Source: an uncultured Candidatus Saccharibacteria bacterium
GTDB lineage: Bacteria > Patescibacteriota > Saccharimonadia > Saccharimonadales > UBA7683
Reading direction: 5' to 3'
Length of the DNA: 64,000 nucleotides
NCBI GenBank assembly: GCA_964632215.1
Contig: CAZWBG010000001.1
Span: 46,589 to 110,588, forward strand
Part shown: one piece after another, positions 1-64,000 of the stretch
Numbering within the stretch: position 1 is the stretch's first letter
How the letters are laid out: each line of letters begins with the position of its first letter
Notes under the pieces: generated by a model
What the model saw: the letters and a program-made list of their open reading frames with translations, nothing else
What the model was told of the DNA's origin: nothing
Database searches by the model: none
Made by a program: the position numbers and the translations under genes

Positions 1-497
1 TCACCCATAACGGCGTCGTGCCATTTATAAGCTTTAGGGTCAGATTTAAAACGTAGCGGCTGAGAGCCATCCCATGTGGGTGTTTCTTCTGGTCGATGAT
101 TGCGGTATAAAAAGGGTTGTTTGGTTTTTTGAGCTTGCTCACGAAAGGCCTGTACTTCTTCTGGCGTGTAGGGATCTGCGTAGGCTCGTCCAGAATCAAT
201 TAACTTCTGAGCCCACTTAGCATAGATTTCTAGGCGATCACTTTGACGATATGGTTCGTGCTTGCCGCCTACTTCGATACCTTCATCCCAGTCGATGCTT
301 AAAGCCTTGAGACAATCTAGTATGTGCTGAGCAGATCCTTCAACTTCCCGTTTCTTGTCGGTATCTTCAAGCCGGAGTATAAACTCCCCACCAGCGTGGC
401 GGGCGGTTAGCCAGGCAAATAGCCCGGTACGTAAATTGCCCACATGCATGAAACCGGTTGGGCTTGGTGCGAATCTTGTGCGAATTGTTTTAGGCAT
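1..497 (-). CDS. gltX: glutamyl-tRNA synthetase, N-terminal fragment (gene continues past window start)
   Basis: Absent from the ORF track because no stop lies in the window. My translation of the minus strand from ATG (cat at 495-497): MPKTIRTRFAPSPTGFMHVGNLRTGLFAWLTARHAGGEFILRLEDTDKKREVEG... The RFAPSPTG..H.GN stretch is the class I HIGH region typical of GltX. Confidence 0.85.
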   Translation of the reverse strand, partial: MPKTIRTRFAPSPTGFMHVGNLRTGLFAWLTARHAGGEFILRLEDTDKKREVEGSAQHILDCLKALSIDWDEGIEVGGKHEPYRQSDRLEIYAKWAQKLIDSGRAYADPYTPEEVQAFREQAQKTKQPFLYRNHRPEETPTWDGSQPLRFKSDPKAYKWHDAVMG

Positions 498-529
498 GAG
501 TATAGTGTATCAGAACAGGGGTAGAAAGC

Positions 530-1711
530 CTACATGCTCGTAGCAAGTTTGCGAAGTTGTTCAGTGTTGAGCTGTGAGTCAGCACCCTTTACGCTGTAGA
601 ATTTACCTCCACTAACCCAAGCAGCATCACTGCCATTGAAAATATAGATGGTAAGACCTCTGTCTTGATAAGTAAGGTAATCTTTATTTTCTTTGGTAAC
701 GTAGTTTTCAAGCAGGGCTTGGGAGTCCCAGGTCGTTGGCTGCTGGGTGAGTGAAAAGCTGCGGCTATCAGTATTTGAAGCAAAGTCGATAGTGACTTGC
801 CCTGGGCTATAAGAGACGGGGCTTCTCAGGCTATAGCCAGCAGGACCATTTCCAGGTAGTGTAGCCGTAAATCCCGCCTTACTTGAGGCAACTTTGAGCG
901 AAAGTGAGGGCACGTTTAAGTATGCTACGTAACCAGCGAGTAAGAGAACGACAAGCGCTGGTGCACCATATTTGGCAAAAGGAGATATTCTGCGGCTTTT
1001 TATAGCTTTGGTAGCTGGCTTCCTTTGGGCATGCTCCATTTGCTGCTGGGCATGAGCAATGAGTTGGTGCTTAGTATCTTGCATAGTTGACTCAGCCTGA
1101 GCCTTTTCTGGTGTGGCTGGCAATATAGTGCTCTGTTTGGGCTCGTGACTTTTATGAGCCTTTGGTGCAGCGTCAGGGGTATTAAACTTCTTTATCAGCG
1201 TACTTTTGTTAACATTCTGTGCTCTTTCGAGCCGATTTTGATCAATTTTACTCACTATAGTTGTAGTAGATGTCTGAGTCTTTGTTGCTGGCTTGGTGCC
1301 TGAGGCAGCGGTGAGTGAGGGTACTTTCACTCCACTACGATGCAACGTAACCGAACGTTGTGGTCTGGTTGAGACAGAGGTGGGCGAGCTACGTACAACA
1401 TTAATATGTGTAGGATCAACTTTCTGTGCTGGTATCGGTTTTTCACGGTGTTTTGCAGGCGCAGCAGGGTTCTTGCGTATACCGTCTACATATCGCATAG
1501 AAGTGGGCTTGGAGACAGTTTTTTTAGCTGGAGCCACGTGTGATGCTGACGCTGGTGGGGCTTTAGCTTTTGCTTTTGGGGTGTTTGATGCTTCGTGCAC
1601 GGCTACACCAGTATGTGCATCGTAGAGGCGACCGTTTAGTTCTATTGTGTTGCGGTGTGTTTTCATTCCCTCTTCCCCAAGATCAGGCTTACTGCTTTTG
1701 TTTGTTACCAT
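530..1711 (-). CDS. membrane-anchored hypothetical protein (Lys/Pro/Thr/Ala-rich N-terminal region, one TM, C-terminal globular domain)
   Basis: ORF 530..1741 begins at TTG 1741. ATG at 1711 (MVTNKSS) leaves a realistic divergent intergenic region. Single TM ALVVLLLAGYVAYL. No catalytic motif recognised. Confidence 0.5.
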   Translation of the reverse strand: MVTNKSSKPDLGEEGMKTHRNTIELNGRLYDAHTGVAVHEASNTPKAKAKAPPASASHVAPAKKTVSKPTSMRYVDGIRKNPAAPAKHREKPIPAQKVDPTHINVVRSSPTSVSTRPQRSVTLHRSGVKVPSLTAASGTKPATKTQTSTTTIVSKIDQNRLERAQNVNKSTLIKKFNTPDAAPKAHKSHEPKQSTILPATPEKAQAESTMQDTKHQLIAHAQQQMEHAQRKPATKAIKSRRISPFAKYGAPALVVLLLAGYVAYLNVPSLSLKVASSKAGFTATLPGNGPAGYSLRSPVSYSPGQVTIDFASNTDSRSFSLTQQPTTWDSQALLENYVTKENKDYLTYQDRGLTIYIFNGSDAAWVSGGKFYSVKGADSQLNTEQLRKLATSM

Positions 1712-1774
1712 AATAGTACGCTCTCGCAACTCGTTGTGCAAGTGGTATCATAGGTGTATATGCATCGAGTCAAT

Positions 1775-3208
1775 ATGAAAAACCGAAGAACAGTTATATT
1801 AAGAACACTTACGTATGGGTTGACTCTATTTCTGACTATTATCACTACCACCATACTTCTGTATATCGCTCAGGGATATAGCCTTGATCGTTCAAGCGGG
1901 CAACTGGTCAGGAGTGGTTTGTTGTTGGTGGATAGTAAGCCTGTTTCTGCCCAGGCTTACATAAATGGTGAGCTCAAAGATAGTAGTACGCCAAGCCGCT
2001 TCGTGCTAGAGGCTAATGCGTACGAATTAAGCCTAGAGCAGACAGGTTATCGGGGCTGGAAGAAGAATGTGACCCTAAAGGCTTCTACGGTTGAAGAGGT
2101 TTACTACCCCCTTTTAGTACCGACCGACATAACTCCGCGTTCGCTTGGTGTTTTAGCACCACCGCAGCTCGTCAGTCAATCTCCTAATCGTAAGCTCGTA
2201 CTTTTTTATATTCCTAGTACCTCACAATTACAATTAACTGAGTTGAACCCAAAGAGTTTTACGAGTACTCCGCTAACACTACCACCTACTATTAAGCGGG
2301 AAAATGGGCAGCTTGGTACGCTGCGAGTCATCGAATGGGCTCTAAATAATAAGCAGGTTTTGCTCGAACAGACCTTGCCAAGCGGTGTTCACCAACTAGT
2401 AAGCTTAGATGTTACAAAACCCGAGGAAGCACTTAATATTAGTACTTTGTACGGCACCGAGACCCCTAGTGATATCCATTATGTCGGTGATAAGACAGAT
2501 CAAATCTATGGCTTAAAGGATGGTGTCGTTAGTAGATATGATCTACGGTCGGTTAAGCAGGAGCCGCTCTTGAGCTCAGTTCGCACATACCGACCATACG
2601 GTAGCGATTTATTATTTGCTCGGACAAGTGCTGACCAATCAGAGGTTGAAAGTGGCTTGTGGCAAGATCAAAAGACGACAATTATCTCACGTGCTCCTAT
2701 GCACGGAGGTATAGATTTATTAGCTTACGAAGAGTATGACGGACATCATTACTTTGGCGTCGGTCAAACAACGGCAAACGGTGTGGTTGTATACCGCGAC
2801 CCACTTAAGAAGCCAATTCTTGCCAACCAATTACCATATGTCAAAATACCCGTGGGTCAGCCGCAGTTGTTAACTTTTAGTCAAGGATCACAGTTTATTG
2901 TTGCTCAAAATGGCGCAGCTTTTGGCGGTTATGATTTTGAGAATATGCGACCACTGCAATTTACTCTCGATTTTGTTCCACAACCTGAGAGCACTCGTTG
3001 GATGGACAGCCATCATCTCGTGAGTACGAATCCCGCGGGAATGGTAGTTATGTATGATTATGATGGAGCTAATCGCCAAGCGCTTCTGGCTGTGCGTCCA
3101 GAGACACCTTTGCTCTTCGCAGATAACTATCAACATATCTATCGTGTCTTTGATGACAGTGGCCAGGTTAATCTCGAGACTGCCAGTATGGTTGTTGGTA
3201 AAGAGTAA
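1775..3208 (+). CDS. PEGA-domain membrane protein
   Basis: ORF 1754..3208; the likely start is ATG 1775 (MKNRRTVIL). N-terminal TM LTYGLTLFLTIITTTILLYI. PEGA-like segment LLVDSKPVSAQAYINGELKDSSTPSRFVLEANAYELSLEQTGYRGWKKNVTL. Confidence 0.6.
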   Translation: MKNRRTVILRTLTYGLTLFLTIITTTILLYIAQGYSLDRSSGQLVRSGLLLVDSKPVSAQAYINGELKDSSTPSRFVLEANAYELSLEQTGYRGWKKNVTLKASTVEEVYYPLLVPTDITPRSLGVLAPPQLVSQSPNRKLVLFYIPSTSQLQLTELNPKSFTSTPLTLPPTIKRENGQLGTLRVIEWALNNKQVLLEQTLPSGVHQLVSLDVTKPEEALNISTLYGTETPSDIHYVGDKTDQIYGLKDGVVSRYDLRSVKQEPLLSSVRTYRPYGSDLLFARTSADQSEVESGLWQDQKTTIISRAPMHGGIDLLAYEEYDGHHYFGVGQTTANGVVVYRDPLKKPILANQLPYVKIPVGQPQLLTFSQGSQFIVAQNGAAFGGYDFENMRPLQFTLDFVPQPESTRWMDSHHLVSTNPAGMVVMYDYDGANRQALLAVRPETPLLFADNYQHIYRVFDDSGQVNLETASMVVGKE

Positions 3209-3210
3209 CG

Positions 3211-4485
3211 CTAGAAGAGTCGGTCCCAGAGGCTTTGGGAAACACTCGGTAGTGGGTTCTCCTGGTTCACCTCAGTCTGTTGGTTAGTGTTCGTTGTTGC
3301 AGTGTTGGGGTTGGGATCGATTTGGTCTGCTCGTATGATAAGCCTGTTAATATCAGTACCCGGTGGATCACAGGTAAAGAGTGTCACTGTTGGAGTGGCG
3401 GTTTGTGTTAAGACAGAGGTATCCTGGGGTGAAACAATGCTCTTGCTCGTGACTTTGTAAGTGAAGCGCTGACTATTATAGTTAAGGTAAAATATGTCTC
3501 CTGGCTCAAGTTTTTTAAGATTTACAAAAACGTACTTATATTTACCAGAATTGAAGATGTTATTACTCGAGTGTCCGCCAATTACTACATTGCCGTTTGT
3601 ACCAGGGTTAGCAGTGTTGCCAAGCCGTACAACCCCGCGTTCTAAAGCTTTTTGATAACTAGCTTCGCTTACATCTGGCTCGTCGTATACAACCGGAGCT
3701 TCAACACCGATTCTTGGGATGATAATTTTTGGCTCAGGCCCTACCTTGGCCTGAGTGCTCGGCTCTACAATAACCGGCGTGGTAGCAACACCACCGGGAG
3801 AGATGTACTGTTTTACAAACCCTACGATTATCTGGTTGTAGTTTAGTAATAGGAGCGTACAACCGATTGTCAGTGCTGCCATGAGCGGCTTAAAATGGCT
3901 ACTACTCTTCACGCGCTTGGCTTGCTCCTGAACTCGGTTACGCACTTTCTGCCGCAGCTCTCTTGTAGTTTCTTGTTGTTCACTCGGCTGCTCAGGCGCA
4001 GAATAAGCCACAGATGCTGGAGAATCTGGTACGGGGTTGGCGGGGGCGATTGGTTCAGATGGATGACGCTTCTGCTGTTGCCACCAACCTGCATAATAAC
4101 GATAAAAGTATTGGTGGTAGTACTGCTGCCAAGCCGTGTGGTATTGCTGCCAGTCAACGGGTTCTCCATTCGTAGCGGGCGGCTGCTGGTTGGGCTGGGC
4201 CACTGCGTTATTATGGTGTCCTCCTTTGAGTTCTGCATGATTCACCACTGGATGCTCTGTAGATGATTTCTGGTTGGGCTCACCTTCTATCAAATAAGTT
4301 CGTTCAAGTTGATGGCGCGCAAGTTGAGCGGCTTGTTGATTGTCTGGCGTATGGGTAGCTTTAACTGGCCACTGGATGGGTGGTCTGTGCGTTTGTTGTC
4401 TGGCGGGAGTGCCACGATCGGACTGTAGTTTTTTGCGGTCGTTCATAGGTAATGCTCGTGCTAATCTACTTGGTATAGTGTACAA
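3211..4485 (-). CDS. sortase family transpeptidase (possibly class E), with a long low-complexity N-terminal region
   Basis: His-Cys-Arg catalytic signature in order: VVIGGHSSNN ... VTLFTCDPPGT ... NRLIIRA. TM MAALTIGCTLLLL. TTG at 4485; alternative ATG at 4446. Confidence 0.8.
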   Translation of the reverse strand: MYTIPSRLARALPMNDRKKLQSDRGTPARQQTHRPPIQWPVKATHTPDNQQAAQLARHQLERTYLIEGEPNQKSSTEHPVVNHAELKGGHHNNAVAQPNQQPPATNGEPVDWQQYHTAWQQYYHQYFYRYYAGWWQQQKRHPSEPIAPANPVPDSPASVAYSAPEQPSEQQETTRELRQKVRNRVQEQAKRVKSSSHFKPLMAALTIGCTLLLLNYNQIIVGFVKQYISPGGVATTPVIVEPSTQAKVGPEPKIIIPRIGVEAPVVYDEPDVSEASYQKALERGVVRLGNTANPGTNGNVVIGGHSSNNIFNSGKYKYVFVNLKKLEPGDIFYLNYNSQRFTYKVTSKSIVSPQDTSVLTQTATPTVTLFTCDPPGTDINRLIIRADQIDPNPNTATTNTNQQTEVNQENPLPSVSQSLWDRLF

Positions 4486-4645
4486 TTATTACGCTACAAG
4501 AGGAAGCTTTTGTACAAATCTAACCTTTTATGATCTAACGAGTGCGGTTTGCTCGAAGAGTAACAATTGATAGATTGTAGGCGTATGCGTTAAAAGCTTT
4601 TAGTCCAAGCATGACACTAAACTGCACACAAAACTTAAAATATAC

Positions 4646-4732
4646 GGGCGAGTGGCGGAATTGGTAGACGCGCGGGATTCAAAATCCCGTTCTAGCAATA
4701 GAGTGAGGGTTCAATTCCCTCCTCGCCCACCA
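4646..4732 (+). tRNA. tRNA-Leu (anticodon CAA), type II long variable arm, CCA encoded
   Basis: Hand-folded cloverleaf. Acceptor gggcgag/ctcgccc. Anticodon stem cggga/tcccg with loop ttCAAaa. Long variable arm ttctagcaatagagtg. T arm gaggg-ttcaatt-ccctc. Discriminator a plus cca. Confidence 0.9.
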
Positions 4733-4926
4733 TGTAAGTTTTTCTTAAGAATGTACGTAAATTATTGTAGAAAATAGTAGTCACTACCTCTGTTTTATGG
4801 TACTGTTTTTGTAAATAAAAGATACTCTCTGGAGTGTCTTTTATTTTTTATATAGCACCTACTAGGTGTTAGGGCGAGGCTTTATATGTGTAAAAAAGGT
4901 GCTCACTTTTAAGAAAAACTTACACA
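4733..4926. repeat. palindromic element copy P1 (arms TGTAAGTTTTTCTTAA / TTAAGAAAAACTTACA separated by about 145 bp)
   Basis: The left arm starts 1 nt after the tRNA-Leu CCA. The interior holds a hairpin plus T-run (agatactc-tctg-gagtgtct-tttattttt, about 4821-4850), probably the tRNA terminator. Confidence 0.6.
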
Positions 4927-4979
4927 TTAGTGAACTAATCGACCGAGCGGGGTTCGTCCTTGACTACAGACAATAAGGG

Positions 4980-5345
4980 CTACTCATCGGGAGCGAAGAA
5001 GAGACGATCGAGACTCTCGCGCTCAACCGAGTCCTCTTCGGAAACGAGCAGTGAAAACCCACTCTGCACCAGATCGGTACGAGAGACCCACCGATCTACA
5101 TCTTCAAGATGTATGCCGAATTCATCAGGATCTGATAAAATCCTCCGAACCGTACTAGGAAACTCACCGTAGAACTCACTAAGCGAGGATAAACTAGGTA
5201 TATCTGGCCACTGCGCAAGAAGTTCAGTAATTGCCGACTCCAGATGACGTTGGCGGTCGATCTCCAGACGACCAGGCGACAGTCCAGCAAGCTGGTTTTT
5301 CAAGAGCGCACTGAGACTAAAGTTCTTTGTATCTAAATTTTCCAT
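4980..5345 (-). CDS. hypothetical acidic protein (orphan cassette ORF)
   Basis: 121-aa ORF, GC-richer than its neighbours. It has its own promoter-like TTGACG-17-TATACT upstream. No motif recognised. Confidence 0.5.
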   Translation of the reverse strand: MENLDTKNFSLSALLKNQLAGLSPGRLEIDRQRHLESAITELLAQWPDIPSLSSLSEFYGEFPSTVRRILSDPDEFGIHLEDVDRWVSRTDLVQSGFSLLVSEEDSVERESLDRLFFAPDE

Positions 5346-5363
5346 ACTTTTGCTACTGGTCGC

Positions 5364-5392
5364 CAGTATAAAGATTTCAACCTAGTCCGTCA
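5364..5392 (-). promoter_or_regulatory. sigma70-like promoter for ORF 4980..5345
   Basis: Minus strand: TTGACG (plus cgtcaa 5387-5392), 17-nt spacer, TATACT (plus agtata 5364-5369). The ATG lies 19 nt downstream of the -10, so the leader is very short. Confidence 0.4.
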
Positions 5393-5418
5393 AGTACTGC
5401 ACTAATGGCCTTCGGGTG

Positions 5419-5462
5419 TGTAAGTTTTTCTTAAAAATATGTTATTTTAAGAAAAACTTACA
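5419..5462. repeat. palindromic element copy P2 (minimal 44-bp perfect-arm hairpin)
   Basis: tgtaagtttttcttaaaa-atatgtta-ttttaagaaaaacttaca. It lies between ORF 5481..5744 and the promoter of ORF 4980..5345. Confidence 0.7.
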
Positions 5463-5480
5463 TGCAAGAGGATCAATCGA

Positions 5481-5744
5481 TTACGGGGAAGCCTCATGAC
5501 CCGACACGGCGACCTCGACCGCGGGACTAACGGCATCCAAAGATGATACCTCCCTGAGGTGATCAAGCTGCTCTTTCCAGTCTGGAGCATAAACATCATC
5601 CGGAAATACCTCGAGTGCAGTACTCAGCATAACGATGGCACGGATAACTGGGTCGTTAACAGCCGAGTAGACCTCGCTTGGCCGATTAGCTTCTTCATGG
5701 TTTCGTGGTTCCTTATTCATCTCCTTCCAGAATAGACCGACCAT
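5481..5744 (-). CDS. hypothetical protein (orphan cassette ORF)
   Basis: 87-aa ORF in the GC-richer block. No motif recognised. Confidence 0.4.
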   Translation of the reverse strand: MVGLFWKEMNKEPRNHEEANRPSEVYSAVNDPVIRAIVMLSTALEVFPDDVYAPDWKEQLDHLREVSSLDAVSPAVEVAVSGHEASP

Positions 5745-5951
5745 CTGTTCGAGTCAAGGTAAGATTCCTCTCGATTTATACAACTGTCACCTCCTCGCCC
5801 TTCGCCACAATGCTCGGTTGATACTGCGCTACATCACTTGAACTTCCCGAGACCGAGTCGCGTAGGGGTGACGACTTCATGAGTTTGTAGCTAATTACCG
5901 AACCATCACTTCGTACTCGGTCAGCTTTGTCGTAGCAATTTCATGCTTAAA

Positions 5952-6248
5952 CTAAAGAAGACCGTGATCCATGAGATTCTTTGTCTCGGATCTGCTAAGT
6001 GCGTCTACAACAAACTTGGAGCAACGCAAGCATTTCTCGCGAAGTAGTGGCTCGAACATGGTCACGCCATCGATGTCAGCAGGATCCTTCGAATCTACCA
6101 GTTCGACCAAACTGCGAGCGAGGTAAGACCTGCCGTCGCAAGGATATTCAGCATGAAAGATAAGCGCCTCGTCTGGAGAAGTCATGACAAGGTTACTCAG
6201 CAGGGATGGCGTTAGTGGGAGTCTTTCATTTCTAGTCACATTAATCAT
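5952..6248 (-). CDS. hypothetical protein (orphan cassette ORF)
   Basis: 98-aa ORF in the GC-richer block. No motif recognised. Confidence 0.4.
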   Translation of the reverse strand: MINVTRNERLPLTPSLLSNLVMTSPDEALIFHAEYPCDGRSYLARSLVELVDSKDPADIDGVTMFEPLLREKCLRCSKFVVDALSRSETKNLMDHGLL

Positions 6249-6318
6249 AGACTCTACACTACGGTTGAAAGGAACTCAATAGTGGGATCACGAATCGCAG
6301 TGTGCAAAGATTGGTCGG

Positions 6319-6510
6319 GTGCAAGTGATGGTCAAAGCAATAGATAGACTGAGCTTGCCGCCAGCACTACTCAGCGACTTCAACGGCACTTGGCATGTGC
6401 GGAATTTGGTGGCCGCGTCGATCGGGTTTGCCATAGATGAACAAGATGAGTCGCAGGATCCATCGACTAAGACAAAGTATCAACAGCAACTTAAGCTATT
6501 CTGTATGTAA
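6319..6510 (+). CDS. possible small hypothetical protein
   Basis: 63-aa ORF with a GTG start. Its stop codon TAA is the taa of the repeat core tgTAAg at 6508-6510. Weak support. Confidence 0.2.
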   Translation: MQVMVKAIDRLSLPPALLSDFNGTWHVRNLVAASIGFAIDEQDESQDPSTKTKYQQQLKLFCM

Positions 6511-6572
6511 GTTTTTCTTAAAAATAACATATTTTTATGATAAATTACGTACATTTTTAAGAAAAGCTTACA
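6506..6572. repeat. palindromic element copy P3 (67 bp, arms separated by 31 nt)
   Basis: tgtaagtttttcttaaaa...ttttaagaaaagcttaca. The interior aaattacgtacat is the inverted counterpart of atgtacgtaaatt next to the P1 left arm. Confidence 0.7.
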
Positions 6573-6727
6573 CTCTTGAGCGACTTGATACCTATCAGCC
6601 TGGTTTGGGTCGGCCAGTTGAACCAATCCCCTTGGCATCACGTCGACACCAAACCCTAACGTTAACTTTCCGCACAGGCAGCCCATGATTTGAGGACCGC
6701 CAAGGCAAACAGAGAGGATCAGAGTGC

Positions 6728-7261
6728 TTATATAAGGTATTTTGCGAACTTCTGTTTAAGTTTTATAACTTTTGGATTAATAACTATTTGACAGTAGGCT
6801 TGCTCAGGATAATTATTAAAATAATCTTGATGATATTGCTCAGCTGGCCAAAAAACTTCGAACGGTTTTATCTCAGTCACGATCTCATCTTGCCATAATT
6901 TCTGGGCTGTTTCTTTCAGGGATTCTTCAATAATTGCCTGTTGCTTTGGACTAGTATAAAAAATGACTGAGCGATATTGAGTGCCGATATCAGCTCCCTG
7001 TTGGTTGGGCGTTGTCGGGTTATGGAGTGCCCAGAAGATATCAAGCAAAACTCGTAAACTGACCTCTTTGGGGTTAAATTCAAGCTTTACTACCTCGGCG
7101 TGGCCAGTTCGACCGCCCAGTACTGCCTCGTAGGTTGGATGTTCTAATGTACCACCCGCGTAGCCACTTGTAATCGAGTCAACTCCTTTAACTTGTTGGT
7201 AAAGAGCCTCTAAACACCAGAAGCATCCACCACCGAGTACTATTGAATCGAGTTTCTCCAT
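6728..7261 (-). CDS. msrA: peptide methionine (S)-S-oxide reductase
   Basis: GGGCFWCLEA active-site motif; GHAEVVKLEFNP; YHQDY. Confidence 0.9.
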   Translation of the reverse strand: MEKLDSIVLGGGCFWCLEALYQQVKGVDSITSGYAGGTLEHPTYEAVLGGRTGHAEVVKLEFNPKEVSLRVLLDIFWALHNPTTPNQQGADIGTQYRSVIFYTSPKQQAIIEESLKETAQKLWQDEIVTEIKPFEVFWPAEQYHQDYFNNYPEQAYCQIVINPKVIKLKQKFAKYLI

Positions 7262-7369
7262 ACTACTAGCATAGACCTTATGGCAAGTATTGACAAAATA
7301 TGCTATAATATAGATATAATGACTCGAGAGGTTTCTGGGTTTTGCTGAGAAAGCTGTGAGCCAACCTTG

Positions 7370-8188
7370 CTAGTTCTGGGCTTTGAGGTACTCAGCGTAG
7401 GTATATGCGCTATGGGTTAATGCTTCGAACGGCTTGGTGGGATTCCAGGTTTGATAGCCTGCAACAAAAGTACTTAGCGGAAGTCGCCAATGTTTTGGTT
7501 CGGCATCTTGATTAAGTTTTGTAGTACTGACGCTACCATTTGCGGCACAGATAAGTTGATTTTGGTGTAAGGTGACAAAAGCGGTTGGATACTCAGTACT
7601 TAAATTATGCATAAATGAGACAAGTCGTGGTAGATCAATTGAAGAAACCAGTGGCATCGGATGACCAATTTGTTTCACGAGCTTTTGTAGTTGCCCAAAG
7701 GCTAAAACTAGGGTTGTGGCAGGTCGCTGTAATAGAGCTTGAGAGGCGGTGTGTAGTAGCTCCATACTATCTCGCGTGACAACAATGTTACCAGTGTAGG
7801 CTTTTACGAGTTGCTCAAATACTATCGCTGTTTGAGAGTTACGGCCGCTATCACCAGTGAGCAAAATAGTATCTGCCCACTGTGAGTATTCCATTAATTC
7901 GTTAAAACCGTCTTGGGCAAGCTCACCACTTGGCGTGCTCGGCAGGTAAAGTGCTTGTGGCAAGAATGCCTGCACCAGTCGCTTTGTTTTATTAGGAAGA
8001 ACAACTCGAACTTCACCCACGCCCTGGCTCTTCAGGAGTTCATAAGCTTGAGCTGGGGCATTCAGGGCGTGTTCGTGCCCGCCTATAACGAGCACGTGCC
8101 CAGCCTGTGCTTTGCGTTCGGGTTTGTTCCACTCTAAATCTGGAAAGAGCGATGTGTTAGTTTGTTTCTGCCAGTATATAGTGTCCAT
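7370..8188 (-). CDS. YjeF C-terminal-like carbohydrate kinase family protein (NAD(P)HX dehydratase-like, divergent)
   Basis: GHVLVIGGHEHALNAPAQAYELLKSQGVGEVRVVLP and ILLTGDSGRNSQT resemble the YjeF_C fold. The start at 8188 is preceded by GGAGGCTAAAA (SD). It overlaps the end of the upstream HAD gene. Confidence 0.5.
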   Translation of the reverse strand: MDTIYWQKQTNTSLFPDLEWNKPERKAQAGHVLVIGGHEHALNAPAQAYELLKSQGVGEVRVVLPNKTKRLVQAFLPQALYLPSTPSGELAQDGFNELMEYSQWADTILLTGDSGRNSQTAIVFEQLVKAYTGNIVVTRDSMELLHTASQALLQRPATTLVLAFGQLQKLVKQIGHPMPLVSSIDLPRLVSFMHNLSTEYPTAFVTLHQNQLICAANGSVSTTKLNQDAEPKHWRLPLSTFVAGYQTWNPTKPFEALTHSAYTYAEYLKAQN

Positions 8189-8879
8189 TTTTAGCCTCCA
8201 GTTCATAAATTACATTTTTACGCTCAACTACAATTTTCCATTGGTGCTCACGGGCAACTGTAAAAAGCCGTTCGTCAGGATTAAAGGCTAACGGATTCTC
8301 TACCATTTCAAGCATTACGGCATCGCTCAGACTATCACCTACTGCGTAACTATCTTTGAATGTAAGCTGATGTTTTTGCACCAGCTGTTCTAGTACTTGT
8401 TTTTTGTCATGACTGGCCACAAATTTTTTGCCACTGAACTTTTGGTCTGTGCGTTCATAGGTCGTGCCCACGAAATCGTCAAAGTCATAATGGTGGGCAA
8501 TCTCACGTACTAGCTCGTGGTGTGAGCCAGAGATAGCTAGCAGAAAATAACCGTCTCCGTGAAGCTTTTTTATCAGATCACGAGTATAGGTATAGACTTG
8601 GTCTTTGTATTCTTCTATAACACGTTGCACCATGGCATCAAAAGATTGAGGCGGCAGTATTTCCAGAGCTGATTCATAAACTTCTATGAGTATATTTTCG
8701 TAGTCTTTGAAGGCTTCGGGGTGTTCACGTCGCTTCCAGACCATTCGAGCTTCGCGAAGCTTCTGATGCGCATCGGTGCCTAACGATTCTTCCTTAGCCA
8801 GTTTGTCGACAATTGTATGATATAACTGCCAGCGAATTAACGTGCCATCAATATCAAAAACTGCAAACTTCTTACTCAT
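8157..8879 (-). CDS. HAD-superfamily hydrolase (subfamily IB-like phosphatase)
   Basis: Motif I FAVFDIDGTLI; SGSHHELV; GDSLSDAVML. Confidence 0.7.
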   Translation of the reverse strand: MSKKFAVFDIDGTLIRWQLYHTIVDKLAKEESLGTDAHQKLREARMVWKRREHPEAFKDYENILIEVYESALEILPPQSFDAMVQRVIEEYKDQVYTYTRDLIKKLHGDGYFLLAISGSHHELVREIAHHYDFDDFVGTTYERTDQKFSGKKFVASHDKKQVLEQLVQKHQLTFKDSYAVGDSLSDAVMLEMVENPLAFNPDERLFTVAREHQWKIVVERKNVIYELEAKNGHYILAETN

Positions 8880-9793
8880 GCGAAGGTTCCAATAATTGTT
8901 TTTGTAACATCAAAGTTTTCTCTTTCGCCACCGCCATGGCCAGCTAGTGTCCATATTAGTTGGCTGTCAGGCAGTGCTTTATTAAGATTGTAGGCAGTAA
9001 TTGGTGGGCAAACAACATCGTACCTTCCTTGGACAAGCCAGATTGGCATAGCGAGTTTGTGAGCATTCTGCAAGATGTAATTGTCAGGTAAGAAGCATCT
9101 ATTCTGCAGGTAAAGTATCTCAATCAGAGTGCCGTTCGGATCAAATTCTTCAAAATCACTAGCCTTAAAACGATCGTCAAGTCTCATGATGCCACTCTCG
9201 AGCTGCTCGTAAGCGTAGGCAGATTTTTTGGCCGCTTTCTTATTTTTCCCAAGAGCTCGCGGTCTGTGATACTCTGCAGGATTATCTCTATACTCTTCAG
9301 GCACACTCTGTGCAAATGTGTCCCATACATCAGGGTAGAAAGAACGAAACTCACCTTTATCCATAAAATCAATCTCTGACTGAGATCCAGTGAATATGCC
9401 ACGCAGTATCATTGCCTGAACTTTGTTGGGATGTTCTAGGCCATAGGCTAGAGCGAGGGTTGAGCCCCACGAGCCACCGACTAAAATAAAGTTTTTAAGC
9501 TTGAGTTTTTTTGTAATGGTTTCAATATCTTGCACTAAATGTGCGGTCGTGTTGGCCTCTAGTTCACCTGCAGGGATGCTCTTACCAGACCCGCGCTGGT
9601 CAAAGAAGACAACACGGTTTTTTAGTGGATTAAAGTGAAGTTTATGGCCGTCGTTGCAGCCACTTCCGGGTCCACCATGCAAAAAGATAAACGTAGTCTC
9701 TGCGGCTTTATTTCCCCAGTCCTGAACGTAGAGTTGGTGTTCATCCCCTACACCCAGCATCGTCTCAGAAATTGTGTATATGTCTGGTGTCAT
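8876..9793 (-). CDS. pip: proline iminopeptidase (alpha/beta hydrolase)
   Basis: FLHGGPGSGC, FFDQRGSGKS, nucleophile elbow GGSWGSTLALAY. ATGA overlap with the next gene. Confidence 0.8.
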   Translation of the reverse strand: MTPDIYTISETMLGVGDEHQLYVQDWGNKAAETTFIFLHGGPGSGCNDGHKLHFNPLKNRVVFFDQRGSGKSIPAGELEANTTAHLVQDIETITKKLKLKNFILVGGSWGSTLALAYGLEHPNKVQAMILRGIFTGSQSEIDFMDKGEFRSFYPDVWDTFAQSVPEEYRDNPAEYHRPRALGKNKKAAKKSAYAYEQLESGIMRLDDRFKASDFEEFDPNGTLIEILYLQNRCFLPDNYILQNAHKLAMPIWLVQGRYDVVCPPITAYNLNKALPDSQLIWTLAGHGGGERENFDVTKTIIGTFA

Positions 9794-10491
9794 ATATTCT
9801 CCTTCTCATTAGTATACTCTATACACAAATCTGCGCAGGTTTTAGCTAGTATGTCCATAGAGTCAATCACAGGTACTTCAGTTATATTTTTTGCTAAGAT
9901 GCTGAGCTCTGTGCAGCCAAGTACGACAGCATCAGCTCGCGCATCTGAAATAATAGTCGAAAGTTGATTCAATTGTACTTGATTTGGTACTAGCCCTTTT
10001 TTGATATCTTTTATGAGCTCATCAATAAGTACCTGACCGACCTGATTAGGATATGCGCAGGTTGTGTTTACTGCACGGCTATCAAAAATTTTACCTACGT
10101 TAGTACCTTCAGTACCAAGTATAAGTAATGTTTTTACCTTCATTTTCTCGGCTTGTAACATGCACGCGGCGGGCATGTCCAGCACGGGTAGCGGTACTCG
10201 GGCCATAAGGCGAGCCAGTATTTTTGGGCTGTGCGCAGTATTGCATGGCATGCAGACTATATTAGCTCCAGATCTTGAAAGCATCCTTGCCTCTGTTACC
10301 AAGATGTCTAAAGGATCAGCGCCATCATTCAGTAGAAAGCTTGAACGATCTGGTATGAGGCCGTTATTGCTACATACAATACGTGGTATCGATTGATCTG
10401 ACCCTGAAAATTGATTCAACAACTTACCTTGAAACTCTATGGTTGCGCGAGGTCCCATGCCACCGAGTATGCCAATGGTGAAATCACTCAT
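9790..10491 (-). CDS. aspartate/glutamate racemase family protein
   Basis: GILGGMGPRATIEF; two Cys regions (CMPCNTAH, LGCTELS) typical of Asp/Glu racemases. Confidence 0.8.
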   Translation of the reverse strand: MSDFTIGILGGMGPRATIEFQGKLLNQFSGSDQSIPRIVCSNNGLIPDRSSFLLNDGADPLDILVTEARMLSRSGANIVCMPCNTAHSPKILARLMARVPLPVLDMPAACMLQAEKMKVKTLLILGTEGTNVGKIFDSRAVNTTCAYPNQVGQVLIDELIKDIKKGLVPNQVQLNQLSTIISDARADAVVLGCTELSILAKNITEVPVIDSMDILAKTCADLCIEYTNEKENI

Positions 10492-11684
10492 GGTGCACCT
10501 TTTTGAAGTCTTTGGAGTCTTTTGGTAATTTGTTTGAGCTCGTGCATGGTGAGCGAAGTATTCTCAGCGGGCATTCCAATCTCCTCACCGTCCAATAGGT
10601 CGTATTGGCTCACGTAGGGTGCACTTGGGGCTTCCGCAAAGATTTCTGGTATCTCCTGAACTAAGCTCGTAAGCTCTACATCTATTCCACGTTCCTGAAC
10701 TTTTTTGGCTTCCAAGAAGCAGGCCTTCTTTCGGGCATCTCTAGACTCAGGGCTTTTGAAAAAGGCTTTTTTCTCCGCTGCAACAAGTAGCTCTTTCTTG
10801 TTTAAGATATTAAATATCTGCTGAGCAACCCTCACCTGTCTGCTGGTTGTGACGAATCGAGCTTCTGCGGAAGGAACAAGTTTTACCCTCAGGCTAGCTG
10901 GAAGTTGGCCACCAAAACTTGCTTGATTTCTGATAGTTTCATAGAGTTCGGCGAGCGAACTCCTCCTTGTCTCAGATTTTAAGTACTGAACCATATCGGG
11001 ACCAGAAAGGTGTATCTGGGTGTCTTTCTCACTCCTCAGAGATTCAATGATAAAGTTAACAACTATATCCACGTCATTTGGAATGAGCAGACCTCTCTCT
11101 GTTCGAGGGTCGTCATTGAGTTGCAGTATTCCGTATTGGTCAAAAAGTTGGGCGTACGAGCCTTCGGTTTTTCGGATTGTACCATCGGCCTCTATGACTC
11201 TTTTGAATAACTCAGGGTTGCTCGAAAGTGCGATAGTTATCGCTTCTCCAGCCAGAGACTCTTGGCTCCGTAAGTATTCGGTATTCGTAACGACTGAAGT
11301 TGCCGGAAATGCGTCCCGTACAGACTGAGCGTGGAGGGTATCAAGAAAACACATATCACCTGAAGTTGGCGCAATTACTTCCGTGCGTAGTGATAGATCT
11401 CCTAGGTGGCTCACTTTGAGTGGTGTAATCTTCTCTCTTGTCACAATTGAGCCCGGAAGATAGTTAGCATCTCCCTGCTTGTATTGCCCTTCTCTATCTT
11501 CAGGTTTTTGTATGACAATGTTGTGATCTACGAGTAGCAGCGGTATTCCCATATTAGCTATGGTTAGATTGTAGCCACGTAAATTGCCAACGTGGGCAGA
11601 TCTCATGACACTCGTACCGCTATTCATAGCGTCCTGTGCATCTTGCAGGCTTATATTTGGTTCTATCTCTATGTTCATACTCAT
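10488..11684 (-). CDS. hypothetical protein (first gene of the five-gene overlapping operon)
   Basis: 398-aa ORF with AAGGA SD-like sequence upstream. 4-nt overlap with the racemase gene. No family recognised. Confidence 0.6.
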   Translation of the reverse strand: MSMNIEIEPNISLQDAQDAMNSGTSVMRSAHVGNLRGYNLTIANMGIPLLLVDHNIVIQKPEDREGQYKQGDANYLPGSIVTREKITPLKVSHLGDLSLRTEVIAPTSGDMCFLDTLHAQSVRDAFPATSVVTNTEYLRSQESLAGEAITIALSSNPELFKRVIEADGTIRKTEGSYAQLFDQYGILQLNDDPRTERGLLIPNDVDIVVNFIIESLRSEKDTQIHLSGPDMVQYLKSETRRSSLAELYETIRNQASFGGQLPASLRVKLVPSAEARFVTTSRQVRVAQQIFNILNKKELLVAAEKKAFFKSPESRDARKKACFLEAKKVQERGIDVELTSLVQEIPEIFAEAPSAPYVSQYDLLDGEEIGMPAENTSLTMHELKQITKRLQRLQKGAP

Positions 11685-11711
11685 ACTAATTTTCCTTCGT
11701 GTTGTTTAAAA

Positions 11712-11740
11712 TTAAAAAGACCGCCTGTGTATGGGCGGTT
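11712..11740 (-). terminator. rho-independent terminator after the xth/MazG/Nudix operon
   Basis: Minus strand: aaccgcc-catacaca-ggcggt followed by cttttt. Confidence 0.6.
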
Positions 11741-11949
11741 ATCTTTGGGTTTGCTGGTTTATTTACTTAGAATGTGAATAATACGTTGAACGCCAAGAAG
11801 CCGCCGTGTGCTTGCGGTAATGCTTCTTAAACCAAGTTTGGCTGTTTATACGTAAATTCATAACAAAAAATACTATACATTACTACTATGAATAAATCAA
11901 ATAATTCTTTATGTTTTTGAAGATCAATTTTGTCAGTCAATGAGCGAGT

Positions 11950-12441
11950 CTACCTAAAAGAGAGTACCTCGTTTATTTTGTGGTCTACTACTTTGTTGTT
12001 ATCGTCGTGCATAAATTCCCCGCGGATTTTCTTGCCCTTAAGTACCGAGGGTAGCCAGTAAGTATCGTCGTCCCACATTTGTGTATAAGGAATATCTGCA
12101 GTTGCAAACCAGCTTGGTTTCATTTCTTCAGATTCAGTGGGCTCGCCTTCCCATTCATGACAAATAAATGCGTGTACTTGCATGAGTTTTCTTTCACCTT
12201 CGTGGATTTCGTTAAAGGTAAGCTCGGCTACTTTTTCGTATTTGAGCGGTGTAACGCTGATCTCTTCCTGACATTCTCGAATTAAAGCGTGTTCTAGTGT
12301 TTCTGTCAGTTCGATTTTTCCACCTACGCCGTTCCAATTACCAGCTCCGAAGCCACGCTTTTTAAGAGCTAGTAATATCTGATCATCTTTCATTAAGAAC
12401 AGAAGAGTGAGTTGTTTTGTCTGAGGTTCAGAGTTGGTCAT
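11950..12441 (-). CDS. Nudix hydrolase (MutT-like)
   Basis: Nudix box GGKIELTETLEHALIRECQEEISV. Confidence 0.8.
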   Translation of the reverse strand: MTNSEPQTKQLTLLFLMKDDQILLALKKRGFGAGNWNGVGGKIELTETLEHALIRECQEEISVTPLKYEKVAELTFNEIHEGERKLMQVHAFICHEWEGEPTESEEMKPSWFATADIPYTQMWDDDTYWLPSVLKGKKIRGEFMHDDNNKVVDHKINEVLSFR

Positions 12442-12781
12442 ATTTCTTGTTCACACCTTTAAATTTTTTCACTGGGTACTTCTTGTGTCGTTTTGCTTCT
12501 TTGTTAGAAAAAGCTTTTAGCAGATCAATATCATTCTGATGGGCAAACATTAAAAGAATATAGAGAATATCGGCAAGCTCATCTTCAACCTCTTGTTTTC
12601 GCTTTTTTGAAGTAATTTGTGCTTGTTCGACAGTAGTGAAACGATACAAATCCATTAGTTCGCCTACTTCTGAACCAAGTGCAAGTAGTGTACCTTTTGG
12701 ATCATCATGAAATTGTGACCAATCGCGCTCTTCGATAAACTGTACAACTCGCTTCTGCAGTTTCGAGAGACTGTCACTCAT
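12428..12781 (-). CDS. MazG-like nucleotide pyrophosphohydrolase
   Basis: ERDWSQFHDDPKGTLLALGSEVGELMDLYRF and ELADILYILL are typical of small MazG/YpjD-type NTP pyrophosphohydrolases. Confidence 0.7.
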   Translation of the reverse strand: MSDSLSKLQKRVVQFIEERDWSQFHDDPKGTLLALGSEVGELMDLYRFTTVEQAQITSKKRKQEVEDELADILYILLMFAHQNDIDLLKAFSNKEAKRHKKYPVKKFKGVNKKYDQL

Positions 12782-13582
12782 TTATATCTCGAGTTCTATG
12801 CTGACGGGGCAGTGGTCGGAGCCCATAATCATAGGGTGAATTGCAGCATTTTTAATGTTATCTTTCAGGCTTTCAGATGCGAGCCAGTAATCTATGCGCC
12901 AACCGACGTTTCGAGCCCTGGCATTGGCCCAGTGAGTCCACCAGGTATAGGCCGTGGCTTCATCTGGGTGCAGCGTGCGAAATGTGTCGAAGAATCCGGC
13001 ATCAAGAAAATCCTGGAATCGCTCGCGTTCTTCATGAGTAAAACCGTGTTTACCGACGTTCGGTTTCGGGTTGGCTAGATCAATCTCTTGGTGCGCTACG
13101 TTTAGGTCACCTGAAAATACCACGGGCTTTTTGGCCTCTAATTGTTTGAGGTATGCCAAGAAGGCTGGATCCCAGTGCGTATAGCGAAGATCGAGTCGCG
13201 AAAGATCTCCCTTAGAATTTGGCGTATAGACTGTCACGACGTAGAATTTCTCAAATTCAGCGGCTATCACTCGCCCTTCGTCATTTGGATTACCATATGA
13301 ATCATCGGCTAACTGAAACTTTTTTAAGATATCTTCCGGAAAGCCATTCATAATAGTCAGTGGTTTTGTTTTGCTAAATATTGCTGTACCAGAATAGCCT
13401 TTTTTCTGAGCAGAATTCCAATACTCTTCGTAGCCAGTTAGGTCAATTTCAGCCTGGCCTTGCATAGCTTTGGTTTCTTGTAAACAAAGAATATCTGGCT
13501 GATACTCCTCAATAAACGGTGTAAATAATCCTTTATTAACAACAGCGCGAATTCCATTTATGTTCCAAGAATATAACTTCAT
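12782..13582 (-). CDS. xth: exodeoxyribonuclease III
   Basis: MKLYSWNINGIRA, LCLQETK, SGDLNVAH, GSDHCPV. Confidence 0.9.
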   Translation of the reverse strand: MKLYSWNINGIRAVVNKGLFTPFIEEYQPDILCLQETKAMQGQAEIDLTGYEEYWNSAQKKGYSGTAIFSKTKPLTIMNGFPEDILKKFQLADDSYGNPNDEGRVIAAEFEKFYVVTVYTPNSKGDLSRLDLRYTHWDPAFLAYLKQLEAKKPVVFSGDLNVAHQEIDLANPKPNVGKHGFTHEERERFQDFLDAGFFDTFRTLHPDEATAYTWWTHWANARARNVGWRIDYWLASESLKDNIKNAAIHPMIMGSDHCPVSIELEI

Positions 13583-13632
13583 ACTAAAAGTATAGCGTGT
13601 TTGTCTACAACTTGTGAACCGTTAATAGCTTA

Positions 13633-14601
13633 TTACGCTACGAGCCCTGAGTTGAATGGATTGTATCTGCCTACGTTTTGATCAAGTGCCTCTTCCACCA
13701 TTCGCTGGGCGTGTTGAATCATGGCATTTTTACCGATCTCGGTGGTGTCAAAGTAAACTTGTCTATCCTCTGCAAGCGCCTTAGCACCAGCGCCGTGGCG
13801 GCCACCTTGTCTATATTTATTAATCTCTTCACCAGCAAGCATATTGGCTGCCGCTCCAAGTGATATATCAAGACTGCGTGCTAGGTGCTCAGCAGTTTCT
13901 TGAGTGATCTCCATATTAAACCAATAATTTATACTATCCAAATCTGGTGCTACCGGGTCAATTACACGCCGCTCATCACTTAGTTGTCGATCGCGGATAC
14001 TCTTGAGTGTGGCTCTGTACCAGTTATCGTTGTCGGGCGCAGCAATATCTACGCCTTGTCGCAGGGCTTCTCTTTTTGCTGCAATAAATGGTTGGCAGTC
14101 TACGAAAAGCCTTAGAAGAATATCAGCCCCAACTACTTTTTGGATAACTGGCTGCAGGTTTCGTCCATCTACGAACAGTAAGCGAGTGTCGGGGTTATCT
14201 ACTTGTCGCTGAACTCGCCGCGTGAAACCCTCCTTAACTGCTGATCGCACGATATCAAAAGGTGCCACGTTACCAACGGTTTCGCTAATTTCTAGTGTGT
14301 AGAGCGCGTCGTTTCCCTGCTCTGCTACAATTTCGTGGCGCTGTGCTGCGTAATCGGCGATTGATTCCTTACCAAGACTGTGAACTACCTTTTCAATAGA
14401 GGATATGTCCATTTCGGGATCGAGATGTCCATCAAGTATTAAGCCAAGTGTCACCGCTCGATAGTCAGCACCGGTTTCGTCTTGGGCGGCACCAGAGAAG
14501 AGTTCAGTTAAGCCTGCTGTGATGGTTCCCTTGCCGCTGCGCGGCGTGCCATTGCTCTCTACGACCCATAGTCGCTGTTCGCTTGACAATGCATTTGACA
14601 T
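13633..14601 (-). CDS. cytidylate kinase-like P-loop protein with a long C-terminal extension
   Basis: GTPRSGKGTITAGL (compare Cmk GPxGSGKGT), ADYRAVT, FVDGRN, RLFVDCQPFIAAKRE. ATG at 14601 is preceded by GGAG with 5-nt spacing; the ORF-track start at 14619 is a TTG. Confidence 0.5.
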   Translation of the reverse strand: MSNALSSEQRLWVVESNGTPRSGKGTITAGLTELFSGAAQDETGADYRAVTLGLILDGHLDPEMDISSIEKVVHSLGKESIADYAAQRHEIVAEQGNDALYTLEISETVGNVAPFDIVRSAVKEGFTRRVQRQVDNPDTRLLFVDGRNLQPVIQKVVGADILLRLFVDCQPFIAAKREALRQGVDIAAPDNDNWYRATLKSIRDRQLSDERRVIDPVAPDLDSINYWFNMEITQETAEHLARSLDISLGAAANMLAGEEINKYRQGGRHGAGAKALAEDRQVYFDTTEIGKNAMIQHAQRMVEEALDQNVGRYNPFNSGLVA

Positions 14602-14643
14602 GAAAACTCCTTTTTGCAAACTATATCATTTATTGTCTGTGGC

Positions 14644-15345
14644 TCAAACCATAAGGATGTTGTGAAGCAATGCGATGATCTCCCGACGATGATTTTTAGT
14701 GAAATTGTGGTCGGCGGCTATCTTTTGGATGTGGATATTTTCACAGGTCTGTAGTTTTTCGTACTGCGTTTCACTTATAACTTCATCTTCAGTAGTTTGT
14801 ACGAGATAAATTGAACGTTGCTTGCCATATGCGTACATTGCACCTTCGGCATCTATTGCTGCCGTTTGTTCGAAGAAGTTTAGTGGAACATGGGTTGTGG
14901 TGCCGTCTTTTCGTGGAATACTAAGTTCGTCTTTGGCTAGCATTGCTCCAGGATATTTTTTGAAGTATTTCTCCATTCTTGTGCCAAAGCTCTCGGGTGG
15001 TGCCAAGAAGATTACCTTGCCAGATATTTCGGGCTCGGTAAGCGCAGCAATAATGCAACCCATAGAATGAGCAATAACATGTATTTTTGCATCAGGACAC
15101 CTTTGGCTAGCTTCATAGAGAACTGCCTGGAGGTGTTCAATCTGTTCCTGAATGGGCGTAATGTAGGCATCATGGCCTTCAATTTTGTAGAAGTCGAACA
15201 ATACGCTCCCCCATCTTTTTGGCAGTGATGCTTGGATGTCTGTAAACATGCCACGCGAATCCCAGCGCACACCAAAGCCGTGCACAAAGACAACAATATC
15301 TGTAGTACTATCTGGAATGTCAAATTGTATTGTCTGTTGGCTCAT
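14644..15345 (-). CDS. alpha/beta hydrolase
   Basis: VFVHGFG; nucleophile elbow VIAHSMGC; C-terminal His (ADHNF). Confidence 0.7.
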   Translation of the reverse strand: MSQQTIQFDIPDSTTDIVVFVHGFGVRWDSRGMFTDIQASLPKRWGSVLFDFYKIEGHDAYITPIQEQIEHLQAVLYEASQRCPDAKIHVIAHSMGCIIAALTEPEISGKVIFLAPPESFGTRMEKYFKKYPGAMLAKDELSIPRKDGTTTHVPLNFFEQTAAIDAEGAMYAYGKQRSIYLVQTTEDEVISETQYEKLQTCENIHIQKIAADHNFTKNHRREIIALLHNILMV

Positions 15346-15803
15346 CGCTTAAGTTCACGGTTGGTGTCGCGGTCCTGCTGGCGCCGTTTGATGGTCTCTC
15401 GTTTATCATAGAGTTTTTTACCACGAGCCATGCTGAGCTCAATTTTAATGAATTTACCATGTGTAAAAAGTCTCGTGGGGACGATGGTGAGTCCGCGGTT
15501 TTTGGCCTCTTCAATTTCTAGCAGCTGTTTTTTGGTAACCAGTAGTTTACGGGGTGTACTGAGCTCTTTTTCTCCCGTAATAATCTGTGCAGTATGTGGA
15601 ATAGAGATACTCATATTAGTGATCCAAAGTTCATCTTCTTTTATGGTCGCGTAAGCACCAGTAAGGCGTACATGCCCGAGGCGAGCTCCTTTGACCTCTG
15701 GGCCAGTTAAGATTATGCCAGCAGATACGGTTTCTCCCAATTCATAATCGAACCGAGCACGTCGATTGATGATGACTCCAGTAGTGGCTGGCTTTTTCTT
15801 CAT
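15342..15803 (-). CDS. smpB: SsrA-binding protein
   Basis: INRRARFDYELGETVSAGIILTGPEVK; RKLLVTKKQL. The start is trimmed to ATG 15803 (MKKKPATTG) because the 5' extension runs into the divergent promoter. Confidence 0.85.
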   Translation of the reverse strand: MKKKPATTGVIINRRARFDYELGETVSAGIILTGPEVKGARLGHVRLTGAYATIKEDELWITNMSISIPHTAQIITGEKELSTPRKLLVTKKQLLEIEEAKNRGLTIVPTRLFTHGKFIKIELSMARGKKLYDKRETIKRRQQDRDTNRELKR

Positions 15804-15838
15804 ACTCCCATTATACGCTATTTTCAGAGGTACGGTAA

Positions 15839-15867
15839 TTGACAAATTAACAAATTTATGCTACAAT
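15839..15867 (+). promoter_or_regulatory. sigma70-like promoter for the 15939 membrane-protein/glycosyltransferase cluster
   Basis: TTGACA (15839-15844), 17 nt, TACAAT (15862-15867). Confidence 0.55.
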
Positions 15868-15938
15868 GAGAGATAGACTCATCTTAGCAACTTAAGGTGT
15901 AGTTTGCTACCTTCCCATCTTATCTACTATCGAAAGAG

Positions 15939-16559
15939 GTGATTCGTGTGTCAAAAGCGGATAAAGTTGGCATTCTGCCCGGTTTCGGGTGGATAGTTGA
16001 CCTCAATCCTTGGCTAGCCCTGCTGGCTGCCTGGCTGATCACACCAGGAATGGTGTGGTTCATCGGGTATGTTTTGGAGAGTCGTGTGCCGATGTTCAAT
16101 CGGTATACGTTCCTCTCTTTTGTTCCAGGAGATTTTTTCTTGGGTATTGTGTTTGCTTCCTCTGTTGCGCTGAGTCAGTACCTACCCTTATCGGGCTGGT
16201 ACCAGTCCACTGCGTGGCAGTGGACTGTCTTTGTTGGCGCTTTTGTAGCGTGCCTACTTATGAGGCAGTTTGGAGATAAACCGAACTATACAAACAGGGC
16301 TTTGTGGTCGCCTACTAAGGTATATCACGACTTCTGCCTGTACTGGATCTACGGTTATCTGATGTTTACGGTGGCTGTGCCTTCGGTATTCCTCAGTGAG
16401 TGGTCTAGTGAGACAATGTTTCTCAAGATCATTGCACTCGGAGCCTTCTTGTCGTGGATCAGTACGCTGATCTATGACAATGTCTTTTGCGCTATTCCTC
16501 CAAAAGAGAAAGCCAAACACGCCCACACCTCCACCCCGATACCAATCTGGTATCAGTAG
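15939..16559 (+). CDS. integral membrane protein (about 5-6 TM)
   Basis: Hydrophobic ORF with GTG starts at 15939 and 15948 after AAGAGG. No family recognised. Confidence 0.6.
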   Translation: MIRVSKADKVGILPGFGWIVDLNPWLALLAAWLITPGMVWFIGYVLESRVPMFNRYTFLSFVPGDFFLGIVFASSVALSQYLPLSGWYQSTAWQWTVFVGAFVACLLMRQFGDKPNYTNRALWSPTKVYHDFCLYWIYGYLMFTVAVPSVFLSEWSSETMFLKIIALGAFLSWISTLIYDNVFCAIPPKEKAKHAHTSTPIPIWYQ

Positions 16560-16650
16560 TAGACTTTTAAGAAAGGTAGCATTAGCCGCCCTAGTACCAG
16601 CCGAGAAATCGGATGTGGGAATGGGCGGTTTTGCTATACTAAAAGATAAT

Positions 16651-17667
16651 ATGCAAAAAATTAACGTTAATATGGTTTCAGAAAGCGAATTTGGGGTGAA
16701 AGGACACGGTGTCCACACTGCCTACGTTGAGATGCATCGAGCGCTGCAAGGTCGTCAAGAAATCAACGTCGGAGTTAATCATTTCTTCAAAAAAGTTGAT
16801 GTAACGCACATTCAAACTATGTGGCCCTATGCTTTCTCTTCACTAATGTTTGGTAGTGGTAAAAAAGTTGTATCAGCTCATATCGTGCCCGATTCCCTGC
16901 TGGGTTCATTCAAGGGTGCTAACCGGCTTCACAAAGCCTCTACGAAGTACCTCAGCTACTTTTACCGTCAGGCTGATATAGTCTTGGCGGTTTCCTCCAC
17001 GGTAAAAGAGGTACTAGTTGACGAGCTTGGGGTGGATCCTCGTAAGGTTCATGTACTTTATAACACTATTGATATGAAGCAGTACCATACTACGCCTGCT
17101 CAAAAAGCAAAGATGCGTAAGCAGTTGAAGATATCACCAAGTAAATTTGTCGTAGTGGGAAATGGTCAGATTCAGCCCCGCAAGCGTTTTGATATTTTCG
17201 TGCAACTTGCCAAAAATATGCCAGATGTTGATTTTATCTGGATCGGAGGCATTCCCTTTAAGCACCTCGGGGCAGCACATACCCAAATGCAAGAACTAGT
17301 TATGCAGGCACCTGCAAATCTACAAGTTACGGGCGTGATCCCTTTGAGAGATGTCAAGCAGTACTTTCAAGTAGCAGATGTGTTCCTATTGCCTGCTGAG
17401 CAGGAGAATCATCCAATGGCTGTGCTCGAAGCGGCTGGCGTAGGCTTACCGCTTGTAGTGCGTGATATCCCTGAGTACAACGATACCTTTGGCCAAGATA
17501 TCGTTCGAGTTAAGGACGAGGCTTTTCAGAAAGTATTGGAGAGTCTACAAACCGATAAGACTTTTTATGCACATGCGGTCAAAGGGGCTCAGGCTATAGC
17601 GAAGCGCTTCGATAGTAAAGAGGGTGCTCGTCAGTTGGCCGACTACTACCAGCAAGTGTTAGGTTAG
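16651..17667 (+). CDS. glycosyltransferase family 4 (GT-B, GT1-type)
   Basis: VSESEFGVKGHGVHTAY at the N-terminus; E-x7-E-like LLPAEQENHPMAVLEAAGVGLPLV. ORF-track start 16474 overlaps the upstream gene, so I trimmed it to ATG 16651. Confidence 0.75.
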   Translation: MQKINVNMVSESEFGVKGHGVHTAYVEMHRALQGRQEINVGVNHFFKKVDVTHIQTMWPYAFSSLMFGSGKKVVSAHIVPDSLLGSFKGANRLHKASTKYLSYFYRQADIVLAVSSTVKEVLVDELGVDPRKVHVLYNTIDMKQYHTTPAQKAKMRKQLKISPSKFVVVGNGQIQPRKRFDIFVQLAKNMPDVDFIWIGGIPFKHLGAAHTQMQELVMQAPANLQVTGVIPLRDVKQYFQVADVFLLPAEQENHPMAVLEAAGVGLPLVVRDIPEYNDTFGQDIVRVKDEAFQKVLESLQTDKTFYAHAVKGAQAIAKRFDSKEGARQLADYYQQVLG

Positions 17668-17668
17668 C

Positions 17669-18787
17669 CTATTCTCGGTTTAGTTCTGATCGAACTCGTT
17701 CCCAAATGCTTGAATCGTTAAATTTCACTTTTCGCCAGTACCACCACTCACCTCCCCAAGTGTAAATATCTTGTACGCCGATTTTGCGAGCAAAGACAAC
17801 GTTTCTATGTAGTTGATCTGCGTCCATAGAATCATTTTGCTCTTCAATGTCTAGATCTTTTGTAGCGGCTGGACCCCACGGCTCAAGCTGTAGCTCGTGT
17901 ATGAAGATATCTCGGTGTTGGAAGGTTCTGATCCACCAGGCTCGTATTTTATGATACCAAACAGGGGTCGGGTAGGTTATGTAGAACTCAAAAGGACCGG
18001 TTTTGTTGTTGTAGACTGTGCGGTAAACGGAGTAACCATATTTGTCTGGCACTGGGTTATTGACTGGCAGACCATGCTGGTCGCTCAGGCTCATCCATAC
18101 GGGATGGTTGGGGTCGAGTTGTTTTACATAGTTAAATTCTCGGTCAAGCCGCTCTTTGTTAATATCTTTGTCGGTACATTCACCAAACCAAGTATTAACA
18201 GCCTCGTTTTCTAACTGATAGCTTTCAAGTGCGGGGTGATCTTTTACGTGGTCTACTGTTGCTTTGAGGTATTCCATGAGCGCTTGGTCTTGTTCTTCTC
18301 GGGTAAGTGTGGCATACCAAGAGGGTTTGTGACATTCAGGCCAGCGTGGTTGGCGCATACCAATAGAAAGACTCACTCGAGCACCACGTTTGACGGCCTC
18401 ATTAAGTTGCCAGTCGAGATCATCAAAATTATAGACTCCGCGTTCTGGTTCGTGCTCATCCCAGTAGCTCATGAGTCGAAAACTACGTATCTGAAGATCA
18501 TCTAAAAGCGCGATGAAGTTTGCTCGCCAGTCCACTCCGAGCTCCTCGGCATACTTTTTAGAGAAACTTACGCCAAAACGAGGGTTCTTGACCTCTGGGA
18601 ATGAGGCCTCGATAACTTTATGGACGCTAAAGAGCGCTACAAGTATGACAAATATGTAGATCAGCCATCGTTGCCATCGTTTGCGTCTTGCTAACCACAG
18701 CTTGGCTCGACTGGCTTGAGATCTAATAGAATTCCAAGGCCGAAAACCATTTGTTGTTTTTTTGTGTGATTTGGCTGATTTCTTCAT
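17669..18787 (-). CDS. membrane-anchored glycoside hydrolase (clan GH-A TIM barrel, GH42/GH5-like)
   Basis: N-terminal TM. WDEHEPERGVYNFDDLDWQL (W..EP..G.Y.F..LD motif). Candidate catalytic QLENE and ELQLEPWG. Confidence 0.5.
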   Translation of the reverse strand: MKKSAKSHKKTTNGFRPWNSIRSQASRAKLWLARRKRWQRWLIYIFVILVALFSVHKVIEASFPEVKNPRFGVSFSKKYAEELGVDWRANFIALLDDLQIRSFRLMSYWDEHEPERGVYNFDDLDWQLNEAVKRGARVSLSIGMRQPRWPECHKPSWYATLTREEQDQALMEYLKATVDHVKDHPALESYQLENEAVNTWFGECTDKDINKERLDREFNYVKQLDPNHPVWMSLSDQHGLPVNNPVPDKYGYSVYRTVYNNKTGPFEFYITYPTPVWYHKIRAWWIRTFQHRDIFIHELQLEPWGPAATKDLDIEEQNDSMDADQLHRNVVFARKIGVQDIYTWGGEWWYWRKVKFNDSSIWERVRSELNRE

Positions 18788-18865
18788 AATTTCAGTTTTA
18801 AAACGTTAGCACTATTGTACCAGATGCCCCCGTTGGCGTCCACTCGTGGTACACTAAGAACAATT

Positions 18866-20158
18866 ATGCGTATTGGTCTATTTTCTGATACTTATTTGCC
18901 GACTCTCAATGGCATTAGTTACGTATTGCAAATTATGCAGCGTCAACTTGAAGAACTCGGGCACGAAGTGTATATTTTTGCGCCCGCTACTAATCTGCGC
19001 GGGAAAGAACCAGGTGATGGCCCGCGGGTTTACCGCTTTCCAGCATTGGAGGGTGTATTTTTTGACGAACAACTAACCAGCGTCTTTTTCCCGCCTGCTG
19101 CACTTCGTAAAATTAAAAAACTTAACCTAGAGGTTATTCACTTCTTCACACCTGGACAGATCGGACTCACTGGTGCTTACGTGGCAATGCGCGAGAATAT
19201 ACCACTTATTAGCCAGTATTCAACTGATCTCTACCGCTATATAGATCAATATCCAAATATTGCCGTGCCTGTTGGTATTGCGCTCGGTATAGCTTTGCCG
19301 TTTATTTTTAAACTGACACCACGTGAGACTGTGAAGTTACTCAACGCCTTTCGTCCAAAATACGGCACAACCAAGTGGCAGCGTGAGGCCGTGGTGCACT
19401 TGCACGTAGTACTTCATGACCACTGCGATGCGGTTATCGCCCTTTCTAGAAAGATGCAACTGCAACTTAATGGTTGGGGTAGTACGGCTCCTACGACACT
19501 TTTGCCTACTGGTGTTGATCCGCTTCCCGAGGCCACGCCAACTGCAATTAAAGACTTTAAGAAAAAGTACGGTATAGCGAAGAACGACAGAGTTATTTTG
19601 TATGCGGGTAGAATTAGCAGAGAGAAAAATCTCGACTTATTACTTGAGGCGTTCACTAAGCACATTGCTCCGAATTATTCCGATGTAAAGCTCTTGTTTG
19701 CGGGAGACTTTGATTACCGCAAAGAATTGGAGCGTAAAGCTAATGATACTGGCTACGGTGAGAGAATTATATTTACAGGCTCTTATATCCGTGAGAAGGC
19801 CGGCATCATTTATGGAGCAGCTGATCTTTTTGCCTTTCCTTCTCTAACTGATACACAGGGCTTAGTAGTGAATGAAGCGGCTGGTGCTGGCCTCCCGCTT
19901 GTTATGTGTGATCCTGATGTATCGGAGTTATTCATTCACGATGAAACTGGCGTCTTAGCTCCAAACAACCCAGCAGATTACGCAGAGGCTCTTATACGAG
20001 TTCTCCAAGACAACAAATTACGCACTTACTTGGGACATAATGCTCAAGAAAAAGCAGCAGATTACAGTGAATTAACTCAAATGGAAAAGTTAGAAAAACT
20101 CTATCAACGCTGCGTTGAGAACCATAAAAAAGTCTCTTTTGCTGGTGGAGACTGGTAG
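18866..20158 (+). CDS. glycosyltransferase family 4 (GT-B)
   Basis: MRIGLFSDTYLPTLNGISY start; FAFPSLTDTQGLVVNEAAGAGLPLV. Trimmed from 18815. Confidence 0.8.
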   Translation: MRIGLFSDTYLPTLNGISYVLQIMQRQLEELGHEVYIFAPATNLRGKEPGDGPRVYRFPALEGVFFDEQLTSVFFPPAALRKIKKLNLEVIHFFTPGQIGLTGAYVAMRENIPLISQYSTDLYRYIDQYPNIAVPVGIALGIALPFIFKLTPRETVKLLNAFRPKYGTTKWQREAVVHLHVVLHDHCDAVIALSRKMQLQLNGWGSTAPTTLLPTGVDPLPEATPTAIKDFKKKYGIAKNDRVILYAGRISREKNLDLLLEAFTKHIAPNYSDVKLLFAGDFDYRKELERKANDTGYGERIIFTGSYIREKAGIIYGAADLFAFPSLTDTQGLVVNEAAGAGLPLVMCDPDVSELFIHDETGVLAPNNPADYAEALIRVLQDNKLRTYLGHNAQEKAADYSELTQMEKLEKLYQRCVENHKKVSFAGGDW

Positions 20159-20167
20159 AGCCTAGGC

Positions 20168-20746
20168 CTAGAGCGCATTCGTTTGAAAGTAGCCTGGCTT
20201 GTCGGTAATTGTACAGACACCCCATAAACCGCGGTTTTGTGCGCGTGCTGCCTGCTGCACAGTCTGGAATTCTTCCATCTTTGTGAAGGGAAATCCAGTT
20301 GTGACAAAACCGTAACCATCTTCTACTAATTTTTTGTTTAGCAGAGTTCCATCTGGTAGATAAATGTACCGCAGTAGTCGTTGGTAGCGATCACGGTTAC
20401 TATTGGTCGGATCAGCCTCTAGCCGAACACGTTGCATGCCAATTGTTTGTTTGGTAAATTCACTGGCATCTTTAGCAAAGCATTGAACGGGCTTGCGCGG
20501 ATCGTTCTTTTCGGGTGTATCAACACCAATAAAACGAATTGTTTCGTGCTTGCCTTGCATATCTACCTGAATCGTATCACCATCGTCAAATTTTATAACT
20601 TCGTACAGTCCTGGAGTAGCCTGCTGAGCTACTTGATGCAGCTTCGTATCTGGAGGCCCCACTACACTGGCGAGTAATGTCAAAATAAGTACAGTCAGTA
20701 GTGCTGATACAAGTTTGATAAGCTTTTTTCGAGTGCGAGCAGACAT
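20168..20746 (-). CDS. secreted thermonuclease (SNase-like)
   Basis: Signal/TM segment; IRFIGVDTPE; RYQRLLRYIYLPDGTLLNKKLVEDGYG. Confidence 0.8.
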   Translation of the reverse strand: MSARTRKKLIKLVSALLTVLILTLLASVVGPPDTKLHQVAQQATPGLYEVIKFDDGDTIQVDMQGKHETIRFIGVDTPEKNDPRKPVQCFAKDASEFTKQTIGMQRVRLEADPTNSNRDRYQRLLRYIYLPDGTLLNKKLVEDGYGFVTTGFPFTKMEEFQTVQQAARAQNRGLWGVCTITDKPGYFQTNAL

Positions 20747-20803
20747 GCAATTAGTATAACTTATGCTTGCTCAGTGTAATTTGTAGTTTGCGGTGAGTAT
20801 CTC

Positions 20804-21028
20804 TTAGTTCGTGGGTGGCTCGACTTCGTCCTGTAGTTTCTGATTTAGCTGGCGCAGTAATTCTTGCAATACGGGAGAGGTTGGTAACTGTGATGTGTCA
20901 TGACTCTTAGCAGCCTCGCTCTCCTGGTCTAAAAGATCCGCAAGATGATACGGCTGAGTGTGAGTCACACGCTTAATATCTTTATTAGGCTCTTCAGGTG
21001 TAGGAAATGGAATAATATTGTTTGCCAT
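20804..21028 (-). CDS. hypothetical small acidic protein
   Basis: 74-aa ORF; no motif recognised. Confidence 0.4.
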   Translation of the reverse strand: MANNIIPFPTPEEPNKDIKRVTHTQPYHLADLLDQESEAAKSHDTSQLPTSPVLQELLRQLNQKLQDEVEPPTN

Positions 21029-21077
21029 GAGCTACTTAGTATAGCTGTTAAGCATAGGCTTGCAAAATTTCGGGTAA

Positions 21078-21647
21078 TTAGTAGTCTATACCTTTGTTAG
21101 CAAGAAATTTATCGTCAAAGTGATGCTTAACCTTGGTCATATTTGTTGCAATATCAGTGAGTGGCACAAGATCTCTCGGGAAATCACGACCAGTTACGCA
21201 GACACTCGTCTTCTCGTGTCGTTTAGTGAGCAGATCTTCAAGATCTTTTTTGTCCAGTAGTCCGTCATGGACGGCATTGTTGATTTCATCGCAGATCACA
21301 ACGTTGTATTCACCGCTAGTAGCTGCTTCGTATGCTGCTTGAAAAGTCTCTCGAGCTGCTTGTTTATGAGATGCGTCTGAAATTGTCGCACTACTGAGCT
21401 TGCCTGCATTATAGAAGCCTTTGCCACCTTTGTAAAAATGGAGTGAATCACCAAAAAGCGGTTCAATTTTATGAATGAAAGTGTGCTCGCCTACCTCCCA
21501 GTGCTTAATGAACTGAATGTAGGCGACCTTCCAGCCACGACCCAAAGCTCGGCACATAAGGCCGATGCTGGCGCTTGTTTTACCCTTACCTTCACCGGTA
21601 TAAACCACAACAACCGATTTTTTTTGTGAGAAATCTTCAAAGGCCAT
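21078..21647 (-). CDS. cob(I)yrinic acid a,c-diamide adenosyltransferase-like (CobA/CobO/BtuR family)
   Basis: VVVYTGEGKGKTSASIGLMCRALGRGWKVAYIQFIKH; LVICDE-like VVICDEINNAV. Start trimmed to ATG 21647. Confidence 0.7.
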   Translation of the reverse strand: MAFEDFSQKKSVVVVYTGEGKGKTSASIGLMCRALGRGWKVAYIQFIKHWEVGEHTFIHKIEPLFGDSLHFYKGGKGFYNAGKLSSATISDASHKQAARETFQAAYEAATSGEYNVVICDEINNAVHDGLLDKKDLEDLLTKRHEKTSVCVTGRDFPRDLVPLTDIATNMTKVKHHFDDKFLANKGIDY

Positions 21648-21663
21648 ATAAGCTATTTTAACA

Positions 21664-22071
21664 CTATACTGCTGAGTTGGCCTGACTAGCTTCAATGGCA
21701 AGTAGGGCTAGAACAACTACACTGCGTCTTGCTCGTATAGCGTTGCCCTTATCAGGATTTTGTAGATTGGACAGTGCTTGGAGGATGGGGTCTGACAGAA
21801 ATATTACATCTACACCCTCATCTATATCTTCGTATGCACTCGTGTTATGAGTCAATGCGAATGCGATGCTTTCATCTGTGGTGGGTGGTAACGGGCGCGT
21901 AATGAGGTCACTAATACCGGAGGTTTGCTGATAAGTATCGATTAAGCCGATGGCTTCCATACCCAGGGCCGCATAGATGGAGACATCAACATCTCTCAGG
22001 GCTGCGACATGCTCCTTATAAGCCTGTTGTTTCGTTTCATCTGCGACGCGAGCTTGTCCACCTAGTGCCAT
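21664..22071 (-). CDS. hypothetical protein
   Basis: 135-aa ORF; no motif recognised. Confidence 0.45.
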   Translation of the reverse strand: MALGGQARVADETKQQAYKEHVAALRDVDVSIYAALGMEAIGLIDTYQQTSGISDLITRPLPPTTDESIAFALTHNTSAYEDIDEGVDVIFLSDPILQALSNLQNPDKGNAIRARRSVVVLALLAIEASQANSAV

Positions 22072-22136
22072 GATGTTATCTCCTTATGATGACAGACTAG
22101 CACACTACTGGTAGCGTAGCTATGATATATATCACA

Positions 22137-22397
22137 CTATATAAGCTTGTGCTTGCGTAGGAGTTCGTCAATTTTTGGTCGGTTATAGCCAATAATTGCT
22201 TCATCACCAATTTCTATAACTGGTACACCCATTTGGTTGGTCTTTTTAACCATAGCTTCGGCTTCTTTAGGGTCCGTCTCAACATCTACCTCTGTATATT
22301 TTAGGTTGATGCTATCGAAGTAGGCTTTTGCCTGGTGGCAGTAGCCACACCATACGGTTGAATAAATCTTTATTGCTGTATCTTTTGTGTCTGCCAT
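22137..22397 (-). CDS. glutaredoxin-like protein
   Basis: CGYC redox motif in YSTVWCGYCHQAKAYF; GVPVIEIG. Confidence 0.8.
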   Translation of the reverse strand: MADTKDTAIKIYSTVWCGYCHQAKAYFDSINLKYTEVDVETDPKEAEAMVKKTNQMGVPVIEIGDEAIIGYNRPKIDELLRKHKLI

Positions 22398-22405
22398 GTA
22401 GTTTT

Positions 22406-22681
22406 CTATCCTTTCGTAAAAATAAGTTTTTGGAGCATAAGTTTTTCCGGGGAATCAGTACTGATTTTATAACATACACGCTGACCCTCTCTTACCCGAT
22501 CAACTAGACCGGCTTCAGCAAGAATCTTCATATGTTGTGAAGCACAGGCGGGTGTGATATTCAGTTCGCTCGCGAGCTGGCTCACGCATATCTCTTTACG
22601 CTCACCAAGTAGCTGGAAAAGGCGAAAACGTGTTTTGTCACCAAGGGCATTAAATGTCTGGGGTAATGTTGTGCTGGTCAT
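22406..22681 (-). CDS. ArsR/SmtB family transcriptional regulator
   Basis: FNALGDKTRFRLFQLLGERKEICVSQLASELNITPACASQHMKIL is a winged-HTH of ArsR type. Confidence 0.8.
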   Translation of the reverse strand: MTSTTLPQTFNALGDKTRFRLFQLLGERKEICVSQLASELNITPACASQHMKILAEAGLVDRVREGQRVCYKISTDSPEKLMLQKLIFTKG

Positions 22682-22736
22682 ACTATAAGTTTAAGTGAAT
22701 ACTTAATATTATGCAAGCTATAGGATGTGAAGAGGG

Positions 22737-23093
22737 CTAGCTTTTGCTACTGAGACCTAGAAGTGTGGTTACGAGTACCAACCCAAAGCCGACCGAGAGT
22801 GCTACGGCAGTATATATACCAGGGCTTTGATAGGTAAAAACACTGAAGATAATCAGAAATACACTTATGACAAGTAATGTTGTTGTAAGTTGCAGTTTAA
22901 AAACATACTGTGCAAACAGGGCTATGAGTAGCACGCCAACCACTAGGGCGCTCCATAAAAAGAGAGGTTGGGCTAGTAGATCACTAAAACGAGAGGCCTT
23001 TACAGCCTCTTCGGCGTGGTCGTGTCCCGCGTGTGCAAGATATGTAAAAATATTCATAATGAGAAGTATATCAAGCTTATACTTGCAAGTCAC
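22737..23093 (-). CDS. small membrane protein with a His-rich N-terminus (AHAGHDHAEEA)
   Basis: 3 TM segments. Downstream of ArsR and glutaredoxin, so possibly metal-related. Start uncertain (GTG 23093 or ATG 23057). Confidence 0.5.
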   Translation of the reverse strand: MTCKYKLDILLIMNIFTYLAHAGHDHAEEAVKASRFSDLLAQPLFLWSALVVGVLLIALFAQYVFKLQLTTTLLVISVFLIIFSVFTYQSPGIYTAVALSVGFGLVLVTTLLGLSSKS

Positions 23094-23310
23094 CCTATTG
23101 CCGCATCAAGTACGCAGTGGCGGGCTGGCTATACGTTTCGGCTACCTTACTTTTGGTAGACTCGTCAGAGCAATCAATATGCTGACGTATAAAGAGGCTG
23201 CTGGCTGCGAAGTTGATCCGGACCTTCCGGACTTCTGCAAACCAGCACCTCTTGGGGCACCCCACCATTCGATCAGACCTTCCGATCAAATGGTTACCTG
23301 GGAGTATCGA

Positions 23311-23589
23311 CTACAGGTTTCGCCAAGCAGTGATGGTGTAATACACCAGCCCACTGGTTATACCCGTCATCATGCCTCCGATAGCCCCGCCGTAGAACCA
23401 TCCTACGTTACCGTAAGAGCTTCCCATGAGGCTCAGTACGATCCCTGCAATAATGCATCCTACGAACGTTACAGCTGCAACTGAGTATCCGAGATGCGCA
23501 GCACGATTCTCTGCACGTTTGAGTGCTTCTTCTCTTGCCCTCTCGGAAAGAGGATTGGCAAAACCTTTGTATACTGTGCGTTCTCTCAT
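23311..23589 (-). CDS. small membrane protein with a glycine-zipper-like segment
   Basis: GGAIGGMMTGITSGL and AAVTFVGCIIAGIVLSLMG. Lies in a GC-richer patch. Confidence 0.45.
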   Translation of the reverse strand: MRERTVYKGFANPLSERAREEALKRAENRAAHLGYSVAAVTFVGCIIAGIVLSLMGSSYGNVGWFYGGAIGGMMTGITSGLVYYTITAWRNL

Positions 23590-23673
23590 CGTTCACTTCC
23601 TTTTAAGAGGGTGGTTTCGAGATGGTCGAGCTCTCTAGCCGATCTAGTCAGGGAGGAATTTCGCGCTGCCAAA

Positions 23674-24006
23674 TCACCGAATCGGTGAGTCGGCGCCCAT
23701 GGTGATGCCTGCTGGGTTGACGCCGAGCTTGAGGCGACCGTAGGCCAGCGAAAGGATGTACTCACGAGCGAAGATCACCTGCAGACCTCTGAGCGTTGTT
23801 CCTTCGGGGATAGTCAGTGACCATCCTTCAGGTACGCGTGCTTCGGCGATGTCAAGGGCGTTCATCAGAAGCTCCTTGTGGCCCGACTCGAGATCCCTGA
23901 GGATCTCGTCGATTACACCGCCAACCTCTCGGCCGACGCTCAGTGCTGTCTCGACGGCACGTTCTGCGATGTCTCCTGCGATTGCAGGAATGGTTTCAGT
24001 TGCCAT
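23674..24006 (-). CDS. hypothetical protein (GC-rich patch)
   Basis: ATG 24006 is preceded by AAGGAGAG with 7-nt spacing. A strong promoter lies upstream. No motif recognised. Confidence 0.55.
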   Translation of the reverse strand: MATETIPAIAGDIAERAVETALSVGREVGGVIDEILRDLESGHKELLMNALDIAEARVPEGWSLTIPEGTTLRGLQVIFAREYILSLAYGRLKLGVNPAGITMGADSPIR

Positions 24007-24082
24007 GATCAAACTCTCCTTAGAAGAGTATTCTCCCAGATTGTGGGGTACGTAGGTCGCAGTGTTGCGATCCTATCTTCTA

Positions 24083-24111
24083 ATTATAGCACAAATAGTA
24101 TACTTAGTCAA
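24083..24111 (-). promoter_or_regulatory. sigma70-like promoter for the 23674..24006 gene
   Basis: Minus strand: TTGACT (plus agtcaa 24106-24111), 17 nt, TATAAT (plus attata 24083-24088), with TGc immediately upstream of the -10. Confidence 0.55.
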
Positions 24112-24278
24112 TATTTATATCTGTAAATTGATGAATTTCGTTTCGCTGCTGGTACAGCTCATCAGAACAGCTTTTGATCTTTAGATCACTCTGTTGACGA
24201 AATGTGGCGAGGGTGGGGGCGCATTCATGCGCTCAGAATTCCGATTGAATTCATACCACCCTGTTCGCCTGGTGACCT

Positions 24279-24752
24279 CTATTCGTCACCTTGGTTGTTG
24301 CTGGCACCAATACCTGCTGACCCAGAGGCCGTTAGGCAGGCACCAGTTCCCTCTTCTACAGATGCTGCGGTCCAGAGACCATATTCATCCGTCGGGTTGA
24401 AAACCCGAGAGGTACAGGCTTGATTACCCTGTACCCAGGTTGCCTCCAAGACTCCTTGCTGGTTGCGATTGACTCGGATCTCTGTGATACCAAGGCCCTG
24501 GAGCTTTGCGTACTCTTGGAGTTCACGTTCGGCGGTACGCCGCTCGAACTCCTCGTATTTAGGCTTCCAGTGGTCATTTGCGTGGCTCTCACCCCAGGCA
24601 AATCCTCCGCTCAGCGCCGCGAAGCCAACTACTCCGACTACCACTGCATATGCCAAGGTACTCAAAGCTTGCTTAACATTGCTCTTACTGATCACTTTGC
24701 CCCCTTGATCGGTTTGAACCTTGCTAGATTGGCGGATATCGATCGAGGTCAT
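24279..24752 (-). CDS. membrane-anchored hypothetical protein (GC-rich patch)
   Basis: TM LAYAVVVGVVGFAAL. ATG 24752 is preceded by GAGGT with 5-nt spacing; the ORF-track start is 24830. Confidence 0.5.
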   Translation of the reverse strand: MTSIDIRQSSKVQTDQGGKVISKSNVKQALSTLAYAVVVGVVGFAALSGGFAWGESHANDHWKPKYEEFERRTAERELQEYAKLQGLGITEIRVNRNQQGVLEATWVQGNQACTSRVFNPTDEYGLWTAASVEEGTGACLTASGSAGIGASNNQGDE

Positions 24753-24992
24753 TGCAGACCTCATTTTATCTAACCTACTTAGTACAGGTATCGATAGTTG
24801 TATAATAAAATAAAATTGCGCATAACACAATAGATTTAATGTTTTGATACTATATCTATTAGATAGTCAATGTTGCGCGGTGACCTCTGAGTTGCTACAC
24901 TATACAACAGATGAGAGTTGCTACAACAAACGCTCGACGCTGTTATGGTGCGCCACATACTTTTATTTGTGGCTTTTTAAAGGTCGCCTCGT

Positions 24993-25835
24993 ATGTATAA
25001 TTCTCTTAACTTTTTCGCCGCTGATCTCCATATCAGCCTCAAGGCTGAGACTATCTTTACAGTTGGTCCGCTACACGTTACAAACTCTATTATTTATGGT
25101 TTTATCTGTGCGGTATTGCTTACAGTCTTAATAATCTTTGCAGCCTCACGGGTTGCATTTCGCCCAACCAAGAGCAAGCTTGGTCAGGGCCTCGAATGGG
25201 TTATGGAATTTATTATTAATTTACTACAAGGTCCACTCGGCGGTCGTAAACTAGCTGCTCGGTATGCACCTATCTTCGGTGCCTTCTTTTTGTTCATCAT
25301 CTTCAACAACTTGATGGGGCTCTTACCAGTAGTTGGCCCAGGTCTCACAGCTCATACAGCCGAGGGTGTCGTACCACTGCTACGTCCTTTTACGGCGGAT
25401 CTTAATGGTACTATCGCGCTAGCCGTGGTGGCCATTTTGGGTGTGCAAGTTATGTCGGTTCGCGAACAAGGCTTTGGTGGACACTTTAAGCACTACTTTA
25501 CGAACAAACCGTGGAACCCGATAAACTTCTTTATTGGTATACTTGAAGTGTTCGGTGAGTTAACACGTATTATTTCACTCTGTTTGCGACTTTTCCTTAA
25601 CACTGCCGTGGGAGAGATCCTAATTGCTGTTTTTACCTCTATGATACTCAGTGGCGGACGTACGCCATTTGCCGTTTTGCCAATCTTCCTGTTTGAGATA
25701 CTTGTAGCCGGTATCCAAGCCTACGTCTTTACTATACTGAGCGCTACATACCTGGGCCTTGCCACTGCCCACTCACAAGATGATCATCACGAAGCCGTTA
25801 CCGTAAAAAAGGTCGAGAGTGCGGCGCGTGTATGA
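24993..25835 (+). CDS. atpB: F0F1 ATP synthase subunit a
   Basis: Multi-TM protein. Conserved Arg region ISLCLRLFLNTAVGE. First gene of the atp operon. Confidence 0.85.
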   Translation: MYNSLNFFAADLHISLKAETIFTVGPLHVTNSIIYGFICAVLLTVLIIFAASRVAFRPTKSKLGQGLEWVMEFIINLLQGPLGGRKLAARYAPIFGAFFLFIIFNNLMGLLPVVGPGLTAHTAEGVVPLLRPFTADLNGTIALAVVAILGVQVMSVREQGFGGHFKHYFTNKPWNPINFFIGILEVFGELTRIISLCLRLFLNTAVGEILIAVFTSMILSGGRTPFAVLPIFLFEILVAGIQAYVFTILSATYLGLATAHSQDDHHEAVTVKKVESAARV

Positions 25836-25878
25836 TACGAATCGTCAAAACTAAGGGAAAAACTAAGGAGAAAAGCGT

Positions 25879-26109
25879 ATGATTCAAATTTTTGCAGAAA
25901 CAGATCCAATTGTATGGAAGAGCATAATGCTCGCGTGTGCGTTTAGTGCAGCGGCTATTGGTCTTGGATGGGTTGGTTCAGGTTATATGAAGGCTTTGGG
26001 ACGTAACCCAGAAGCTGGTAAGGCTGCCGGACAAGTAGTGATTATTGCTGCTATGATTGAAGTAACGGCATTACTTGCCTTCCTACTCGGTGCCTTCCTA
26101 CTCGGCTAA
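25879..26109 (+). CDS. atpE: F0F1 ATP synthase subunit c
   Basis: Two-TM hairpin, loop GRNPEA, carboxylate in AAMIEVTALLAF. Confidence 0.85.
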   Translation: MIQIFAETDPIVWKSIMLACAFSAAAIGLGWVGSGYMKALGRNPEAGKAAGQVVIIAAMIEVTALLAFLLGAFLLG

Positions 26110-26135
26110 TTAGATATATAAGGAGATAAAGAAAC

Positions 26136-26687
26136 GTGGCACTTGTAAACTTACTCACAACTTTCGCATCAACTGGCGGCTCAGAAGAGTCTGCCGGTAT
26201 TGCTGCACTCGGAATTGACCCATGGGCTATAGTAGCTCAGGCTGTCACGTTTCTGATACTTCTGTATTTGCTAAAAAAGTTCGCACTCGACAAGGTGGTA
26301 AAAGTTCTGGAAGATCGTCGAACAGCAATTGATACCAGTCTCGACAAAGCAGAAGATTTGCACAAACAAAATGATGAAGCCCAGGCTAAATTAACGACAC
26401 TACTTAAAGGTGCTCGTAAAGAAGCCGACGAGATTATTCAAAAGAGTCATGTAGAGGCAGGTTCTATTGTGCAAGCGGCAGAAACTTCGGCTCAAGACAA
26501 AGCTACCAAGATTATTGCTGATGGCGAGCTGCGGATTCAGGCAGAGGTAGAAAAGGCTCGAACTTCGCTCAAGAAGGAGACACTAGAACTAGTAGCCCAG
26601 GCTACGAGTATTTTGCTCGAAGAAACGCTTGATGCTGGTAAGAATGAGCAGCTGATTGAAAAAGCTTTAAAGGCCAGTAAATCATGA
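26136..26687 (+). CDS. atpF: F0F1 ATP synthase subunit b
   Basis: One N-terminal TM followed by a long charged helix. GTG start after AAGGAG. Operon position. Confidence 0.75.
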   Translation: MALVNLLTTFASTGGSEESAGIAALGIDPWAIVAQAVTFLILLYLLKKFALDKVVKVLEDRRTAIDTSLDKAEDLHKQNDEAQAKLTTLLKGARKEADEIIQKSHVEAGSIVQAAETSAQDKATKIIADGELRIQAEVEKARTSLKKETLELVAQATSILLEETLDAGKNEQLIEKALKASKS

Positions 26688-27064
26688 GTTTCTCTCGGAC
26701 GCACATCGCTCATGGGTTTGTGACTTTTGCAGATCAGCACGGCACTAAGAAGGCCATAGAGCAATTAGCTGCTCTGGTGCTTGAACAACATTTACACGGT
26801 CAGGTAGAAGAGATTTTGGCTGATATTGAGCAAGAGTACCTTCGGGTACATGGTGTGGCTGAGGCGCATGTGAAGACTGCTTTTAAGCTGAGCGACAAGC
26901 TTAAAACGGAGCTGGGTGATTTGGTAAAGCGAACCATTGACGCTAAGCAGGTAAATATCATAGAAGAGGTAGATCGTTCCTTATTGGGCGGAGTGACAGT
27001 CACTGCACCTGATATGGAGCTTGATTTAAGTCTTAGAACAAAACTGAGTAAACTGAAGGTATAA
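26684..27064 (+). CDS. atpH: F0F1 ATP synthase subunit delta (short form)
   Basis: Position between b and alpha. C-terminal [25 protein letters not shown] resembles the OSCP C-terminus. Only 126 aa. Confidence 0.6.
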
Positions 27065-27075
27065 GGAGAAACAGC

Positions 27076-28641
27076 GTGGCAGAAATTTCAATGAAGAACT
27101 TATCGAGCGAACTACGAGCAGCAATTGAAGAGCTCAAACAAGCTGGTACAACCAAGGATACTGGTATCGTGATTCGTATTGGTGATGGTATTGCGTGGAT
27201 CTATGGCCTGAAGAGTGCAGGATACAACGAAATGCTTGATATCGAGGCCACTGACGGTACTCAAATTAGAGCGTTTGCCCTAAACCTTATGGAAGACGAG
27301 ATTGGTGCTGTACTACTCGGTGAAGATATTAAGGTAAAGGCTGGTGCACGTGTGCACCTAACTGGCAAGGTACTAGAAGTACCTGTGGGTCCAGAGTTGA
27401 TTGGCCGAGTAGTGAACCCTTTGGGTCAGCCAATTGACGGTGGTGGTAGCATTAAAACCAAACAAATGGGCTTGGTTGAGCAAACTGCCCCAGGTGTGTT
27501 AGATCGAAAAAGCGTGCATGAGCCACTCATGACTGGTGTGGTTGCGGTTGATGCTTTGGTTCCGATTGGCCGCGGCCAACGAGAGTTGATTATCGGTGAC
27601 CGTCAAACTGGTAAAACTGCTATTGCTGTCGATACGATGATTAACCAGGCGAAGCAGAAAACTGGTGTGATAAACGTCTACGTAGCAATTGGCCAAAAGA
27701 ATGCCAAAATTGCTCGACTTGTAGAGCGTCTTAAGCGTGAGGGCGTGATGGATCAGACGATTATTGTTGCCACCTCTCCATCTGACCCTGCATCACTACA
27801 ATATCTTGCACCATACGCCGGTGCAGCTATGGGTGAATATTTCCGAGACAAAGGCGAGCATGCACTCATTATTTATGATGATTTAACTAAGCACGCCGCT
27901 GCTTACCGCCAAATGTCACTCTTACTCCGTCGTCCACCAGGACGAGAGGCTTACCCAGGGGACGTCTTCTATCTTCATTCTCGCCTATTAGAACGAGCCG
28001 CAAAAATGTCAGATGCAAAAGGTGGCGGCTCACTGACCGCCCTACCTATTATTGAAACCCAGGCTGGTGACGTTTCAGCCTACATCCCAACCAACGTAAT
28101 TTCTATTACTGATGGTCAGATCTTCCTAGAGACTAACTTGTTTTACCAGGGTATTCGTCCAGCTATTTCAGTGGGTATCTCGGTCTCTCGTGTAGGTGGT
28201 GCGGCCCAGACCAAGACCATTAAGTCTGTTTCTGGCGGTATTAAGCTCTCACTTGCCCAGTTCCGTGAGCTGGCAGCTTTTGCGCAGTTTAGTACTGACC
28301 TTGATGCTGACACCAAGCAGCGCATTGAGCGTGGTCAGCGTTTGACGGAGATTCTTAAGCAGCCTCAGTACTCACCTCTTGCGATATGGGAGCAAGCAGC
28401 AACTCTATTGGCTGCTAATGAAGGTGCTCTTGACATTGTGCCGGTTGAGAAGATTAAAGTTGCCCAGAAAGAACTACTCAATCAACTACATTCTGTATAC
28501 AAAAAAGAGATGACCGAACTTGATAAGGGTGATAAAAAAGTTGAAGGCCCTATCCGTGAGCTAATTCTGAAAATTGCCAAAGATGTCGCCTCTGATTTTG
28601 CAGTTTCAGACAAAGAAGCAGACGCTAAGGACGCAAGGTAG
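27076..28641 (+). CDS. atpA: F0F1 ATP synthase subunit alpha
   Basis: Walker [12 protein letters not shown]; [11 protein letters not shown]; [17 protein letters not shown]. Confidence 0.95.
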
Positions 28642-28650
28642 GACTCCGTT

Positions 28651-29202
28651 ATGGGCGCATATCGAGACGAACAACTTTTTAGACAAATGGATGCTCGGGC
28701 AGCTGGCCACGATGATGGGTACCATCAGGGCATTGCTACTGCAGCAATGAGACTCGGTATTACCCCAGAACTCGTAGAAGATCTTGCTACTAGAGATCTT
28801 CTAATACGAACCGCCCGACTACAAGAGGTTGCCGATGCGGTTGGTGCACTACTACTTGAGGCCGAAGACCGATCCAATATTTTGCGCCGTGGTACTGCTG
28901 CGCAAGTGGCCCTTGATCTGGTCGCCTACCAACTTCCAGTTGAGGCACCTGATGACAGTTGCTATATTAACCACCCTGGCTATAGATTAGAACTTAATGA
29001 GGGTGTAGCAACAGTTGCGTCGGGTGCTACGGGTGGTGGTATGTATGGTTCGTGGCATTTTGAATCTTTATGTCTTTTGAGTCCAGACTGGGTATCCGAA
29101 CATATGCAGTCTCTTGGTATTGAGAGGAGTATGGACTTTTGTGGGCAAGTTGCTGAAGAGATTTGTCTAAGTTTGAGTCAGGAGAGCGAGCAAAATGGCT
29201 AG
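28651..29202 (+). CDS. orphan hypothetical protein inserted between atpA and atpG
   Basis: 183-aa ORF. Starts 9 nt after the atpA stop, with AGGA upstream. Its stop (29200-29202) overlaps the atpG ATG (29195) by 8 nt. About 51% GC over its first 120 nt versus about 43% for the atpA start (hand count). No motif recognised. Confidence 0.6.
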   Translation: MGAYRDEQLFRQMDARAAGHDDGYHQGIATAAMRLGITPELVEDLATRDLLIRTARLQEVADAVGALLLEAEDRSNILRRGTAAQVALDLVAYQLPVEAPDDSCYINHPGYRLELNEGVATVASGATGGGMYGSWHFESLCLLSPDWVSEHMQSLGIERSMDFCGQVAEEICLSLSQESEQNG

Positions 29203-30061
29203 TACTCAACAGCTGCGCCAGCGAATCACTAGCGTAAAGAATACAAAGCAGATTACCAAAGCTATGGAGATGGTTTCGGCTTCTAAGCTGCGTCGGGCGC
29301 AAGAAGCTGCTCAAAAAAGTCGGGAATTTGCGAAGATTGCCAGGCAGATTTTGAGTCGTATTCGCCAACTAACGAACGTAGACAAACATCCTCTTTTTGC
29401 AAAACGGGCAGTTAAGAATCGACTCATTATTGTAGTTGCATCAGACAGAGGCTTAGCTGGCGCTTACAATGCTAGCGTTCTAAAGTTTTTCGCTCAAGAG
29501 CTACAAAAAGACATGAAAACAGGCATCATAAGCCATGTTATTACTGTTGGCAAACAAGCTACTACCTTCTGCGCTAAAATCTCCGGACTAGAAATTAGAG
29601 CAGCGTATCACGATTTAATAGACCAACCTACGGCAGAAAACCTGCGACCAATTCTAAATGACGCATTAGTTGGTTTTCAGTCCAGTACATTTGATGCGGT
29701 TGATATCGTCTACACAGATTTTATTTCAAGCATAAACCAGAAGCCAGCCATTGCTCGAGTGTTGCCGGCAGCGTTTGAAGAAATAAAAATTCCGATTCAC
29801 CTGGAAGAGGCAACTTTTGAACCATCACCCAAGAGGGTGCTCGAGGGAATAACCGAACGCTTTGTAGAGGTAGAAATGATGCAGTACCTCTTTGAATCTT
29901 CTGCTTCTGAGCAATCTTCTCGTATGATCGCCATGAAGAACGCAACCGATAACGCCAACGATATTGTAGATGATCTTACACTCGCACTTAATAGTGCCCG
30001 ACAAGCGGCTATCACCCAAGAGCTCGCTGAAATCACTAGCGGTGCAGAGGCAATATCATGA
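29195..30061 (+). CDS. atpG: F0F1 ATP synthase subunit gamma
   Basis: [36 protein letters not shown]; C-terminal [15 protein letters not shown]. Confidence 0.9.
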   Translation: [288 protein letters not shown]

Positions 30062-30480
30062 GTGTAAATCACCAGGAGGAACTCTTCCCTATTGAAGGTT
30101 TGCAGGACATCCCCAAAGAGAGACGTGAACTCATGAGAACATTCATAGAAAGTGAGCTTCTGGGTAAGCCTTTTGTAGACGACGAAGATGTTGAGTGCAT
30201 GGTGATTGTTATGGCAATAGCTGCGGAGGATTTGTCATGCGCATTGGCTCATGCACGGGGTGAATTGGAATCTGAAGATTTTTGTTCTGAAGTAATTGTA
30301 GGAAAACTTAATACAGTCGCAACTGGTCCGCTTGTCTTTAGTGTTAATGAAAAGTTTCCTGATAAGAATCGTGTAGACGAAGAGGTTGTTGAAGCGCTGC
30401 TAACACAAGCTGCAGAGATTGCCAGAGAAACTGTAGATACTGTAAGTCTAGCGAGACTTCACGCGGAGGCCATTTTATGA
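30058..30480 (+). CDS. orphan acidic hypothetical protein inserted between atpG and atpD
   Basis: 140-aa ORF. ATGA start/stop overlap with atpG. Followed by a palindromic repeat and then atpD. No motif recognised. Confidence 0.55.
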   Translation: MSVNHQEELFPIEGLQDIPKERRELMRTFIESELLGKPFVDDEDVECMVIVMAIAAEDLSCALAHARGELESEDFCSEVIVGKLNTVATGPLVFSVNEKFPDKNRVDEEVVEALLTQAAEIARETVDTVSLARLHAEAIL

Positions 30481-30493
30481 GCAGTTTTAATAA

Positions 30494-32008
<1,515 letters not shown>

Positions 32009-32050
32009 AATGCACACACTACTTACTGGTCACTACTCACTGTTTTCCAT

Positions 32051-32098
32051 GGTGAACGGAAAACTGAAAATGTGTGGTGAACAGAAAACTGAAAATAG
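32051..32098 (+). repeat. tandem direct repeat (2 copies, period 25) between atpD and atpC
   Basis: ggtgaacggaaaactgaaaatgt (32051-32073) and ggtgaacagaaaactgaaaatag (32076-32098). The first copy can pair with upstream gttttcc. Confidence 0.6.
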
Positions 32099-32116
32099 TA
32101 ACCTTAGGGCTCTTGT

Positions 32117-32542
32117 ATGATTCATTTTCAAATCGTTACGCTCTCAGGTGTGAAGTTTGACGAAGAAGTGTACGAATTACAGCTTCCAACGCCAGATGGC
32201 ACGATTGGTATCTTTGAACATCATATGCCGCTTGTTTCACTGGCGGATCCTGGCGTTATTACTGTTCGGAGGCAACAGCGGGATACAGATGATAAGTTAG
32301 AATATTTTGCGACAGACGGTGGTGTTATAGAAATCTTAGATAATACTGTACGGATACTGGCAGATGAGGTACTTCATGCTGAGGAAATTCAGGAAGATAT
32401 AACTCAAAAAGCATTGTTAGCCGCCCAGGCTGCTCGTCAGAACGCCAAAGATCAGGTTAGTCTAGATAGAGCCCAGACTCTGGTTGACCGACAAACAGTC
32501 CGCCTGCAAGTTGCACAGCTACGACGCCGTAAGAAGCATTAG
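32117..32542 (+). CDS. atpC: F0F1 ATP synthase subunit epsilon
   Basis: Operon position. N-terminal beta-sandwich-like LQLPTPDGTIGIFEHHMPLVS followed by a C-terminal helical region. Confidence 0.8.
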   Translation: MIHFQIVTLSGVKFDEEVYELQLPTPDGTIGIFEHHMPLVSLADPGVITVRRQQRDTDDKLEYFATDGGVIEILDNTVRILADEVLHAEEIQEDITQKALLAAQAARQNAKDQVSLDRAQTLVDRQTVRLQVAQLRRRKKH

Positions 32543-32549
32543 TCTTAGC

Positions 32550-33458
32550 TTAATTATTTACACTGGCAAGTATGCCAATGAGAATTAATCCTATGAAGAT
32601 GCCGACCACAAGTATAATAGTGAATGTAAGCGCAAGATAGTTAAGCCAGTGAATTTTTGGCTTTTCTATACTTTGGTCATGATAGACCTGTAATTGACGG
32701 TACTGCGCGCCACCACCTGTGTATCTCAGTAGCTCACCAACGAGTGGGATGAGTGCAGCCACAAACGAAATACCAAATATTTCTAGCAGGCGCCCCTTCA
32801 CTAGAGTTTTAACGCGGTTGTGAGATGCACTAACGCCCTTTTGGTCCTCTGGTTCGTCCATAATGACATAGGTAAGCAGTGCATAGCGGAAGCTTGCCAC
32901 AATTCCGGGTACTATCAGTAGCAGGCTCCAGCCAAAGATCTTAACCATAGCAAGAAGTTGGGCTCCAAGTAATCGCCAGTAACGTCGTAGCACGGCCTTG
33001 AATGCTTCGTCGGCTGAGACTGACTTGCCTTCGAGTGACTTAAGAGCTACATAGCTGAAGAGACCTTGTATAAAGACACCGACCCCGATGCTGATAACCA
33101 CGGACACTAGTACAATCGTAAAAATAACGATAATCAGTGCAACGATAGCTGTTACGCCCATTGCCGCACTGGCAAATGTTTCCGAGCTAGCACCTAGGCT
33201 ACTGGCGTGAGCAGATTGTTCACTCAAAGCTTGTATAAAAACTTGGAACATCTGAGCTAGTATTCCAAGAACCGCTAGCGCGAGTAAGACGATTGCCCAG
33301 ATTGCGTTGTGTGTAAAGAGTAATCCTAATGAACGAAACGTGATTAAAAACGGGTTGGTTTCATAGTGATGAGTATTTGTGGTATCCGGTGTATGTGCAG
33401 TCTTAGTATGTGCCATCTTCGCCTCCTGATTAGTTTTGTTACTACTCAGTATACTCAC
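32550..33458 (-). CDS. integral membrane protein (about 6 TM)
   Basis: Hydrophobic 302-aa ORF. Its start is abutted by the dus stop. No family recognised. Confidence 0.55.
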   Translation of the reverse strand: MSILSSNKTNQEAKMAHTKTAHTPDTTNTHHYETNPFLITFRSLGLLFTHNAIWAIVLLALAVLGILAQMFQVFIQALSEQSAHASSLGASSETFASAAMGVTAIVALIIVIFTIVLVSVVISIGVGVFIQGLFSYVALKSLEGKSVSADEAFKAVLRRYWRLLGAQLLAMVKIFGWSLLLIVPGIVASFRYALLTYVIMDEPEDQKGVSASHNRVKTLVKGRLLEIFGISFVAALIPLVGELLRYTGGGAQYRQLQVYHDQSIEKPKIHWLNYLALTFTIILVVGIFIGLILIGILASVNN

Positions 33459-34405
33459 TAAACGAGCAACGGGGCAATTAATGCTCGGGCCTCATCTGTT
33501 GTTCTAGTTTCCATTAGTTGCACTCGGAGCTCGTGAGAACCCGGGAAATCTCGGACATAGATTTTGAAGAAGCGCTTAAGCGTTTCGTAGGGCTTAGTGT
33601 GTTCGTTGGCATCAAAAAGAGTAAGATGATGACTCAAAATTCCCAAGAGCTCTTTTTGACTTGCCATGTGAGGCTCTACCTCAAAGGCAAAAATGTTACT
33701 AAAAACTCCGCGGCCAATCATAATACCGTCAATACCAGATTCTTGTATGAGTTGTTCGCCGTGTTGACGATCTCTTACATCACCATTGCCTATTAGTATT
33801 GTTTGCGGGGCAACCTCATCCCGAAGCTTTCTAATATCAGCCATCAGTTCCCAGTGGGCGTCAACTTTGCTCATCTCTTTTTTGGTTCGCAGATGTATAG
33901 TGAGCGCCGCAATATCTTGTTTTAGGAGATGCGTTAACCATGCGTTCCATTCCTCCACTTTACTATAGCCAAGACGGGTTTTAACACTGACGGGCAAGCC
34001 TGCGGTTTTAGCGGCGGCAATGATTTCAGTTGCTAGTTCGGGTTGAAGGATCATGGCAGATCCTCCGCTATTCTTCACAGCAGTTTTAGCGGGACAACCC
34101 ATGTTTAGGTCTATACCTTTATAGCCCAGCTGCTTGCAATACAGCGCAAGTTCGGCAATATCTTTTGGTTCTGAGCACCAAATTTGAGCAATCAGCGAAT
34201 AGGTTTCATCTGGGTGGATCGTGAGTCGACCTGCTACGGCCTTCTCGCCGGCATGTACCCAGCCTGTAGCGTTAGTGAACTCGCTAAAATATAAATCTGC
34301 AGGTGCCGCTTCGTGTACGACACGTCGAAAAACGTTATCTGTCACCGCCTCCATGGGGGCCAAAACAAAAAAAGGTTTTGCTAATTCTTGCCAAAATGAG
34401 GTCAT
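33458..34405 (-). CDS. dus: tRNA-dihydrouridine synthase
   Basis: FVLAPMEAVTDNVFR; IDLNMGCP; TIHLRT; IGNGDV. Confidence 0.85.
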   Translation of the reverse strand: MTSFWQELAKPFFVLAPMEAVTDNVFRRVVHEAAPADLYFSEFTNATGWVHAGEKAVAGRLTIHPDETYSLIAQIWCSEPKDIAELALYCKQLGYKGIDLNMGCPAKTAVKNSGGSAMILQPELATEIIAAAKTAGLPVSVKTRLGYSKVEEWNAWLTHLLKQDIAALTIHLRTKKEMSKVDAHWELMADIRKLRDEVAPQTILIGNGDVRDRQHGEQLIQESGIDGIMIGRGVFSNIFAFEVEPHMASQKELLGILSHHLTLFDANEHTKPYETLKRFFKIYVRDFPGSHELRVQLMETRTTDEARALIAPLLV

Positions 34406-34522
34406 TTCTGAACACTCTTTCTTGCCAGAACTTGCTCATATGGAGAAATAAAGGGCCTAAGTTGACGTCTTATCATAAAGATATTATAGCATTTTTTGGT
34501 AAACTTATGTACAGTAATACAT

Positions 34523-35179
34523 ATGAGCATCGAACAAGATTTGGGCTACGAATGGCGAGACAGTAATCCGTCAGAAGAGATTGCTTTATCGGTGATACTG
34601 AGCGCATTGTTTGAAGAAGATGGCATGTGTGAATGGATGGCCGAGCGAACTTACGAGAATGAGGCTTCACTTACGGTAGCCGAGAATCTTCTCAGGAGTC
34701 AGTACCCTCACCTCTTTGGCCAATTAGAACTTCTTGAGCACACACAGGCTGGCAACATATTCCATATGTTGGAGCATCCAGAAATAGCAGACCACTACTA
34801 TCGTGGCGCGACTATCGCCCTACTTGCATTGCACGCTTCGCAGTCGCCCACCTATGAACACCATGATCTTTCAAAGCAATATCTGAGGCGGTTTTCTCAG
34901 CTAGACGGGATTGATCAAGAGAGATGGCTGATCGAAAATTTTGATTATAATAAGAAACATACCGAGGCTTTGAGGCTCTTTATTCTTAATGACTACACCG
35001 AGGGTATGGATGTACCTGCACTTGAGCTTGGAGCTATGTTGGTTGGTGCACGTTATGCCTATATACTTACGACACACTTTGATGCGTGTTATCGACGGGA
35101 AGTTGAGATATCGTGGCTGACTCGAGACCAAGAGTCCTTCAAGGGTTGGCTTGCCTATCGACAAGGTGATTATGCATAG
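34523..35179 (+). CDS. hypothetical protein
   Basis: ORF 34496..35179. Promoter-like TTGACG-17-TATAGC at 34462-34490 places the TSS near 34497, which favours ATG 34523. No motif recognised. Confidence 0.5.
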   Translation: MSIEQDLGYEWRDSNPSEEIALSVILSALFEEDGMCEWMAERTYENEASLTVAENLLRSQYPHLFGQLELLEHTQAGNIFHMLEHPEIADHYYRGATIALLALHASQSPTYEHHDLSKQYLRRFSQLDGIDQERWLIENFDYNKKHTEALRLFILNDYTEGMDVPALELGAMLVGARYAYILTTHFDACYRREVEISWLTRDQESFKGWLAYRQGDYA

Positions 35180-35366
35180 CGTTAGTTTAAAACTACGCTA
35201 GAGGTAGTGTAGGTACGCTATGTGTGGTGTAGTTACATCTTTCTAAACTGATAAAGATTTATCAACTTGGAAAGATGGACAGGTGTGAATCCTGACGAGA
35301 GGGCGCTGGGTAGCGCTCTTTATCTCGGCGCCTTTGAGACGCATCCATCTATACAGGAAGAGCGCA

Positions 35367-35507
35367 TCAGCCAAAAATTGCTCGGCTGATTGCTCCGCCT
35401 GAGTTCTTCTTGGCATCTTGCTCTGCTTGTCTAGCGTCTTTGAGTTTCTGCTCAGCCGCTTTGGCTTCACGTTCGGCTCGACGCCGTGCATCTGCTTGAT
35501 TACTCAA
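35367..35507 (-). CDS. possible 46-aa Lys/Arg/Ala/Glu-rich small protein
   Basis: My reading: GGAGGTGAAGTAA-TTG start, (M)SNQADARRRAEREAKAAEQKLKDARQAEQDAKKNSGGAISRAIFG. Different frame from track ORF 35243..35491. Speculative. Confidence 0.25.
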   Translation of the reverse strand: MSNQADARRRAEREAKAAEQKLKDARQAEQDAKKNSGGAISRAIFG

Positions 35508-35520
35508 TTACTTCACCTCC

Positions 35521-35960
35521 TTCGGAGGCTCGGTCCTGCTTACGTAGGAGATGGATAGAACGAAGTACTGGGACCCTACGGGCTCGTTAGACCTATATGT
35601 GGTTCCTCCTGCGCGTACGCAGAGGTTTCACCACAATTCCTTTCCTGGCGAGGAAGGAATTGGCCCCAGTGTGCCTGAGCGCTGTTGATACGGTTGGTTG
35701 ATAGTACAACCGTATCTCGCTGTCTCAGGCAGAAAGGGGTGGAGTGTCCGAGTGACACCAGCAAGGATACAGCCGGACACTCCACCGATAACCAAGATAG
35801 CCTAAAGTGGCTTTTAGACTACTAAGTGCACGAAGGGTTGATACACTTAGGCTCGGCTGATGGGACAAGCTGGGTCGGCAACTTGCCTGGTATCCATCAG
35901 GATCATCTTGGTCGAATTTAGAGATTTCACACCTGTCAAAGTACTGCATGAGCAGCTCTT
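35521..35960 (-). ncRNA. candidate structured RNA or long 5' leader (unclassified)
   Basis: GC-rich with no convincing ORF. Helices: 13-bp perfect helix 35738-35750/35774-35786; 10-bp helix 35687-35696/35707-35716, nested in 35673-35679/35724-35730; 35635-35645/35652-35661; 35822-35828/35844-35850; 35857-35863/35894-35900. Confidence 0.3.
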
Positions 35961-35991
35961 GTTGGGCGCATCATGCTAAAGCATTATATAA

Positions 35992-38900
35992 TTATGAGGT
36001 GTAATTGTCAATGAGTGTTCGTTCAAAAGCTTGAATGCCTTTAAGGTTTGGTTCAAAGCCGCTAGTATCTGGTAAGTCTAGTGCTAGAATTTTCTGCCAG
36101 ACAGCAGAAATCAGCTGTGTGGTGTATGCAACATCTTCCGATGTAAACTCGTATTCGAGCGTCACGCACTCACTACTTTGAACGCTTGGTTCTACAAACA
36201 CTAGCTGACCCTTGGTCACTGTATACTGGCTGAAATCACGGGAATTTTCTACCAGTAACTTATAGAAGATCAGCTGCTGCTTATATTTATGTAGTTTAAT
36301 ACGTTCAAAATCATCCTTTCCTACCCAATCAAGCGGTGCTTTACCAGTTTTGTAATCTACTACTAATGCTGTTTTATTAGTCTCATTTAGCACAAGTTTA
36401 TCAATAGCACCACTGAGATGGGCTTTGCCAAGTAGTACTCCTTGGTTTCTAAAGCTTAGTTCACTTTTGTCTTGTTCGCCGAAGGTTTGACCACATTGCT
36501 CAAAGAAGGAAGAAAGAGCTGCAATTCCTCGTTCGGTGTAGAGCTTCTCTTCTACTTCGTTCAGGTGATACTGCTTGAGTGAGCGCATGAATTGTCTTGT
36601 GACTGCGCTGATATCAATTTTCCGCCGCTGGGTAAATTCTACATGAGCTTTGTGGATCGCAGCATGTATGGCACTACCATAGCCTGCGCTTGGCCCCATT
36701 GCGGTTGGGAATTGCAATAAGTTGTGCAGCAGAAAAGTCTGCGGTCCGGCTTGGGCGATATCAATAAAGTTATTTAGGTGGGTGCTAGAAAGTTGGTAGT
36801 CTTCGAGTGTACCGTGGAGTGACTGTTTGAGACTTGTTTGTACACTTTCCAAATGTGGTGCTCGCCAGTCAAATTCTAGAGTTTGTATGAGCTTCGCCTG
36901 AGTTGGAGTAGATTCCATAACCTCTTGGTCGAGCGGACTACTATTGAGGTAGCTCACGGGTAGCGAGAGCTTGTCTTTGTCATCATATTGGTAGCTAGAA
37001 ATATATAGCTGTTGTTTGGCACGGGTCATGGCCACGTAGAGGAGGCGCTTTTTGTCATCACTACTCTCACCCGCCCGTTCAATCGGCAAGTTATGTGGTG
37101 GCTTAATGGTGCGTGGGCGTGTGCGGCTTTTTTCTCCCCAAATTGTATCTTGAGCTTCAATAATGAAGACGGTATGAAACTCCAGGCCCTTAGATTTGTA
37201 GGCTGTCATAAGTTCTACGGCATCTTGGTGCGCCAAATGTGGATTGGTATCGATAATATTGATACCAGTTTTCTTGTGCAGCCGAACGAATTCTACTAAA
37301 TCACGCAGTTTTAGGGGTTGGTCGGGTCGGAATTCTCGTAGTTTTTGGCGGAGTACGCGCAGGTTGCTTAAGAGTTCGAGGTAAATTGTGGGCTGGCTAT
37401 GGAGTTTGGAATTGCTAAAGTAGAAGCTCCGAAATGGTGAGTTAAATGATTCACCCGTCTCGTGTATACCAGGCCCAATGAGCTCATCTACAATGTGCTC
37501 TAGGCTTTCAAATCGTGCGAGTTGGGCGGTCTCAAGCAACCAATTAGCAACTTGTATCACCTTAGTATCTTCACTTTCTAACATGATTTCGAGCCAATAC
37601 TTCGGTTCCTCGTAGGTGCTTTGTCGGTAGGCTTCAAGAGATATGCGCCAAATTTGCTGTGGCTTTAAATTCCAGAAAGGATAGCTAAGTATCTCGGGCA
37701 GTAGTGCGTTGGCTTCGGTATAATCTTCATCAACCAAGTACTGCACTATCTGTGCGAGTTGAACCAGTTGTGCAATGTGGGGCTGCTGCAGTACATTGTC
37801 ACGTCGTTCGTAGGCCAGGGGTATGTTGGCTTGCATGAGCGAACGAGCAATGATCTGCAAGTATTTATGTCGCGGTGCCAAAATTGCAATATCGGCCGAC
37901 TTAATACCGGAGGCGATTAATTCCTGAACACGCTGTGTAACCCACTGCTGCTGAGATTGAGGACTCAGAAATGAAATTTGTAGGGCAATTGCCACCTTGC
38001 TGGTGGGCTGTTTGGCTTGTAACTGCTTACTGACACCAAAGCTTCGTGAGATACGCTCTTCTATTTTTTCGCCAACTTCGTGGGCACCGTTGAGTATCGC
38101 CTGAGTTGAGCGGTAGTTTTCATTCAGATCTACAATTTTGGTATCTTGCCAGAGCTCGGCAAAAGTACGCATATTACTGACCTGTGCGCCCTGGAAGGCG
38201 TAAATTGCTTGGTCATCATCTCCTACCGCCAAAATGTTGGGCCGACCCTCGTTAACCGGGTTACTACCCAGACTTTGCATAATACGTAGCTGTGCACCAT
38301 TAGTATCTTGAAACTCATCTATGAGAATGTACTGAAATTGCTCCTGCACCTTAAATCGTAGCTCTTCGTCTTGCTCAAGCGCTAGTACTACTTGCAGAAT
38401 CATGTCATCAAAATCAAGCAGCTGCTTTTCTTGCAGTTTCTTAAGATACTGTTCATAAATATCTGCAACTTCGCTCAGTAGTTGACCTCGGCGGTCATCC
38501 TTCATACTCCAGGTACCTTGATGGTTCTTCTCAAGCCATTCGTTGCGCCAGGCGGTGATAGGTTTAGTAGAGTTGGTTTCTTCCGATTGGGCGATTGCTC
38601 GGCTGGCTGATTCTCGGCAGAGTGTGGCAAGCGGTGGCCACAAAGCTACGCCTTTAACATCTTGTACCTGGATAGTTTCGATGAGTTCAACAAAAGCTGG
38701 AATGACTGCCTTAGAAAGTCGCGGTGTATCAAAGAGTTTGCTGAATTTTGGCTCAATAGTTTTAATAAATTGCTGGTTTGTAGCAATAATTGCTCGTACT
38801 TCATTAGGTGTCAGACCAGCCTGTTTAAGTTCGGCAATGGCCGAGCGGGTGTCAGGCAGGTAGACAAAATCTTCATTAAAGTGAGTGCTGAGCTTATTAC

Positions 38901-39297
38901 TATGTGGAAGCTGTAAAAAGAGCTCCTCAAGCATCTGAAAGCTAGTGAGTTCATCTATGGCGCTAAACGGAGCTCCACTGAAAAAGTGCTCGTTGTAACG
39001 GTTAATAATCTCCAGGCAGAAACCATGAAATGTATATACGCCAACTCGGTAAGCGTCCTCACCTATCATACTCACTAGGCGTTCACGCATGGCAGCTGCG
39101 CCACTCTCGGTAAAAGTAATACACAGAATATTACTCGGTAGGCTATCGGTTTTTTGTAAAATATGAGCCACTCGAGCACTCAAAAGCTGGGTCTTGCCAG
39201 TTCCTGGCCCCGCAATAACCAGTACAGGCCCCTCTATAGTATCTACCGCTTCACGCTGTGCTGGATTCAGCCGATTATATTCTTCCTGAAAGTTCAT
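35992..39297 (-). CDS. UvrD/PcrA-type ATP-dependent helicase fused to a C-terminal PD-(D/E)XK (RecB/AddA-like) nuclease
   Basis: Walker A VIAGPGTGKTQLL; ITFTESGAAAMRERL; IDEFQDTN; C-terminal VVDYKTGK nuclease motif. Confidence 0.85.
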   Translation of the reverse strand: MNFQEEYNRLNPAQREAVDTIEGPVLVIAGPGTGKTQLLSARVAHILQKTDSLPSNILCITFTESGAAAMRERLVSMIGEDAYRVGVYTFHGFCLEIINRYNEHFFSGAPFSAIDELTSFQMLEELFLQLPHSNKLSTHFNEDFVYLPDTRSAIAELKQAGLTPNEVRAIIATNQQFIKTIEPKFSKLFDTPRLSKAVIPAFVELIETIQVQDVKGVALWPPLATLCRESASRAIAQSEETNSTKPITAWRNEWLEKNHQGTWSMKDDRRGQLLSEVADIYEQYLKKLQEKQLLDFDDMILQVVLALEQDEELRFKVQEQFQYILIDEFQDTNGAQLRIMQSLGSNPVNEGRPNILAVGDDDQAIYAFQGAQVSNMRTFAELWQDTKIVDLNENYRSTQAILNGAHEVGEKIEERISRSFGVSKQLQAKQPTSKVAIALQISFLSPQSQQQWVTQRVQELIASGIKSADIAILAPRHKYLQIIARSLMQANIPLAYERRDNVLQQPHIAQLVQLAQIVQYLVDEDYTEANALLPEILSYPFWNLKPQQIWRISLEAYRQSTYEEPKYWLEIMLESEDTKVIQVANWLLETAQLARFESLEHIVDELIGPGIHETGESFNSPFRSFYFSNSKLHSQPTIYLELLSNLRVLRQKLREFRPDQPLKLRDLVEFVRLHKKTGINIIDTNPHLAHQDAVELMTAYKSKGLEFHTVFIIEAQDTIWGEKSRTRPRTIKPPHNLPIERAGESSDDKKRLLYVAMTRAKQQLYISSYQYDDKDKLSLPVSYLNSSPLDQEVMESTPTQAKLIQTLEFDWRAPHLESVQTSLKQSLHGTLEDYQLSSTHLNNFIDIAQAGPQTFLLHNLLQFPTAMGPSAGYGSAIHAAIHKAHVEFTQRRKIDISAVTRQFMRSLKQYHLNEVEEKLYTERGIAALSSFFEQCGQTFGEQDKSELSFRNQGVLLGKAHLSGAIDKLVLNETNKTALVVDYKTGKAPLDWVGKDDFERIKLHKYKQQLIFYKLLVENSRDFSQYTVTKGQLVFVEPSVQSSECVTLEYEFTSEDVAYTTQLISAVWQKILALDLPDTSGFEPNLKGIQAFERTLIDNYTS

Positions 39298-39383
39298 CCT
39301 TCTATTGTAGCAAGCTATGCACTAATTAATCTCTATCTTCTCAAGCCGTGAAGCTGTAGGAGGCAGGTATTAATAGATCCGAC

Positions 39384-39417
39384 CACTCGGGTGCGCTTTT
39401 TGGGCGCACACCGAGTG
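39384..39417. terminator. hairpin between dapD (3' end) and the helicase gene start
   Basis: cactcgggtgcgc-tttttgg-gcgcacaccgagtg. Confidence 0.45.
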
Positions 39418-39429
39418 ATCTTTATGGAC

Positions 39430-40668
39430 CTAGTTCTTGTGCAGATCGGCGTTGAGTTCACCCCAGATGGAGTTGCCTCGAGGAATTACCTCAATGGCAC
39501 CATCTTTCGCGTTGCGGCGGAAAATGGCGTCGCTGATCCCACTGAGTTGCACTGCTTTGACGAAGATGGTCTCAGGTATGCCCTTGCCGCTCTTGCCGCG
39601 AACGGCATCCTTGGCTATGGGGTTGTTATCCCAGTCGAAACGGTTGATGCGCACTGGAGTAGTGCTCTTGATGTAGGCACCAACTTCGACTCGGACTCGG
39701 TTTCCAATGGGGATACCAAGTCCGCTTTCGGCCTCAAGGAGGCAGTCTTCGCCGATGCTGATCTTGACGTCGTTGCCACCGGAGAGAGTACCCATCGTTG
39801 AGGCACCTCCACCTATGGCACTTCCCCTACCGGAGACCACACCGGCGCTGATACGCCCTTCCACCATACCCGCACCGAGGGTGCCGGCGTTGAAATTGCA
39901 GGCACCCTCGTGCATCACGGTAGTTCCTTCGGCCAGATACGCCCCAAGGCGTACCCGATTACCATCGGCAATCCGGACACCTTCGGGTACTACCATGCTC
40001 AGCATGGGAGGGAACTTGTCCAGACAGTACACCATCATGGGTGCCCCCAAGTAGAGGCTGCACTCGATCTGAGCCGTGGCGATGTCACCAGGCCTGAATA
40101 CACCGAAGTTTGTCCAGGCCAGCGTCTCCAGCTTGCCGAAGATGCCCCCCAGGTTAATGCTATTGGGTGTTACCTTGCGGTGACTCAACAAGTGCAACCT
40201 GAGATAGACATCAGCGGCATCGACTGCTTCGGACTCGAGATCTCCGATGAAGGTTACGATTGGAACCGCTTCAGCAGCCGATAAGGGCAGTGGCTCGACG
40301 TCGACTGACAGTTCTTTACAGGTGTTATTCAGTGCTGTGAAAACGTCGATGTTGGAGTGCTTGTTGCCGTCACCGTCGAACACGGAGAATGCCACCTTGA
40401 TGGCCTCTCGTGTTGAAATTGAAGACAACTCCCAAGTACCGATATCCTTCACGCGTCCGACCGCATCGCTCAGTAGAGCGGCAGTGCCGTGGTTCTCGCG
40501 AATGTTGACCAGCGGGTACTGCGCGGCGACAATGTCGTCACCGATCTTGAAACCGATTCCCATGGCGAATGCCGCCGGCTCCGCGTATTCCTCCTGTGCT
40601 GCGACTTCGTTGGCAACCCTCAGGAAATCGTTGACAGTCTTGATGTTGTTTGCCCGAAAGAAGTTCAC
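39430..40668 (-). CDS. dapD: 2,3,4,5-tetrahydropyridine-2,6-dicarboxylate N-succinyltransferase (long form)
   Basis: Collinear, from memory, with gammaproteobacterial-type DapD: YLRLHLLSHRKV, LAWTN, DKFPPM, VRLGAYLAEGTTVMHEGACNFNAGTLG, STMGTLSGG, FRRN..GA.E. Hexapeptide repeats. GTG start after AGGAG. About 54% GC (hand count of 120 nt). Confidence 0.8.
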   Translation of the reverse strand: MNFFRANNIKTVNDFLRVANEVAAQEEYAEPAAFAMGIGFKIGDDIVAAQYPLVNIRENHGTAALLSDAVGRVKDIGTWELSSISTREAIKVAFSVFDGDGNKHSNIDVFTALNNTCKELSVDVEPLPLSAAEAVPIVTFIGDLESEAVDAADVYLRLHLLSHRKVTPNSINLGGIFGKLETLAWTNFGVFRPGDIATAQIECSLYLGAPMMVYCLDKFPPMLSMVVPEGVRIADGNRVRLGAYLAEGTTVMHEGACNFNAGTLGAGMVEGRISAGVVSGRGSAIGGGASTMGTLSGGNDVKISIGEDCLLEAESGLGIPIGNRVRVEVGAYIKSTTPVRINRFDWDNNPIAKDAVRGKSGKGIPETIFVKAVQLSGISDAIFRRNAKDGAIEVIPRGNSIWGELNADLHKN

Positions 40669-40782
40669 GGAATTTCTCCTTGGTTGTGAGTAAAACTAGG
40701 TCCAAAAAATAAAAAAACATCAGAAACAAACCCGCCTCTGACTAGTGTTTGATTATACAATAAGGTACCAAATTAAGCAATT

Positions 40783-41646
40783 TTAGGTATTGAATTCAAT
40801 ATCCTCAATATCTTGTACAAGTACAGCCATTTTCAGGTCGAGGTCCTCGTCGTGCATATTGATTGCTAATACCGGTACGGAAGAGTTGTCGTCTTCGCCT
40901 GCAGGGGTATTTAGTATTACAATCCCCAAGAAATTACCAGAGTATATTTCAGTACCAGTGTCCGCATCGGTTATGACCTCGAGACTATCTCCGTTTATTA
41001 CAAGCACACGTTCCGCTTGGAGTGTTATCGTCTCAAAGTCAAAGAGTTGGTTTAAATAGTTTTGATAACACTCAATCTGCAGATCACTGATTTCACCAAA
41101 ACGAAGCATGATGTATTCATTGAGTCCTCCAAGGTTGAACTTGTCTCCAAATATAATCTCATCGATATCTTGCGCCATCTCATCCGAATCATCAGGTATA
41201 AACGGAGTATCATCTTCCAAGCCGAAAGAAAGATTCATATCTGCAAAAGGTACAAATGTTTTATGTTGCACAAAGGTATCTTCAACAAGCGTTTGGTACA
41301 CAATAGGTTTTCCTGTATGGACGATCATCCCTAACTGCGGTGTTTCGTGTACTGTAGAGCAGACAACTCGATTAAATGTACCTTCGACATTTCCATCTGT
41401 GAAGATTGATCCCATAACGTGACCGTATTCATCTAAGTGAGGGACAACGATGCATTTTCCATGCAAAATGAGTGGTCTATTTTCGATAATTGGCGCAAGT
41501 TCTAGTGTGTAAGCCTCTAGCTCCTCTCTTAATTCTTCGCAAGGTATACCAAGTTCGAGTTGTCCTTGCAGGATTCTGAACTCATCAAGCAGATAATCGA
41601 TATATTCGCTTTCGTCTGATCTAATATTCTCGTGCGTACCGGACAT
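40783..41646 (-). CDS. hypothetical acidic protein
   Basis: The track ORF extends to 41877 and overlaps the GNAT gene. I trimmed it to ATG 41646 (MSGTHENIRSDESEY). No motif recognised. Confidence 0.5.
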   Translation of the reverse strand: MSGTHENIRSDESEYIDYLLDEFRILQGQLELGIPCEELREELEAYTLELAPIIENRPLILHGKCIVVPHLDEYGHVMGSIFTDGNVEGTFNRVVCSTVHETPQLGMIVHTGKPIVYQTLVEDTFVQHKTFVPFADMNLSFGLEDDTPFIPDDSDEMAQDIDEIIFGDKFNLGGLNEYIMLRFGEISDLQIECYQNYLNQLFDFETITLQAERVLVINGDSLEVITDADTGTEIYSGNFLGIVILNTPAGEDDNSSVPVLAINMHDEDLDLKMAVLVQDIEDIEFNT

Positions 41647-41788
41647 ATTGCTACGAGTATACGCTTCATTTCTCGTATATACACGAGCAGTATATCTTGA
41701 GATTTCTTGAAAATAAAAACGGCTCGCGGCGGGTGGGTGCAAGATTGTGCTTGCTACTCCACTCCGCCGCTTGCCGTTCATGAGGTAA

Positions 41789-42460
41789 TCAGCTGAAGCT
41801 GACGTGGTCCTCGGCCCACCTGATTGCCGTTTTTGCCCGCTTCCGCGCGGTCCGGTACTCGACTGGGATCGGATCACCGTGCCACCAGAAGTTCCAGTGG
41901 CACTTCAGCGGGTTGATCAGACTGTAGCTGGTCATACCTATGTACTGGCCATCAACGAAGCCAGTGTTCCGCTCCTGGAAGACTGGCACGTAGCCGACTG
42001 ACTCAAGCGCTTTGCGGCTGCCCGCGTTGGAATCGTACGCAGCTGACCTGATCTGAGCCAGGTTCAACTGGGTGAACCCGTACCAAGTGCGCGCCCTGTG
42101 GCAGTGCTTGGCAATTCCCTTGCCCCAGTATTCGGGACGGAAGATCAAGCAACCACTGACAGCGTAGGGCATCATTTCGCGATTGATACCGTTCAGGCTG
42201 GTGTTGCCGATCAGCGTGCGCCGATCGCCCTCTAGCACGTAGATCCCCCAGCAGACCGAGGTCTTGTCGCCCCGTGTCTTGTCGAACCACTCGTACTCAT
42301 CTTCGAGTACGGGCGCTCCCCCGGTGTGACCAAGAAGTCTGGTCACCCCATGGTTTTGCATGCCACCGTTCTCAACGAACACCGACATATCTTCTCGCGC
42401 CAGCGGGGCGAGCTCGATCTGGAGCTCCTCCACCTTAAAACGCATAACTGGTCCGAACAT
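41789..42460 (-). CDS. GNAT family N-acetyltransferase (RimJ/RimL-like)
   Basis: YWGKGIAKHCHRARTWYGFTQLNLAQIRSAAYDSNAGSRKALESVGY is the acetyl-CoA binding core. GC-rich. Confidence 0.7.
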   Translation of the reverse strand: MFGPVMRFKVEELQIELAPLAREDMSVFVENGGMQNHGVTRLLGHTGGAPVLEDEYEWFDKTRGDKTSVCWGIYVLEGDRRTLIGNTSLNGINREMMPYAVSGCLIFRPEYWGKGIAKHCHRARTWYGFTQLNLAQIRSAAYDSNAGSRKALESVGYVPVFQERNTGFVDGQYIGMTSYSLINPLKCHWNFWWHGDPIPVEYRTARKRAKTAIRWAEDHVSFS

Positions 42461-42609
42461 GATTGCTCCTTTTTACTCGGACATCTGCTATTGACCAAGA
42501 TTCTCACCTTGATCTCACGGTCGAATGACCGGATAAACCTCCTGACTGTAGTTTTTTGTATCAAAAAAGCCTCCATCGGGAGGCTCATCCTATGATTCGA
42601 GTATTGCTA

Positions 42610-42735
42610 TCACAAAACATCAAAGAACGAGCCAAAATCCATGCCTACTGCGGCTGGACTCTTGCCAGCAAACAGGTAGCCCATAGAATTTACTTGGGTT
42701 CGCTCAATCAAAACTGATGTATTATGATTTTCCAT
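42610..42735 (-). CDS. possible 41-aa peptide
   Basis: My reading: MENHNTSVLIERTQVNSMGYLFAGKSPAAVGMDFGSFFDVL. Followed on the minus strand by hairpin gcctcc-cgat-ggaggc plus TTTTTT (42562-42586). Below the track threshold. Confidence 0.25.
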   Translation of the reverse strand: MENHNTSVLIERTQVNSMGYLFAGKSPAAVGMDFGSFFDVL

Positions 42736-42830
42736 AATGCTTGACTATAGAACAATAATAAAGAAAAGTCAAACATATATTTAAATAAAGTGATTTTGTT
42801 TAAAAATTATCCCGATGATATGGTTGATCT

Positions 42831-43541
42831 ATGGCATATAACCCCGCCTGCTTACCAGTTGAGATTGAAAGTGTTGTTGATAACTTTGTCAGCACAAACG
42901 ATATATATACAGAGACGGCTCTGCAAGGTTACGATATGTCACCCCTTGAGGCAGCGCGACTGCGTGGAATATGGTCCATGTCCTCCCATTGCCCAGAAAG
43001 TGTTCTATTGTGTAATGATTTACGTAGTGCAGGCTTGTCTGCCACAAATATCTTTAATGAAAATGCATTCGAATATTCAAGTAATTTGGCGGGTGGCATA
43101 GTGACTATTGACACTCGTGTGACACACCTGATCACAAAAGTTGAAATTGACGACAGAGAAGTATTTATTGATCCGTATTGGCAACAATTCTTGGCATACA
43201 GCGGTGTTACAATCGAAGACGTAGAAGATAATCCAGGTTGTATTATTATGCCTAGCGAAAGAGTATTTTGTTATGAGTCTCAACATATAGATGACGTCGC
43301 TGACTACTACGCGCTAGTTGTTCGTACTTTGCAAGAGAAAGTAAGAAGAGGTGTTTTGAGGGGACGCGTAGCAAGCTTTACTAGAGAACTGTCTTTGGCC
43401 GCTATGATGTCTGGAGCACCGCAAGTAGATTCTGTCGACTATCATAATCTCAGCGCTAGTCGAGCTGTAGCCAAACAAATTTGGAGTCCGGAGCATTACC
43501 GCACTCTGAGTGATTCAGAATTGGCCGAGCTGACCTCATAA
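42831..43541 (+). CDS. hypothetical protein
   Basis: 236-aa ORF. A Cys...His...Asp spacing (SSHCPES ... THLITKVEIDDREVFIDPYW) is faintly reminiscent of transglutaminase-like/papain-like folds. Unverified. Confidence 0.5.
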   Translation: MAYNPACLPVEIESVVDNFVSTNDIYTETALQGYDMSPLEAARLRGIWSMSSHCPESVLLCNDLRSAGLSATNIFNENAFEYSSNLAGGIVTIDTRVTHLITKVEIDDREVFIDPYWQQFLAYSGVTIEDVEDNPGCIIMPSERVFCYESQHIDDVADYYALVVRTLQEKVRRGVLRGRVASFTRELSLAAMMSGAPQVDSVDYHNLSASRAVAKQIWSPEHYRTLSDSELAELTS

Positions 43542-43613
43542 TGACGGAAGTGGAGTTCCCTAGTTTTTGTATTTTTGACTTGCTAGGATACAGTTATAAA
43601 CAAGGAGAACAGT

Positions 43614-44318
43614 ATGAGTCACGAGGCAAAAATTCACGAAGCGCAAACAGCAATACTGAGAGAACTGTTATTTCACCCATCTGCGGGATTTGCACAACTA
43701 CAAAAACCAACAGGGCTCGATAGTGATCATTTCAAGTTTCATATCGCGCGGCTGGTGCAGCTTGAGTATGTAGCTAAGACTGGTGAGGGCAAATATACCC
43801 TAACGACTCGTGGCAAAGAGTATGCCAATAGGTTGGATACAGACAGAAACACTATCGAAAAACAACCCAAGCTTTCAGTGGTGCTGGTTATTGAGAATAA
43901 TGAGGGTAAATTCCTCCAACAAGAGCGCTTGAAGCAGCCCTTTTATGGCTTCTGGGGTTCTGCTACTGGAAAGGTTGGCTGGGGCGAAAAACTTTTGGAT
44001 GCCGCAGCACGGGAGTTGAAAGAAGAAACTGGCCTGACCGCTGATCTGCGAGTCTCGGGTCTCTTTCATAAGCTAGACTATCACAAGGTTACCAAGAAAC
44101 TACTGGAAGATAAGTATTTTGCAATCATTTACGGCGTAAATCCAACTGGTGAATTGATAGCCGATATGGAAGGTCACCACAATGAATGGCTTAGTAACGA
44201 CGAGGTGCATAATAAAGAAAAAGTGTTCGAATCAATTATTGAGACAATCGAAATTGCTCGGAGTGAAGGCTACGACTTTGTTGAGAAAAACTATTATTAT
44301 AATACCGAAGAATATTAA
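43614..44318 (+). CDS. winged-HTH / Nudix hydrolase fusion protein
   Basis: N-terminal ILRELLFHPSAGFAQLQKPTGLDSDHFKFHIARLVQLEYV (wHTH). Nudix box GKVGWGEKLLDAAARELKEETGL. Confidence 0.7.
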   Translation: MSHEAKIHEAQTAILRELLFHPSAGFAQLQKPTGLDSDHFKFHIARLVQLEYVAKTGEGKYTLTTRGKEYANRLDTDRNTIEKQPKLSVVLVIENNEGKFLQQERLKQPFYGFWGSATGKVGWGEKLLDAAARELKEETGLTADLRVSGLFHKLDYHKVTKKLLEDKYFAIIYGVNPTGELIADMEGHHNEWLSNDEVHNKEKVFESIIETIEIARSEGYDFVEKNYYYNTEEY

Positions 44319-44372
44319 ATTGCTTTTGGTTAACTTCTCAGGACACACTACACTTTATGAAGAGGATAACTT

Positions 44373-45004
44373 ATGACAAATCATGAATTAAGCGCTCAGG
44401 CAAGAGATACTAGTCAGCATGTTTTATTTATTGGCAGAATGAACATGGCATTTGCGTGAGTTGAGAGAGTGCCGATGTATGGTGATGGTCGCAGAGAATC
44501 AGACGTTGAACACAGTTACATGCTGGCCCTTACTGCACAATACCTGGCAAATGAAGATTATCCGGAACTTGATCAAGGACTGATTACACAGTTTAGTTGG
44601 TTACATGATTTGCCAGAAGTCATAACTGGCGATGTGCCAACGCTTGGTATATCGGCTGAGGCCCGAGCCGAGAAGGAGCGCCAAGAGGCGGTGGCTACCT
44701 ACTCATCACGGAGTTACCTGCAAGTCTAGGTCAGTTACTTGTTAGATATGAACAACAGGAGGAGTCTGAAGCGAGGTTCGTACGATTAGTAGATAAGCTA
44801 ATGCCACTTGTGGTGAATATTGAGGGTGACGGCATGAGCTCTCTTGAAGGGTATGGTATTCATACAGCTGCTGACTTAGTAGACGCAGAACTTGCTGCAA
44901 GTGAACGACTACGTGCAGCCTACCCTGAGTTTCCAAAAATTACTGATCTGCATGAGATGTTGATTCGTGAACGTGCAACCGCGGTGTTTGGCGAAAGTAG
45001 TTAG
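44373..45004 (+). pseudogene. HD-domain phosphohydrolase (YfbR/HD_3-like), disrupted
   Basis: In-frame TGA at 44457-44459, between MTNHELSAQARDTSQHVLFIGRMNMAFA and VERVPMYGDGRRESDVEHSYML...HDLPEVITGD. A frameshift near 44695-44705 leads into ITELPASLGQLLVRYEQQEESEARFVRLVDKLMPL... Confidence 0.65.
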
Positions 45005-45016
45005 TACTAAAAACAA

Positions 45017-45508
45017 CTAGCCTTCGATGATATCTTCAGGAGTAAGTAGATCTACAATTTCTTCAATATTGGTGATTATCTTATCAAAGTCTAGCCGACT
45101 TTCCGCAACGCGCCCATAAGGTATCCCAACAATATCAATTGTCACTTCGCCCCTGACACTCGACTTTACGTACTCACTTACGAATATGGAGTCATCTTCA
45201 TGTCTGGACATCCCATATGTTTGATAGAATAGATATTCACCGGCACCTATCGGAGGCTGTCCGATTACTGTCGGTGCGGTTTCTACGTAGAAACCACCAA
45301 CTTCGTGTGCTTTTGAAAGTTCATATGTAGTAAGTAGTGTATAGGCTGGATTGTGTCTTGCTATACTAAAGCTACCGTCAAACCAGTCATCTATGCCTAG
45401 TCGCCCGAAGGCTGAGGTTAGCTTATCATGAAGGGCATTCACACGGGCTTTCAGTTCCGCAAGGCTTTGCGGTTCTCTATCACTACTTTTTGATGGGATT
45501 TCGCTCAT
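45017..45508 (-). CDS. hypothetical protein
   Basis: 163-aa ORF downstream of the nucleotidyltransferase gene. No motif recognised. Confidence 0.5.
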   Translation of the reverse strand: MSEIPSKSSDREPQSLAELKARVNALHDKLTSAFGRLGIDDWFDGSFSIARHNPAYTLLTTYELSKAHEVGGFYVETAPTVIGQPPIGAGEYLFYQTYGMSRHEDDSIFVSEYVKSSVRGEVTIDIVGIPYGRVAESRLDFDKIITNIEEIVDLLTPEDIIEG

Positions 45509-45544
45509 ACACTATTCTAAACATGTATTAGCGCAGAATACAAC

Positions 45545-46318
45545 TCACCACTTATTCTTAAATGCGATGCCCTGGGATTTTAGTTGTGCGACGACTGTGT
45601 TCGTGGTTTCAAGAATTTGCTCAAGTGTAAGGTTTGGTTGCAGCAAGTTTGCCATCAGTCGAGCGTATTCTGGGGTATATTTTTCTATCAATCTCGGGTA
45701 TATATGCCAATTTTGCTCATATGGTGCACCGCTAAGAATCGCCAGTCCGTACACGCCGCGGTAAGTTCGTTTCCATACCTGTTTATATATTTGTTCTTCA
45801 GTAAGATCTTTGATTTCATCTTGAGCATCTCGTGCCCATAGTTCTAGTGGTCGATTTAGTAATGTAACTAATTCTAGGTTTGTTTTTGGTAAGATATAGG
45901 CAAAGTCAAGCTCACGGTATCTAGGTAAGTAAATACCGTCACTTTCGCACGCAAATAAGGTACTTCTGCGAAATTTATCATGAAACTCACTTTGTGGCAC
46001 TGCCATAACATCAAGCTTGGCTACGCCACGCTCCTTCCATTTAGGAAGAATTTCATCGAGCAGTTTTTCTCGTTTTTCAAAATGACCATCTTCGAAGTCG
46101 TTCTTTATGAAAATGGTGATATCGGCGTCGCTTTCATTCGGCACAAAATCACCTCGCGGGATACTGCCGTGCCAGTTAATGCTAAGAACATCCGGGTACA
46201 CCTCTTCGGCAATACGAGAGATGTCATCTCCAAGTTCTCTTAGGTCTTCCGGTACATTCTCGTATCGAGAGCGGTTTACAATAATAGGTCTCAGTTCAGG
46301 TGCAGATTCTTTTAACAT
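45545..46318 (-). CDS. nucleotidyltransferase-domain protein (Pol-beta superfamily, ANT/MNT-like)
   Basis: HGSIPRGDFVPNESDADITIF matches GS-x9-11-D-x-D. Confidence 0.6.
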   Translation of the reverse strand: MLKESAPELRPIIVNRSRYENVPEDLRELGDDISRIAEEVYPDVLSINWHGSIPRGDFVPNESDADITIFIKNDFEDGHFEKREKLLDEILPKWKERGVAKLDVMAVPQSEFHDKFRRSTLFACESDGIYLPRYRELDFAYILPKTNLELVTLLNRPLELWARDAQDEIKDLTEEQIYKQVWKRTYRGVYGLAILSGAPYEQNWHIYPRLIEKYTPEYARLMANLLQPNLTLEQILETTNTVVAQLKSQGIAFKNKW

Positions 46319-46352
46319 ACTCCTATGATATAAGAGGAATCATATCTGGGCA

Positions 46353-47375
46353 ATGAGTCGGTATAAGATAGCGACCGTTTGTTATACTAGCTTGGTGATA
46401 GACTTTGATTTACCCAAGGAGCTTATTGCTCAGGAGCCAGCGCAACCGCGAGATCATGCTCGCCTTTTGGTGTATAACCGCGCAACTAAGCAGATTACTG
46501 ACGATTACTTCTATAATCTGCTAGAGTATTTGCCTGATCCCACCTGCGTGGTGGTTAATAATTCTAAGGTTGAGCATTGCCGAATGCTCTTTAAAGATGG
46601 CAAACAAGAGATCTTTATCTTAGAGACGGTTAACGATAAAACAGTACGAGCTTTGGTGCGTCCGGGTAAGTTATTTCGTCTTGGAAAGAGCCTGCAGCTG
46701 ACTGAGAACGTATCGGTTACGACAACCGCTATAGATGATGACGGTATTCGTACTCTGGAGTTCTCGACTACTGTCGATCATCCAGAGTTGGTGGCGGCTC
46801 AGCATGTTCCCCTCCCTCCATATATTGCTCAGAATGATACTTTAGCTGAAGAGTACCAAACGATTTATGCCAAAGATATTGGCTCTAAGGCGGCACCGAC
46901 GGCAGGGCTTCACTTCACACCAGAACTTATCAGGAAGATAAAAGATACTCGAGATTGGCAAGAGGTTACGTTGCATGTTAGTCTTGGTACCTTTGCACCG
47001 CTAACCGATGAGCAGCGAGCAGCAGGCAGGTTGCATAAAGAGACCTATGAGATTACTGAGCTTGCCGCGGAGGCTATTACGAGAGCGCCACACATTACGG
47101 CAGTCGGTACCACGAGTGTTCGCACCCTCGAGAGTAGCTGGATGGATGGTAGCCTGCAGGCTGGAAGTGGCTCGACAGACATTTTCATCCAACCAGGATA
47201 TGAATTTAAACGGGCTAATGCACTGATTACTAATTTTCACCTACCTGGTACCAGTCTACTACTTATGATTGAGGCATTTGTGGGGTCAAAAAGTGAACTT
47301 ATGACAATATATAGTCATGCAATCGAGCAAAAATATCGTTTTTACTCCTTTGGTGACGCTATGCTCGTCTTTTAG
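46353..47375 (+). CDS. queA: S-adenosylmethionine:tRNA ribosyltransferase-isomerase
   Basis: DFDLPKELIAQEPAQPRDHARLLV; AAPTAGLHFT; GTTSVRTLES; YRFYSFGDAMLV. The true start may be slightly downstream. Confidence 0.85.
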   Translation: MSRYKIATVCYTSLVIDFDLPKELIAQEPAQPRDHARLLVYNRATKQITDDYFYNLLEYLPDPTCVVVNNSKVEHCRMLFKDGKQEIFILETVNDKTVRALVRPGKLFRLGKSLQLTENVSVTTTAIDDDGIRTLEFSTTVDHPELVAAQHVPLPPYIAQNDTLAEEYQTIYAKDIGSKAAPTAGLHFTPELIRKIKDTRDWQEVTLHVSLGTFAPLTDEQRAAGRLHKETYEITELAAEAITRAPHITAVGTTSVRTLESSWMDGSLQAGSGSTDIFIQPGYEFKRANALITNFHLPGTSLLLMIEAFVGSKSELMTIYSHAIEQKYRFYSFGDAMLVF

Positions 47376-47679
47376 CTGCAAGCCATTGTCTGCGGATTTG
47401 ACGGCGCTCTGTTTCAGTTATACCACCCCAGATACCACTATCTTGATTAGTAGTTAGGGCGTAGTCTAAGCAGTCGGCCTTGACAACACATGCGTCGCAT
47501 ATTGTTTTGGCGGCTGCTATCTGTGCAAGAGCTGGGCCAGTGTTACTTTTCGGAAAGAAGATATCTGGATCTGTTCCTCGACATTTTGCATAGACTTGCC
47601 AGTCGTCGCCATCTTCTCTTTCATTTGGTATAGCGTTAGGGTTAGACATAATGTATACATTATACAACATACTTGTCAT
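47359..47679 (-). CDS. whiB: WhiB-like (Wbl) iron-sulfur transcription factor
   Basis: C-x(n)-C-x2-C-x5-C (AKCRGTDPDIFF ... CDACVVKADC); GIWGG turn; basic tail RRQIRRQWLAAKRRA. The alternative start ATG 47649 lies 9 nt after an internal TATAAT. Confidence 0.8.
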   Translation of the reverse strand: MTSMLYNVYIMSNPNAIPNEREDGDDWQVYAKCRGTDPDIFFPKSNTGPALAQIAAAKTICDACVVKADCLDYALTTNQDSGIWGGITETERRQIRRQWLAAKRRA

Positions 47680-47697
47680 AAAATAAAGCGAGTGGTA

Positions 47698-48993
47698 TCA
47701 CACCTTCTTTTTTAATATAACCAGATTTTCGATGTGTGGGGTCCGTGGAAAGAAGTTGTAGCCGTGGATGTAACTAATTTCATAGACATCGTGCAAGTAT
47801 GAAATGTCTCGAGCTTGGGTAGCTGGATTACAGCTCAAATAGATAATTGTCTCAGGTGTTACTTCAAGCAGCCTGTCAGTAACATTTTGGTGTAATCCTG
47901 CTCGTGGTGGATCTAATATAATTGTTTTGTCGCTCGTAATGTTTTCAGTGGCGTGCTCAGAACTGGCAAAGATTACTTTTGCATTCGGTTTTATACGCTT
48001 GGCATTCGCTTTGGCTTCTTTAACGCAGCGCTCGTCTATCTCTACCATCTTCAATGCCTGTGTTTCAGCTGCAAGGCTGAGGCCGATGCTACCTGTTCCG
48101 CTATACATGTCTAGAAGTGGTTTTTTCTCGTCAATAAACTTACTTATAGCGGTGAGTGCTGCTTCGTACTGAGGGATATTAACCTGAAAGAAGCCATCAA
48201 CTGCGTATGTGTAGCTTTTGCCCAAAACTGTGTCGGTCAATTGCTGTTCGCCTAGTTCTTTTAGAACTTTTGTACTTACGGATGCTGGACTTTTTGGGTT
48301 TGAGAAGTGGATACTGAGCCCGGCCACTGCTAAATCTTCAAGTTGCCATTTAAGTTTGGGAAATTTCTCATCTTTAACATAGAGTTGAGCGATAACTTTA
48401 CCAGATTGGTCGCAGCGGATCATTAAAGTCTTAAGTTGGTATGCTTCTACCTTATTCTCACGTAGAAAATCTCTAATATTGCGCGCTGCTTGGTTGAGTG
48501 TTTCGGGAGCAAGGCTGGTGCCTTCCACTGGCTGTTTGGTATGTGAGCCGCGTTTGAAGAAAGCTAGATCTAGCTGATCTTCTTCATTGCTCCACCACCA
48601 GCTGAACTCTACTTTATTACGATAGCCGTAGGGCTCTTTTGGTGCACTAAAATCATTCAATGTTACTTTTATGTCATGCTGTGCAAACTGGTCTACTATC
48701 AGCTCTTGCTTGAGAGCATTCTCGTCAGTATAATCTAGAATTTGCCACGGGCTAGTGCTCAAATAGCTTTGCTCTTTGGCCGCAACTCGCTGCTTACTTG
48801 GGGTGATAACTTCCTCTACTATCCCCTCTGCCCAGCTCTTCTTGTTCTTCGTTAGTCGTACTTTTACGGTCTCGCCAGGTAGTGCGCCCCAGACAAAAAC
48901 CTTCTTGCCATCTTCGAGGCTACCGAGTGCTTGGCCGCCATAGACAATCTTATCTATTGTGAGAGTTTCGTATTTTGGTTCTTTCATGTCCAC
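47698..48993 (-). CDS. 23S rRNA (uracil-5-)-methyltransferase, RlmD/RumA family
   Basis: N-terminal TRAM-like domain; DMYSGTGSIGLSLA; ILDPPRAGL; YLSCNPATQARD. Confidence 0.8.
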   Translation of the reverse strand: MDMKEPKYETLTIDKIVYGGQALGSLEDGKKVFVWGALPGETVKVRLTKNKKSWAEGIVEEVITPSKQRVAAKEQSYLSTSPWQILDYTDENALKQELIVDQFAQHDIKVTLNDFSAPKEPYGYRNKVEFSWWWSNEEDQLDLAFFKRGSHTKQPVEGTSLAPETLNQAARNIRDFLRENKVEAYQLKTLMIRCDQSGKVIAQLYVKDEKFPKLKWQLEDLAVAGLSIHFSNPKSPASVSTKVLKELGEQQLTDTVLGKSYTYAVDGFFQVNIPQYEAALTAISKFIDEKKPLLDMYSGTGSIGLSLAAETQALKMVEIDERCVKEAKANAKRIKPNAKVIFASSEHATENITSDKTIILDPPRAGLHQNVTDRLLEVTPETIIYLSCNPATQARDISYLHDVYEISYIHGYNFFPRTPHIENLVILKKKV

Positions 48994-49096
48994 CTAGTAT
49001 ACAGTAGGTTGGTCTCTTGGGTTGCTTCAGATCGCCAAAACAGATACAATATTGTTGCTTCTCTGTTATATATGTAGTGTATATTCAGAGATTTAG

Positions 49097-49171
49097 TGGG
49101 GCGTGGCCAAGTGGTAAGGCATCGGCTTTTGGTGCCGACATTCGGGGGTTCGAATCCCTCCGCCCCAGCCA
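49097..49171 (+). tRNA. tRNA-Gln (anticodon TTG), CCA encoded
   Basis: Hand-folded. Acceptor tggggcg/cgcccca. Anticodon stem tcggc/gccga with loop ttTTGgt. T arm ggggg-ttcgaat-ccctc. Discriminator g plus cca. Confidence 0.9.
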
Positions 49172-49179
49172 TGCAAAGT

Positions 49180-49204
49180 GTCGAGTCTTCTGACTCGACT
49201 TTTT
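49180..49204 (+). terminator. rho-independent terminator of tRNA-Gln
   Basis: gtcgagtc-ttct-gactcgac followed by ttttt. Confidence 0.7.
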
Positions 49205-49327
49205 GCATCTTTGAGTCGGTGAGGTTTAAACACGCGAGTGAACATTCGGGGTGAGAAATGCCTGTGGCATTTCGCAAGGAAACCTACTCTTCAAAACTAG
49301 TTTTTGAAAGCTGTAGTTTCGGGCCTG

Positions 49328-49364
49328 CTGAAAGTAGGTCGAATCCCTCCGCCCCAGCCAAGAC
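49328..49364 (+). repeat. att-like junction copy R1 (contains an exact 22-nt duplicate of the tRNA-Gln 3' end)
   Basis: tcgaatccctccgccccagcca at 49339-49360 is identical to 49150-49171. Flanked by ctgaaagtagg and agac. Followed by hairpin 49381-49402 plus T-run. Confidence 0.85.
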
Positions 49365-49518
49365 GAATGATCACCATAAGAAGCCATCAAATCGAATGGC
49401 TTTTTGTATTTCCACCCCAGTTGATCATTTTTTAGCACAAGGTTCTGAAGTACTAAATTGAATAACTCACGCTTTTGCTCTACTTCAGAAACGGTACTAA
49501 CTAGTAAATCTTGAGGGG

Positions 49519-50499
49519 TTATTTTCTTGGCACAAAGAGTTTGTCGGTATTATGAATTACAAAGACTCGTCGCATTAAGTCTTCTTTTATATCTTTTGAA
49601 ATGCGTCCGTATTGCAGAAAACGCTCCTGTACAGCCTCTTTAAAAGAATTCTCGGTCCTAACAGATCTCCGTGACCGAGCGGTATAGGTGGTGTCATACT
49701 TATGAATGATGACATATCTACTATTAGATACATTCATCCAACTGATAATTTCTCTCCAGATGTAACTATCGGTCTCTCCCATGGATGCGCCAAAGAGAAC
49801 CACGACACTACTTAATCTAAGAGTTTTTCGAAAAGCTTCTAGTCGACCGTCATTTGCTGAATCAATTAACTTTGATTTGATAAGGTCATTCTTCTCACGA
49901 GTTGACATCCCATCATACAGTTGAGACTCATCACTCACTCCAAGTGTCATGTAAAGATCGACTGTACCGTGAAGATGTTGGGGTAATTGTAAATTGTAGC
50001 CGCGTGGTGTTAGGATTTTATCACCTGCGAGAATTTTTTCTAACGTCTTTGTATAGTTTAGTGACACGAAATTTAAGTAGACTGGTAAACTTTGCAGGAT
50101 GCCTCTAACAATGTTGTATTGACCATCGTTAAGTCCATCGAACAATCCTTTTTCGTCGGCAGCAAACTGAAATTTGTCTGGTAGGTTCTCAATAGACTTT
50201 TCTTGACTATCTAAATAGTCTGCCAGGTCATCACGAACTCTATCCAGCTCTTCGTGGAACTTAATAGACTCATCTTCGCGCTTGCTTTCGGGTAACTTTC
50301 CAATATAGGAAGTGTGTTCGCCAAGACTTCTCTCAAAATCTGACCAAGTATCAAGATTACCACTGATCTCTTTGTATATTCGGTTGCTTCCAATATGATC
50401 TTTTTCTATTACATAAGCGTAAAAATCACTATACTTTGTCTTCAGTTCAAGCGATAGATCCAGCCCATTGCCGATAATGAATGTAACTTGTGCTGCCAT
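49519..50499 (-). CDS. AbiH-like abortive infection protein
   Basis: N-terminal FIIGNGLDLSLELKTKYSDFY, WSDFERSLG, LNYTKTLEKIL, HLHGTV, VVLFGASMGETDSYIW. Collinear, from memory, with the AbiH family (PF14253). Confidence 0.65.
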   Translation of the reverse strand: MAAQVTFIIGNGLDLSLELKTKYSDFYAYVIEKDHIGSNRIYKEISGNLDTWSDFERSLGEHTSYIGKLPESKREDESIKFHEELDRVRDDLADYLDSQEKSIENLPDKFQFAADEKGLFDGLNDGQYNIVRGILQSLPVYLNFVSLNYTKTLEKILAGDKILTPRGYNLQLPQHLHGTVDLYMTLGVSDESQLYDGMSTREKNDLIKSKLIDSANDGRLEAFRKTLRLSSVVVLFGASMGETDSYIWREIISWMNVSNSRYVIIHKYDTTYTARSRRSVRTENSFKEAVQERFLQYGRISKDIKEDLMRRVFVIHNTDKLFVPRK

Positions 50500-50578
50500 A
50501 CCTTTGTCCTTAATATTTATACCATTGTAGTATGACAGATTTACATCTTATGCCAAGTTTCGTTGACCTAAATTCTTT

Positions 50579-50609
50579 CTGAAACGTGTGCATTAATCCC
50601 AGCCAAGAC
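50579..50609 (+). repeat. att-like junction copy R2 (short form)
   Basis: ctgaaacgtgtgcattaatcccagccaagac. Followed by hairpin agaacctc-tgtttt-gaggttct (50621-50642), a T-run, and TGtTATAAT (50649-50657). Confidence 0.7.
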
Positions 50610-50648
50610 ACTTGTGTTTTAGAACCTCTGTTTTGAGGTTCTTTTGTT

Positions 50649-50657
50649 TGTTATAAT
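50649..50657 (+). promoter_or_regulatory. extended -10 promoter giving a leaderless mRNA for the HIT-like gene
   Basis: TGtTATAAT; the ATG at 50665 lies 7 nt after the -10. Confidence 0.5.
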
Positions 50658-50664
50658 TTTAGTA

Positions 50665-51144
50665 ATGAATGAAATAATCCTAGAAACTGAGAATTTTGCT
50701 GTTGAAGTACCGGTGCAACCTTTTGTAAGCCGTGAAGATGGTGGACACCTACGCATCATGTCAAAGCTTGATGTGAAAGATCGTACTGAGTTAACTCTCG
50801 ATCAGACTATTGAATATGCCCTACTCACAGAAGTTGTTGGCAAGGCTCTGGAGCTAACAATGACAGATCAAGGTATAGATATTGGCAACATAAACTGGCA
50901 AGAAATGGGAAACTGGAGTGTATTTAAGCCGGAAGGAATAAGACTCCATATGCATATATTTGGTAGAGCGAAAAATGCTGAGATTCAAAAATATGGAGAA
51001 GCAGTTAAATTACCGTTTAGAGATACTGGTTTCTATGACGATTTTTATAAGTTAAGTGATGATGATATATCCAAACTTAAAATTAAAATGCGAATAATCT
51101 TACAAAACGCTAAGTTTGCTACTCTGACAGAAAAGTTGACTTAA
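50665..51144 (+). CDS. HIT (histidine triad)-like protein
   Basis: ILETENFAVEV..., GGHLRIMSK, and a triad-like RLHMHIFGR. Start trimmed from TTG 50644. Confidence 0.5.
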   Translation: MNEIILETENFAVEVPVQPFVSREDGGHLRIMSKLDVKDRTELTLDQTIEYALLTEVVGKALELTMTDQGIDIGNINWQEMGNWSVFKPEGIRLHMHIFGRAKNAEIQKYGEAVKLPFRDTGFYDDFYKLSDDDISKLKIKMRIILQNAKFATLTEKLT

Positions 51145-51171
51145 ATAAGTAACTTGGAGATTGCTGTCTTC

Positions 51172-51202
51172 CTGAAACGCTTTCATTAATCCCAGCCAAT
51201 AC
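51172..51202 (+). repeat. att-like junction copy R3 (short form)
   Basis: ctgaaacgctttcattaatcccagccaatac. About 80% identical to the R2 module over about 95 bp, including the hairpin (agaacttcc-tag-aggagttct) and TGcTATAAT (51241-51249). Confidence 0.7.
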
Positions 51203-51240
51203 GCTTACGCTTTAGAACTTCCTAGAGGAGTTCTTTTATT

Positions 51241-51249
51241 TGCTATAAT
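51241..51249 (+). promoter_or_regulatory. extended -10 promoter giving a leaderless mRNA for the HAD-like gene
   Basis: TGcTATAAT; the ATG at 51256 lies 6 nt after the -10. Confidence 0.5.
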
Positions 51250-51255
51250 GACGAT

Positions 51256-51642
51256 ATGAAAACAATACTTGTAGATGCAATCAATGGGCTCATTCTTGAA
51301 GACGGAACTATCTTTCGGAAAATGTACGAAATGCTGGAAACTTACCCCAACTCTAAGATTGTCCTCACGGGTGCAAATGATGAACAGTTTGAGAAGTTTA
51401 ACCTAGGCAAGTCGCCTTACGAAGTCTTTACGCTTAAACACAATCCAGAAAAGACAGACCCTAGCTATTTCAAAATTCTTTTAGAGAAGTTCAATCTAAA
51501 ACCGCAAGACGTTATCTACTTCGAGCATAATATCGATGCAACGAAATCAGCTGAATCCATAGGGATCAATTCATACTTCTATGACCACACAAAAGAAGAT
51601 ATCGTTGCACTTAAAGATTTTATTGACACTAATATTTCATAG
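51256..51642 (+). CDS. small HAD-like hydrolase-fold protein (degenerate motif I)
   Basis: ILVDAINGLI in place of DxDxT; VLTGAND; YFEHNIDATKSAESIGI. Confidence 0.45.
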   Translation: MKTILVDAINGLILEDGTIFRKMYEMLETYPNSKIVLTGANDEQFEKFNLGKSPYEVFTLKHNPEKTDPSYFKILLEKFNLKPQDVIYFEHNIDATKSAESIGINSYFYDHTKEDIVALKDFIDTNIS

Positions 51643-51653
51643 GCATCTTCTTT

Positions 51654-51684
51654 CTGAAACATACCCATTAGCTCCCGCTATAAC
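51654..51684 (+). repeat. att-like junction copy R4 (degenerate short form)
   Basis: ctgaaacatacccattagctcccgctataac. Followed by hairpin aatactctg-attttc-ccagagtatt, a T-run and TATACT. Confidence 0.5.
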
Positions 51685-51826
51685 ATTTATGTTTAAATAC
51701 TCTGATTTTCCCAGAGTATTTTTCGATGATATACTGCTGGTATGATTACAATAATTTTTTGGTGAAGCATTGGTTAGTAGCATTAAAGACGCTCTTCAGT
51801 AGGCTAAAATATTATAGGATAACGAT

Positions 51827-53344
51827 ATGAACAGAGCAATTGACAAAGACGTCTACGATAAATATCTGAAGAAACCATGGTATCTTCACCAACTTACAAT
51901 GTCTATCTTATTCGCGGCGTGGATTTTGATTATCCCGCCTATTATCGGAATTGCTCTGCTCATTGTGAACACCAAAGACAATAAAAAGAAAAAACAACTT
52001 CTAGCAGATCTTAGCATTGATAAAGTTATTCAGCTCGATGTTCTAGAAAAGCAAATCGCTGATAAAATAAAGCACGATAAAGCTCTCAATGCCCTTACTG
52101 AGATTAAAGGTCGTTACACATCAACTAAGGATGAATTAGATAAGCTGTCGGCTGAGATAGCAAAGAAAACGGAACATAATCAGTCGCTCACAACTCTAAG
52201 CGGTGTCCAAAAGGAACTGACTAAACTTAAAGAGCAATACAAGACAAGTAAGGAAAAACTTGCTGAGCTTGCAGGGAAGATTATCGAAGCCGAAAACGAA
52301 GTTGATCTACAAGAAGCAGGTTTTTATGGACTTGACCTTGATGTTTCAACATCTGCGGAATATAAAACAAAGATGATTGAGCTGCAAGACAAGCAAAAAG
52401 ACATGGTTAAGAGTAAGACTGCGTGTGATTTCTCTGGTAGCGTCACTTGGAATAATAGCCTGACTGACGGCAAGAAGATGGTTCGTCAAAGTATCAAAAT
52501 GAAACTATGGTCTTTCAACACTCATTGCGACAGCGTAATTACGAAAGTAACATATCGCAACCGTGCATTGTCTGAAAGAAAGATACAAAAAGCATTTGAT
52601 GTGCTTAACGCGAACGATAATCTTTCTACGATTAGCTATGATTATTTGCAGCTGAAGCTGGAAGAGCTTGGTGTCACCTTTAATTACAAAGAACAACTTA
52701 AGTATGAAAAAGAACTGTTACGTGAGCAACGCGAACAGGAGCGTGAAGAACGCAACCTTCAGCAAGAAATTGCACGCGAACGAGCCAAGATTGAAAAAGA
52801 TCAGACACATATCAACACAGAACTTGCTCGTTTACAAAAACTGCTACTTGAAGAAAGAAACGATAAGCAAACGCTACAAAAAGAAGTTGATGGGCTTGAA
52901 CAAAAACTCCAGAAACTTAATAAGCGGAAAGAAGAAGTGGACTTTCGCGAGGCGCATGCAAAAGCTGGATATGTCTATGTAATATCAAATGTCGGTGCAT
53001 TTGGTAAAGATGTTATTAAGGTTGGGGTCACTAGACGTCTTGAGCCTATTGAGCGTATTAATGAGCTTGGTGATGCGTCTGTTCCGTTCCGATTTGACGT
53101 GCATGCACTTGTCTTTTCTGATCATGCTTTTAAGCTTGAAAAAGCACTCCATGACAGATTTTCAAAACAGCGCATGAACCAAGTCAACAGTAGAAAAGAG
53201 TTCTTTAGAGTGTCGCTTGAAGAAGTGCGCAAGGCCATTACCCAAGAGTTTAATGGTAATTCCGTAGAGTTCCATATGCAGCCAGAGGCAAGAGAGTTTA
53301 GGCAAAGTATTGCGAAACTGAGACTAAAACAGCAGAGTCGATAA
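51827..53344 (+). CDS. DUF4041-like coiled-coil protein with a C-terminal T5orf172/MUG113 (GIY-YIG-like) domain
   Basis: N-terminal TM; long coiled-coil (EKELLREQREQEREERNLQQEIARERAKIEKD). C-terminal GYVYVISNVGAFGKDVIKVGVTRRLEPIERINELGDASVPFRFDVHALVFSDHAFKLEKALHDRF. Confidence 0.6.
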   Translation: MNRAIDKDVYDKYLKKPWYLHQLTMSILFAAWILIIPPIIGIALLIVNTKDNKKKKQLLADLSIDKVIQLDVLEKQIADKIKHDKALNALTEIKGRYTSTKDELDKLSAEIAKKTEHNQSLTTLSGVQKELTKLKEQYKTSKEKLAELAGKIIEAENEVDLQEAGFYGLDLDVSTSAEYKTKMIELQDKQKDMVKSKTACDFSGSVTWNNSLTDGKKMVRQSIKMKLWSFNTHCDSVITKVTYRNRALSERKIQKAFDVLNANDNLSTISYDYLQLKLEELGVTFNYKEQLKYEKELLREQREQEREERNLQQEIARERAKIEKDQTHINTELARLQKLLLEERNDKQTLQKEVDGLEQKLQKLNKRKEEVDFREAHAKAGYVYVISNVGAFGKDVIKVGVTRRLEPIERINELGDASVPFRFDVHALVFSDHAFKLEKALHDRFSKQRMNQVNSRKEFFRVSLEEVRKAITQEFNGNSVEFHMQPEAREFRQSIAKLRLKQQSR

Positions 53345-53394
53345 GCTGTGTACTCCTTTGTTTGCAAAGGTGTGACGACCGAGTCTTAGCCATT

Positions 53395-53439
53395 CTGTTC
53401 GAAATAGGTTCGAATTTCAGCGTGCAATGGAGCCAAAAG
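53395..53439 (+). repeat. att-like junction copy R4b (long form, retains a T-arm-like ggttcgaat)
   Basis: ctgttcgaaataggttcgaatttcagcgtgcaatggagccaaaag aligns with R1 ctgaaagtaggtcgaatccctccgccccagccaagac. Followed by hairpin ttatccgc-tgtg-gcggataa (53461-53480). Confidence 0.5.
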
Positions 53440-53737
53440 GTATTTATACAAACGAGGGGGTTATCCGCTGTGGCGGATAAGACACACAGTTTTGGTCAAT
53501 GCATTCAGTGTGAAAATGCTCTGTGACTATTTACAATTAACACTAGTTGTTGTATAATGTGTATTCGGTAAGATTAATTCTTGCTGACTACTATCTGAAA
53601 TATGAGGTAGTGAAGAGGGAATATTTTTCTCTTCTGTTCTTTAACGTGCTAGCTCAGTCACCTTATTTGAGGTAGGTCAATCGTCATTAAAGTAATTAAT
53701 GGTGTTTGGCCCACCTCAAAACTAACAAGGAGACACT

Positions 53738-54163
53738 ATGGGTAAGCGAATGGCAAGTGTTGCACTGGCAGTCATCACCGTCCTGGCGATGGCTAGCTGC
53801 AGCAGCGACGCTGATGTGGCATCGGACAACCTATCCAAGAAGGCCGAGCAGTTCGAGATCAACCGCCGCATCGTGTTCTTCAACGGTATCACCGACGTCT
53901 ACATGATGACCATCGAGGGCTTCTGCTCCATCGAGGCTGATGCCGCCGATACCCAGCTGGAGGTGACTTGCAAGGTGGGCGAGGATGCCTATAAGAAGCA
54001 CTTCCTTGGGCTGTCTGACAATGTCTCGTACTTTGTCGAGCAGATCGAAGCCGCTAACGTCGACGTTTACCACTACCAGGTGATTTTCAAGCCTGAAGTC
54101 ATTATTCCTGATATCCGAACGGAGACGTCTGGCGATGACGGCGGTGAGGAAGGTAGCAACTAG
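53738..54163 (+). CDS. lipoprotein (GC-rich cassette)
   Basis: Signal peptide with lipobox-like VLAMASC; SD AAGGAG; GC-richer than the flanks. Confidence 0.65.
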   Translation: MGKRMASVALAVITVLAMASCSSDADVASDNLSKKAEQFEINRRIVFFNGITDVYMMTIEGFCSIEADAADTQLEVTCKVGEDAYKKHFLGLSDNVSYFVEQIEAANVDVYHYQVIFKPEVIIPDIRTETSGDDGGEEGSN

Positions 54164-54213
54164 AGCTTCGGCTTGGTGAGCTAGCACTAAAAAATCCTAA
54201 GAAATCCTTAGGT

Positions 54214-54263
54214 CTGTACCGAAGGTATATGATGGTTACCATCGCACAATACCTTCGGTACAG
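54214..54263. repeat. 15-bp perfect inverted repeat hairpin after the lipoprotein gene
   Basis: ctgtaccgaaggtat (54214-54228) pairs with ataccttcggtacag (54249-54263). Confidence 0.6.
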
Positions 54264-54323
54264 CTAGAGTCCGTAAGTATTACTTGCGCTGATGAGATCT
54301 GAAAGATCGAAACTCAACCCTTC

Positions 54324-54353
54324 CTGAAACACATCCATTAACCTCAGCCAATA
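54324..54353 (+). repeat. att-like junction copy R5 (short form, last copy seen)
   Basis: ctgaaacacatccattaacctcagccaataa. Followed by gccaataaa...tttattggc. Confidence 0.5.
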
Positions 54354-54662
54354 AAGAAACTTACCTCGTGCGGATTTTTATTGGCTGCGCCACCAGCATG
54401 AAAATTTCGGGGCGCAGAATGTGGCTGAATCCCCTACCCAATTATGATGGTATTAAATAAAAACCTTAGTTCCCACAGAACTCTCCTGTATTGGAAGGTT
54501 ATTTTTTTATAATTCCATAAGTTGTAGTTTTCTCGTCTGCTAGGGATCGGATCTTCTAGTCCTTCATTGAAACATGGAGCCAGTCAAACACTTAGGGTAT
54601 TGGGCGGATCGAATTGCGCAAGTTTTACGTATGAGCAAGATTTGGTATACTAATAAATACTT

Positions 54663-56144
54663 ATGTTAAATATGAAAACCATACATCAATCAAAAATATA
54701 TAATACCAAAACTTTATGGTTTATCGGAGCTTTCGTTGCTACTGTTAGTTCCTTTGCGTTGCTATTCTCTATTTTTACATTACAAACGCAGGCAGCAACC
54801 GAAACAGTCTACTCAAGCGACTTTGAGACTGATACCGCAGGATGGGGAGGAAGCGGCTCTATTACCCGAGTTCCGAGTGGAACTGATGGTATTCCATCGG
54901 CTGGTGGCAACTATTTTGCTCTGGCGAGCGGTTCATATGTCGGGCCAAATACGCAACTCGGTGGCTATAGCAGTGTCTGGCCAGGAGACTGGAAAACAAG
55001 CATCGATATATACTTTGATTCAACCTGGGCTGAAGGATCAGGATTCATTTACTCAGTTGCGTCAAATAAGCCCGATGGTACACCCCTCCGCGACTTTATA
55101 TTGCAAGCTGGTGTACTTAATGATGAATCTACCGGAAATGTAAACAAATTTGTTGCCTTGGCCGACACTGCTGGTTCACCAACGAGTGATCCGCTTTACC
55201 ATATAAAGGCCATGCCTGCAGACCGACGTGCAGAGATTACCGAGGCTGGTTGGTATACTGTCGGTCACAGCTTTCAGAATATCAACGGCAGGCTGGTGGT
55301 AACGGTTACATTATCCGATTTATCGGATACACCTATTAAGTCTTGGGTTATTGACTATGACTGGGTAGATGACGTAATACCTGACGATGTTGGTGGTAAT
55401 AGGTATGGTTGGTTCACGCATGCTGTGGTGCCTGGTGGTGTCGCTATCGACAACGTGACTCGTTCGGTGAGCAATAATGAATATAGTATAGGTGATGGTG
55501 CCACGAATCCAGTTAGCGTAGCTTTGCAAGAAAATCAAACCATCACTTTCCTGGATGTGATAGACGGAGCGGTAGTCAGCCCTGTTGATATAACTGTAAT
55601 CGGGGCCTCGAACGGCGTCCAGATATTTATCCCCAGGGATACCCATATTACCGCAGACGACCCTAACTGGGATGGTGTGCTACGAGCACCAATTGTGTTG
55701 CCAGTAAAGTCGTCGATATCTCCTGAGGGCAAAAAAGTAGTAGTAGATTTGGCTGTGAAGGTTGGATCAGATACGCCCCTGCAGTTTTCTCACCCCGTTA
55801 AGCTTGTTCTTCCGGGCCAAGCGGGTAAAAACGCAGGGTTTTTAGATGAAGATCAGGTTCTGCATGTTATCAATACCCAGTGTGGTGATGATCCCGCGAC
55901 GGTGCTAGTAAACGGTATTAATGAATGTTACGTCACGGACGGCAATGACTTAGTAATTTGGACTACTCACTTTTCGACATACCTCGCATACTCGACCTCA
56001 GAAGGCTCAGGCATTACGGGCGGGCTTGCTAGTAGTGGCGTAAATACCGACTTGTATGTCACTTTGGTTGCACTGCTATTCGCGACTAGCCTGAGTTTTG
56101 TACTAACGTATACATATCTGACATTACACCGTTCTTCGCGATAA
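54663..56144 (+). CDS. secreted surface protein with a C-terminal cell-wall-sorting-like signal (LASSG)
   Basis: N-terminal signal peptide. C-terminus GGLASSGVNTDLYVTLVALLFATSLSFVLTYTYLTLHRSSR (motif, then hydrophobic stretch, then basic tail). Confidence 0.65.
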   Translation: MLNMKTIHQSKIYNTKTLWFIGAFVATVSSFALLFSIFTLQTQAATETVYSSDFETDTAGWGGSGSITRVPSGTDGIPSAGGNYFALASGSYVGPNTQLGGYSSVWPGDWKTSIDIYFDSTWAEGSGFIYSVASNKPDGTPLRDFILQAGVLNDESTGNVNKFVALADTAGSPTSDPLYHIKAMPADRRAEITEAGWYTVGHSFQNINGRLVVTVTLSDLSDTPIKSWVIDYDWVDDVIPDDVGGNRYGWFTHAVVPGGVAIDNVTRSVSNNEYSIGDGATNPVSVALQENQTITFLDVIDGAVVSPVDITVIGASNGVQIFIPRDTHITADDPNWDGVLRAPIVLPVKSSISPEGKKVVVDLAVKVGSDTPLQFSHPVKLVLPGQAGKNAGFLDEDQVLHVINTQCGDDPATVLVNGINECYVTDGNDLVIWTTHFSTYLAYSTSEGSGITGGLASSGVNTDLYVTLVALLFATSLSFVLTYTYLTLHRSSR

Positions 56145-56340
56145 TCCCCCACAGACCTTTAGACGGGGCTAGTAATTCAAATAGTTTTTCGTATTCAGAG
56201 CGTCCTGTCGTAGCTTTTGACAAGGTTGTTTTTATTGATCGGCCTTAAAAATCCTAAGGAGAGAACCCTAAACTTGCTGCTTGCTTGCAAATACACTCTC
56301 TTACATTTACACTAAGCTTAAGTAATAAGGAGTTAAGTAG

Positions 56341-57519
56341 ATGCGCTGGGTACGATCAATCTTAGCTATGTTCGGGCTCATAATCTTATCAGTATTGATG
56401 AGTAGCTTTATGACGGTTGATGCTCATGCGGCAACTCCTGGTGATGTCGGAACTTGGTCGACAGGGACACCACTTCCGTCAGTCAAAGCTTATTCGGGCT
56501 CTGTGGCCTACAACGGCTACGTGTATGTTCTCGGTGGCTTTAATGGAGATAGTACTGCTGTCTATTACGCACCACTGAACCCAGACGGTTCGGTTGGTAG
56601 CTGGGTGACTTCAAGTAATGCGTTGCCGACAGGGCTGTATGGAACTGTGGCAGTAGTTAACAACGGCTACGTATATGTTATAGGTGGATACGGTGGCTCA
56701 CATTCTAGTGATGTTTTTTATGCGCCGCTTAATAGTGATGGCTCCGTTGGTACTTGGACAGCAGGTACAGACATACCGGCTGCTATGGTGGATATCAGTG
56801 CCGCGGTCAACAACGGCTACCTCTACCTTACGGGTGGTAACGATGGAACAGGAGAATTCGAGACCGTCTATTACGCGCAGTTTAACTCAAATGGCTCGAT
56901 TAGTAACTGGACGGCCTCTGACCCTATGCCTATAGCGACGAGTGGCGCACGATCAGTAGTAGACAACAATTACCTATACGTTATTGGTGGATGGAATCTA
57001 GGAACAGCACTGGATACCGTACGGTACGCCCCCCTTAATAACGATGGCTCCGTTGGTAGTTGGCAAACAGCAGCCAATAATATGCCTGCAGGGCTGGTAA
57101 TGCCCTCGGTTGTAACCCACAGAGGTTACTTATTTGTGCTGGGTGGCTTTGATGGCTCGGCACAAGATGAGGTATATTCAGCAGCTTTCAATTCTGATGG
57201 CTCCATAGGTGACTGGTTGACTTCACCAAATAGCTTGCCAGCACCTACATACGGTGCGGCTTCCAGCGAGTACAACGGCTTCGTCTACATGATTGGTGGA
57301 GTAGTCAACTCATCAATTAGTGACAGTACTTACTTCGCGCAGCTGACTGGGCTACCGATACCCGATCCTATTCCTAGCCCTGATGTGCAGCCTACTCAGC
57401 CCATAGGTGGTGAAACGCTCGCTGACACTGGTCAAAATGCTACTCTGTTTGTGGCACTTGGACTAATAATACTAAGTGGAGGTATCCTGCTCGGTATGCG
57501 ACGACTACATCGCTCTTGA
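56341..57519 (+). CDS. Kelch-like beta-propeller surface protein with an LADTG sorting signal
   Basis: Six repeats of about 48 aa (VYYAPLNPDGSVGSWVTS, VFYAPLNSDGSVGTWTAG, VYYAQFNSNGSISNWTAS, VRYAPLNNDGSVGSWQTA, VYSAAFNSDGSIGDWLTS ...). C-terminus LADTGQNATLFVALGLIILSGGILLGMRRLHRS. Confidence 0.75.
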   Translation: MRWVRSILAMFGLIILSVLMSSFMTVDAHAATPGDVGTWSTGTPLPSVKAYSGSVAYNGYVYVLGGFNGDSTAVYYAPLNPDGSVGSWVTSSNALPTGLYGTVAVVNNGYVYVIGGYGGSHSSDVFYAPLNSDGSVGTWTAGTDIPAAMVDISAAVNNGYLYLTGGNDGTGEFETVYYAQFNSNGSISNWTASDPMPIATSGARSVVDNNYLYVIGGWNLGTALDTVRYAPLNNDGSVGSWQTAANNMPAGLVMPSVVTHRGYLFVLGGFDGSAQDEVYSAAFNSDGSIGDWLTSPNSLPAPTYGAASSEYNGFVYMIGGVVNSSISDSTYFAQLTGLPIPDPIPSPDVQPTQPIGGETLADTGQNATLFVALGLIILSGGILLGMRRLHRS

Positions 57520-57699
57520 TCTAGCCAGACTTACTTCTCTCAGATATACTGGTAGTTAGAGCGATTAAGTCCATATTTCCACTATGCCAAGTACTACTCT
57601 TCTTGGGTAACATAGCAACTGGCACGCACATAAGAATGAGTCAGTATATTGTTGGTCGAGCGAATACTGTAAAAGCAACTCAACAAAGGAACATTTACT

Positions 57700-57858
57700 A
57701 TGTCAAAAATGACAAAAGAAGAAGAAATGAACTGGTACGAACAGTCAAGAAAGCATTGGCGTTCTTGGGGTTCGTGGTTCAGCTGGGGTTCTCCTGTGGG
57801 CTTGGGTATCTTCTTACTCGCCGTTGCAGGTACCGTGTGGATTCTTGCTCAAATCTAG
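57700..57858 (+). CDS. small membrane protein (52 aa)
   Basis: My reading: MSKMTKEEEMNWYEQSRKHWRSWGSWFSWGSPVGLGIFLLAVAGTVWILAQI. AAAGGA lies 9 nt upstream and a terminator follows. I prefer it over track ORF 57603..57923. Confidence 0.45.
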   Translation: MSKMTKEEEMNWYEQSRKHWRSWGSWFSWGSPVGLGIFLLAVAGTVWILAQI

Positions 57859-57873
57859 GGCAACTAATAAATA

Positions 57874-57910
57874 AAAGCAGAGTGCTACTAAACGGCACCC
57901 TGCTTTTATT
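57874..57910. terminator. bidirectional rho-independent terminator
   Basis: aaagcagagtgc-tactaaacg-gcaccctgcttt flanked by A-run and T-run, between convergent genes. Confidence 0.6.
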
Positions 57911-57936
57911 TGGAGTGAGATGAGGCAGTAGTCCCC

Positions 57937-58290
57937 TTATTTACTCCGAAGGATCTTTTCCATGGGTTTGCCTTTAGCTAGTTCATCGATTAGTTTATCA
58001 AGGTAACGGATTTCTTGCATAGTTGGCTCTTTGATATCTTCTACACGAATACCGCAAACTACACCAGTAATTAATTTTCGTGACGGGTTCATCTTAGGAG
58101 CTCTTGCAAAGAATGTTTCAAAGTCTGTTTCTTGTTCCAACTCTAACTCTAGTTCTCTTTGGTTATATCCTGTCAGCCAAATAATGATTTCATCAACCTC
58201 TGTCTTGGTTCGTTCTTTCTTTTCAGCCTTTGTAATGTAATGTGGGTAAATACTTGCGAAGCTGACTGTATAAATTCGATGTTTTTCCAT
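57937..58290 (-). CDS. DUF2200 family protein
   Basis: [42 protein letters not shown] ... [21 protein letters not shown] matches my memory of DUF2200 proteins. Confidence 0.7.
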
Positions 58291-58370
58291 GATTGTATTT
58301 TAACATGCAGAAATTTGCTTCAAAGTTATGTAACGTGATCAAGTTCAGCAAAGATTTTTTTAAACGTATG

Positions 58371-59531
58371 TTACCAGTCAAAGTCTGCGGTAGCGGTTTT
58401 TGGTCTTGATCTAGGAGTGCTTGCTTGAAGATCGGGGTCTCGTAGATTAATTTCGTCTTCATTTTTGTCTGGGTTAGTCTCTTTAGCAACACTGCGTGAT
58501 TCAGCTATACAAATCGCTATGGATTTTGCTCGCTGGACCACTTCTTTACTTAGTCCTTGGTAGTGAATTCCTTGACCACAGGTATGACCATTCTTAGTAG
58601 ATTGTGTATGGTATTTATCTAATGGGCACAACGCATCAGTTGTCATAACAAAAACTTGTTCAGAAATGTTCATCGCAGCCTTCCGCAGATCTTCGTTACC
58701 GACATATATCTCTCTCAGAAGATCCTCTATATATGGAATAATGGTTGTATCAAAAATACTGTGTGAGTTCATAACATAACCAATACCCGTACTATCTTTA
58801 TAGACCTTACCCCACCTAAAACGTTTTGGATCTTCAGGATCAACAACTAAATCAGGTATCGATTCTAGCTCTGTGCTTAGCTCCATGTGTTGTATGTCCT
58901 CACTAGTTCCGTATACTGCCCTCATTAAGGTACGTCCGTAGCCGTTGAATACATTTGCATCGCGTGCTCCAGATATCTTAACCTGATAGTCTCCCTTCAT
59001 CGCAAGCTGGGCTACGCTACGACGCACGGCAAATCGGTGCAACATTTCTACACCTGCTGAGTCCTTCTTTTCAAACTTATACATATCCGGATCGCCAAAG
59101 GTAGTAATCTCATCGTCTTCGAACAAGTTTTTTACTAGCCCCTTAAAGTTTCTAACGACCTCAGTTCGACGTATTCCGAGATCTCCGTGAACTCGAAGCA
59201 TGTCACTGTAGGTTACGAAGGTAGGTAGATACCGAGCTTTTACTAAGATAGGGTGGTGTGGGCCGCTAAAGTAAAAAGCTTGAGCCGATGAATCAAGCTC
59301 ACCTATCGTTGTTGGGCCGATAAGTTCCTTAATGGTAAGTCGTGGTAATCCTTCAAGTTCTATGTCTGCGAGTCGCAAGAACTCCTCTGTAGTAGGAGTG
59401 ACAACTCTAGCGTTGATGGCCTCTTTGGCTTCAGGCGGCATATTAGCAAAGACAAATTGACCCAGCGCTTCACCTGAATATCTTGTGCCGTAGACGTATT
59501 CTGCTGATCCGCCATATCTTGGACTCTTCAT
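58371..59531 (-). CDS. hypothetical protein
   Basis: 386-aa ORF; no family recognised. Confidence 0.55.
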   Translation of the reverse strand: MKSPRYGGSAEYVYGTRYSGEALGQFVFANMPPEAKEAINARVVTPTTEEFLRLADIELEGLPRLTIKELIGPTTIGELDSSAQAFYFSGPHHPILVKARYLPTFVTYSDMLRVHGDLGIRRTEVVRNFKGLVKNLFEDDEITTFGDPDMYKFEKKDSAGVEMLHRFAVRRSVAQLAMKGDYQVKISGARDANVFNGYGRTLMRAVYGTSEDIQHMELSTELESIPDLVVDPEDPKRFRWGKVYKDSTGIGYVMNSHSIFDTTIIPYIEDLLREIYVGNEDLRKAAMNISEQVFVMTTDALCPLDKYHTQSTKNGHTCGQGIHYQGLSKEVVQRAKSIAICIAESRSVAKETNPDKNEDEINLRDPDLQASTPRSRPKTATADFDW

Positions 59532-59570
59532 AACTACCTATTATTAATCTACAGATACAAATCAGCAAGC

Positions 59571-60350
59571 ATGAGCAAAATATGGATCCTTAACTATCTT
59601 GTTCGAATTTGCTATAGTGACAATGTGATTATCAAAAGTAAAACACGAAGAATATTTGTCGGTATCGTCGTTGTAGGCGGTTTGGTAAGTGCTATACTTT
59701 TTGCATTTTTTTCAATCACTAATTATATTGAGAATCGTAGCATTGCTTCCGCCCGAGCTACTGCTGAACACGAGGCTGACGAAAAGTTTGCCAAGTTAAA
59801 TATAGACCTGCAGATAGCTAGTATTTCTCAACAACCAAACATCTCCTCAAAAGTTGATGTGTGCTACGTCGGTCCTAAGACGGATCTCTTTGGAGGACCG
59901 AGAGAGAGCTGCTATCTTCGTTACGCAATGGCATATGCTACTGGTCTAACGTACAGCCAGATACTTGAAAAGTTGCATTCAGCACCTGTAGAACAAAGAC
60001 TCCTGGGATCACCTAATCAGAATGAGGAAGCTTACTCTGGTTCGTGTGGTTTGCTGTATCGAAACTACGATGAGAACACAGTGAGTGTTTCTTACGAGAG
60101 TTCTCATTATGTATATCCAGAATTTTGTGATCGAGCTAATAGAACTAAGGGCGCCTCTAGTACTAGGGGCGTGATTCTTGACGAAGATTTATCAGTCAAG
60201 ACATTTTATAATGACGTAGTCAAGCCTCCTGCTGAGCCACTTGCTTATATCTGGTTAATACTCGACGTTGAATACTATAATGGAGACGCTCGATGTTTCG
60301 ACCTACTCTGTATAGCGCCCCGTGGACCCCGTCACCCAGCGCTTCCCTAA
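59571..60350 (+). CDS. membrane-anchored hypothetical protein
   Basis: N-terminal TM IFVGIVVVGGLVSAILFAFF; Cys-containing extracytoplasmic domain. Confidence 0.5.
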   Translation: MSKIWILNYLVRICYSDNVIIKSKTRRIFVGIVVVGGLVSAILFAFFSITNYIENRSIASARATAEHEADEKFAKLNIDLQIASISQQPNISSKVDVCYVGPKTDLFGGPRESCYLRYAMAYATGLTYSQILEKLHSAPVEQRLLGSPNQNEEAYSGSCGLLYRNYDENTVSVSYESSHYVYPEFCDRANRTKGASSTRGVILDEDLSVKTFYNDVVKPPAEPLAYIWLILDVEYYNGDARCFDLLCIAPRGPRHPALP

Positions 60351-60445
60351 GTGGTAAAGTATGATGATTCCTGGCTATTGCGAATATGACAGTAGAGCGA
60401 CAGGTGTTCTACTGGTGGGATGCGGAATATGACGGATATTTTAAG

Positions 60446-60880
60446 CTATCTAACGAAAGCTGCCCAGTAACCGAAAACGTATATTCCACTTGCAAAGAAT
60501 ATCCCCGTGAACATCCATTTCTTGTAAATAGCTTTATCAAGATCTAGTATATAAACTGCCACAGTAGCAATAAGTACACCTGGAAATATAGGACACAAAA
60601 AAGAGAAGATTCGTAGACCGTGCCTATCTATAATAATACGGGCTTTTGCAACTTTTTTATTATCATCACCTTCTTCGAATACTCCAACGACTTTCTTTCC
60701 AACTTCTCTTTTACTTATCTTGTCCTTGAAGCGCTCATCGGTTACTCGGTTACCGATGTAAATTACCACGAAGGCAGATATTAACGAACCAAGCGCATTA
60801 CCAAGCCATACAATAATCGGTGAACTATCAACCTGAAAACTTATTGGAATTGAAGCACCGCCGAGTACTATGCATAGCAC
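60446..60880 (-). CDS. small integral membrane protein (possibly related to small multidrug export proteins)
   Basis: 4 TM. The start is probably upstream at a non-ATG codon. Weak family guess. Confidence 0.4.
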   Translation of the reverse strand: MLCIVLGGASIPISFQVDSSPIIVWLGNALGSLISAFVVIYIGNRVTDERFKDKISKREVGKKVVGVFEEGDDNKKVAKARIIIDRHGLRIFSFLCPIFPGVLIATVAVYILDLDKAIYKKWMFTGIFFASGIYVFGYWAAFVR

Positions 60881-61015
60881 AGCGATTTTAATGATATTAA
60901 AGCTCTATAACTGCATTCTACAGTATTGGGAACATGATCTGTACGGTACTGTCATTTAACTCGACTAAAGAACGGCGTTAGTACTATAATGAGGATAACT
61001 TAATAAGGAGAATAC

Positions 61016-61435
61016 ATGCGCGGACCGATAGATTACATTATTGTAGGATTCAAAGGTAATAAGTTCGACGGTAGTATTTTAAAAGCTATCGGTGATGCAA
61101 TTGATTCAGGAGCGATTAGTCTAGTGGCACTCTCGCTGATTCAAAAGAATGTTGATGACACGGTCACAGTGCTTGACGTTGCTGACTTGGGTGATGAATA
61201 CGCAGTAGAGTTTATTCAGAAATATAAAACAGATGAAGAACTTATTGTTCAGGATGATATTGATGAGGTAGCTGAGCTACTCGAGGCTAATACGAGTGCA
61301 GGACTTCTCATCGTAGAGCAGTTATGGGCAAAGCCACTTAAGAAAGCTCTTATAGATGCAAACGGCGTCTTAGTAGCAGAGGGACGTATTCACCCAGAAG
61401 CAGCAGCAGAACTTAATAACGAAGGAGAAAACTAA
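61016..61435 (+). CDS. DUF6325-like protein
   Basis: GPIDYIIVGFKGNKFDGSILKAIGDAIDSGAISLVALSLIQKNVDDTVTVLDVADL. Paired with a SHOCT protein. Family assignment from memory. Confidence 0.45.
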   Translation: MRGPIDYIIVGFKGNKFDGSILKAIGDAIDSGAISLVALSLIQKNVDDTVTVLDVADLGDEYAVEFIQKYKTDEELIVQDDIDEVAELLEANTSAGLLIVEQLWAKPLKKALIDANGVLVAEGRIHPEAAAELNNEGEN

Positions 61436-61436
61436 G

Positions 61437-61694
61437 ATGCCAGGATTATTACGCGGAGTGGCACGAACTGCAGTTATTGCAGGAACTGCGACACATGTTT
61501 CAAACAATGTAAGTCGTCGACAGGCGCAACGCTGGAATGCTGACGAGCAACAAGCTGCTCCAGCCCAGCCAGAGCCAACATCGGGTGTTAATGACCAGAT
61601 GGCTCAACTACAGCAACTGGGACAGTTGAAAGATCAGGGAATTCTTACGCAAGAAGAATTTGACGCAAAGAAAAAGCAAATACTCGGTCTGTAA
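61437..61694 (+). CDS. SHOCT-domain protein
   Basis: C-terminal LQQLGQLKDQGILTQEEFDAKKKQILGL. Confidence 0.7.
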   Translation: MPGLLRGVARTAVIAGTATHVSNNVSRRQAQRWNADEQQAAPAQPEPTSGVNDQMAQLQQLGQLKDQGILTQEEFDAKKKQILGL

Positions 61695-61789
61695 AAAATA
61701 TCCAGAGCCTTCTAAGCTGTAGTCCCTTGAAAAGGGGTTACTATAAGCGTAGAGTGAAAACGGATGGCAAATCAAACGAGCGGAGCAAT

Positions 61790-62908
61790 ATGGCGGCAAA
61801 AGCAGCATACGGCAAAAACTCACGACGCCGAAAATTGGCGCTGCTTCTTCCTGGCCATAACGAAGAAATTATTATTGCTTCCACTATCCGTTCAGCACGT
61901 GCCGCAGGCTTATCGGTAGATGACATCTATGTTGTTGATGATGATTCAAACGACAAGACACGGCGCGTAGCACTCTCCGAGCTTCCTAAGCAAAACGTAT
62001 TAACCGTAGTTCGTAGCGGTAAGGCGCGTGCGGTTAAAAAGGCACTCGATCACTTCTCGATAATTAAGCGCTACACATGGGTACATGTTGCCGATGCTGA
62101 TAGTATCTTTTGCCCCGACTACTTTCGAACTTATCGCAAGCATCTTAATATAAAACAGTGCTCAGCGGCTGTTGGCTTTGTTCAAAGTATGCGAGGTAAC
62201 TGGATTGCAACTTATCGAAGCTTTAGTTATACATACGGTCAGCATATCTTTCGGAGGATACAGTCTTGGTTTGGTGTCATTGCTATTTTGCCAGGTCCAG
62301 TAACGTGTTTCAAAACAGATATTATTAAAAGTCTTGATTTTGCTACTGAGAGTTTTACCGAAGACTTTGACCTCACATTACAAATACATCGCAAGCGGCT
62401 CGGGCGCATTCAATTCATTCCTGAGGCAGTTAACTTTACTCAAGATCCGCGAACACTGGCGGATTTTTATAAACAGACGCTACGTTGGCAAAGAGGCTTC
62501 TTTCAAGGACTCCGTAGGTATCACATTGGGCTCCGACCGCACATGATCGATTTGAGTATTGGGTATCAGGTTAGTGAAAGCGTTTATTATCTGGTGCAAC
62601 TATTCTTACTCGTACCGCTACTTTTACTTTTGACAGGACACGCCGAGAGGTTTTCGGCTATGGTACTTCTTGCAGACTTGGTTATTATTTTTTTGCTGGC
62701 TCTATTTTCGGCAATCGTGAGCCGTCGCCCGATTATACTTGTTACAATCTTCTACTTTTACTTTCTGAAGCTCGTTGAACTAGCGGCTTTTGTTCAAGCT
62801 TTTGTTGAGATTATGATACTTCGGCGATTTCATACTGTTCCGAAGGGTTGGGAAACGGAAGATCGTCGATATGAAATTCCAGCAGACAATATTGAAAGCT
62901 TGCAGTGA
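61790..62908 (+). CDS. processive family 2 glycosyltransferase (PgaC/cellulose synthase-like)
   Basis: LLPGHNEE, VDDDSND, ADADS, QTLRWQRGF (QxxRW), C-terminal TM helices. Start trimmed to ATG 61790. Confidence 0.8.
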   Translation: MAAKAAYGKNSRRRKLALLLPGHNEEIIIASTIRSARAAGLSVDDIYVVDDDSNDKTRRVALSELPKQNVLTVVRSGKARAVKKALDHFSIIKRYTWVHVADADSIFCPDYFRTYRKHLNIKQCSAAVGFVQSMRGNWIATYRSFSYTYGQHIFRRIQSWFGVIAILPGPVTCFKTDIIKSLDFATESFTEDFDLTLQIHRKRLGRIQFIPEAVNFTQDPRTLADFYKQTLRWQRGFFQGLRRYHIGLRPHMIDLSIGYQVSESVYYLVQLFLLVPLLLLLTGHAERFSAMVLLADLVIIFLLALFSAIVSRRPIILVTIFYFYFLKLVELAAFVQAFVEIMILRRFHTVPKGWETEDRRYEIPADNIESLQ

Positions 62909-64000
62909 AAGTACTTTCTACAAAGAAGAAAACATCAACTCTCATAATTGCCTGCGGTATAGTCGCCTTCTCCTACTTAGCGTATCGTATAGCTTCACTT
63001 GGTCTGCAGACTCTTCTGATCGAGCAAGCTATTGCAGATCCGCGCAGCAATGCGTCGATTGTCTGCAGCAAGGAAGAGGATAGTAATCTGACTGATCCAG
63101 CCCCACTTTTATCAGAGTCATATCAGAAGCGGGTACGAGAACAGCAGGCACTATCCCCTAATTTGGCTACGAATGCAGATCTTAAGCAAGTAGATGCGGA
63201 TCAACCAACTGGGTTTAGTCATAATGTTGAGAATGCTCAAGTAACTTACCAGCGTACAACAGACACTGATGGTCGCCTATTTCTTCGGGCGACTAGTTTG
63301 CAACCACCTTCGACGCAAAATGTTATGCCAAACTGGCAGTTTGACCCCGTTAGGATTGGCCAATATAAAACATATGCTTATAATTTTTGGTATCGTAGTG
63401 ATAGTCCTGTTGATGTAACACTAGAATACACAAAAGATGACGGACCACACTACTCCCATATTATTACACTCGAACGGACGGCGGAGTGGCGCCAAATGAC
63501 CGCACATTTTAACAATACCGAGTCGGCCAGTACATTTAGAGTGTTGCTTACAGGAACAGATGCAGGAAATGTTGACACACGTGATTATGATATTCACCAG
63601 ATTCCTGATGCAAGTCTGCGTAGTGGTACGGTGAGCGTGACCTTCGACGACGGCTGGCAGAGTACGAAAGATATGGCGCTGAAGCTTTTAGACAAATACA
63701 AAGTGCGTACAACGCAGTATGTCATTAGTGAGGTTGCTGACAGTAGTACTCCTGAATACATGGATATACGAACTATCAAGGGTCTCAAGAAAAAAGGACA
63801 TGAGATTGGGTCTCATAGCCAAACTCATTGTAATCAAACGGTACTCAGTAACACTGATATTGAAAACGATGCTCGGGGAAGTAAGTCGCAGTTAGAACAA
63901 CAAGAGCTTGGTCCAATTGATAGTTTTGCTTACCCACTCGGTCAGTACAATCAGGAGACCCAGTCGATTTACTCAAAAGTATATCCACTTGTTCGCACAT
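62905..64000 (+). CDS. polysaccharide deacetylase (NodB/CE4 domain), partial; runs off the window end
   Basis: Absent from the ORF track (no stop). My translation from GTG 62905 (GTGA overlap with the GT2 stop): N-terminal TM, then VSVTFDDGWQS and HEIGSHSQTH NodB motifs. Confidence 0.75.
   Translation, partial: MKVLSTKKKTSTLIIACGIVAFSYLAYRIASLGLQTLLIEQAIADPRSNASIVCSKEEDSNLTDPAPLLSESYQKRVREQQALSPNLATNADLKQVDADQPTGFSHNVENAQVTYQRTTDTDGRLFLRATSLQPPSTQNVMPNWQFDPVRIGQYKTYAYNFWYRSDSPVDVTLEYTKDDGPHYSHIITLERTAEWRQMTAHFNNTESASTFRVLLTGTDAGNVDTRDYDIHQIPDASLRSGTVSVTFDDGWQSTKDMALKLLDKYKVRTTQYVISEVADSSTPEYMDIRTIKGLKKKGHEIGSHSQTHCNQTVLSNTDIENDARGSKSQLEQQELGPIDSFAYPLGQYNQETQSIYSKVYPLVRT

Follow-up and report, generated by a model that had tools for sequence, protein, structure and literature searches.

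Saccharibacteria and other ultra-small bacteria are thought to carry few mobile elements, and how they gain genes is poorly understood. The MITEs are short (about 50–500 bp), non-coding elements with terminal inverted repeats, target-site duplication and multiple dispersed copies, which go with a parent insertion sequence or transposase that has matching inverted repeats. Bacterial examples such as Correia/NEMIS, RUP, SPRITE and MITEAba12 are small and AT-rich, have near-perfect terminal inverted repeats, lie in intergenic DNA, are capable of forming hairpins in RNA and vary in their interiors by insertions and deletions; SPRITE carries terminators, and in MITE-flanked composite units a pair of elements can bracket passenger genes. 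The dif site is a 28 bp sequence comprising an 11-nt XerC arm, a 6-nt spacer and an 11-nt XerD arm. In the dif modules of Acinetobacter plasmids (XerC/XerD), short palindrome-like sites bracket small gene modules, the recombinase is not encoded in cis and neighbouring sites may be opposed. Integron arrays and CALIN contain small, promoter-poor ORFs of unknown function that all point the same way and have an imperfect palindrome behind each of them, with no integrase nearby. Integrase-built islands place foreign genes at the 3' end of a tRNA, and the same tRNA serves as a hotspot in relatives; they are marked by an integrase gene and, at the far boundary, a direct repeat of the tRNA 3' end. REP/REPIN sequences are high-copy extragenic palindromes with a GTAG-type head and an associated RAYT (Y1 transposase) gene. 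The IS30 family generates 2-bp direct repeats and targets near-palindromic hot spots as well as its own inverted repeats, which leads to clustering (PMC9333248).

The locus described here belongs to a Saccharibacterium and was analysed within a window of 64 kb, the whole stretch of DNA under study, to which 9.5 kb on the left and 6 kb on the right (15.5 kb in total) were added, so that approximately 80 kb of a genome of roughly 0.69 Mb were covered. Immediately 3' of tRNA-Leu(CAA) there is a block of 1.84 kb that is lineage-specific foreign DNA, the next base after the tRNA CCA being the first base of the block (Table 1). The block consists of two GC-richer segments with small acidic orphan genes, bounded and split by three AT-rich foldback copies, which we refer to as P1, P2 and P3. 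The GC content is 0.16–0.30 in the elements and 0.49 in the gene segments versus 0.448 for the window, in agreement with an earlier note on this DNA that described GC-richer, minus-strand ORFs between the elements. The same single arrangement is seen in four independent sequencing runs, with neither an empty nor an alternative allele. The right edge of the foreign DNA need not coincide with P3, because the spacer beyond it, which has no similarity to the spacers of relatives, is GC-rich as well and may be native or foreign.

Table 1. Features of the block and its flanks, in window coordinates
Feature	Position	Strand	Basis and remarks
Sortase-domain protein, left flank, conserved	3211-4446	-	Pfam Sortase, E = 3.6e-26
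tRNA-Leu(CAA), intact, CCA encoded	4646-4732	+	ARAGORN; Rfam tRNA, 61.7 bits
P1, 192-bp foldback element	4733-4924		Arm scan, alignment; long end 4733-4780, interior ~125 nt, short-end arm 4907-4924
Canonical bidirectional intrinsic terminator within P1	4813-4852		Terminator scan; A-tract, 15-bp stem, T-tract
ORF121, acidic orphan, pI 4.4	4980-5345	-	Codon score 0.106, low end of host genes
Promoter-like TTGACG-17-TATACT, 20 nt before ORF121 ATG	5365-5393	-	10/12 consensus positions
P2, perfect 18-8-18 palindrome, 44 bp, spacer ATATGTTA	5419-5462		Arm scan
ORF87, acidic orphan, pI 4.5	5481-5744	-	Codon score 0.165
CCTCCTCGCCC, 11-nt direct copy of tRNA-Leu 3' strand (4718-4728)	5790-5800	+	Score equalled or exceeded in 2.1% of 1000 shuffles
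ORF98, orphan, doubtful coding signal	5952-6248	-	Codon score 0.027; matches itself only
P3, 67-bp foldback element, opposite orientation to P1 and P2	6506-6572		Arm scan, alignment
Spacer of 155 nt, P3 to msrA stop	6573-6727		GC content 0.535
msrA, right flank, conserved	6728-7261	-	Pfam PMSR, E = 1.4e-62; homologues and synteny

The foldback elements are built from six near-identical 18-nt arms, corresponding to TGTAAGTTTTTCTTAAAA and its complement. The exact 16-mer TGTAAGTTTTTCTTAA is present at 4733 (+), 4909-4924 (-), 5419 (+), 5447-5462 (-) and 6506 (+), and a sixth copy with one mismatch is found at 6557-6572 (-). Arm identity across the copies amounts to 107 of 108 positions, and the interiors vary by insertions and deletions. 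The elements follow a common plan in which a long end, composed of the arm, TGTAC and a second arm-like stretch, is joined through a spacer to a short end that consists of the arm. In P1 the TGTAC of the long end is followed by a possible degenerate second arm; in P3 the order from left to right is short-end arm (6506-6523), spacer ATAACATA and long end (6532-6572); and in P2 the long-end extension is missing. P2 and P3 each have an 8-nt spacer, and that of P1 is about 125 nt long; the corresponding arm-to-arm distances are 8 nt in P2, 27–30 nt in P3 and roughly 150 nt in P1. No credible ORF is found inside any of the three elements.

The earlier note had described a 31-nt repeat that starts behind the tRNA-Leu CCA and recurs in inverted form at 6542-6572, together with three inverted arm pairs that have related interiors. 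Alignment of 4733-4763 with the reverse complement of 6542-6572 confirms the repeat at 28 of 31 positions; it can be extended to 41 nt at 85%, so that the outermost long ends (4733-4773 and 6532-6572) are inverted repeats oriented towards each other. The three arm pairs are likewise borne out, but the end given for P1 (4926, for a length of 194 bp) requires correction, as the core stops at 4924 and the remainder is a flanking CA. The interiors are indeed related: P2 is the reverse complement of P3 minus approximately 22–23 nt, the stretch missing from P2 being bounded in P3 by AAAAAT direct repeats as read from the sequence, and the first 48 nt or so of P1 match the reverse complement of P3. 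Identity among the copies ends sharply at the tips TGTAAG / CTTACA, giving termini of the form 5'-TG...CA-3', and past the arms similarity is weak. P1 and P2 are flanked by 2-bp direct repeats (CA/CA and TG/TG, respectively), and P3 by none (TA and CT); two or more such matches in three would arise by chance with a probability of about 0.01, for a pattern that was spotted post hoc. All elements are predicted to fold strongly as RNA (P1: -54.3 kcal/mol, z = -5.7; P2: -19.6 to -25.6 kcal/mol, z = -9 to -10; P3: -20.8 to -23.2 kcal/mol, z = -5.3 to -6.6), and P2 also as single-stranded DNA (-14.9 kcal/mol).

The three minus-strand ORFs (121, 87 and 98 aa) remain singletons when clustered at 90% identity and have no significant match in Pfam, PADLOC, PHROG or NCBIfam. 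ORF121 and ORF98 were searched singly; ORF98 retrieved itself only, and ORF121, against 1.84 billion representative proteins, retrieved itself and two spurious tandem-repeat matches only. In other assemblies ORF87 is called as a 79-aa protein with its start at 5720, and its cluster contains the 87-aa and 79-aa forms only; for ORF98 a 77-aa form is also called. The orphan status assigned to the ORFs in the earlier note is upheld by the self-matches of ORF121 and ORF98 and by the lack of a match to these families for ORF87. AlphaFold single-sequence models of ORF121 (unusable, pLDDT 42) and ORF87 (pLDDT 55) are unfit for fold searches because these values are too low. The promoter that had been proposed for at least one ORF is present ahead of ORF121 as a consensus match, but the count of such matches is not above that in shuffles (5 in the region versus 5.0 expected, no enrichment). 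A TTGACT-17-TATTCT match at 5757-5729 would fit the shorter form of ORF87. P2 lies 18 nt past the ORF87 stop and 26 nt upstream of the -35 box of ORF121.

The order msrA, tRNA-Leu, sortase is kept in all seven related Saccharibacteria loci. The sortase, for which a 411-aa form is recorded whose exact product is present in the protein collection, keeps its syntenic position in every relative. Between tRNA-Leu and msrA these relatives have either 127 nt without an ORF or different, mutually unrelated orphan ORFs; palindromes of the P1–P3 type are absent from all seven loci, and there are no sequence remnants common to the block and the spacers of relatives. As the gap is nearly empty or filled with unrelated ORFs in relatives, the block is an insertion at a gene-gain hotspot between tRNA-Leu and msrA. 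The proposed insertion beside tRNA-Leu is supported by this comparison, and the ORFs are not conserved core genes, since those in the gap differ in relatives. The junction therefore gains genes repeatedly across a family-level clade, with orphan genes that differ by lineage. Derivation of the arm from the native tRNA trailer was considered and not adopted, as relatives share only TAAR...CTTAAG after the CCA, which is too short to judge.

In two relatives the 3' half of tRNA-Leu recurs downstream of the gene (40/43 nt in L176, 51 nt in L177), and at the tRNA-Gln islet in the same window the boundaries are formed by direct repeats of that tRNA's 3' end (22/22 nt). No significant tRNA-derived repeat flanks the block, for which the best match is 11 nt (p ~0.02). 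The boundary is thus unlike that of the tRNA-Gln islet, as had been remarked before: a private foldback repeat structures the acquired DNA of this one lineage, in contrast to the integrase-type tRNA-end repeats of its relatives and of tRNA-Gln.

All three known element copies fall within the 1.84 kb. Outside the block, one further arm match with up to 3 mismatches occurs in the 64-kb window and looks like chance; shuffles gave 1.3 arm matches on average and none of 100 reached 7. No arm copy was found outside the block in the window and its 15.5 kb extensions (up to 4 mismatches; nhmmer), and nhmmer with element profiles returned no degenerate copies in the window, the extensions or the relatives. 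In the GTDB species representatives, a collection without the source genome, a search with the 18-mer arm yielded 67 matches, all of them single and in unrelated taxa. JGI metagenomes gave 0 matches both for paired arms and for the arm plus TGTAC, and IMG/VR gave 0 for paired arms and, for the single arm, single matches only in unrelated taxa. None of the 163 chance-match loci from GTDB and IMG/VR had a convincing inverted partner arm, and multi-copy or paired instances are absent from all three collections. The block has no match in phage and plasmid collections (blastn), and an Rfam search (E up to 1) returned the tRNA only. Transposase and integrase families are absent from the block and from 49 window ORFs scanned, in line with what the earlier note had stated, and no recombinase family appears in the gene tables of the extensions.

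Our best reading, which we hold tentatively, is that the elements are MITE-like and have been moved in trans, possibly forming a composite unit. P1–P3 would be miniature non-autonomous terminal-inverted-repeat transposable elements, mobilised by a DDE-type transposase whose gene is not in the vicinity and may be lost or belong to a donor genome. Such an enzyme would bind the 18-nt tips and the subterminal sequence of the long end, and with 41-nt long ends that face each other the whole block may have moved or arrived as one composite unit. Transposition, an enzyme provided in trans and any part played in transcription are inferences. The shared plan, arm conservation, sharp tips and 2-bp flanking repeats at P1 and P2 count in favour, as do the AT-rich, non-coding, intergenic nature of the elements with their strong foldback, the insertion at a hotspot, and the lack of an integrase, of a significant tRNA-end duplication and of a general terminator family. 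The lengths of 192, 44 and 67 bp and inverted repeats of 18–21 nt at 90–100% correspond to MITEs, and the locus shares with the bacterial families small size, AT-richness, near-perfect terminal inverted repeats, intergenic position, the capacity for RNA hairpins and interiors that vary by insertions and deletions, as well as a terminator in P1, as in SPRITE, and bracketed genes, as in composite units.

The MITE-like reading is opposed by several observations. Unlike the bacterial families, there are three known copies, all confined to the block with none dispersed in some 80 kb, and neither a parent insertion sequence nor its transposase was found in the scanned ORFs or the extension gene tables; GTDB species representatives, JGI metagenomes and IMG/VR hold no multi-copy or paired instance. 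The 2-bp duplication is seen at two of three copies, P3 lacking it, and the four runs show a single arrangement. For synapsis by a transposase, the copy of 44 bp, whose interior is 8 nt, is very small. In favour of the reading, though as a lead only, the 2-bp direct repeats resemble those of the IS30 family, for which clustering of ends is expected upon insertion beside its own ends (PMC9333248). Unlike IS30 dimers, the ends here are not tip to tip, and no IS30-type transposase was found. The tips, TGTA..., are presumably also similar to those of the IS30 family. Other element types were rejected: REP/RAYT, with three copies in 80 kb and no Y1 transposase family among the scanned ORFs; Tn7-like ends, as the arms alternate in orientation without any 5-bp duplication; IS200/IS605-type hairpin ends, as P1–P3 are true inverted repeats; and an invertible switch, given one arrangement across four samples. 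Overall the repeat most resembles miniature non-autonomous transposons, and the locus is a neat case of an established type, not a novel system.

It is conceivable, if unlikely, that the palindromes are instead core sites of a site-specific recombinase acting in trans (tyrosine or host Xer-type) and that the block is a recombinase-less cassette array, assembled from circular modules inserted one after another in the manner of the Acinetobacter dif modules or of integrase-less attC clusters. P2 has lox/FRT-like geometry, with perfect inverted arms around an asymmetric 8-nt spacer, and near-identical arms would be expected of protein-binding sites. Every palindrome follows a gene unit, the ORFs share one direction, a separate promoter-like site precedes ORF121 and possibly ORF87, tRNA-Leu is a recombination hotspot in relatives, and the dif-module literature describes site arrays that lack a cis-encoded recombinase. 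However, with the arm distances given above, only P2 has a core-compatible spacer, and the spacers of P2 and P3 are inverted, which is not produced by simple integration. No recombinase family is found in the scanned window ORFs or extension gene tables, module content does not vary among the four samples, and no second array turned up in the scans of GTDB species representatives, JGI metagenomes and IMG/VR. Mobility of the kind implied by the term 'cassette-like' in the earlier note is at most putative, all four runs having the identical arrangement. A more specific version, in which P2 would be the minimal 18-8-18 core, the long ends accessory, and the block a private, integron- or dif-module-like stacking of promoter-bearing orphan modules at a tRNA without tRNA-end duplication, used by Saccharibacteria with their tiny genomes and few classical mobile elements, is in our estimate distinctly unlikely.

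Identification with either described array type fails in detail. Like integron arrays and CALIN, the block has small, promoter-poor orphan ORFs in one orientation with a palindrome behind them (P2 after ORF87, P1 after ORF121, ORF98 having no site of its own) and no integrase nearby. The arms here are, in contrast, perfect and unbulged, at least one ORF has a promoter-like site, and the attC core motifs RYYYAAC / GTTRRRY are absent from P1–P3 ±7 nt on both strands. The bracketing of small gene modules, the lack of a recombinase in cis and the opposed orientation of P2 and P3 are reminiscent of dif modules, but the sites here are longer, with 18-8-18 (P2) or larger geometry rather than 11-6-11, the XerC/XerD arm consensus is not conserved, and the block is chromosomal, tRNA-adjacent and without evidence of shuffling. 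The only XerD-arm-like 11-mer, TTATGATAAAT at 6535-6545, has one mismatch to what we take to be the E. coli arm and is not conserved in P1.

Alternatively, and also unlikely, the whole islet with its repeats derives from one horizontal transfer from an unsampled donor rich in the repeat, such that the elements are inert passengers here. This would account for gene segments and 155 nt beyond P3 that are GC-richer than the host (0.49–0.535 versus 0.448), for copies that cluster here and are missing from the remaining ~78 kb, and for the lack of a mobilising enzyme in an arrangement identical across four samples. On the other hand, the databases searched yielded no donor-like sequence, repeat or protein, and the left element abuts the tRNA CCA exactly, suggesting a targeted event. 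Old passive copies are disfavoured because the arms are 107/108 identical, which suggests recent copying or ongoing constraint. The distinction matters: if the repeats are active, as transposable elements or recombination sites, they offer a handle on gene flow in Saccharibacteria and a possible genetic tool, and if they are inert passengers the locus is an unremarkable islet confined to one strain.

Each of the three is placed at the 3' end of one transcription unit (msrA; ORF98-ORF87; ORF121) and probably has a second role as a transcript-end hairpin or insulator. That they are nothing but immobile functional hairpins, whether unusual terminators, mRNA-end stabilisers, RNase III sites or operator palindromes, spread by local duplication or gene conversion, appears very unlikely. 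The position just downstream of transcription units, the strong RNA hairpins of P2 and P3, the true bidirectional terminator inside P1 and the proximity of P2 to the -35 box of ORF121 would fit such a role. However, where an intrinsic terminator has a GC-containing stem followed by a T/U run, P2 and P3 have no U-tract, their stems are nearly pure A/U, and they are not called as terminators; only the separate hairpin inside P1 (4813-4846) qualifies. It matches the host terminator at 57869-57911 in style, and both differ in appearance from the palindromes. The palindrome follows no other gene in approximately 80 kb, which answers the concern raised previously that it might be an ordinary bidirectional terminator family, and structure alone would not require identity of an 18-nt sequence.

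A classical integrase-built tRNA island with decayed attachment repeats and incidental palindromes is highly improbable: the tRNA-Leu 3'-half copies of 43–51 nt in L176 and L177, the repeat-bounded tRNA-Gln islet and the 11-nt match at 5790-5800 (p ~0.02) would be consistent with it, and the block resembles such islands in its position and hotspot, but it has no integrase gene or bounding tRNA 3'-end repeat, its sole tRNA-like repeat is 11 nt and of marginal significance, its boundary palindrome is unrelated to the tRNA and starts after the CCA, and six near-identical arms would be left unexplained. The CCTCCTCGCCC copy falls between ORF87 and ORF98 in non-coding DNA, mid-block rather than at a block end, and may just conceivably be a decayed att remnant.

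The 1.84 kb directly 3' of tRNA-Leu(CAA) (hereafter, the block) is bracketed and subdivided by three foldback elements, P1, P2 and P3, each built from paired near-identical arms, and the description of it in the earlier note was correct. The 16-mer TGTAAGTTTTTCTTAA begins at the base directly after the tRNA and recurs within the arms. The rest of the 64-kb window yielded one additional match with up to three mismatches, which is at chance level (shuffled sequences gave a mean of 1.3 matches, and 0 of 100 reached seven). The outermost inverted repeat of the block matches at 28 of 31 positions over the stretch first noted, and reaches 41 nt at 85%. A foldback element is present at P1 as proposed, although the end assigned to it, 4926, takes in a flanking CA. 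P1–P3 are the strongest local inverted repeats in the window among well-matched ones (90% or more). The GC content of the elements is 0.16–0.30, that of the two gene segments is 0.49, and that of the window is 0.448. Two 1-kb stretches elsewhere stand at 0.53; one overlaps a tetrahydrodipicolinate N-succinyltransferase-like gene and the other gave no family match. Coordinates are summarized in the table.

Features in and around the tRNA-Leu block and the tRNA-Gln islet, in window coordinates
Feature	Position	Strand	Remarks
tRNA-Leu(CAA)	4646-4732	+	intact (ARAGORN, Rfam)
P1	4733-4924		192 bp
P2	5419-5462		44 bp; perfect 18-8-18 palindrome
P3	6506-6572		67 bp; opposite orientation to P1 and P2
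16-mer, exact	4733; 5419; 6506 (starts)	+
16-mer, exact	4909-4924; 5447-5462	-
16-mer, sixth copy	6557-6572	-	one mismatch
Bidirectional terminator	4813-4846		inside P1
Bidirectional terminator	57869-57911
CCTCCTCGCCC	5790-5800		11-mer, mid-block
TTATGATAAAT	6535-6545		inside P3
tRNA-Gln(UUG) islet	49097-54163
Repeat of tRNA-Gln 3' end	49339-49360		22 nt, perfect, direct
Degenerate repeats	50574; 51167; 51649		about 55 nt
AbiH	49519-50499	-	islet cargo
DUF4041 + T5orf172 protein	51827-53344		islet cargo
Phage_VG64-family protein	53738-54163		islet cargo
High-GC stretch	23001-24000		no family match
High-GC stretch	39001-40000		overlaps transferase-like gene

The three elements share a common plan of long end, spacer and short end (alignment A1), which runs the same way in P1 and P2 and the opposite way in P3. 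The long end consists of the arm (about 18–19 nt), TGTAC and a stretch of about 17 nt that resembles a degenerate second arm, agreeing with the arm at 12 of 18 positions in P1; the short end is the arm alone. The six arms agree at 107 of 108 positions, and similarity ends sharply at the tips TGTAAG and CTTACA, which are flanked by the dinucleotides CA/CA in P1, TG/TG in P2 and TA/CT in P3. As first noted, P2 looks like a deletion derivative of P3 in opposite orientation: removing about 22–23 nt from the reverse complement of P3 yields P2; on our reading, the missing segment appears to be bounded by AAAAAT direct repeats. The interior of P1 (about 125 nt) holds the only canonical bidirectional terminator of the region. 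This terminator and a second one distant in the window are alike in style (AAATAAAAG ... CTTTTATTT), which may be the standard terminator form of the host.

The best named relatives of msrA are from Candidatus Saccharibacteria (Saccharimonadia), and the lineage is poorly sampled, since the closest protein other than the query itself shares just 69% identity. The order msrA, tRNA-Leu(CAA), sortase-domain gene and PEGA-domain gene is kept in seven related loci; the contig of an eighth, L175, stops short of the tRNA and carries a 300-aa ORF. The interval from the tRNA CCA to the msrA stop measures 1995 nt in the window, where it holds ORF121, ORF87 and ORF98 (named by length in amino acids), and 127 nt in L078 (no ORF), 218 nt in L176 (no called ORF), 402 nt in L075 (98-aa ORF), 707 nt in L077 (230-aa ORF) and 1000 nt in L177–L180 (227-aa ORF). 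The ORFs of the relatives show no family match and no kinship to each other or to those of the window, which are not conserved core genes in these relatives, and the P1–P3 palindromes were found in none of the related loci. As the interval content varies among relatives and the palindromes are absent there, we infer that the block is an insertion at a conserved hotspot. Judged from these comparisons, the hotspot between tRNA-Leu and msrA collects orphan genes.

The three ORFs all lie on the minus strand, as first described, and encode acidic proteins (pI 4.4, 4.5 and 5.0 for ORF121, ORF87 and ORF98, respectively). With codon-usage scores of 0.10–0.35 for host genes as reference, ORF121 (0.106) and ORF87 (0.165) are plausibly coding, ORF98 (0.027) is doubtful, and a 63-aa plus-strand ORF (about 0) is probably not coding. 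Each of the three is a singleton at 90% identity. An exhaustive phmmer search with ORF121 against 1.84 billion representative proteins returned ORF121 and, beyond it, just two spurious translations of tandem repeats; the ORF98 search matched only itself. Nothing significant for the three was found in Pfam, PADLOC, PHROGs, NCBIfam or the PDB, and single-sequence AlphaFold models of the block proteins gave no usable structure. The promoter proposed for ORF121, TTGACG-17-TATACT, does match 20 nt upstream of the start, but shuffled sequences yield matches of this kind just as often; a weaker promoter-like match would fit a 79-aa form of ORF87.

We tentatively favour the view that P1–P3 are miniature non-autonomous inverted-repeat (MITE-like) elements, on account of the TG...CA tips and sharp edge of identity, the asymmetry of long and short ends with variable interiors, the AT-rich, intergenic character of the elements, and the 2-bp direct repeats that flank two of the three copies. 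Their mobilisation would be in trans, and, with long ends facing each other, the whole 1.84 kb could act as one composite unit. A mechanistic precedent for the clustering, as a lead only, may be IS30-type transposition, which makes 2-bp repeats and whose targets include palindromic hot spots as well as its own ends (PMC9333248). The mobility implied by the term 'cassette-like' is unproven. On a small scale, the locus cleanly illustrates known themes in an under-studied phylum: a hotspot next to a tRNA gene, and genes bracketed by inverted-repeat elements.

It is conceivable, if unlikely, that P1–P3 are recombinase core sites, in keeping with the geometry of P2 and with one palindrome following each gene unit; however, the spacers are unequal and the orientations inverted. 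The reported lack of a transposase or integrase holds: neither a scan of 49 window ORFs nor the gene tables for 15.5 kb of flanking DNA, obtained from other assemblies, showed any recombinase family. P1–P3 have no attC core motifs, and no conserved dif-like 11-6-11 site was found. TTATGATAAAT is one base off the E. coli dif XerD arm, a likeness that is probably due to chance, the homologous P1 stretch not being conserved.

We give a similarly low likelihood to P1–P3 being inert passengers from an unsampled donor. Searches for the arm in GTDB species representatives and IMG/VR gave single chance matches only, and paired or extended arm patterns had no matches in JGI metagenomes or IMG/VR. Across the block, contigs from SRR16797976, -77, -80 and -81 agree with the window at 100% identity, and no alternative arrangement was seen in the contigs of these four runs. 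All of them end within the tRNA, as would be expected where co-occurring strains have that tRNA in common. P1–P3 fold strongly both as RNA and as single-stranded DNA (z-scores -5 to -10), and that they are purely functional hairpins seems distinctly improbable. They are not ordinary terminators, as P2 and P3 have no U-tract and the motif is not found behind any further gene over about 80 kb.

It is very improbable that the block is a decayed integrase island, and a classical tRNA island was rejected because its best tRNA-derived match is an 11-mer in mid-block, whereas relatives have, downstream of the tRNA, 43–51-nt copies of a tRNA-Leu 3' half (40 of 43 nt in L176; 51 nt in L177). As the earlier note stated, its boundary element differs from that of the tRNA-Gln(UUG) islet, which is marked by tRNA-end repeats; the block has no significant one. 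Besides the repeat of its tRNA 3' end, the tRNA-Gln islet has three degenerate repeats, each ahead of a gene, and has the look of a defence islet with tandem att repeats, with no integrase among the ORFs scanned. The tRNA-end repeats there and in L176 and L177 are integrase footprints.

The tRNA-Leu(CAA) genes of related Saccharibacteria are of two sequence types, and tRNA-Leu 3' fragments, often of the other type, lie downstream of the functional gene in each locus (L078, 8532-8882; L176, 4535-5035; L177, 4532-5760). These fragments imply repeated integrase-mediated traffic and tRNA-end replacement at the site. Within the block, CCTCCTCGCCC is a direct copy from the tRNA-Leu 3' strand; 2.1% of shuffles reach an equal or higher score (p about 0.02). 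It lies between ORF87 and ORF98, in non-coding sequence shortly upstream of a promoter-like match, and may be a decayed att remnant dividing the block into two historical layers. Locus-spanning contigs from public assemblies of SRR16797976, -77 and -81 break within the tRNA-Leu gene, at window positions 4648 and 4673, which suggests co-occurring strains with the same tRNA and different flanks.

Follow-up and report, generated by a model that had tools for sequence, protein, structure and literature searches.

The hbs mRNA of Bacillus subtilis encodes a small protein. It has a highly structured 5' UTR and a 14-bp interaction between its 5' and 3' UTRs, a helix proposed to modulate the access of ribonucleases and so to couple mRNA stability to translation initiation (Braun, Durand & Condon 2017, PMC5737220). 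The locus described here lies on the minus strand of a 64-kb stretch of DNA (the window) from a deep-branching member of the Saccharibacteria (TM7), and would resemble hbs as a small-protein mRNA with a structured leader and a UTR-joining helix of similar length (12 against 14 bp). The two have no sequence or structural homology, however: the SD sequence of hbs is strong and exposed, whereas here it is sequestered after a leader of about 450 nt; our helix has the whole leader inside it and a terminal hairpin directly after it; and its role towards ribonucleases is for this locus only a proposal. In Staphylococcus aureus icaR mRNA it is the SD region itself that the 3' UTR pairs with, which promotes cleavage by RNase III. 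A study of icaR (Ruiz de los Mozos et al. 2013, PMC3868564) links pairing of the 5' and 3' UTRs to translation control, and the likeness is that the UTRs of one bacterial mRNA pair with each other. In our unit, by contrast, an adjacent local hairpin sequesters the SD sequence, and the conserved UTR-joining helix is some 410 nt away on its 5' side.

Other RNAs are comparable in part. In rRNA and tRNA operons, sequences flanking 16S and 23S rRNA form RNase III helices; conserved complementary flanks around a large structured RNA recur here, with a tRNA embedded in one relative (L097), but the RNA enclosed here contains a translated ORF, the helix has only 10-14 bp and any cleavage would be hypothetical. 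S. aureus RNAIII is 514 nt long, has many hairpins and encodes the 26-aa delta-haemolysin; like it, our unit is a long multi-hairpin RNA with a small ORF and long-range helices closing domains, and several of its C/U-rich loops and linkers, judged by eye, could pair with SD sequences, although there is no homology and the ORF is at the 3' side. OLE, GOLLD, ROOL, HEARO, raiA, RNase P, tmRNA, 6S and SRP RNAs share with it their size range, G+C enrichment, strong promoter and dense structure, but the unit matches none of 4227 Rfam models at E values up to 10. To our knowledge, experiments have shown end-to-end pairing of a bacterial mRNA in only a few instances, hbs and icaR among them, and we are aware of none that has support from covariation among deep lineages. 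Knowledge of ncRNA in Saccharibacteria and in the candidate phyla radiation at large seems to be scant, and our literature search on ncRNA in Saccharibacteria, Patescibacteria and the candidate phyla radiation found nothing on this locus. We argue that the stretch is, on balance, probably the structured leader of a small-protein mRNA with paired 5' and 3' UTRs and post-transcriptional control, and our best reading is a new, uncatalogued family of UTR-pairing mRNAs of the hbs or icaR kind.

A structured minus-strand unit and its small gene

The unit occupies the widest non-coding gap of an otherwise compact window, about 0.8 kb with a sole ORF of 46 aa within it. A sequence-only reading had singled out 35521-35960 as GC-rich and lacking an ORF of note, which is borne out by a G+C content of 52% (0.51-0.53, against about 0.44-0.47 in the flanks), a value that fits a structured RNA, and by internal ORFs of at most 74 and 69 aa, neither with a Pfam match. 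That reading had named a decayed protein-coding gene as the alternative, which the Pfam result sets aside; the hexapeptide LSHQPS common to an internal ORF and an ORF of the distant relative L001 is due to chance. Every helix that it listed was recovered where it had been placed: the perfect 13-bp stem (35738-35750 / 35774-35786), the 10-bp stem (35687-35696 / 35707-35716) nested in 35664-35679 / 35724-35739, the aattcctttcc/ggaaggaatt helix (CAATTCCTT/AAGGAATTG at 35634-35642 / 35654-35662), and ctaagtg/cacttag and ctgatgg/ccatcag, both present in the minimum-free-energy fold.

The structure signal is strong. The fold z-score is -6.7 on the minus strand and -5.0 on the plus strand for a 501-nt stretch, -8.2 in the sense and -5.0 in the antisense direction for the 418-nt interior, and -9.0 for the full 749-nt unit. 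When 640 segments of 200 nt were ranked over the 64 kb, the top two both fell in the unit on the minus strand, first 35201-35400, covering the 3' UTR, and second 35601-35800 in the flagged stretch. Energy alone cannot exclude DNA-level palindromes, because the stems are mostly perfect Watson-Crick and the plus strand of the 749 nt folds about equally well (-305 against -297 kcal/mol); the G.U counts of the minimum-free-energy folds (19 against 30) do not discriminate the strands either. In favour of the minus strand, a C(UACG)G tetraloop occurs on that strand only. Other intergenic gaps in the same genome are likewise hairpin-rich.

Table 1. Features of the unit and its convergent neighbour (window coordinates).
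Feature	Position	Strand	Details
Sigma-70-type promoter	35983..36011	-	TTGACA 36011-36006, 17-nt spacer, TATAAT 35988-35983
5'-terminal hairpin GCAUGA...UCAUGC	35946..35976	-	Minimum-free-energy fold
Conserved motif ACUUUGACAG + 7 nt	35926..35942	-	Kept in L090, L097, L098, L022
LR1 5' arm GACAGGUGUGAA	35937-35926	-	Inside conserved motif
Hyper-structured, lineage-specific 5' UTR interior	35557..35925	-	Four predicted elements
Interior: cloverleaf-shaped four-way junction A (predicted)	35913-35790	-	
Interior: hairpin B (predicted)	35786-35738	-	13-14 bp perfect stem
Interior: hairpin C (predicted)	35731-35672	-	
Interior: cloverleaf-shaped four-way junction D (predicted)	35670-35567	-	
LR2 5' arm AUCCAUCU	35549..35556	-	Pairs with 35350-35343, bracketing the ORF
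SD-sequestering hairpin GCCUCC-GAA-GGAGGU	35515..35529	-	SD GGAGG 35520-35516; local fold -10.1 kcal/mol
Small ORF, 46 aa, TTG start, (M)SNQADARRRAEREAKAAEQKLKDARQAEQDAKKNSGGAISRAIFG	35367..35507	-	Translation
3' UTR	35290..35366	-	Hairpins 35342-35328 and 35327-35296; LR2 3' arm AGAUGGAU 35350-35343
LR1 3' arm UUCACACCUGUC	35289-35278	-	Overlaps invariant CUGUCCAUC 35282-35274 (whole part 35274..35289)
Terminal, terminator-like hairpin CAUCUUUC...GAAAGAUG	35236..35277	-	Abuts end of convergent 218-aa gene
218-aa gene (context marker)	34523..35179	+	About 10 homologues

The TATAAT pointed out in the sequence-only reading is genuine and belongs to a promoter that matches the consensus at 12 of 12 positions, overlaps the stop codon of the helicase gene and is the only promoter-like site within 35000-36300; transcription is predicted to start at about 35977-35975. 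The flagged stretch was right in beginning after this promoter and wrong in ending at 35521, since the predicted minus-strand transcript runs on through the small ORF to about 35236, where the terminal hairpin has no U tract. Promoters of comparable quality (9-11 of 12 positions) occupy the matching place in L090, L097, L098 and L022, and in each of these relatives a self-complementary sequence, read by eye, lies between the promoter and the conserved motif. Folded in isolation, domains A and D of the interior each give a four-way junction.

The possible 46-aa ORF proves to be a real gene, with 41% identity (E 5e-7) to the ORF at the equivalent position of L100, from which it differs by 11 synonymous codon changes over the 15 conserved residues of an end-anchored comparison, among them a serine written TCA in one and AGC in the other. 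The similarity to L001 is weaker. Gene callers leave the ORF uncalled, and a protein database search with it found nothing. The CCUCC-GAA-GGAGG hairpin that had been proposed to hide its ribosome-binding site is present at 35528-35516, so that the SD sequence is base-paired in a local hairpin just 5' of the TTG start codon, as in RNA thermometers and other forms of SD control. The same sequestration is seen in five of six members, with differing sequences and energies of -9.7 to -12.3 kcal/mol, equivalent hairpins being found in L102, L098, L097 and L093. The usual ORF of the family encodes a DnaJ-type CxxCxGxG mini-protein with a weak resemblance to Anti-TRAP; between members the ORF type is swapped from zinc-finger to charged protein or back while the RNA frame is kept.

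The closing helix and the family across relatives

Homologous loci were reached through the convergent 218-aa gene. A word-indexed search with this gene matched only itself, and an exhaustive HMMER search recovered about 10 homologues and with them true syntenic loci, in which the gene adjoins the RNA unit in L090, L093, L097, L098, L100 and L102; the gene is absent from L022, and in L095 and L096 it is present and the unit is not. A structure model of the 218-aa protein (pLDDT 84.5) had no fold match in the PDB. Scanning genome contigs with the helicase gave the distant relative L001 as the sole match, and the short gaps and unrelated small ORFs next to the helicase in L004, L006 and L008 had hinted at a lineage-specific insertion, an idea that was dropped with the loci found through the 218-aa gene. 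The unit keeps its place between the helicase, the 218-aa gene and Dus even in relatives with no more than 34-47% protein identity, which argues for long residence at the locus; the suggestion that it sits on a horizontally acquired patch is not supported, and recent acquisition is disfavoured. The locus itself is variable: L008 has an HTH gene there, L006 an additional gene of 89 aa and L010 a tRNA-like element.

What is conserved is an order of elements: promoter, 5' hairpin, ACUUUGACAG plus 7 nt, a hyper-structured interior of 300-420 nt, a sequestered ribosome-binding site, an ORF of 42-54 aa, a 3' UTR, a complement ending in CUGUCC and the terminal hairpin. The full order is found in L022, L090, L097 and L098 and part of it in L093, L100 and L102. 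The closest relative, L102, whose sequence ends 70 nt upstream of the start codon, is 83% identical in the 3' region over 95 nt, and L100, L098, L097 and L090 match more weakly, the aligned spans lying mostly downstream, in the 3' arm of LR1 and the terminal hairpin.

LR1, a perfect 12-bp long-range complement, encloses the entire unit and joins complementary segments of the 5' and 3' UTRs of a single predicted transcript, as in hbs and icaR. Across five lineages, 7 of its 12 pairs show compensatory double changes and 96.7% of cells are paired; none of 500 shuffles did as well, and slid registers drop to 30-47% paired. The helix contains no G.U pair, and for that reason LR1 alone cannot tell an RNA helix from DNA inverted repeats. 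The terminal hairpin adds 17 consensus pairs with compensatory changes at 9, and 5 of the 7 sequences retain a G.U pair when the hairpin is read in the direction of the small ORF. For the inner helix LR2, a CCAU/AUGG core read by eye from the relatives' sequences recurs in L102 (11 bp), L093, L097 (with a G.U pair) and L098 (GUCCAU/AUGGAC); there is modest support for a real pairing in the family, since 8 bp alone are expected by chance.

The interior behaves quite differently. In a comparison with the leaders of L022, L090, L097 and L098, the sequence between 35557 and 35925 resembled that of none of the relatives, and as it has no alignable homologue, no interior helix of the window has covariation support; the covariation sought in the sequence-only reading is seen for LR1 and the terminal hairpin. 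Yet each of the five full members has an extremely structured interior despite the unconserved sequence, and more so on the sense than the antisense strand in each of the five. L090 and L098 have interior modules in common, and an alignment of the L090, L097 and L098 interiors gives hints of compensatory change at some pairs, three sequences being too thin a sample for more. The position that corresponds to the window's junctions holds a genuine tRNA-Phe, inside the 5' UTR, in L097, a tRNA-like cloverleaf with canonical T arm and acceptor stem in L098 and, by single-sequence prediction, a larger four-way junction in L090. In L012, by contrast, which has a homologous zinc-finger ORF, the leader is of ordinary structure (z -1.2).

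Known families do not account for these features. Rfam 15 (4227 models) at the gathering threshold yields only two tRNAs in the whole window and only tRNAs in 19 loci of relatives, and in 35200-36100, with E values up to 10, nothing ranks above eukaryotic or viral models, which at E 1.7-9 stay far short of the threshold; T-box, riboswitch, RNase P, tmRNA, 6S, SRP, OLE, GOLLD, ROOL, HEARO and raiA models are among those without a match. ARAGORN finds no tmRNA in the window and no tRNA in the region, and the sequence-only reading had seen no tmRNA, RNase P, SRP, 6S or T-box motif by eye. A T arm of GGTTCGA type in L010 and L012 had raised the possibility of a tmRNA, which was given up for the window: ARAGORN and the Rfam model (E up to 10) are negative, and the conserved 46-aa protein is encoded by an ORF with a start codon and SD of its own. 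Nor is the unit a dispersed repeat, MITE or REP element, as 35200-36100 is unmatched elsewhere beyond chance 12-13-mers (within the 64-kb window of a genome of about 690 kb, internal self-complementary arms set aside) and is syntenic in distant relatives. Phage and plasmid collections gave no blastn match, the exact pattern of the 13-bp hairpin gave none in metagenome and viral contigs, a 14-mer of the frame occurs in 120 viral contigs by chance, none of them with a paired 5' arm, and a TIGR guide array is rejected for want of direct repeats.

How the unit may work, and competing readings

We propose that a self-contained minus-strand unit of about 740 nt encodes the 46-aa protein and that its transcription would start about 7 nt past the consensus promoter overlapping the helicase stop codon. 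The 5' end of the RNA would fold into a terminal hairpin, and ACUUUGACAG plus 7 nt would pair with the end of the 3' UTR as the 12-bp LR1, closing the entire mRNA into one large domain with the terminal hairpin directly after it. Inside, some 370 nt may form two cloverleaf-shaped junctions and two long hairpins, followed by the short hairpin that would lock the ribosome-binding site. LR1 and the terminal stem-loops may shield the mRNA from ribonucleases, or else create a defined double-strand cleavage site, and the sequestered SD would keep translation low until opened by temperature, a helicase, a standby ribosome or RNA processing. Against this explanation stand the 370-nt interior, which far exceeds what SD control or nuclease protection needs, the ordinary leader of L012 and the missing unit in L095 and L096.

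A second reading, possible though in our view unlikely, is that the interior is a stable ncRNA in its own right, dual-function or processed, released from or acting within the mRNA. The cloverleaf junctions would then be tRNA-like modules for enzymes of the RNase P/Z type and LR1 an RNase III-type stem, as around rRNAs. tRNA-processing enzymes are expected to cut a leader that bears a tRNA, and at least in L097, because of the embedded tRNA-Phe, the leader is expected to be cut; the cloverleaf of L098 and the larger four-way junctions of L090 and the window at the equivalent position fit the same picture, as do the extreme structure kept in all five members over an unconserved sequence, the retention of 300-420 nt by a compact genome and an RNA frame that outlasts the swap of ORF type. 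Against it, the window's junctions carry no tRNA sequence signature by ARAGORN or Rfam, its cloverleaf shapes have been predicted from one sequence at a time, neither a terminator nor a conserved processing site lies between interior and ORF, and an unconserved sequence argues against a specific trans-acting function.

One step further, and more speculative again, the unit may belong to an unrecognised class of large structured Saccharibacteria RNA that is independent of the ORF and processed by RNases, in which a conserved frame of closing helix and terminal hairpin may hold a fast-evolving, always hyper-structured body of tRNA-derived or tRNA-like origin. The relatives may then form a series from the true tRNA of L097 through the tRNA-like elements of L098 and L012 to the enlarged four-way junctions of L090 and, twice, of the window.

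Somewhat less probable still is that the interior is largely non-functional filler in an intergenic hot spot, hairpins left by palindrome-generating mutation or by decayed insertions such as former tRNA genes, with selection acting on the frame (LR1, the SD hairpin and the 3' UTR) only. The interior does fail to align between lineages, the locus is variable (the HTH gene, the 89-aa gene, the tRNA-like element and the tRNA in L008, L006, L010 and L097), the genome's other gaps are hairpin-rich too, and the stems are mostly perfect, which suggests that they are young. Against filler, extreme structure recurs from member to member and is in each case stronger on the sense strand; a very compact genome has kept hundreds of non-coding bases here, and the common modules of L090 and L098, with the compensatory hints from three sequences, speak against it as well.

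We regard as improbable a role at the level of DNA, in which the arms GACAGGTGTGA / TCACACCTGTC would be the repeats of an inverton or the termini of a mobile cassette carrying a small ORF and palindromic filler. The arms are indeed perfect inverted repeats, 510-650 bp apart, that co-vary without G.U pairs; the promoter sits immediately beyond the repeat, an arrangement known from some invertons; interior and ORF type vary by lineage, and L095 and L096 lack the unit; and the mostly Watson-Crick stems fold on both strands. But chromosomal position and orientation are constant in all members, with neighbours at 34-47% protein identity, and five assemblies agree in the orientation of the segment between the arms; the window holds a single copy, with one occurrence of the frame motif and none of its hairpins repeated; the nearby genes include no recombinase or transposase; and the strand-specific G.U pair kept in the terminal hairpin, the one read by eye in LR2 of L097, the sense z-score that beats the antisense in five of five members and the SD hairpins all point to RNA.

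The proposal of the sequence-only reading, a riboswitch-like or attenuator leader that senses a ligand or tRNA and controls the small ORF, is very unlikely: a long structured leader ends in an SD-sequestering hairpin, and the usual family ORF recalls anti-TRAP, which in B. subtilis is itself under a T-box leader, but Rfam gives no match, T-box included, at E values up to 10, no aptamer or specifier sequence is conserved with the leaders of L022, L090, L097 and L098, a shared aptamer being disfavoured because the interiors of the members have no similarity, and the leader has no intrinsic terminator, the only terminator-like site in 35000-36300 lying inside the helicase gene and the SD hairpin being followed by UGAAGUAAUUG, not a U tract.

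Significance for Saccharibacteria

The locus offers a candidate family of RNAs that has real comparative support and is absent from Rfam, in genomes that are otherwise very compact. Since the covariation of LR1 is visible in sequence comparisons, how often bacterial mRNAs are closed end to end becomes a question that comparative genomics can test. The juxtaposition of a conserved frame with an unalignable, always hyper-structured interior, which in some members includes tRNA or tRNA-like modules, may hint at a new route by which structured RNAs are built or processed, and if the ORF-independent class of framed RNAs is real, its members could serve as decoys that bind protein or ribosomes, or as exonuclease-resistant stabilisers.

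The minus-strand unit in the window

The stretch at about 35521-35960 had been described in the sequence-only reading as GC-rich, ORF-free and highly structured, and this description is confirmed: all of the helices listed there are found in the sequence at this place, with the ctaagtg and ctgatgg stems belonging to the minimum-free-energy fold, the G+C content is 0.51-0.53 compared to 0.44-0.47 in the flanks, and the longest ORF reaches 74 aa, with no Pfam matches for any internal ORF. The folding of a 501-nt stretch exceeds dinucleotide-shuffled controls by a wide margin: z is -6.7 for the minus strand and -5.0 for the plus strand. When all 64 kb were scanned (200-nt windows with 12 shuffles each, hence noisy), 35601-35800 in this stretch and 35201-35400 in the 3' UTR, both on the minus strand, are the two most extreme of 640 windows, and the largest non-coding gap of this very compact window contains the region. 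The same coarse scan also gave z values under -5.8 at 16001-16200 (+), 41601-41800 and 57801-58000 (+).

A perfect promoter, the sole promoter-like site in 35000-36300, extends over the stop codon at the end of the 1101-aa UvrD/PD-(D/E)XK helicase-nuclease gene, and there is no terminator-like site between the structured stretch and the small ORF of 46 aa at 35367-35507. Structure extends beyond 35521, as 35978-35230 folds with z -9.0, and leader, ORF and 3' UTR are all enclosed by the long-range helix LR1, a 12-bp perfect complement for which we estimate a chance expectation within about 900 nt of roughly 0.02. Just past the stop of the convergent 218-aa gene and just outside the terminal hairpin of the unit, at 35194-35233, 20 nt are directly repeated in tandem (TACGCTAGAGGTAGTGTAGG / TACGCTATGTGTGGTGTAGT).

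The search against Rfam 15 that had been proposed as a check was run at the gathering threshold and returned only two tRNAs across the window; in the flagged region no hit had an E value better than 1.7, and the models hit there, eukaryotic or viral ones, are irrelevant. ARAGORN found no tmRNA, the phage and plasmid collections held nothing similar to the region, and comparison with the rest of the window gave only chance 12-13-mers, apart from the region's own self-complementary arms.

Features of the unit in the window and at related loci (z, sense/antisense fold z-score of the interior; gap, distance between 218-aa gene and helicase)
Locus	Feature	Position	Strand	Remark
Window	promoter TTGACA-17-TATAAT	36011-35983	-	perfect
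Window	LR1	35937-35926 with 35289-35278	-	GACAGGUGUGAA with UUCACACCUGUC
Window	domain A	35913-35790	-	predicted larger four-way junction (single-sequence fold)
Window	perfect 13-bp stem	35738-35750 / 35774-35786		
Window	10-bp stem	35687-35696 / 35707-35716		nested inside 35664-35679 / 35724-35739
Window	domain D	35670-35567	-	predicted larger four-way junction (single-sequence fold)
Window	9-bp stem	35634-35642 / 35654-35662		
Window	LR2	35556-35549 with 35350-35343		brackets ORF
Window	long terminal hairpin	35277-35236	-	directly after LR1 3' arm
Window	418-nt interior; SD hairpin			z -8.2/-5.0; CCUCC-GAA-GGAGG
L097	tRNA-Phe	5059-5133	-	bona fide, within 5' UTR
L097	interior; SD hairpin			gap 751 nt; z -11.6/-8.8; AUCACC-AAAGGA-GGUGAU
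L098	69-nt cloverleaf	4342-4410	-	place equivalent to L097 tRNA-Phe
L098	interior; SD hairpin			gap 896 nt; z -8.2/-3.2; CACUUC-GAAG-GAGGUG
L090	interior			gap 636 nt; z -14.7/-7.3
L022	interior			z -7.3/-3.4
L102	SD hairpin			CCUCU-GGAA-GGAGG
L093	SD hairpin			ACCC-GAAA-GGGU
L012	cloverleaf	8157-8232	+	after ORF, ending GCCA
L010	tRNA-like	4133-4206	+	weak match, tmRNA-model ends only, 20.8 bits, E 1.5e-4

Related loci and the conserved frame

Homologues of the helicase are all from Saccharibacteria (Saccharimonadales), the nearest only 47% identical. An exact copy of the protein occurs in two Logan assemblies, identical in sequence, as well as on a 690-kb NCBI contig. Several relatives have the order helicase, small ORF, Dus, and the stretch first resembled a lineage-specific insertion because these had just 70-150 nt ahead of the small ORF, an impression superseded by the syntenic loci found via the 218-aa gene. 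A search with the 46-aa ORF gave no matches. The 218-aa gene seemed an orphan by word-indexed search, and an exhaustive HMMER search returned about ten homologues (25-46% identity) on contigs that share the order of the window: Dus (-), 218-aa gene (+), large gap, helicase (-). L093, L100 and L102 are truncated examples of this arrangement, L022, from a metagenome scan with a helicase profile, shares the RNA frame but lacks the 218-aa gene, and in L095 and L096 the 218-aa gene abuts the helicase and the unit is absent; the gene adjoins the unit in most members, though the linkage is not strict. This conserved family of unknown function (34523-35179, plus strand) has the invariant residues H185, C189, E193 and W198 and a confident all-helical model (pLDDT 84.5, pTM 0.83); searches of Pfam, NCBIfam, PHROG and PADLOC and a fold comparison with the PDB all came back empty. 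Two independent assemblies carry runs of exactly 100 N within this locus (L001 4689-4788; L090 4781-4880, hiding the ORF region), which may be scaffold gaps from palindromic sequence, or masking.

Read in RNA sense, full members share one order: a good promoter at the helicase end (9-12 of 12 consensus positions), a 5' hairpin, AC(U/A)UUGACAG with some 7 variable nucleotides after it, an interior of 310-420 nt, a segment containing CCAU, a hairpin over the SD, an ORF of 42-54 aa, a 3' UTR with AUGG, the exact complement of those variable nucleotides with CUGUCC at its end, and (A/G)UC with a long terminal hairpin. For LR1, GACAG/CUGUC served as the anchor for trimming the arms to one register, and an artificial A12 spacer connected them. 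Five of its 12 pairs are invariant and seven are changed on both sides (GGUGUG/CACACC, GACGCG/CGCGUC and GAGAUA/UAUCUC, for example), pairing covers 96.7% of cells, the observed values are matched by none of 500 shuffles, and in slid registers pairing drops to 30-47%; the sample is five sequences, three of them close, with L097 and L022 each supplying several independent double changes. The terminal hairpin has 17 consensus pairs with compensatory changes in nine, and SD hairpins of differing sequence (-9.7 to -12.3 kcal/mol) occur in five of six members. A second long-range pairing, LR2, judged by eye, combines a conserved core of CCAU/AUGG with one or two covarying flanking pairs and, in L097, a G.U pair; it is tentative because 8 bp are expected by chance.

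The window's ORF is a real gene. The ORF in the corresponding place of L100 shares 41% identity with it (E 5e-7), and over the last 29 codons, anchored at the end, 15 residues are conserved, 11 of them by different codons, including a serine encoded by TCA/AGC; L001 has a weaker relative. The window and L100 encode a charged protein ending in SGGAxSRAI, unrelated to the small protein in the ORF slot of most other members (L093, L097, L098, L102, L022, L012), a 42-59-aa mini zinc-finger with two DnaJ-type CxxCxGxG motifs that matches the DnaJ central domain, Anti-TRAP and DUF5351 below threshold. The RNA frame therefore stays conserved while the type of ORF is exchanged.

The interior and tRNA-like modules

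Window 35925-35557 shows no significant similarity to other members; alignment is confined to a 5' motif of 16 nt and the 3' UTR, the latter with 83% identity to L102 over 95 nt and more weakly to L100, L098, L097 and L090. With no alignable interior, and with the sequence of L102, the closest relative, ending 70 nt upstream of its start codon, the interior helices of the window are predictions beyond the reach of covariation, which supports the frame of the family but not yet the flagged interior. Extreme structure is nevertheless found in every interior compared, and in five of five it is stronger on the sense strand, which fits selection on RNA structure rather than on a particular sequence. 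L090 and L098 are similar within their interiors (by eye, a hairpin with a CCUCCC-rich segment and a long GAAGUA...UACUU hairpin), and a three-sequence alignment gives hints of compensatory change that are too thin to rely on.

The cloverleaves of L098 and L012 have a canonical T arm (GUAGG-UUCGACU-CCUAC in L098), an acceptor stem (7 bp in L098) and a closed anticodon arm, and are called by neither ARAGORN nor Rfam. Larger four-way junctions are predicted in L090 and the window, and together these modules are suggestive of a series at this locus from tRNA through tRNA-like element to four-way junction, the window part being a single-sequence prediction.

Elsewhere in the window, perfect hairpins abound in two intergenic gaps of 400-500 nt (53345-53737, z -5.4, and 54164-54662, z -3.1, plus strand), one of them in the second gap having a 15-bp stem near 54214-54262; an abundance of hairpins between genes may characterise this genome as a whole. 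Several of the strongest-folding 200-nt windows fall at 39601-40000, in a tetrahydrodipicolinate N-succinyltransferase-like gene (39430-40668, minus strand) with a G+C of 55-60% against roughly 45% for the genome; the gene may be of foreign origin or hold an embedded structure.

Readings of the unit

The evidence best supports reading the unit as an mRNA of its own for a small protein, with a very long, hyper-structured 5' UTR, a conserved end-joining helix and a masked ribosome-binding site. The earlier idea of a leader ending in an SD-sequestering hairpin is supported and extended. An interior of roughly 370 nt is far longer than the proposed roles of frame and SD hairpin would require, and the main alternative is that it would be processed into a separate stable RNA, cut by ribonucleases at the cloverleaf modules or at LR1.

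An inverton, or a cassette with terminal inverted repeats, is a formal rival because LR1 has no G.U pair, the stems are mostly perfect Watson-Crick and the two strands fold about equally well across all 749 nt (-305 kcal/mol for the plus strand, -297 for the minus). However, the unit is single-copy in the 64-kb window with no recombinase nearby, every lineage has it in the same place and orientation although the flanking proteins are only 34-47% identical, SD sequestration is conserved, the sense z-score is the stronger in all five interiors, a UACG tetraloop occurs on the minus strand only, and a strand-specific G.U pair in the terminal hairpin is retained in five of seven sequences in the small-ORF sense, besides the one seen by eye in LR2 of L097. 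A riboswitch or attenuator finds no support, since an unconserved interior argues against a shared aptamer for a ligand and the leader is without a terminator-like site; nor does a horizontally acquired patch, given the fixed locus.

By analogy with the two closest known mechanisms, the pairing of 5' and 3' UTRs in the B. subtilis hbs and S. aureus icaR mRNAs, the unit would use its frame to control nuclease access and its SD hairpin to limit translation. The feature is a member of an uncatalogued RNA family, restricted to Saccharibacteria and present in at least eight independent lineages.

Follow-up and report, generated by a model that had tools for sequence, protein, structure and literature searches.

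The window, a 64-kb stretch of a Saccharibacteria (TM7) genome, carries an array of gene cassettes anchored to the 3′ end of tRNA-Gln(TTG), whose conserved neighbour is a RumA-type methyltransferase (Table 1). Beyond the tRNA gene come a terminator-like hairpin, a structured element that we call ELEM and four units, or cassettes, bounded by the junctions R2, R3, R4 and R7. A preliminary description of the locus had proposed an array built on a tRNA 3′ end, and this holds: each unit opens with a terminator and ends in a reiterated site, and three carry a promoter module. Each cassette opens with a short terminator, to which an extended −10 promoter is usually joined, continues with a single gene or, occasionally, a pair, and closes with a conserved arm of ~25 nt ending in (C)AGCCA. 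Nothing comparable lies downstream of tRNA-Leu (4646–4732).

Table 1. Features of the tRNA-Gln-anchored array, in order along the window.
Feature	Position	Strand	Details and evidence
tRNA-Gln(TTG)	49097–49171	+	Encoded CCA; ARAGORN; Rfam tRNA, 65.2 bits
Intrinsic-terminator-like hairpin and T-run directly 3′ of tRNA-Gln	49180–49205	+	Terminator scan
ELEM, structured element of ~160 nt	49208–49368	+	nhmmer, RNAalifold, covariance model
Hairpin and T-run after ELEM, start of cassette 1	49381–49405	+	AAGCCAT/ATGGCTT; sequence, fold
Cassette 1: AbiH-family abortive-infection protein, 326 aa	49519–50499	−	Pfam PF14253, 2.9e-30; PADLOC AbiH
Junction R2	50572–50607	+	Conserved arm and core; CCA-equivalent ends at 50605; pattern search, 0 expected; nhmmer E = 8.6e-9; alignment
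Type-A module	50608–50664	+	Hairpin 50621–50642, T-run, TGTTATAAT at 50649–50657, 7 nt before ATG 50665; terminator scan
Cassette 2: HIT-like protein, 159 aa	50665–51144	+	Weak: Pfam HIT PF01230, 0.003, below cut-off
Junction R3	51166–51200	+	Core ends at 51198; pattern search, nhmmer, alignment
Type-A module	51201–51255	+	Hairpin 51214–51234, TGCTATAAT at 51241–51249, 6 nt before ATG 51256; terminator scan
Cassette 3: small HAD-like protein, 128 aa	51256–51642	+	Weak: TIGR01509, 1.2e-5, below cut-off; PDB 3kbb, 0.003
Junction R4	51648–51682	+	Degenerate core CCCGCTA ending at 51680; nhmmer E = 3e-6
Type-A-like module	51683–51735	+	Box TTTATGTTTAAATAC, hairpin 51696–51720, T-run, TGATATACT at 51727–51735; fold z = −5.3; promoter scan
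Cassette 4, gene a: PD-Lambda-1-type defence protein, 505 aa	51827–53344	+	DUF4041/SNIPE and T5orf172; PADLOC PDLC03976, 3.6e-127; Pfam
Cassette 4, gene b: lipoprotein, family Phage_VG64, 141 aa	53738–54163	+	Pfam PF25682, 7e-57
Junction R7, distal end of array	54320–54352	+	Core ends at 54350; pattern match with 2 mismatches; nhmmer E = 3.8e-7

The proteins had been called AbiH, HIT-like, HAD-like, DUF4041/T5orf172 and lipoprotein, and Pfam, TIGRFAM-type and PADLOC matches support these calls, weakly for the HIT-like and HAD-like proteins. They had also been assigned to five single-gene cassettes; the units do mostly carry one gene, but there are four between junctions. The fifth depended on a further copy, R5, at 53395–53439, which matches neither the junction profile nor the ELEM profile; because this junction is not real, the PD-Lambda-1 and VG64 genes share one inter-junction interval. 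R5 was also rejected as a remnant of either element, the only local alignment (53501–53545) being marginal, with a score of 32 against a null of 21 ± 2.9 (maximum 34). The GC content of the cassettes is 36–42%, compared with 44.8% in the window, and that of the VG64 gene is 54.5%. This last gene has its own promoter-like site at 53530–53558 (promoter scan), and its product matches 937 phage records, the best from Mycobacterium phages at ~61%. Matches in the plasmid collection fell only within the PD-Lambda-1 and VG64 genes. The AbiH gene of cassette 1 runs opposite in strand to the array.

Defence genes cluster in the window, as AbiH and PD-Lambda-1, and related arrays hold further defence-type genes (TIR_2, DUF4238, HEPN_Swt1 and DUF5343), together with non-defence genes. 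The VG64 lipoprotein is possibly a defence or exclusion gene as well. The HIT-like protein has 247 homologues at 55–76% identity, some of them named HIT hydrolase by JGI, and its start ATGAATGAA is conserved among them; the HAD-like protein has 3113 homologues at 70–86% identity. Both show higher conservation in the phylum than RumA does, and their genes may be old residents rather than recent arrivals.

Each copy of the repeat had been described as followed by a hairpin and T-run. Terminator-like hairpins do follow the tRNA, R1 (the 3′ end of ELEM), R2, R3 and R4, whereas the hairpin after R7 lacks a T-run. The modules at R2 and R3 are similar, as proposed, but identity is 72% over ~93 nt and 82% over the best 55 nt rather than ~80% over ~95 bp. 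The reported TGnTATAAT-like −10 elements 6–7 nt before the ATG are present in cassettes 2 and 3 (TGTTATAAT and TGCTATAAT); cassette 4 is not leaderless, since its gene begins 91 nt beyond TGATATACT. Related terminator/promoter modules follow the tRNA or a junction in other genomes. A hairpin similar to that behind tRNA-Gln occupies the equal position after the tRNA in L036 and L039, and the flank that follows ELEM in the window also follows it in L080. Relatives of the cassette 2 module follow tRNA-Gln in L088, tRNA-Asn in L127 and ELEM in L129; the cassette 3 module is homologous to the one preceding the HAD gene in L130 and L131; and the box TTTATGTTTAAATAC of cassette 4 also follows tRNA-Gln in L065 and L085 and a junction in L081.

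The last 22 nt of tRNA-Gln recur exactly at 49339–49360 (0 expected by chance), as first noted. This copy, R1, had been taken for a plain att duplication; it is instead the 3′ end of ELEM, a conserved structured element with strong covariation that carries, in its 5′ part, the T-arm and 3′ end of the tRNA in reverse-complement form. Homologues of ELEM were found in eight other loci (nhmmer). The predicted fold has 49 pairs, 22 of which show compensatory changes (RNAalifold), was matched by 0 of 500 shuffle and slide controls, and gives a covariance-model match of 138.7 bits. ELEM has no Rfam family: only tRNA reaches threshold, and the other best matches (E ≥ 0.26) lie far below gathering scores. 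A group I tRNA intron was considered and dropped, ELEM lying outside an intact tRNA.

The four short copies of the junction form one family of ~34 nt, ATTCTTCCTGAAACGCATCCACTAGYCCCAGCCA. Of the copies originally reported, those at 50579, 51172 and 54324 have 0–2 mismatches to the short-form pattern, for which 100 shuffles gave 0 matches, and the degenerate copy at 51654 is confirmed by nhmmer (E = 3e-6). The motif is not a generic intergenic repeat: within the 64-kb window, in which locality was assessed, four copies lie in 49–54.4 kb and none in the other ~58 kb. The terminal CCCCAGCCA of tRNA-Gln contains the core common to the junctions, (C)AGCCA, which corresponds to A72, the discriminator G73 and the encoded CCA. 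The match to the tRNA is confined to the final 8–10 nt of the motif; the junctions are not decaying tRNA 3′ ends, as had been supposed, and the progressive degeneracy ascribed to them is not borne out. Nor are R1 and the short forms shown to make up one junction: the left arm of the short form (25 nt) does not significantly resemble the tRNA or the sequence left of R1 (shuffle p = 0.45–0.9), and derivation of the arm from the tRNA or the 3′ part of ELEM gains no significant support.

The motif is conserved in seven comparison loci (L056, L057, L065, L080, L081, L085 and L103), gathered, like the others, via RumA, HIT and HAD. An alignment of 11 copies has 13 invariant columns, although RumA in these genomes is only ~50–55% identical to that of the window and the motif flanks cannot be aligned. 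Distant Saccharibacteria likewise have the motif downstream of tRNA-Gln. In tRNA-holding loci, all copies lie 0.4–5.2 kb downstream of tRNA-Gln on the tRNA's strand, an orientation that is kept even where the preceding gene is on the opposite strand (AbiH in the window, a 249-aa gene in L080 and a 183-aa gene in L065). Behind a co-oriented gene, the junction begins 0–27 nt past the stop codon. Copies from one genome resemble each other more closely than they resemble those of other genomes.

DNA folds of both strands revealed no attC-like or other stable junction fold, only the downstream terminator stem being stable. The 34-nt consensus has no clear dyad symmetry and does not contain the two inverted 11-bp arms around a 6–11-bp centre that make up a 28–31-bp Xer/dif site; the sole inverted repeat, TTCYGAAAC/GTTTWAGAA, spans ~27 nt and is present only in some junctions. 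With neither a clear dyad nor an attC-like hairpin, and with conservation on the right side of the core not universal, the junction does not resemble the usual core site of a tyrosine recombinase. Interpreting the junction together with the TTATGTTTAAAT box as dif/Xer-like was considered and dropped on account of misfitting spacing.

The window genome itself is found in the collections at 100%, followed by a match at 71%; close relatives are missing, so strain comparisons draw on the arrays of other genomes. RumA protein matches listed from the genome collection were distant Lentisphaerae (24–27% identity). In 80 relatives, ~31 of which also have the adjacent tRNA-Gln, the RumA locus contains none of the five proteins encoded by the cassettes of the window. 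Arrays of single-ORF units comprise the four units of the window and arrays in L065, L103, L127, L129 and L131.

Variation in cassette content at the junctions among relatives had been set as a check, and it is seen between near-identical strains. L130 and L131 are 97.6% identical over 7.2 kb, with homology beginning at the CAGCCA core in front of the HAD cassette; this cassette and everything distal to it are common to both. Upstream of that core the two are unrelated, L131 having the tRNA-Gln end, ELEM and three genes, and L130 having S24, TIR_2 and DUF4238 genes. Between L085 and L090, identity is 95.6% across RumA and the tRNA, and homology ends at the last tRNA base. The HIT cassette and its module dock after junction R2 in the window, after the end of ELEM in L129 and after the CCA of tRNA-Asn in L127 and L128; in L039, the HIT cassette sits inside an array with CAGCCAA remnants. 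The L127 array is anchored to tRNA-Asn and has a junction variant of its own, which ends in AGCCA and matches the Gln type at 19/30 positions. Further junction variants occur in L129 and L131.

Searches for a recombinase were negative. No recombinase or transposase family matched in the region or among the window's larger ORFs, in agreement with the preliminary description, and no intI lies among the genes next to the tRNA. The ORFs scanned from related arrays contained no Phage_integrase, Resolvase, integrase or integrase fragment, leaving no remnant of the kind found in tRNA islands. Such islands have at their far end a direct repeat of the tRNA 3′ segment, typically 15–60 nt; R1 (22 nt, exact) corresponds to one but is the end of ELEM, and the other junctions share only 8–10 nt. 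The junctions are direct repeats with no accompanying transposase and no copy elsewhere in the window, unlike insertion sequences or MITEs. The exact window-type junction pattern had 0 matches in JGI metagenomes, as the CATTAA variant of the window is lineage-specific. In viral contigs, the long form plus AAGAC and the cross-genome consensus each had 0 matches; a 16-mer gave 29, all chance coding-sequence matches without CTGAAAC context. A phage-borne attP is thus unsupported.

The statement that no equivalent had been described was too strong, since partial-tRNA arrays arising from repeated integration are known, although our literature search found no description of a tRNA-anchored cassette system such as this one. 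Tycheposon islands of Prochlorococcus are seeded at tRNA genes, with newer insertions pushing older ones outward, scattered partial tRNAs and defence cargo; they carry tyrosine recombinases and replication modules, are kilobases long, and have true partial tRNAs of ~40 nt as repeats (bioRxiv 10.1101/2020.12.28.424599). The array resembles them in starting at a tRNA gene and carrying defence genes. It differs in its 0.5–2.7-kb units with no integrase or remnant seen, and in that the junction owes only 8–10 nt to the tRNA, a separate conserved arm making up the other ~25 nt. Streptococcal CIMEs and accretion arrays consist of att-flanked units without recombination genes, mobilized by an integrase in trans and accreting in tandem at one site; a CIME can be traced to an identifiable ICE from which it arose by deletion, and the same population contains the cognate integrase. 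Here, too, sites bound units without recombination genes of their own, but no parent element is known. The pdif modules of Acinetobacter plasmids are small gene modules with short conserved sites, and the recombinase that moves them is a host enzyme encoded elsewhere. Their dif-type sites form 11-6-11 dyads and lie in inverse orientation on the two sides of a module, whereas the junction here lacks such a dyad and all copies are direct.

Integrons, a family that includes sedentary chromosomal ones and CALINs, are the parallel drawn in the preliminary description. Like them, the array has one anchor followed by mostly co-oriented single-gene cassettes, with a short recombination-site-like sequence directly after each ORF whose copies are more alike within a genome; integrase-less arrays exist there too, CALINs being integrase-less attC clusters. 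The checks set beforehand for this integron-like logic came out positive, the junction being non-generic, linked to tRNA-Gln and the site of strain variation at its core. The differences are also clear: the anchor is a tRNA 3′ end, not attI beside intI; attC is conserved in structure, as an imperfect hairpin, whereas the junction is conserved in sequence over 34 nt with no such hairpin; and no IntI-type gene was found. Integron cassettes are promoterless and driven by Pc. Here all four cassettes have a terminator-like hairpin, and three, cassettes 2–4, have a predicted −10 element behind it.

With its stacked single-gene units, a junction conserved in distant relatives and no recombinase in sight, the locus looks like an undescribed integron-like gene-capture site. 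The reading that we favour, and consider somewhat better supported than not, is an array anchored to the tRNA 3′ end in which recombination at the core adds, removes and swaps cassettes. The partner site would be the tRNA end, the 3′ end of ELEM, which resembles that of the tRNA, or a junction already in place; each new insertion would therefore leave arm and core on the distal side of the cassette and move older cassettes outward, setting the direction of array growth. Recombination would be site-specific rather than homologous, might proceed through a circular intermediate and would depend on an enzyme acting in trans that the array does not encode. The head terminator would insulate each cassette, with the putative promoter behind it driving the cassette gene; transcripts of cassettes 2 and 3 are probably leaderless. 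The cargo stored in this genome would be AbiH and PD-Lambda-1, possibly with the VG64 lipoprotein as a third defence or exclusion gene, and two small, widely conserved hydrolase-like genes. The L130/L131 breakpoint, the docking contexts of the HIT cassette and the tRNA-Asn-anchored variant array support cassette exchange at the core.

Other histories could yield such a locus. Several larger integrase-bearing islands or prophages may have entered tRNA-Gln serially and decayed by deletion to one gene each, with the junctions as leftover att sites, much like tycheposon-type islands. Across the phylum, tRNA-Gln serves as a general hot spot. Longer copies of its own 3′ end (18 nt tested, ≤2 mismatches) lie 0.1–6.3 kb downstream in L036, L051, L075, L078, L085, L111 and L121, a 1.1-kb insert with ~95-nt flanking repeats in L121 is absent from its sister L122, and a HUH Rep gene lies between tRNA and junction in L057. 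Serial integration that pushes older elements outward is, moreover, documented (bioRxiv 10.1101/2020.12.28.424599). We nevertheless think this origin unlikely: across distant genomes the arm is conserved, not decaying, and the junction is tRNA-derived only in its 8–10-nt core; the single-gene units are tightly packed, with the junction 0–27 nt past the stop codon; no integrase or fragment matched in the scanned arrays; and it is improbable that, in many genomes, units would independently have decayed to exactly one gene with a promoter.

Exchange could also proceed without a dedicated recombinase, by natural transformation, for which Saccharibacteria have been reported to be competent, and homologous recombination, the nearly invariant tRNA and the junction/module repeats (35–95 nt) serving as homology arms and allowing duplication and deletion within the array. 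The 72–82% identity of R2 and R3 with their modules over 55–95 nt, the modules common to tRNA and junction contexts, and the greater likeness of junction copies within genomes would all fit. However, the L130/L131 breakpoint lies at the core itself with unrelated sequence directly to its left, so that no left homology arm exists there; this process has no evident need for a 25-nt arm conserved phylum-wide; and junction orientation is strictly fixed relative to the tRNA, making such a route doubtful in our view. It is very improbable that the junction is an RNA-level or regulatory motif of small genes (3′-UTR, processing or terminator-associated), copied locally with no role in DNA rearrangement. 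It does usually lie between stop codon and terminator, and accompanies the HAD gene into L132, a locus without a tRNA; but it stays oriented like the tRNA even next to a gene on the opposite strand, ends in a core that is common with the anchoring tRNA and changes with that anchor (Gln versus Asn), and coincides with strain breakpoints.

Recombination at the core, our preferred reading, can be extended, tentatively and with clearly less confidence, to a capture platform analogous to integrons across Saccharibacteria and perhaps other Patescibacteria. The AGCCA of tRNA-Gln or tRNA-Asn would be the primary site, the ~25-nt arm and core the cassette site, the cassettes insulated, self-promoted and often leaderless, ELEM a docking site or RNA cofactor, and the recombinase encoded elsewhere, its family so far not associated with the capture of cassettes. 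Patescibacteria have tiny genomes with few recognizable mobile elements, and the means by which their accessory and defence genes are obtained and shuffled are largely obscure. A conserved tRNA-anchored cassette site, if real, would provide a concrete, testable route of gene flow in the phylum, a landmark for variable genes in metagenome bins and, for genetic tools in cultivable Saccharibacteria, a candidate insertion site that is neutral and self-insulating. It would also represent a second, independent answer to the problem that integrons solve, using a tRNA end and self-promoted cassettes. ELEM is a candidate for a new RNA or DNA structure in its own right.

The cassettes downstream of tRNA-Gln are separated by a conserved junction of about 34 nt, which joins a left arm to a short core. 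Its consensus, ATTCTTCCTGAAACGCATCCACTAGYCCCAGCCA, is found also in the comparison loci L056, L057, L065, L080, L081, L085 and L103 (E 3e-10 to 4e-7), although in genomes sharing the junction RumA, the methyltransferase adjoining tRNA-Gln, is only about 50–55% identical to that of the window and the remaining intergenic DNA is unalignable. Aligning 11 copies gives 13 invariant columns within the block, and conservation collapses on either side. Only the last 8–10 nt of the junction, (A/G)TCCCAGCCA, match the tRNA-Gln terminus; the 25-nt left arm does not significantly resemble either the tRNA or the stretch left of R1, the 22-nt copy of the tRNA end. Because the arm is not tRNA-derived and the motif is conserved among relatives, the junction is a conserved arm with a short tRNA-derived core, contradicting the preliminary description of junctions as decaying copies of the tRNA 3′ end.

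Most of the positions in that description held up. Short-form junctions at 50579, 51172 and 54324 match the pattern with 0–2 mismatches, and the pattern is absent from 100 shuffles and from the rest of the 64-kb window; the copy at 51654 is degenerate, yet reaches E=3e-6 against the family profile. The sequence at 53395–53439 fits neither the junction profile nor that of the structured element ELEM and is therefore no junction, so that the PD-Lambda-1 gene and the VG64 gene occupy one inter-junction interval; unit sizes, core to core, are 1245, 593, 482 and 2670 bp. All junction copies in tRNA-containing loci lie 0.4–5.2 kb downstream of tRNA-Gln, on the tRNA strand, and their orientation is unchanged when the preceding gene is on the opposite strand (AbiH in the window, a 249-aa gene in L080 and a histidine phosphatase in L065). 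Keeping its orientation whatever the strand of the cassette gene, the junction is a property of the array rather than a feature of transcript 3′ ends. Where the gene is co-oriented, the junction starts 0–27 nt past the stop codon.

The pairing of RumA with tRNA-Gln is kept among relatives: the tRNA is placed and oriented identically at around 31 of the 80 RumA loci retrieved from metagenomes. The window belongs to a genome of Saccharibacteria (TM7). Its RumA has a 100% identical NCBI entry and next relatives at ≤71% identity, those with a source name being labelled Saccharibacteria. A Logan contig (L033) reproduces window 37698–58987 exactly. Comparison loci were retrieved via three proteins (RumA, HIT and HAD). 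A WhiB-family regulator, of a kind typical of Actinobacteria, adjoins RumA (see table). In sample SRR16797981, contigs L035 and L124 meet within the tRNA 3′ end, one stopping and the other starting with 30 shared nt (49139–49168); an assembly graph with k=31 is expected to leave such a signature where it branches, a hint that strains are heterogeneous at the anchor.

Positions of the anchor tRNAs, ELEM copies, inserts and individual genes (L-numbers denote comparison contigs or loci)
Feature	Sequence	Positions	Strand	Remark
WhiB-family regulator gene	window	47359–47679	−	adjoins RumA here and in related Saccharibacteria loci
tRNA-Gln(TTG)	window	49097–49171		divergent from RumA, WhiB, QueA
ELEM	window	49208–49368	+	adjoins tRNA-Gln
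ELEM copy	L078	7612–7776		
ELEM copy	L051	8042–8204		
ELEM copy	L079	9162–9323		
ELEM copy	L080	8362–8519		
ELEM copy	L064	8105–8277		
ELEM copy	L057	2760–2916		
ELEM variant	L103	7043–7198		upstream of tRNA-Gln
ELEM variant	L051	8392–8552		upstream of tRNA-Gln
ELEM variant	L058	7012–7157		upstream of tRNA-Gln
TGnTAnAAT box to gene start	window	50649–50667; 51241–51258		
VG64-family lipoprotein gene	window	53738–54163		GC 54.5%
tRNA-Asn(GTT)-anchored array	L127/L128	9868–12245		another Saccharibacterium; HIT-like gene directly after CCA
Variable side	L131	1–2024		
Variable side	L130	1–4930		
HUH Rep gene	L057	+1666 to +2490 past tRNA-Gln	−	274 aa
HIT-like gene and serine recombinase	L037	8840–10411		
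Insert with flanking repeats	L121	1–1300		tRNA-oriented
Insertion after tRNA-Gln CCA	L098	76–478		tRNA-oriented
Segment replaced in L098	L069	76–88		tRNA-oriented
Island between ELEM copies	L051	+296 to +5993 past tRNA-Gln		

The last 22 nt of tRNA-Gln do recur exactly at 49339–49360, but not as a plain repeat: the copy is the 3′ end of ELEM, an element of about 160 nt. Homologues of ELEM lie beside tRNA-Gln in L078, L051 (three copies), L079, L064, L080, L103, L125, L129 and L131, and in L057 it sits just past a junction. The 5′ part of ELEM is the reverse complement of the tRNA T-arm and 3′ end, and in the window, L078, L079 and L080 its 3′ ~20 nt equal the host's own tRNA-Gln 3′ end, exact or at most 1 base off, and track species-specific substitutions in that tRNA. 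RNAalifold predicts five helices; of their 49 pairs, 22 show compensatory changes. Paired cells amount to 89%, compared with 78% in shuffles (0 of 500 reach the observed value), and the 22 double-change pairs compare with 9.6±2.2 in shuffles (0 of 500 reach 22) and 5–9 when partners are slid. No Rfam family matched ELEM. Among the variants upstream of tRNA-Gln, those in L103 and L051 are joined to a tRNA-Gln-like 5′ half (acceptor strand and D-arm), and one hairpin of the L051 variant is tandemly duplicated; this suggests that the element derives from a tRNA.

The anatomy of the array is conserved, and at the core its content varies both between strains and between contexts. Hairpins resembling terminators come after the tRNA, R1 and R2, R3 and R4 (the junctions at 50572, 51166 and 51648), as described, and related terminator/promoter modules occur after the tRNA or after a junction, depending on the genome. 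The module GCTTATGTTTAAATAC-hairpin-TTTTTGTTAcAAT-ATG is preceded by tRNA-Gln in L065 and L085, by a junction in L081 and by R4 in the window; the TTTAGAAC variant, by tRNA-Gln in L088 and by R2 and R3 in the window; and the AAAAAG-CCTAGG-hairpin terminator, by tRNA-Gln in L078 and by junctions in L057 and L085. At the strain level, L130 and L131 are 97.6% identical over 7.2 kb (HAD cassette, junction, heliorhodopsin and ABC transporter) and unrelated upstream, with identity starting at the core CAGCCA that precedes the module of the HAD cassette. The variable side of L131 holds a tRNA-Gln end and ELEM together with three genes and junctions that end in CAGCCAAG; that of L130 encodes an S24 peptidase, TIR_2, a protein of 82 aa and DUF4238, a set that looks like a defence system. 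Likewise, L085 and L090 are 95.6% identical across RumA and the tRNA, and their homology ends at the last tRNA base.

What immediately precedes the HIT cassette (module and gene, 69–75% amino-acid identity) differs between genomes: R2 in the window, the ELEM end in L129 and the CCA of tRNA-Asn in L127/L128. In L127, the junction is a variant, TTGCGAAGCTCRYCTAYTAG....AGCCA, present in two copies and identical to the Gln type at 19 of 30 positions; in L127/L128 both junctions, TTGCGAAGCTC...AGCCA, are followed by the same terminator/promoter module as tRNA-Asn. Further variants occur in L129 and L131, and the element common to all variants is AGCCA (A72, G73 and the encoded CCA). Junction copies are more alike within one genome than across genomes, a pattern shared with the attC sites in chromosomal integrons. 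The HIT cassette of L039 (complete genome CP064993.1) lies within a run of same-strand small genes, with displaced tRNA-Gln ends and a short ELEM upstream; intergenic CAGCCAA occurs six times on the array strand of this run versus once on the other.

Other insertions occur at the same tRNA. Longer copies of its own 3′ end are present at seven loci. In a clade of 93–96% nucleotide identity (L121, L122, L111 and L115), L122 has an empty tRNA-Gln site; the 1.1-kb insert of L121, missing from L122, lies between ~95-nt repeats made up of the tRNA 3′ end and terminator, and the same two modules occur in opposite order in L111 and L115. These repeats are a junction type distinct from the 34-nt motif. 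In L098, a ~390-nt insertion replaces 14 nt of L069 right after the tRNA-Gln CCA, the two being ~95% identical downstream; judged from its sequence, a small ORF in the insertion looks like a GIY-YIG nuclease.

As the preliminary description had it, no recombinase or transposase lies by the array: family searches gave 0 matches in the region, the precomputed annotation of 37.7–59 kb and 30 further large window ORFs. Nor was a recombinase found among the ORFs scanned from related arrays, where the only mobility genes were IS110/IS66 genes close to the array of L039 and an HUH Rep gene in L057. The L057 gene, a rolling-circle Rep (PF23343, REP_ORF2-G2P), lies between tRNA-Gln and the junction with ELEM, and the region may be an integrated single-stranded-DNA element. 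In L037, a genome from the same study, a large serine recombinase (Resolvase and Recombinase domains) comes after the HIT-like gene, at the contig end; the junction motif is absent there.

On balance, we favour the array being a gene-capture site: cassettes would recombine through the AGCCA core with the end of the tRNA, the end of ELEM or a junction already in place; for this we infer a site-specific reaction, a circular intermediate and a trans-encoded enzyme. The cassette terminator would insulate each cassette from upstream transcription, and cassettes would usually bring their own extended −10 promoter. Natural transformation followed by homologous recombination, with the tRNA and the repeated junction and module as short arms, could explain shuffling within arrays; as an account of the whole it is decidedly improbable, leaving the one-sided L130/L131 breakpoint unexplained.

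Accretion of integrase-bearing islands in the classical way, followed by decay, is a documented process, and tRNA-Gln does bear other insertion types (the longer 3′-end copies, the L121 insert and the GIY-YIG-like gene of L098). We nevertheless consider it unlikely, as it leaves unexplained the conserved non-tRNA arm, the tight single-gene packing and the lack of any integrase remnant. A purely RNA-level role for the junction is contradicted both by its fixed orientation and by cores that vary with the anchoring tRNA, and we give it very little credence. Among known systems, integrons have a similar logic, but three of their hallmarks were looked for in the array and not found: intI beside attI, hairpin attC sites and promoterless cassettes. 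Islands seeded by tRNAs share the setting, whereas the array has neither an integrase nor true partial-tRNA repeats. We found no account of such arrays in the literature on Saccharibacteria or Patescibacteria, the sole related tRNA paper found concerning group I introns in anticodon loops; that the array is a distinct cassette-capture system is a real possibility.

The cassette proteins are as first described: AbiH, a HIT-like and a HAD-like protein (both weak matches), a PD-Lambda-1-type DUF4041/T5orf172 defence protein and a GC-rich lipoprotein, of family Phage_VG64. Cassette content is lineage-specific, in that none of these proteins was found beside RumA in any of the 80 relatives (around 31 with adjacent tRNA-Gln). 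Cassette GC is 36–42%, compared with 44.8% for the window, the VG64 gene being the GC-rich one. Among 937 matching phage records, the lipoprotein is closest to proteins of Mycobacterium phages (~61% amino-acid identity), and its gene was probably acquired from phages of actinobacterial hosts of Saccharibacteria. A VG64 homologue is called 'recombination directionality factor' in two RefSeq phage records and hypothetical in their GenBank versions.

Related arrays carry small hydrolases (NUDIX, HIT, HAD/NT5C, histidine phosphatase and RNase H), extra aminoacyl-tRNA-synthetase-like genes, radical SAM enzymes and defence-type genes (TIR_2, DUF4238, HEPN_Swt1/DUF5343, AbiH and PD-Lambda-1). The 6-kb island of L051, flanked by two ELEM copies, encodes ProRS-like and radical SAM proteins among its scanned ORFs; three further ORFs look like a second synthetase-like, a second radical SAM-like and a small peptidase-like gene, and the island is possibly a peptide-modification cluster.

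The promoter boxes proposed for cassettes 2 and 3 are in place, TGTTATAAT 7 nt upstream of the ATG at 50665 and TGCTATAAT 6 nt upstream of the ATG at 51256, so near that the transcripts would be leaderless. This promoter-close-to-ATG layout is found again in many related loci. A TGnTAnAAT box after a T-run, with the gene start 6–7 nt on, precedes many small Saccharibacteria genes (the window, L037, L065, L085, L088, L127, L129 and L130), a sequence pattern suggesting that leaderless transcripts with extended −10 promoters are widespread in the lineage.
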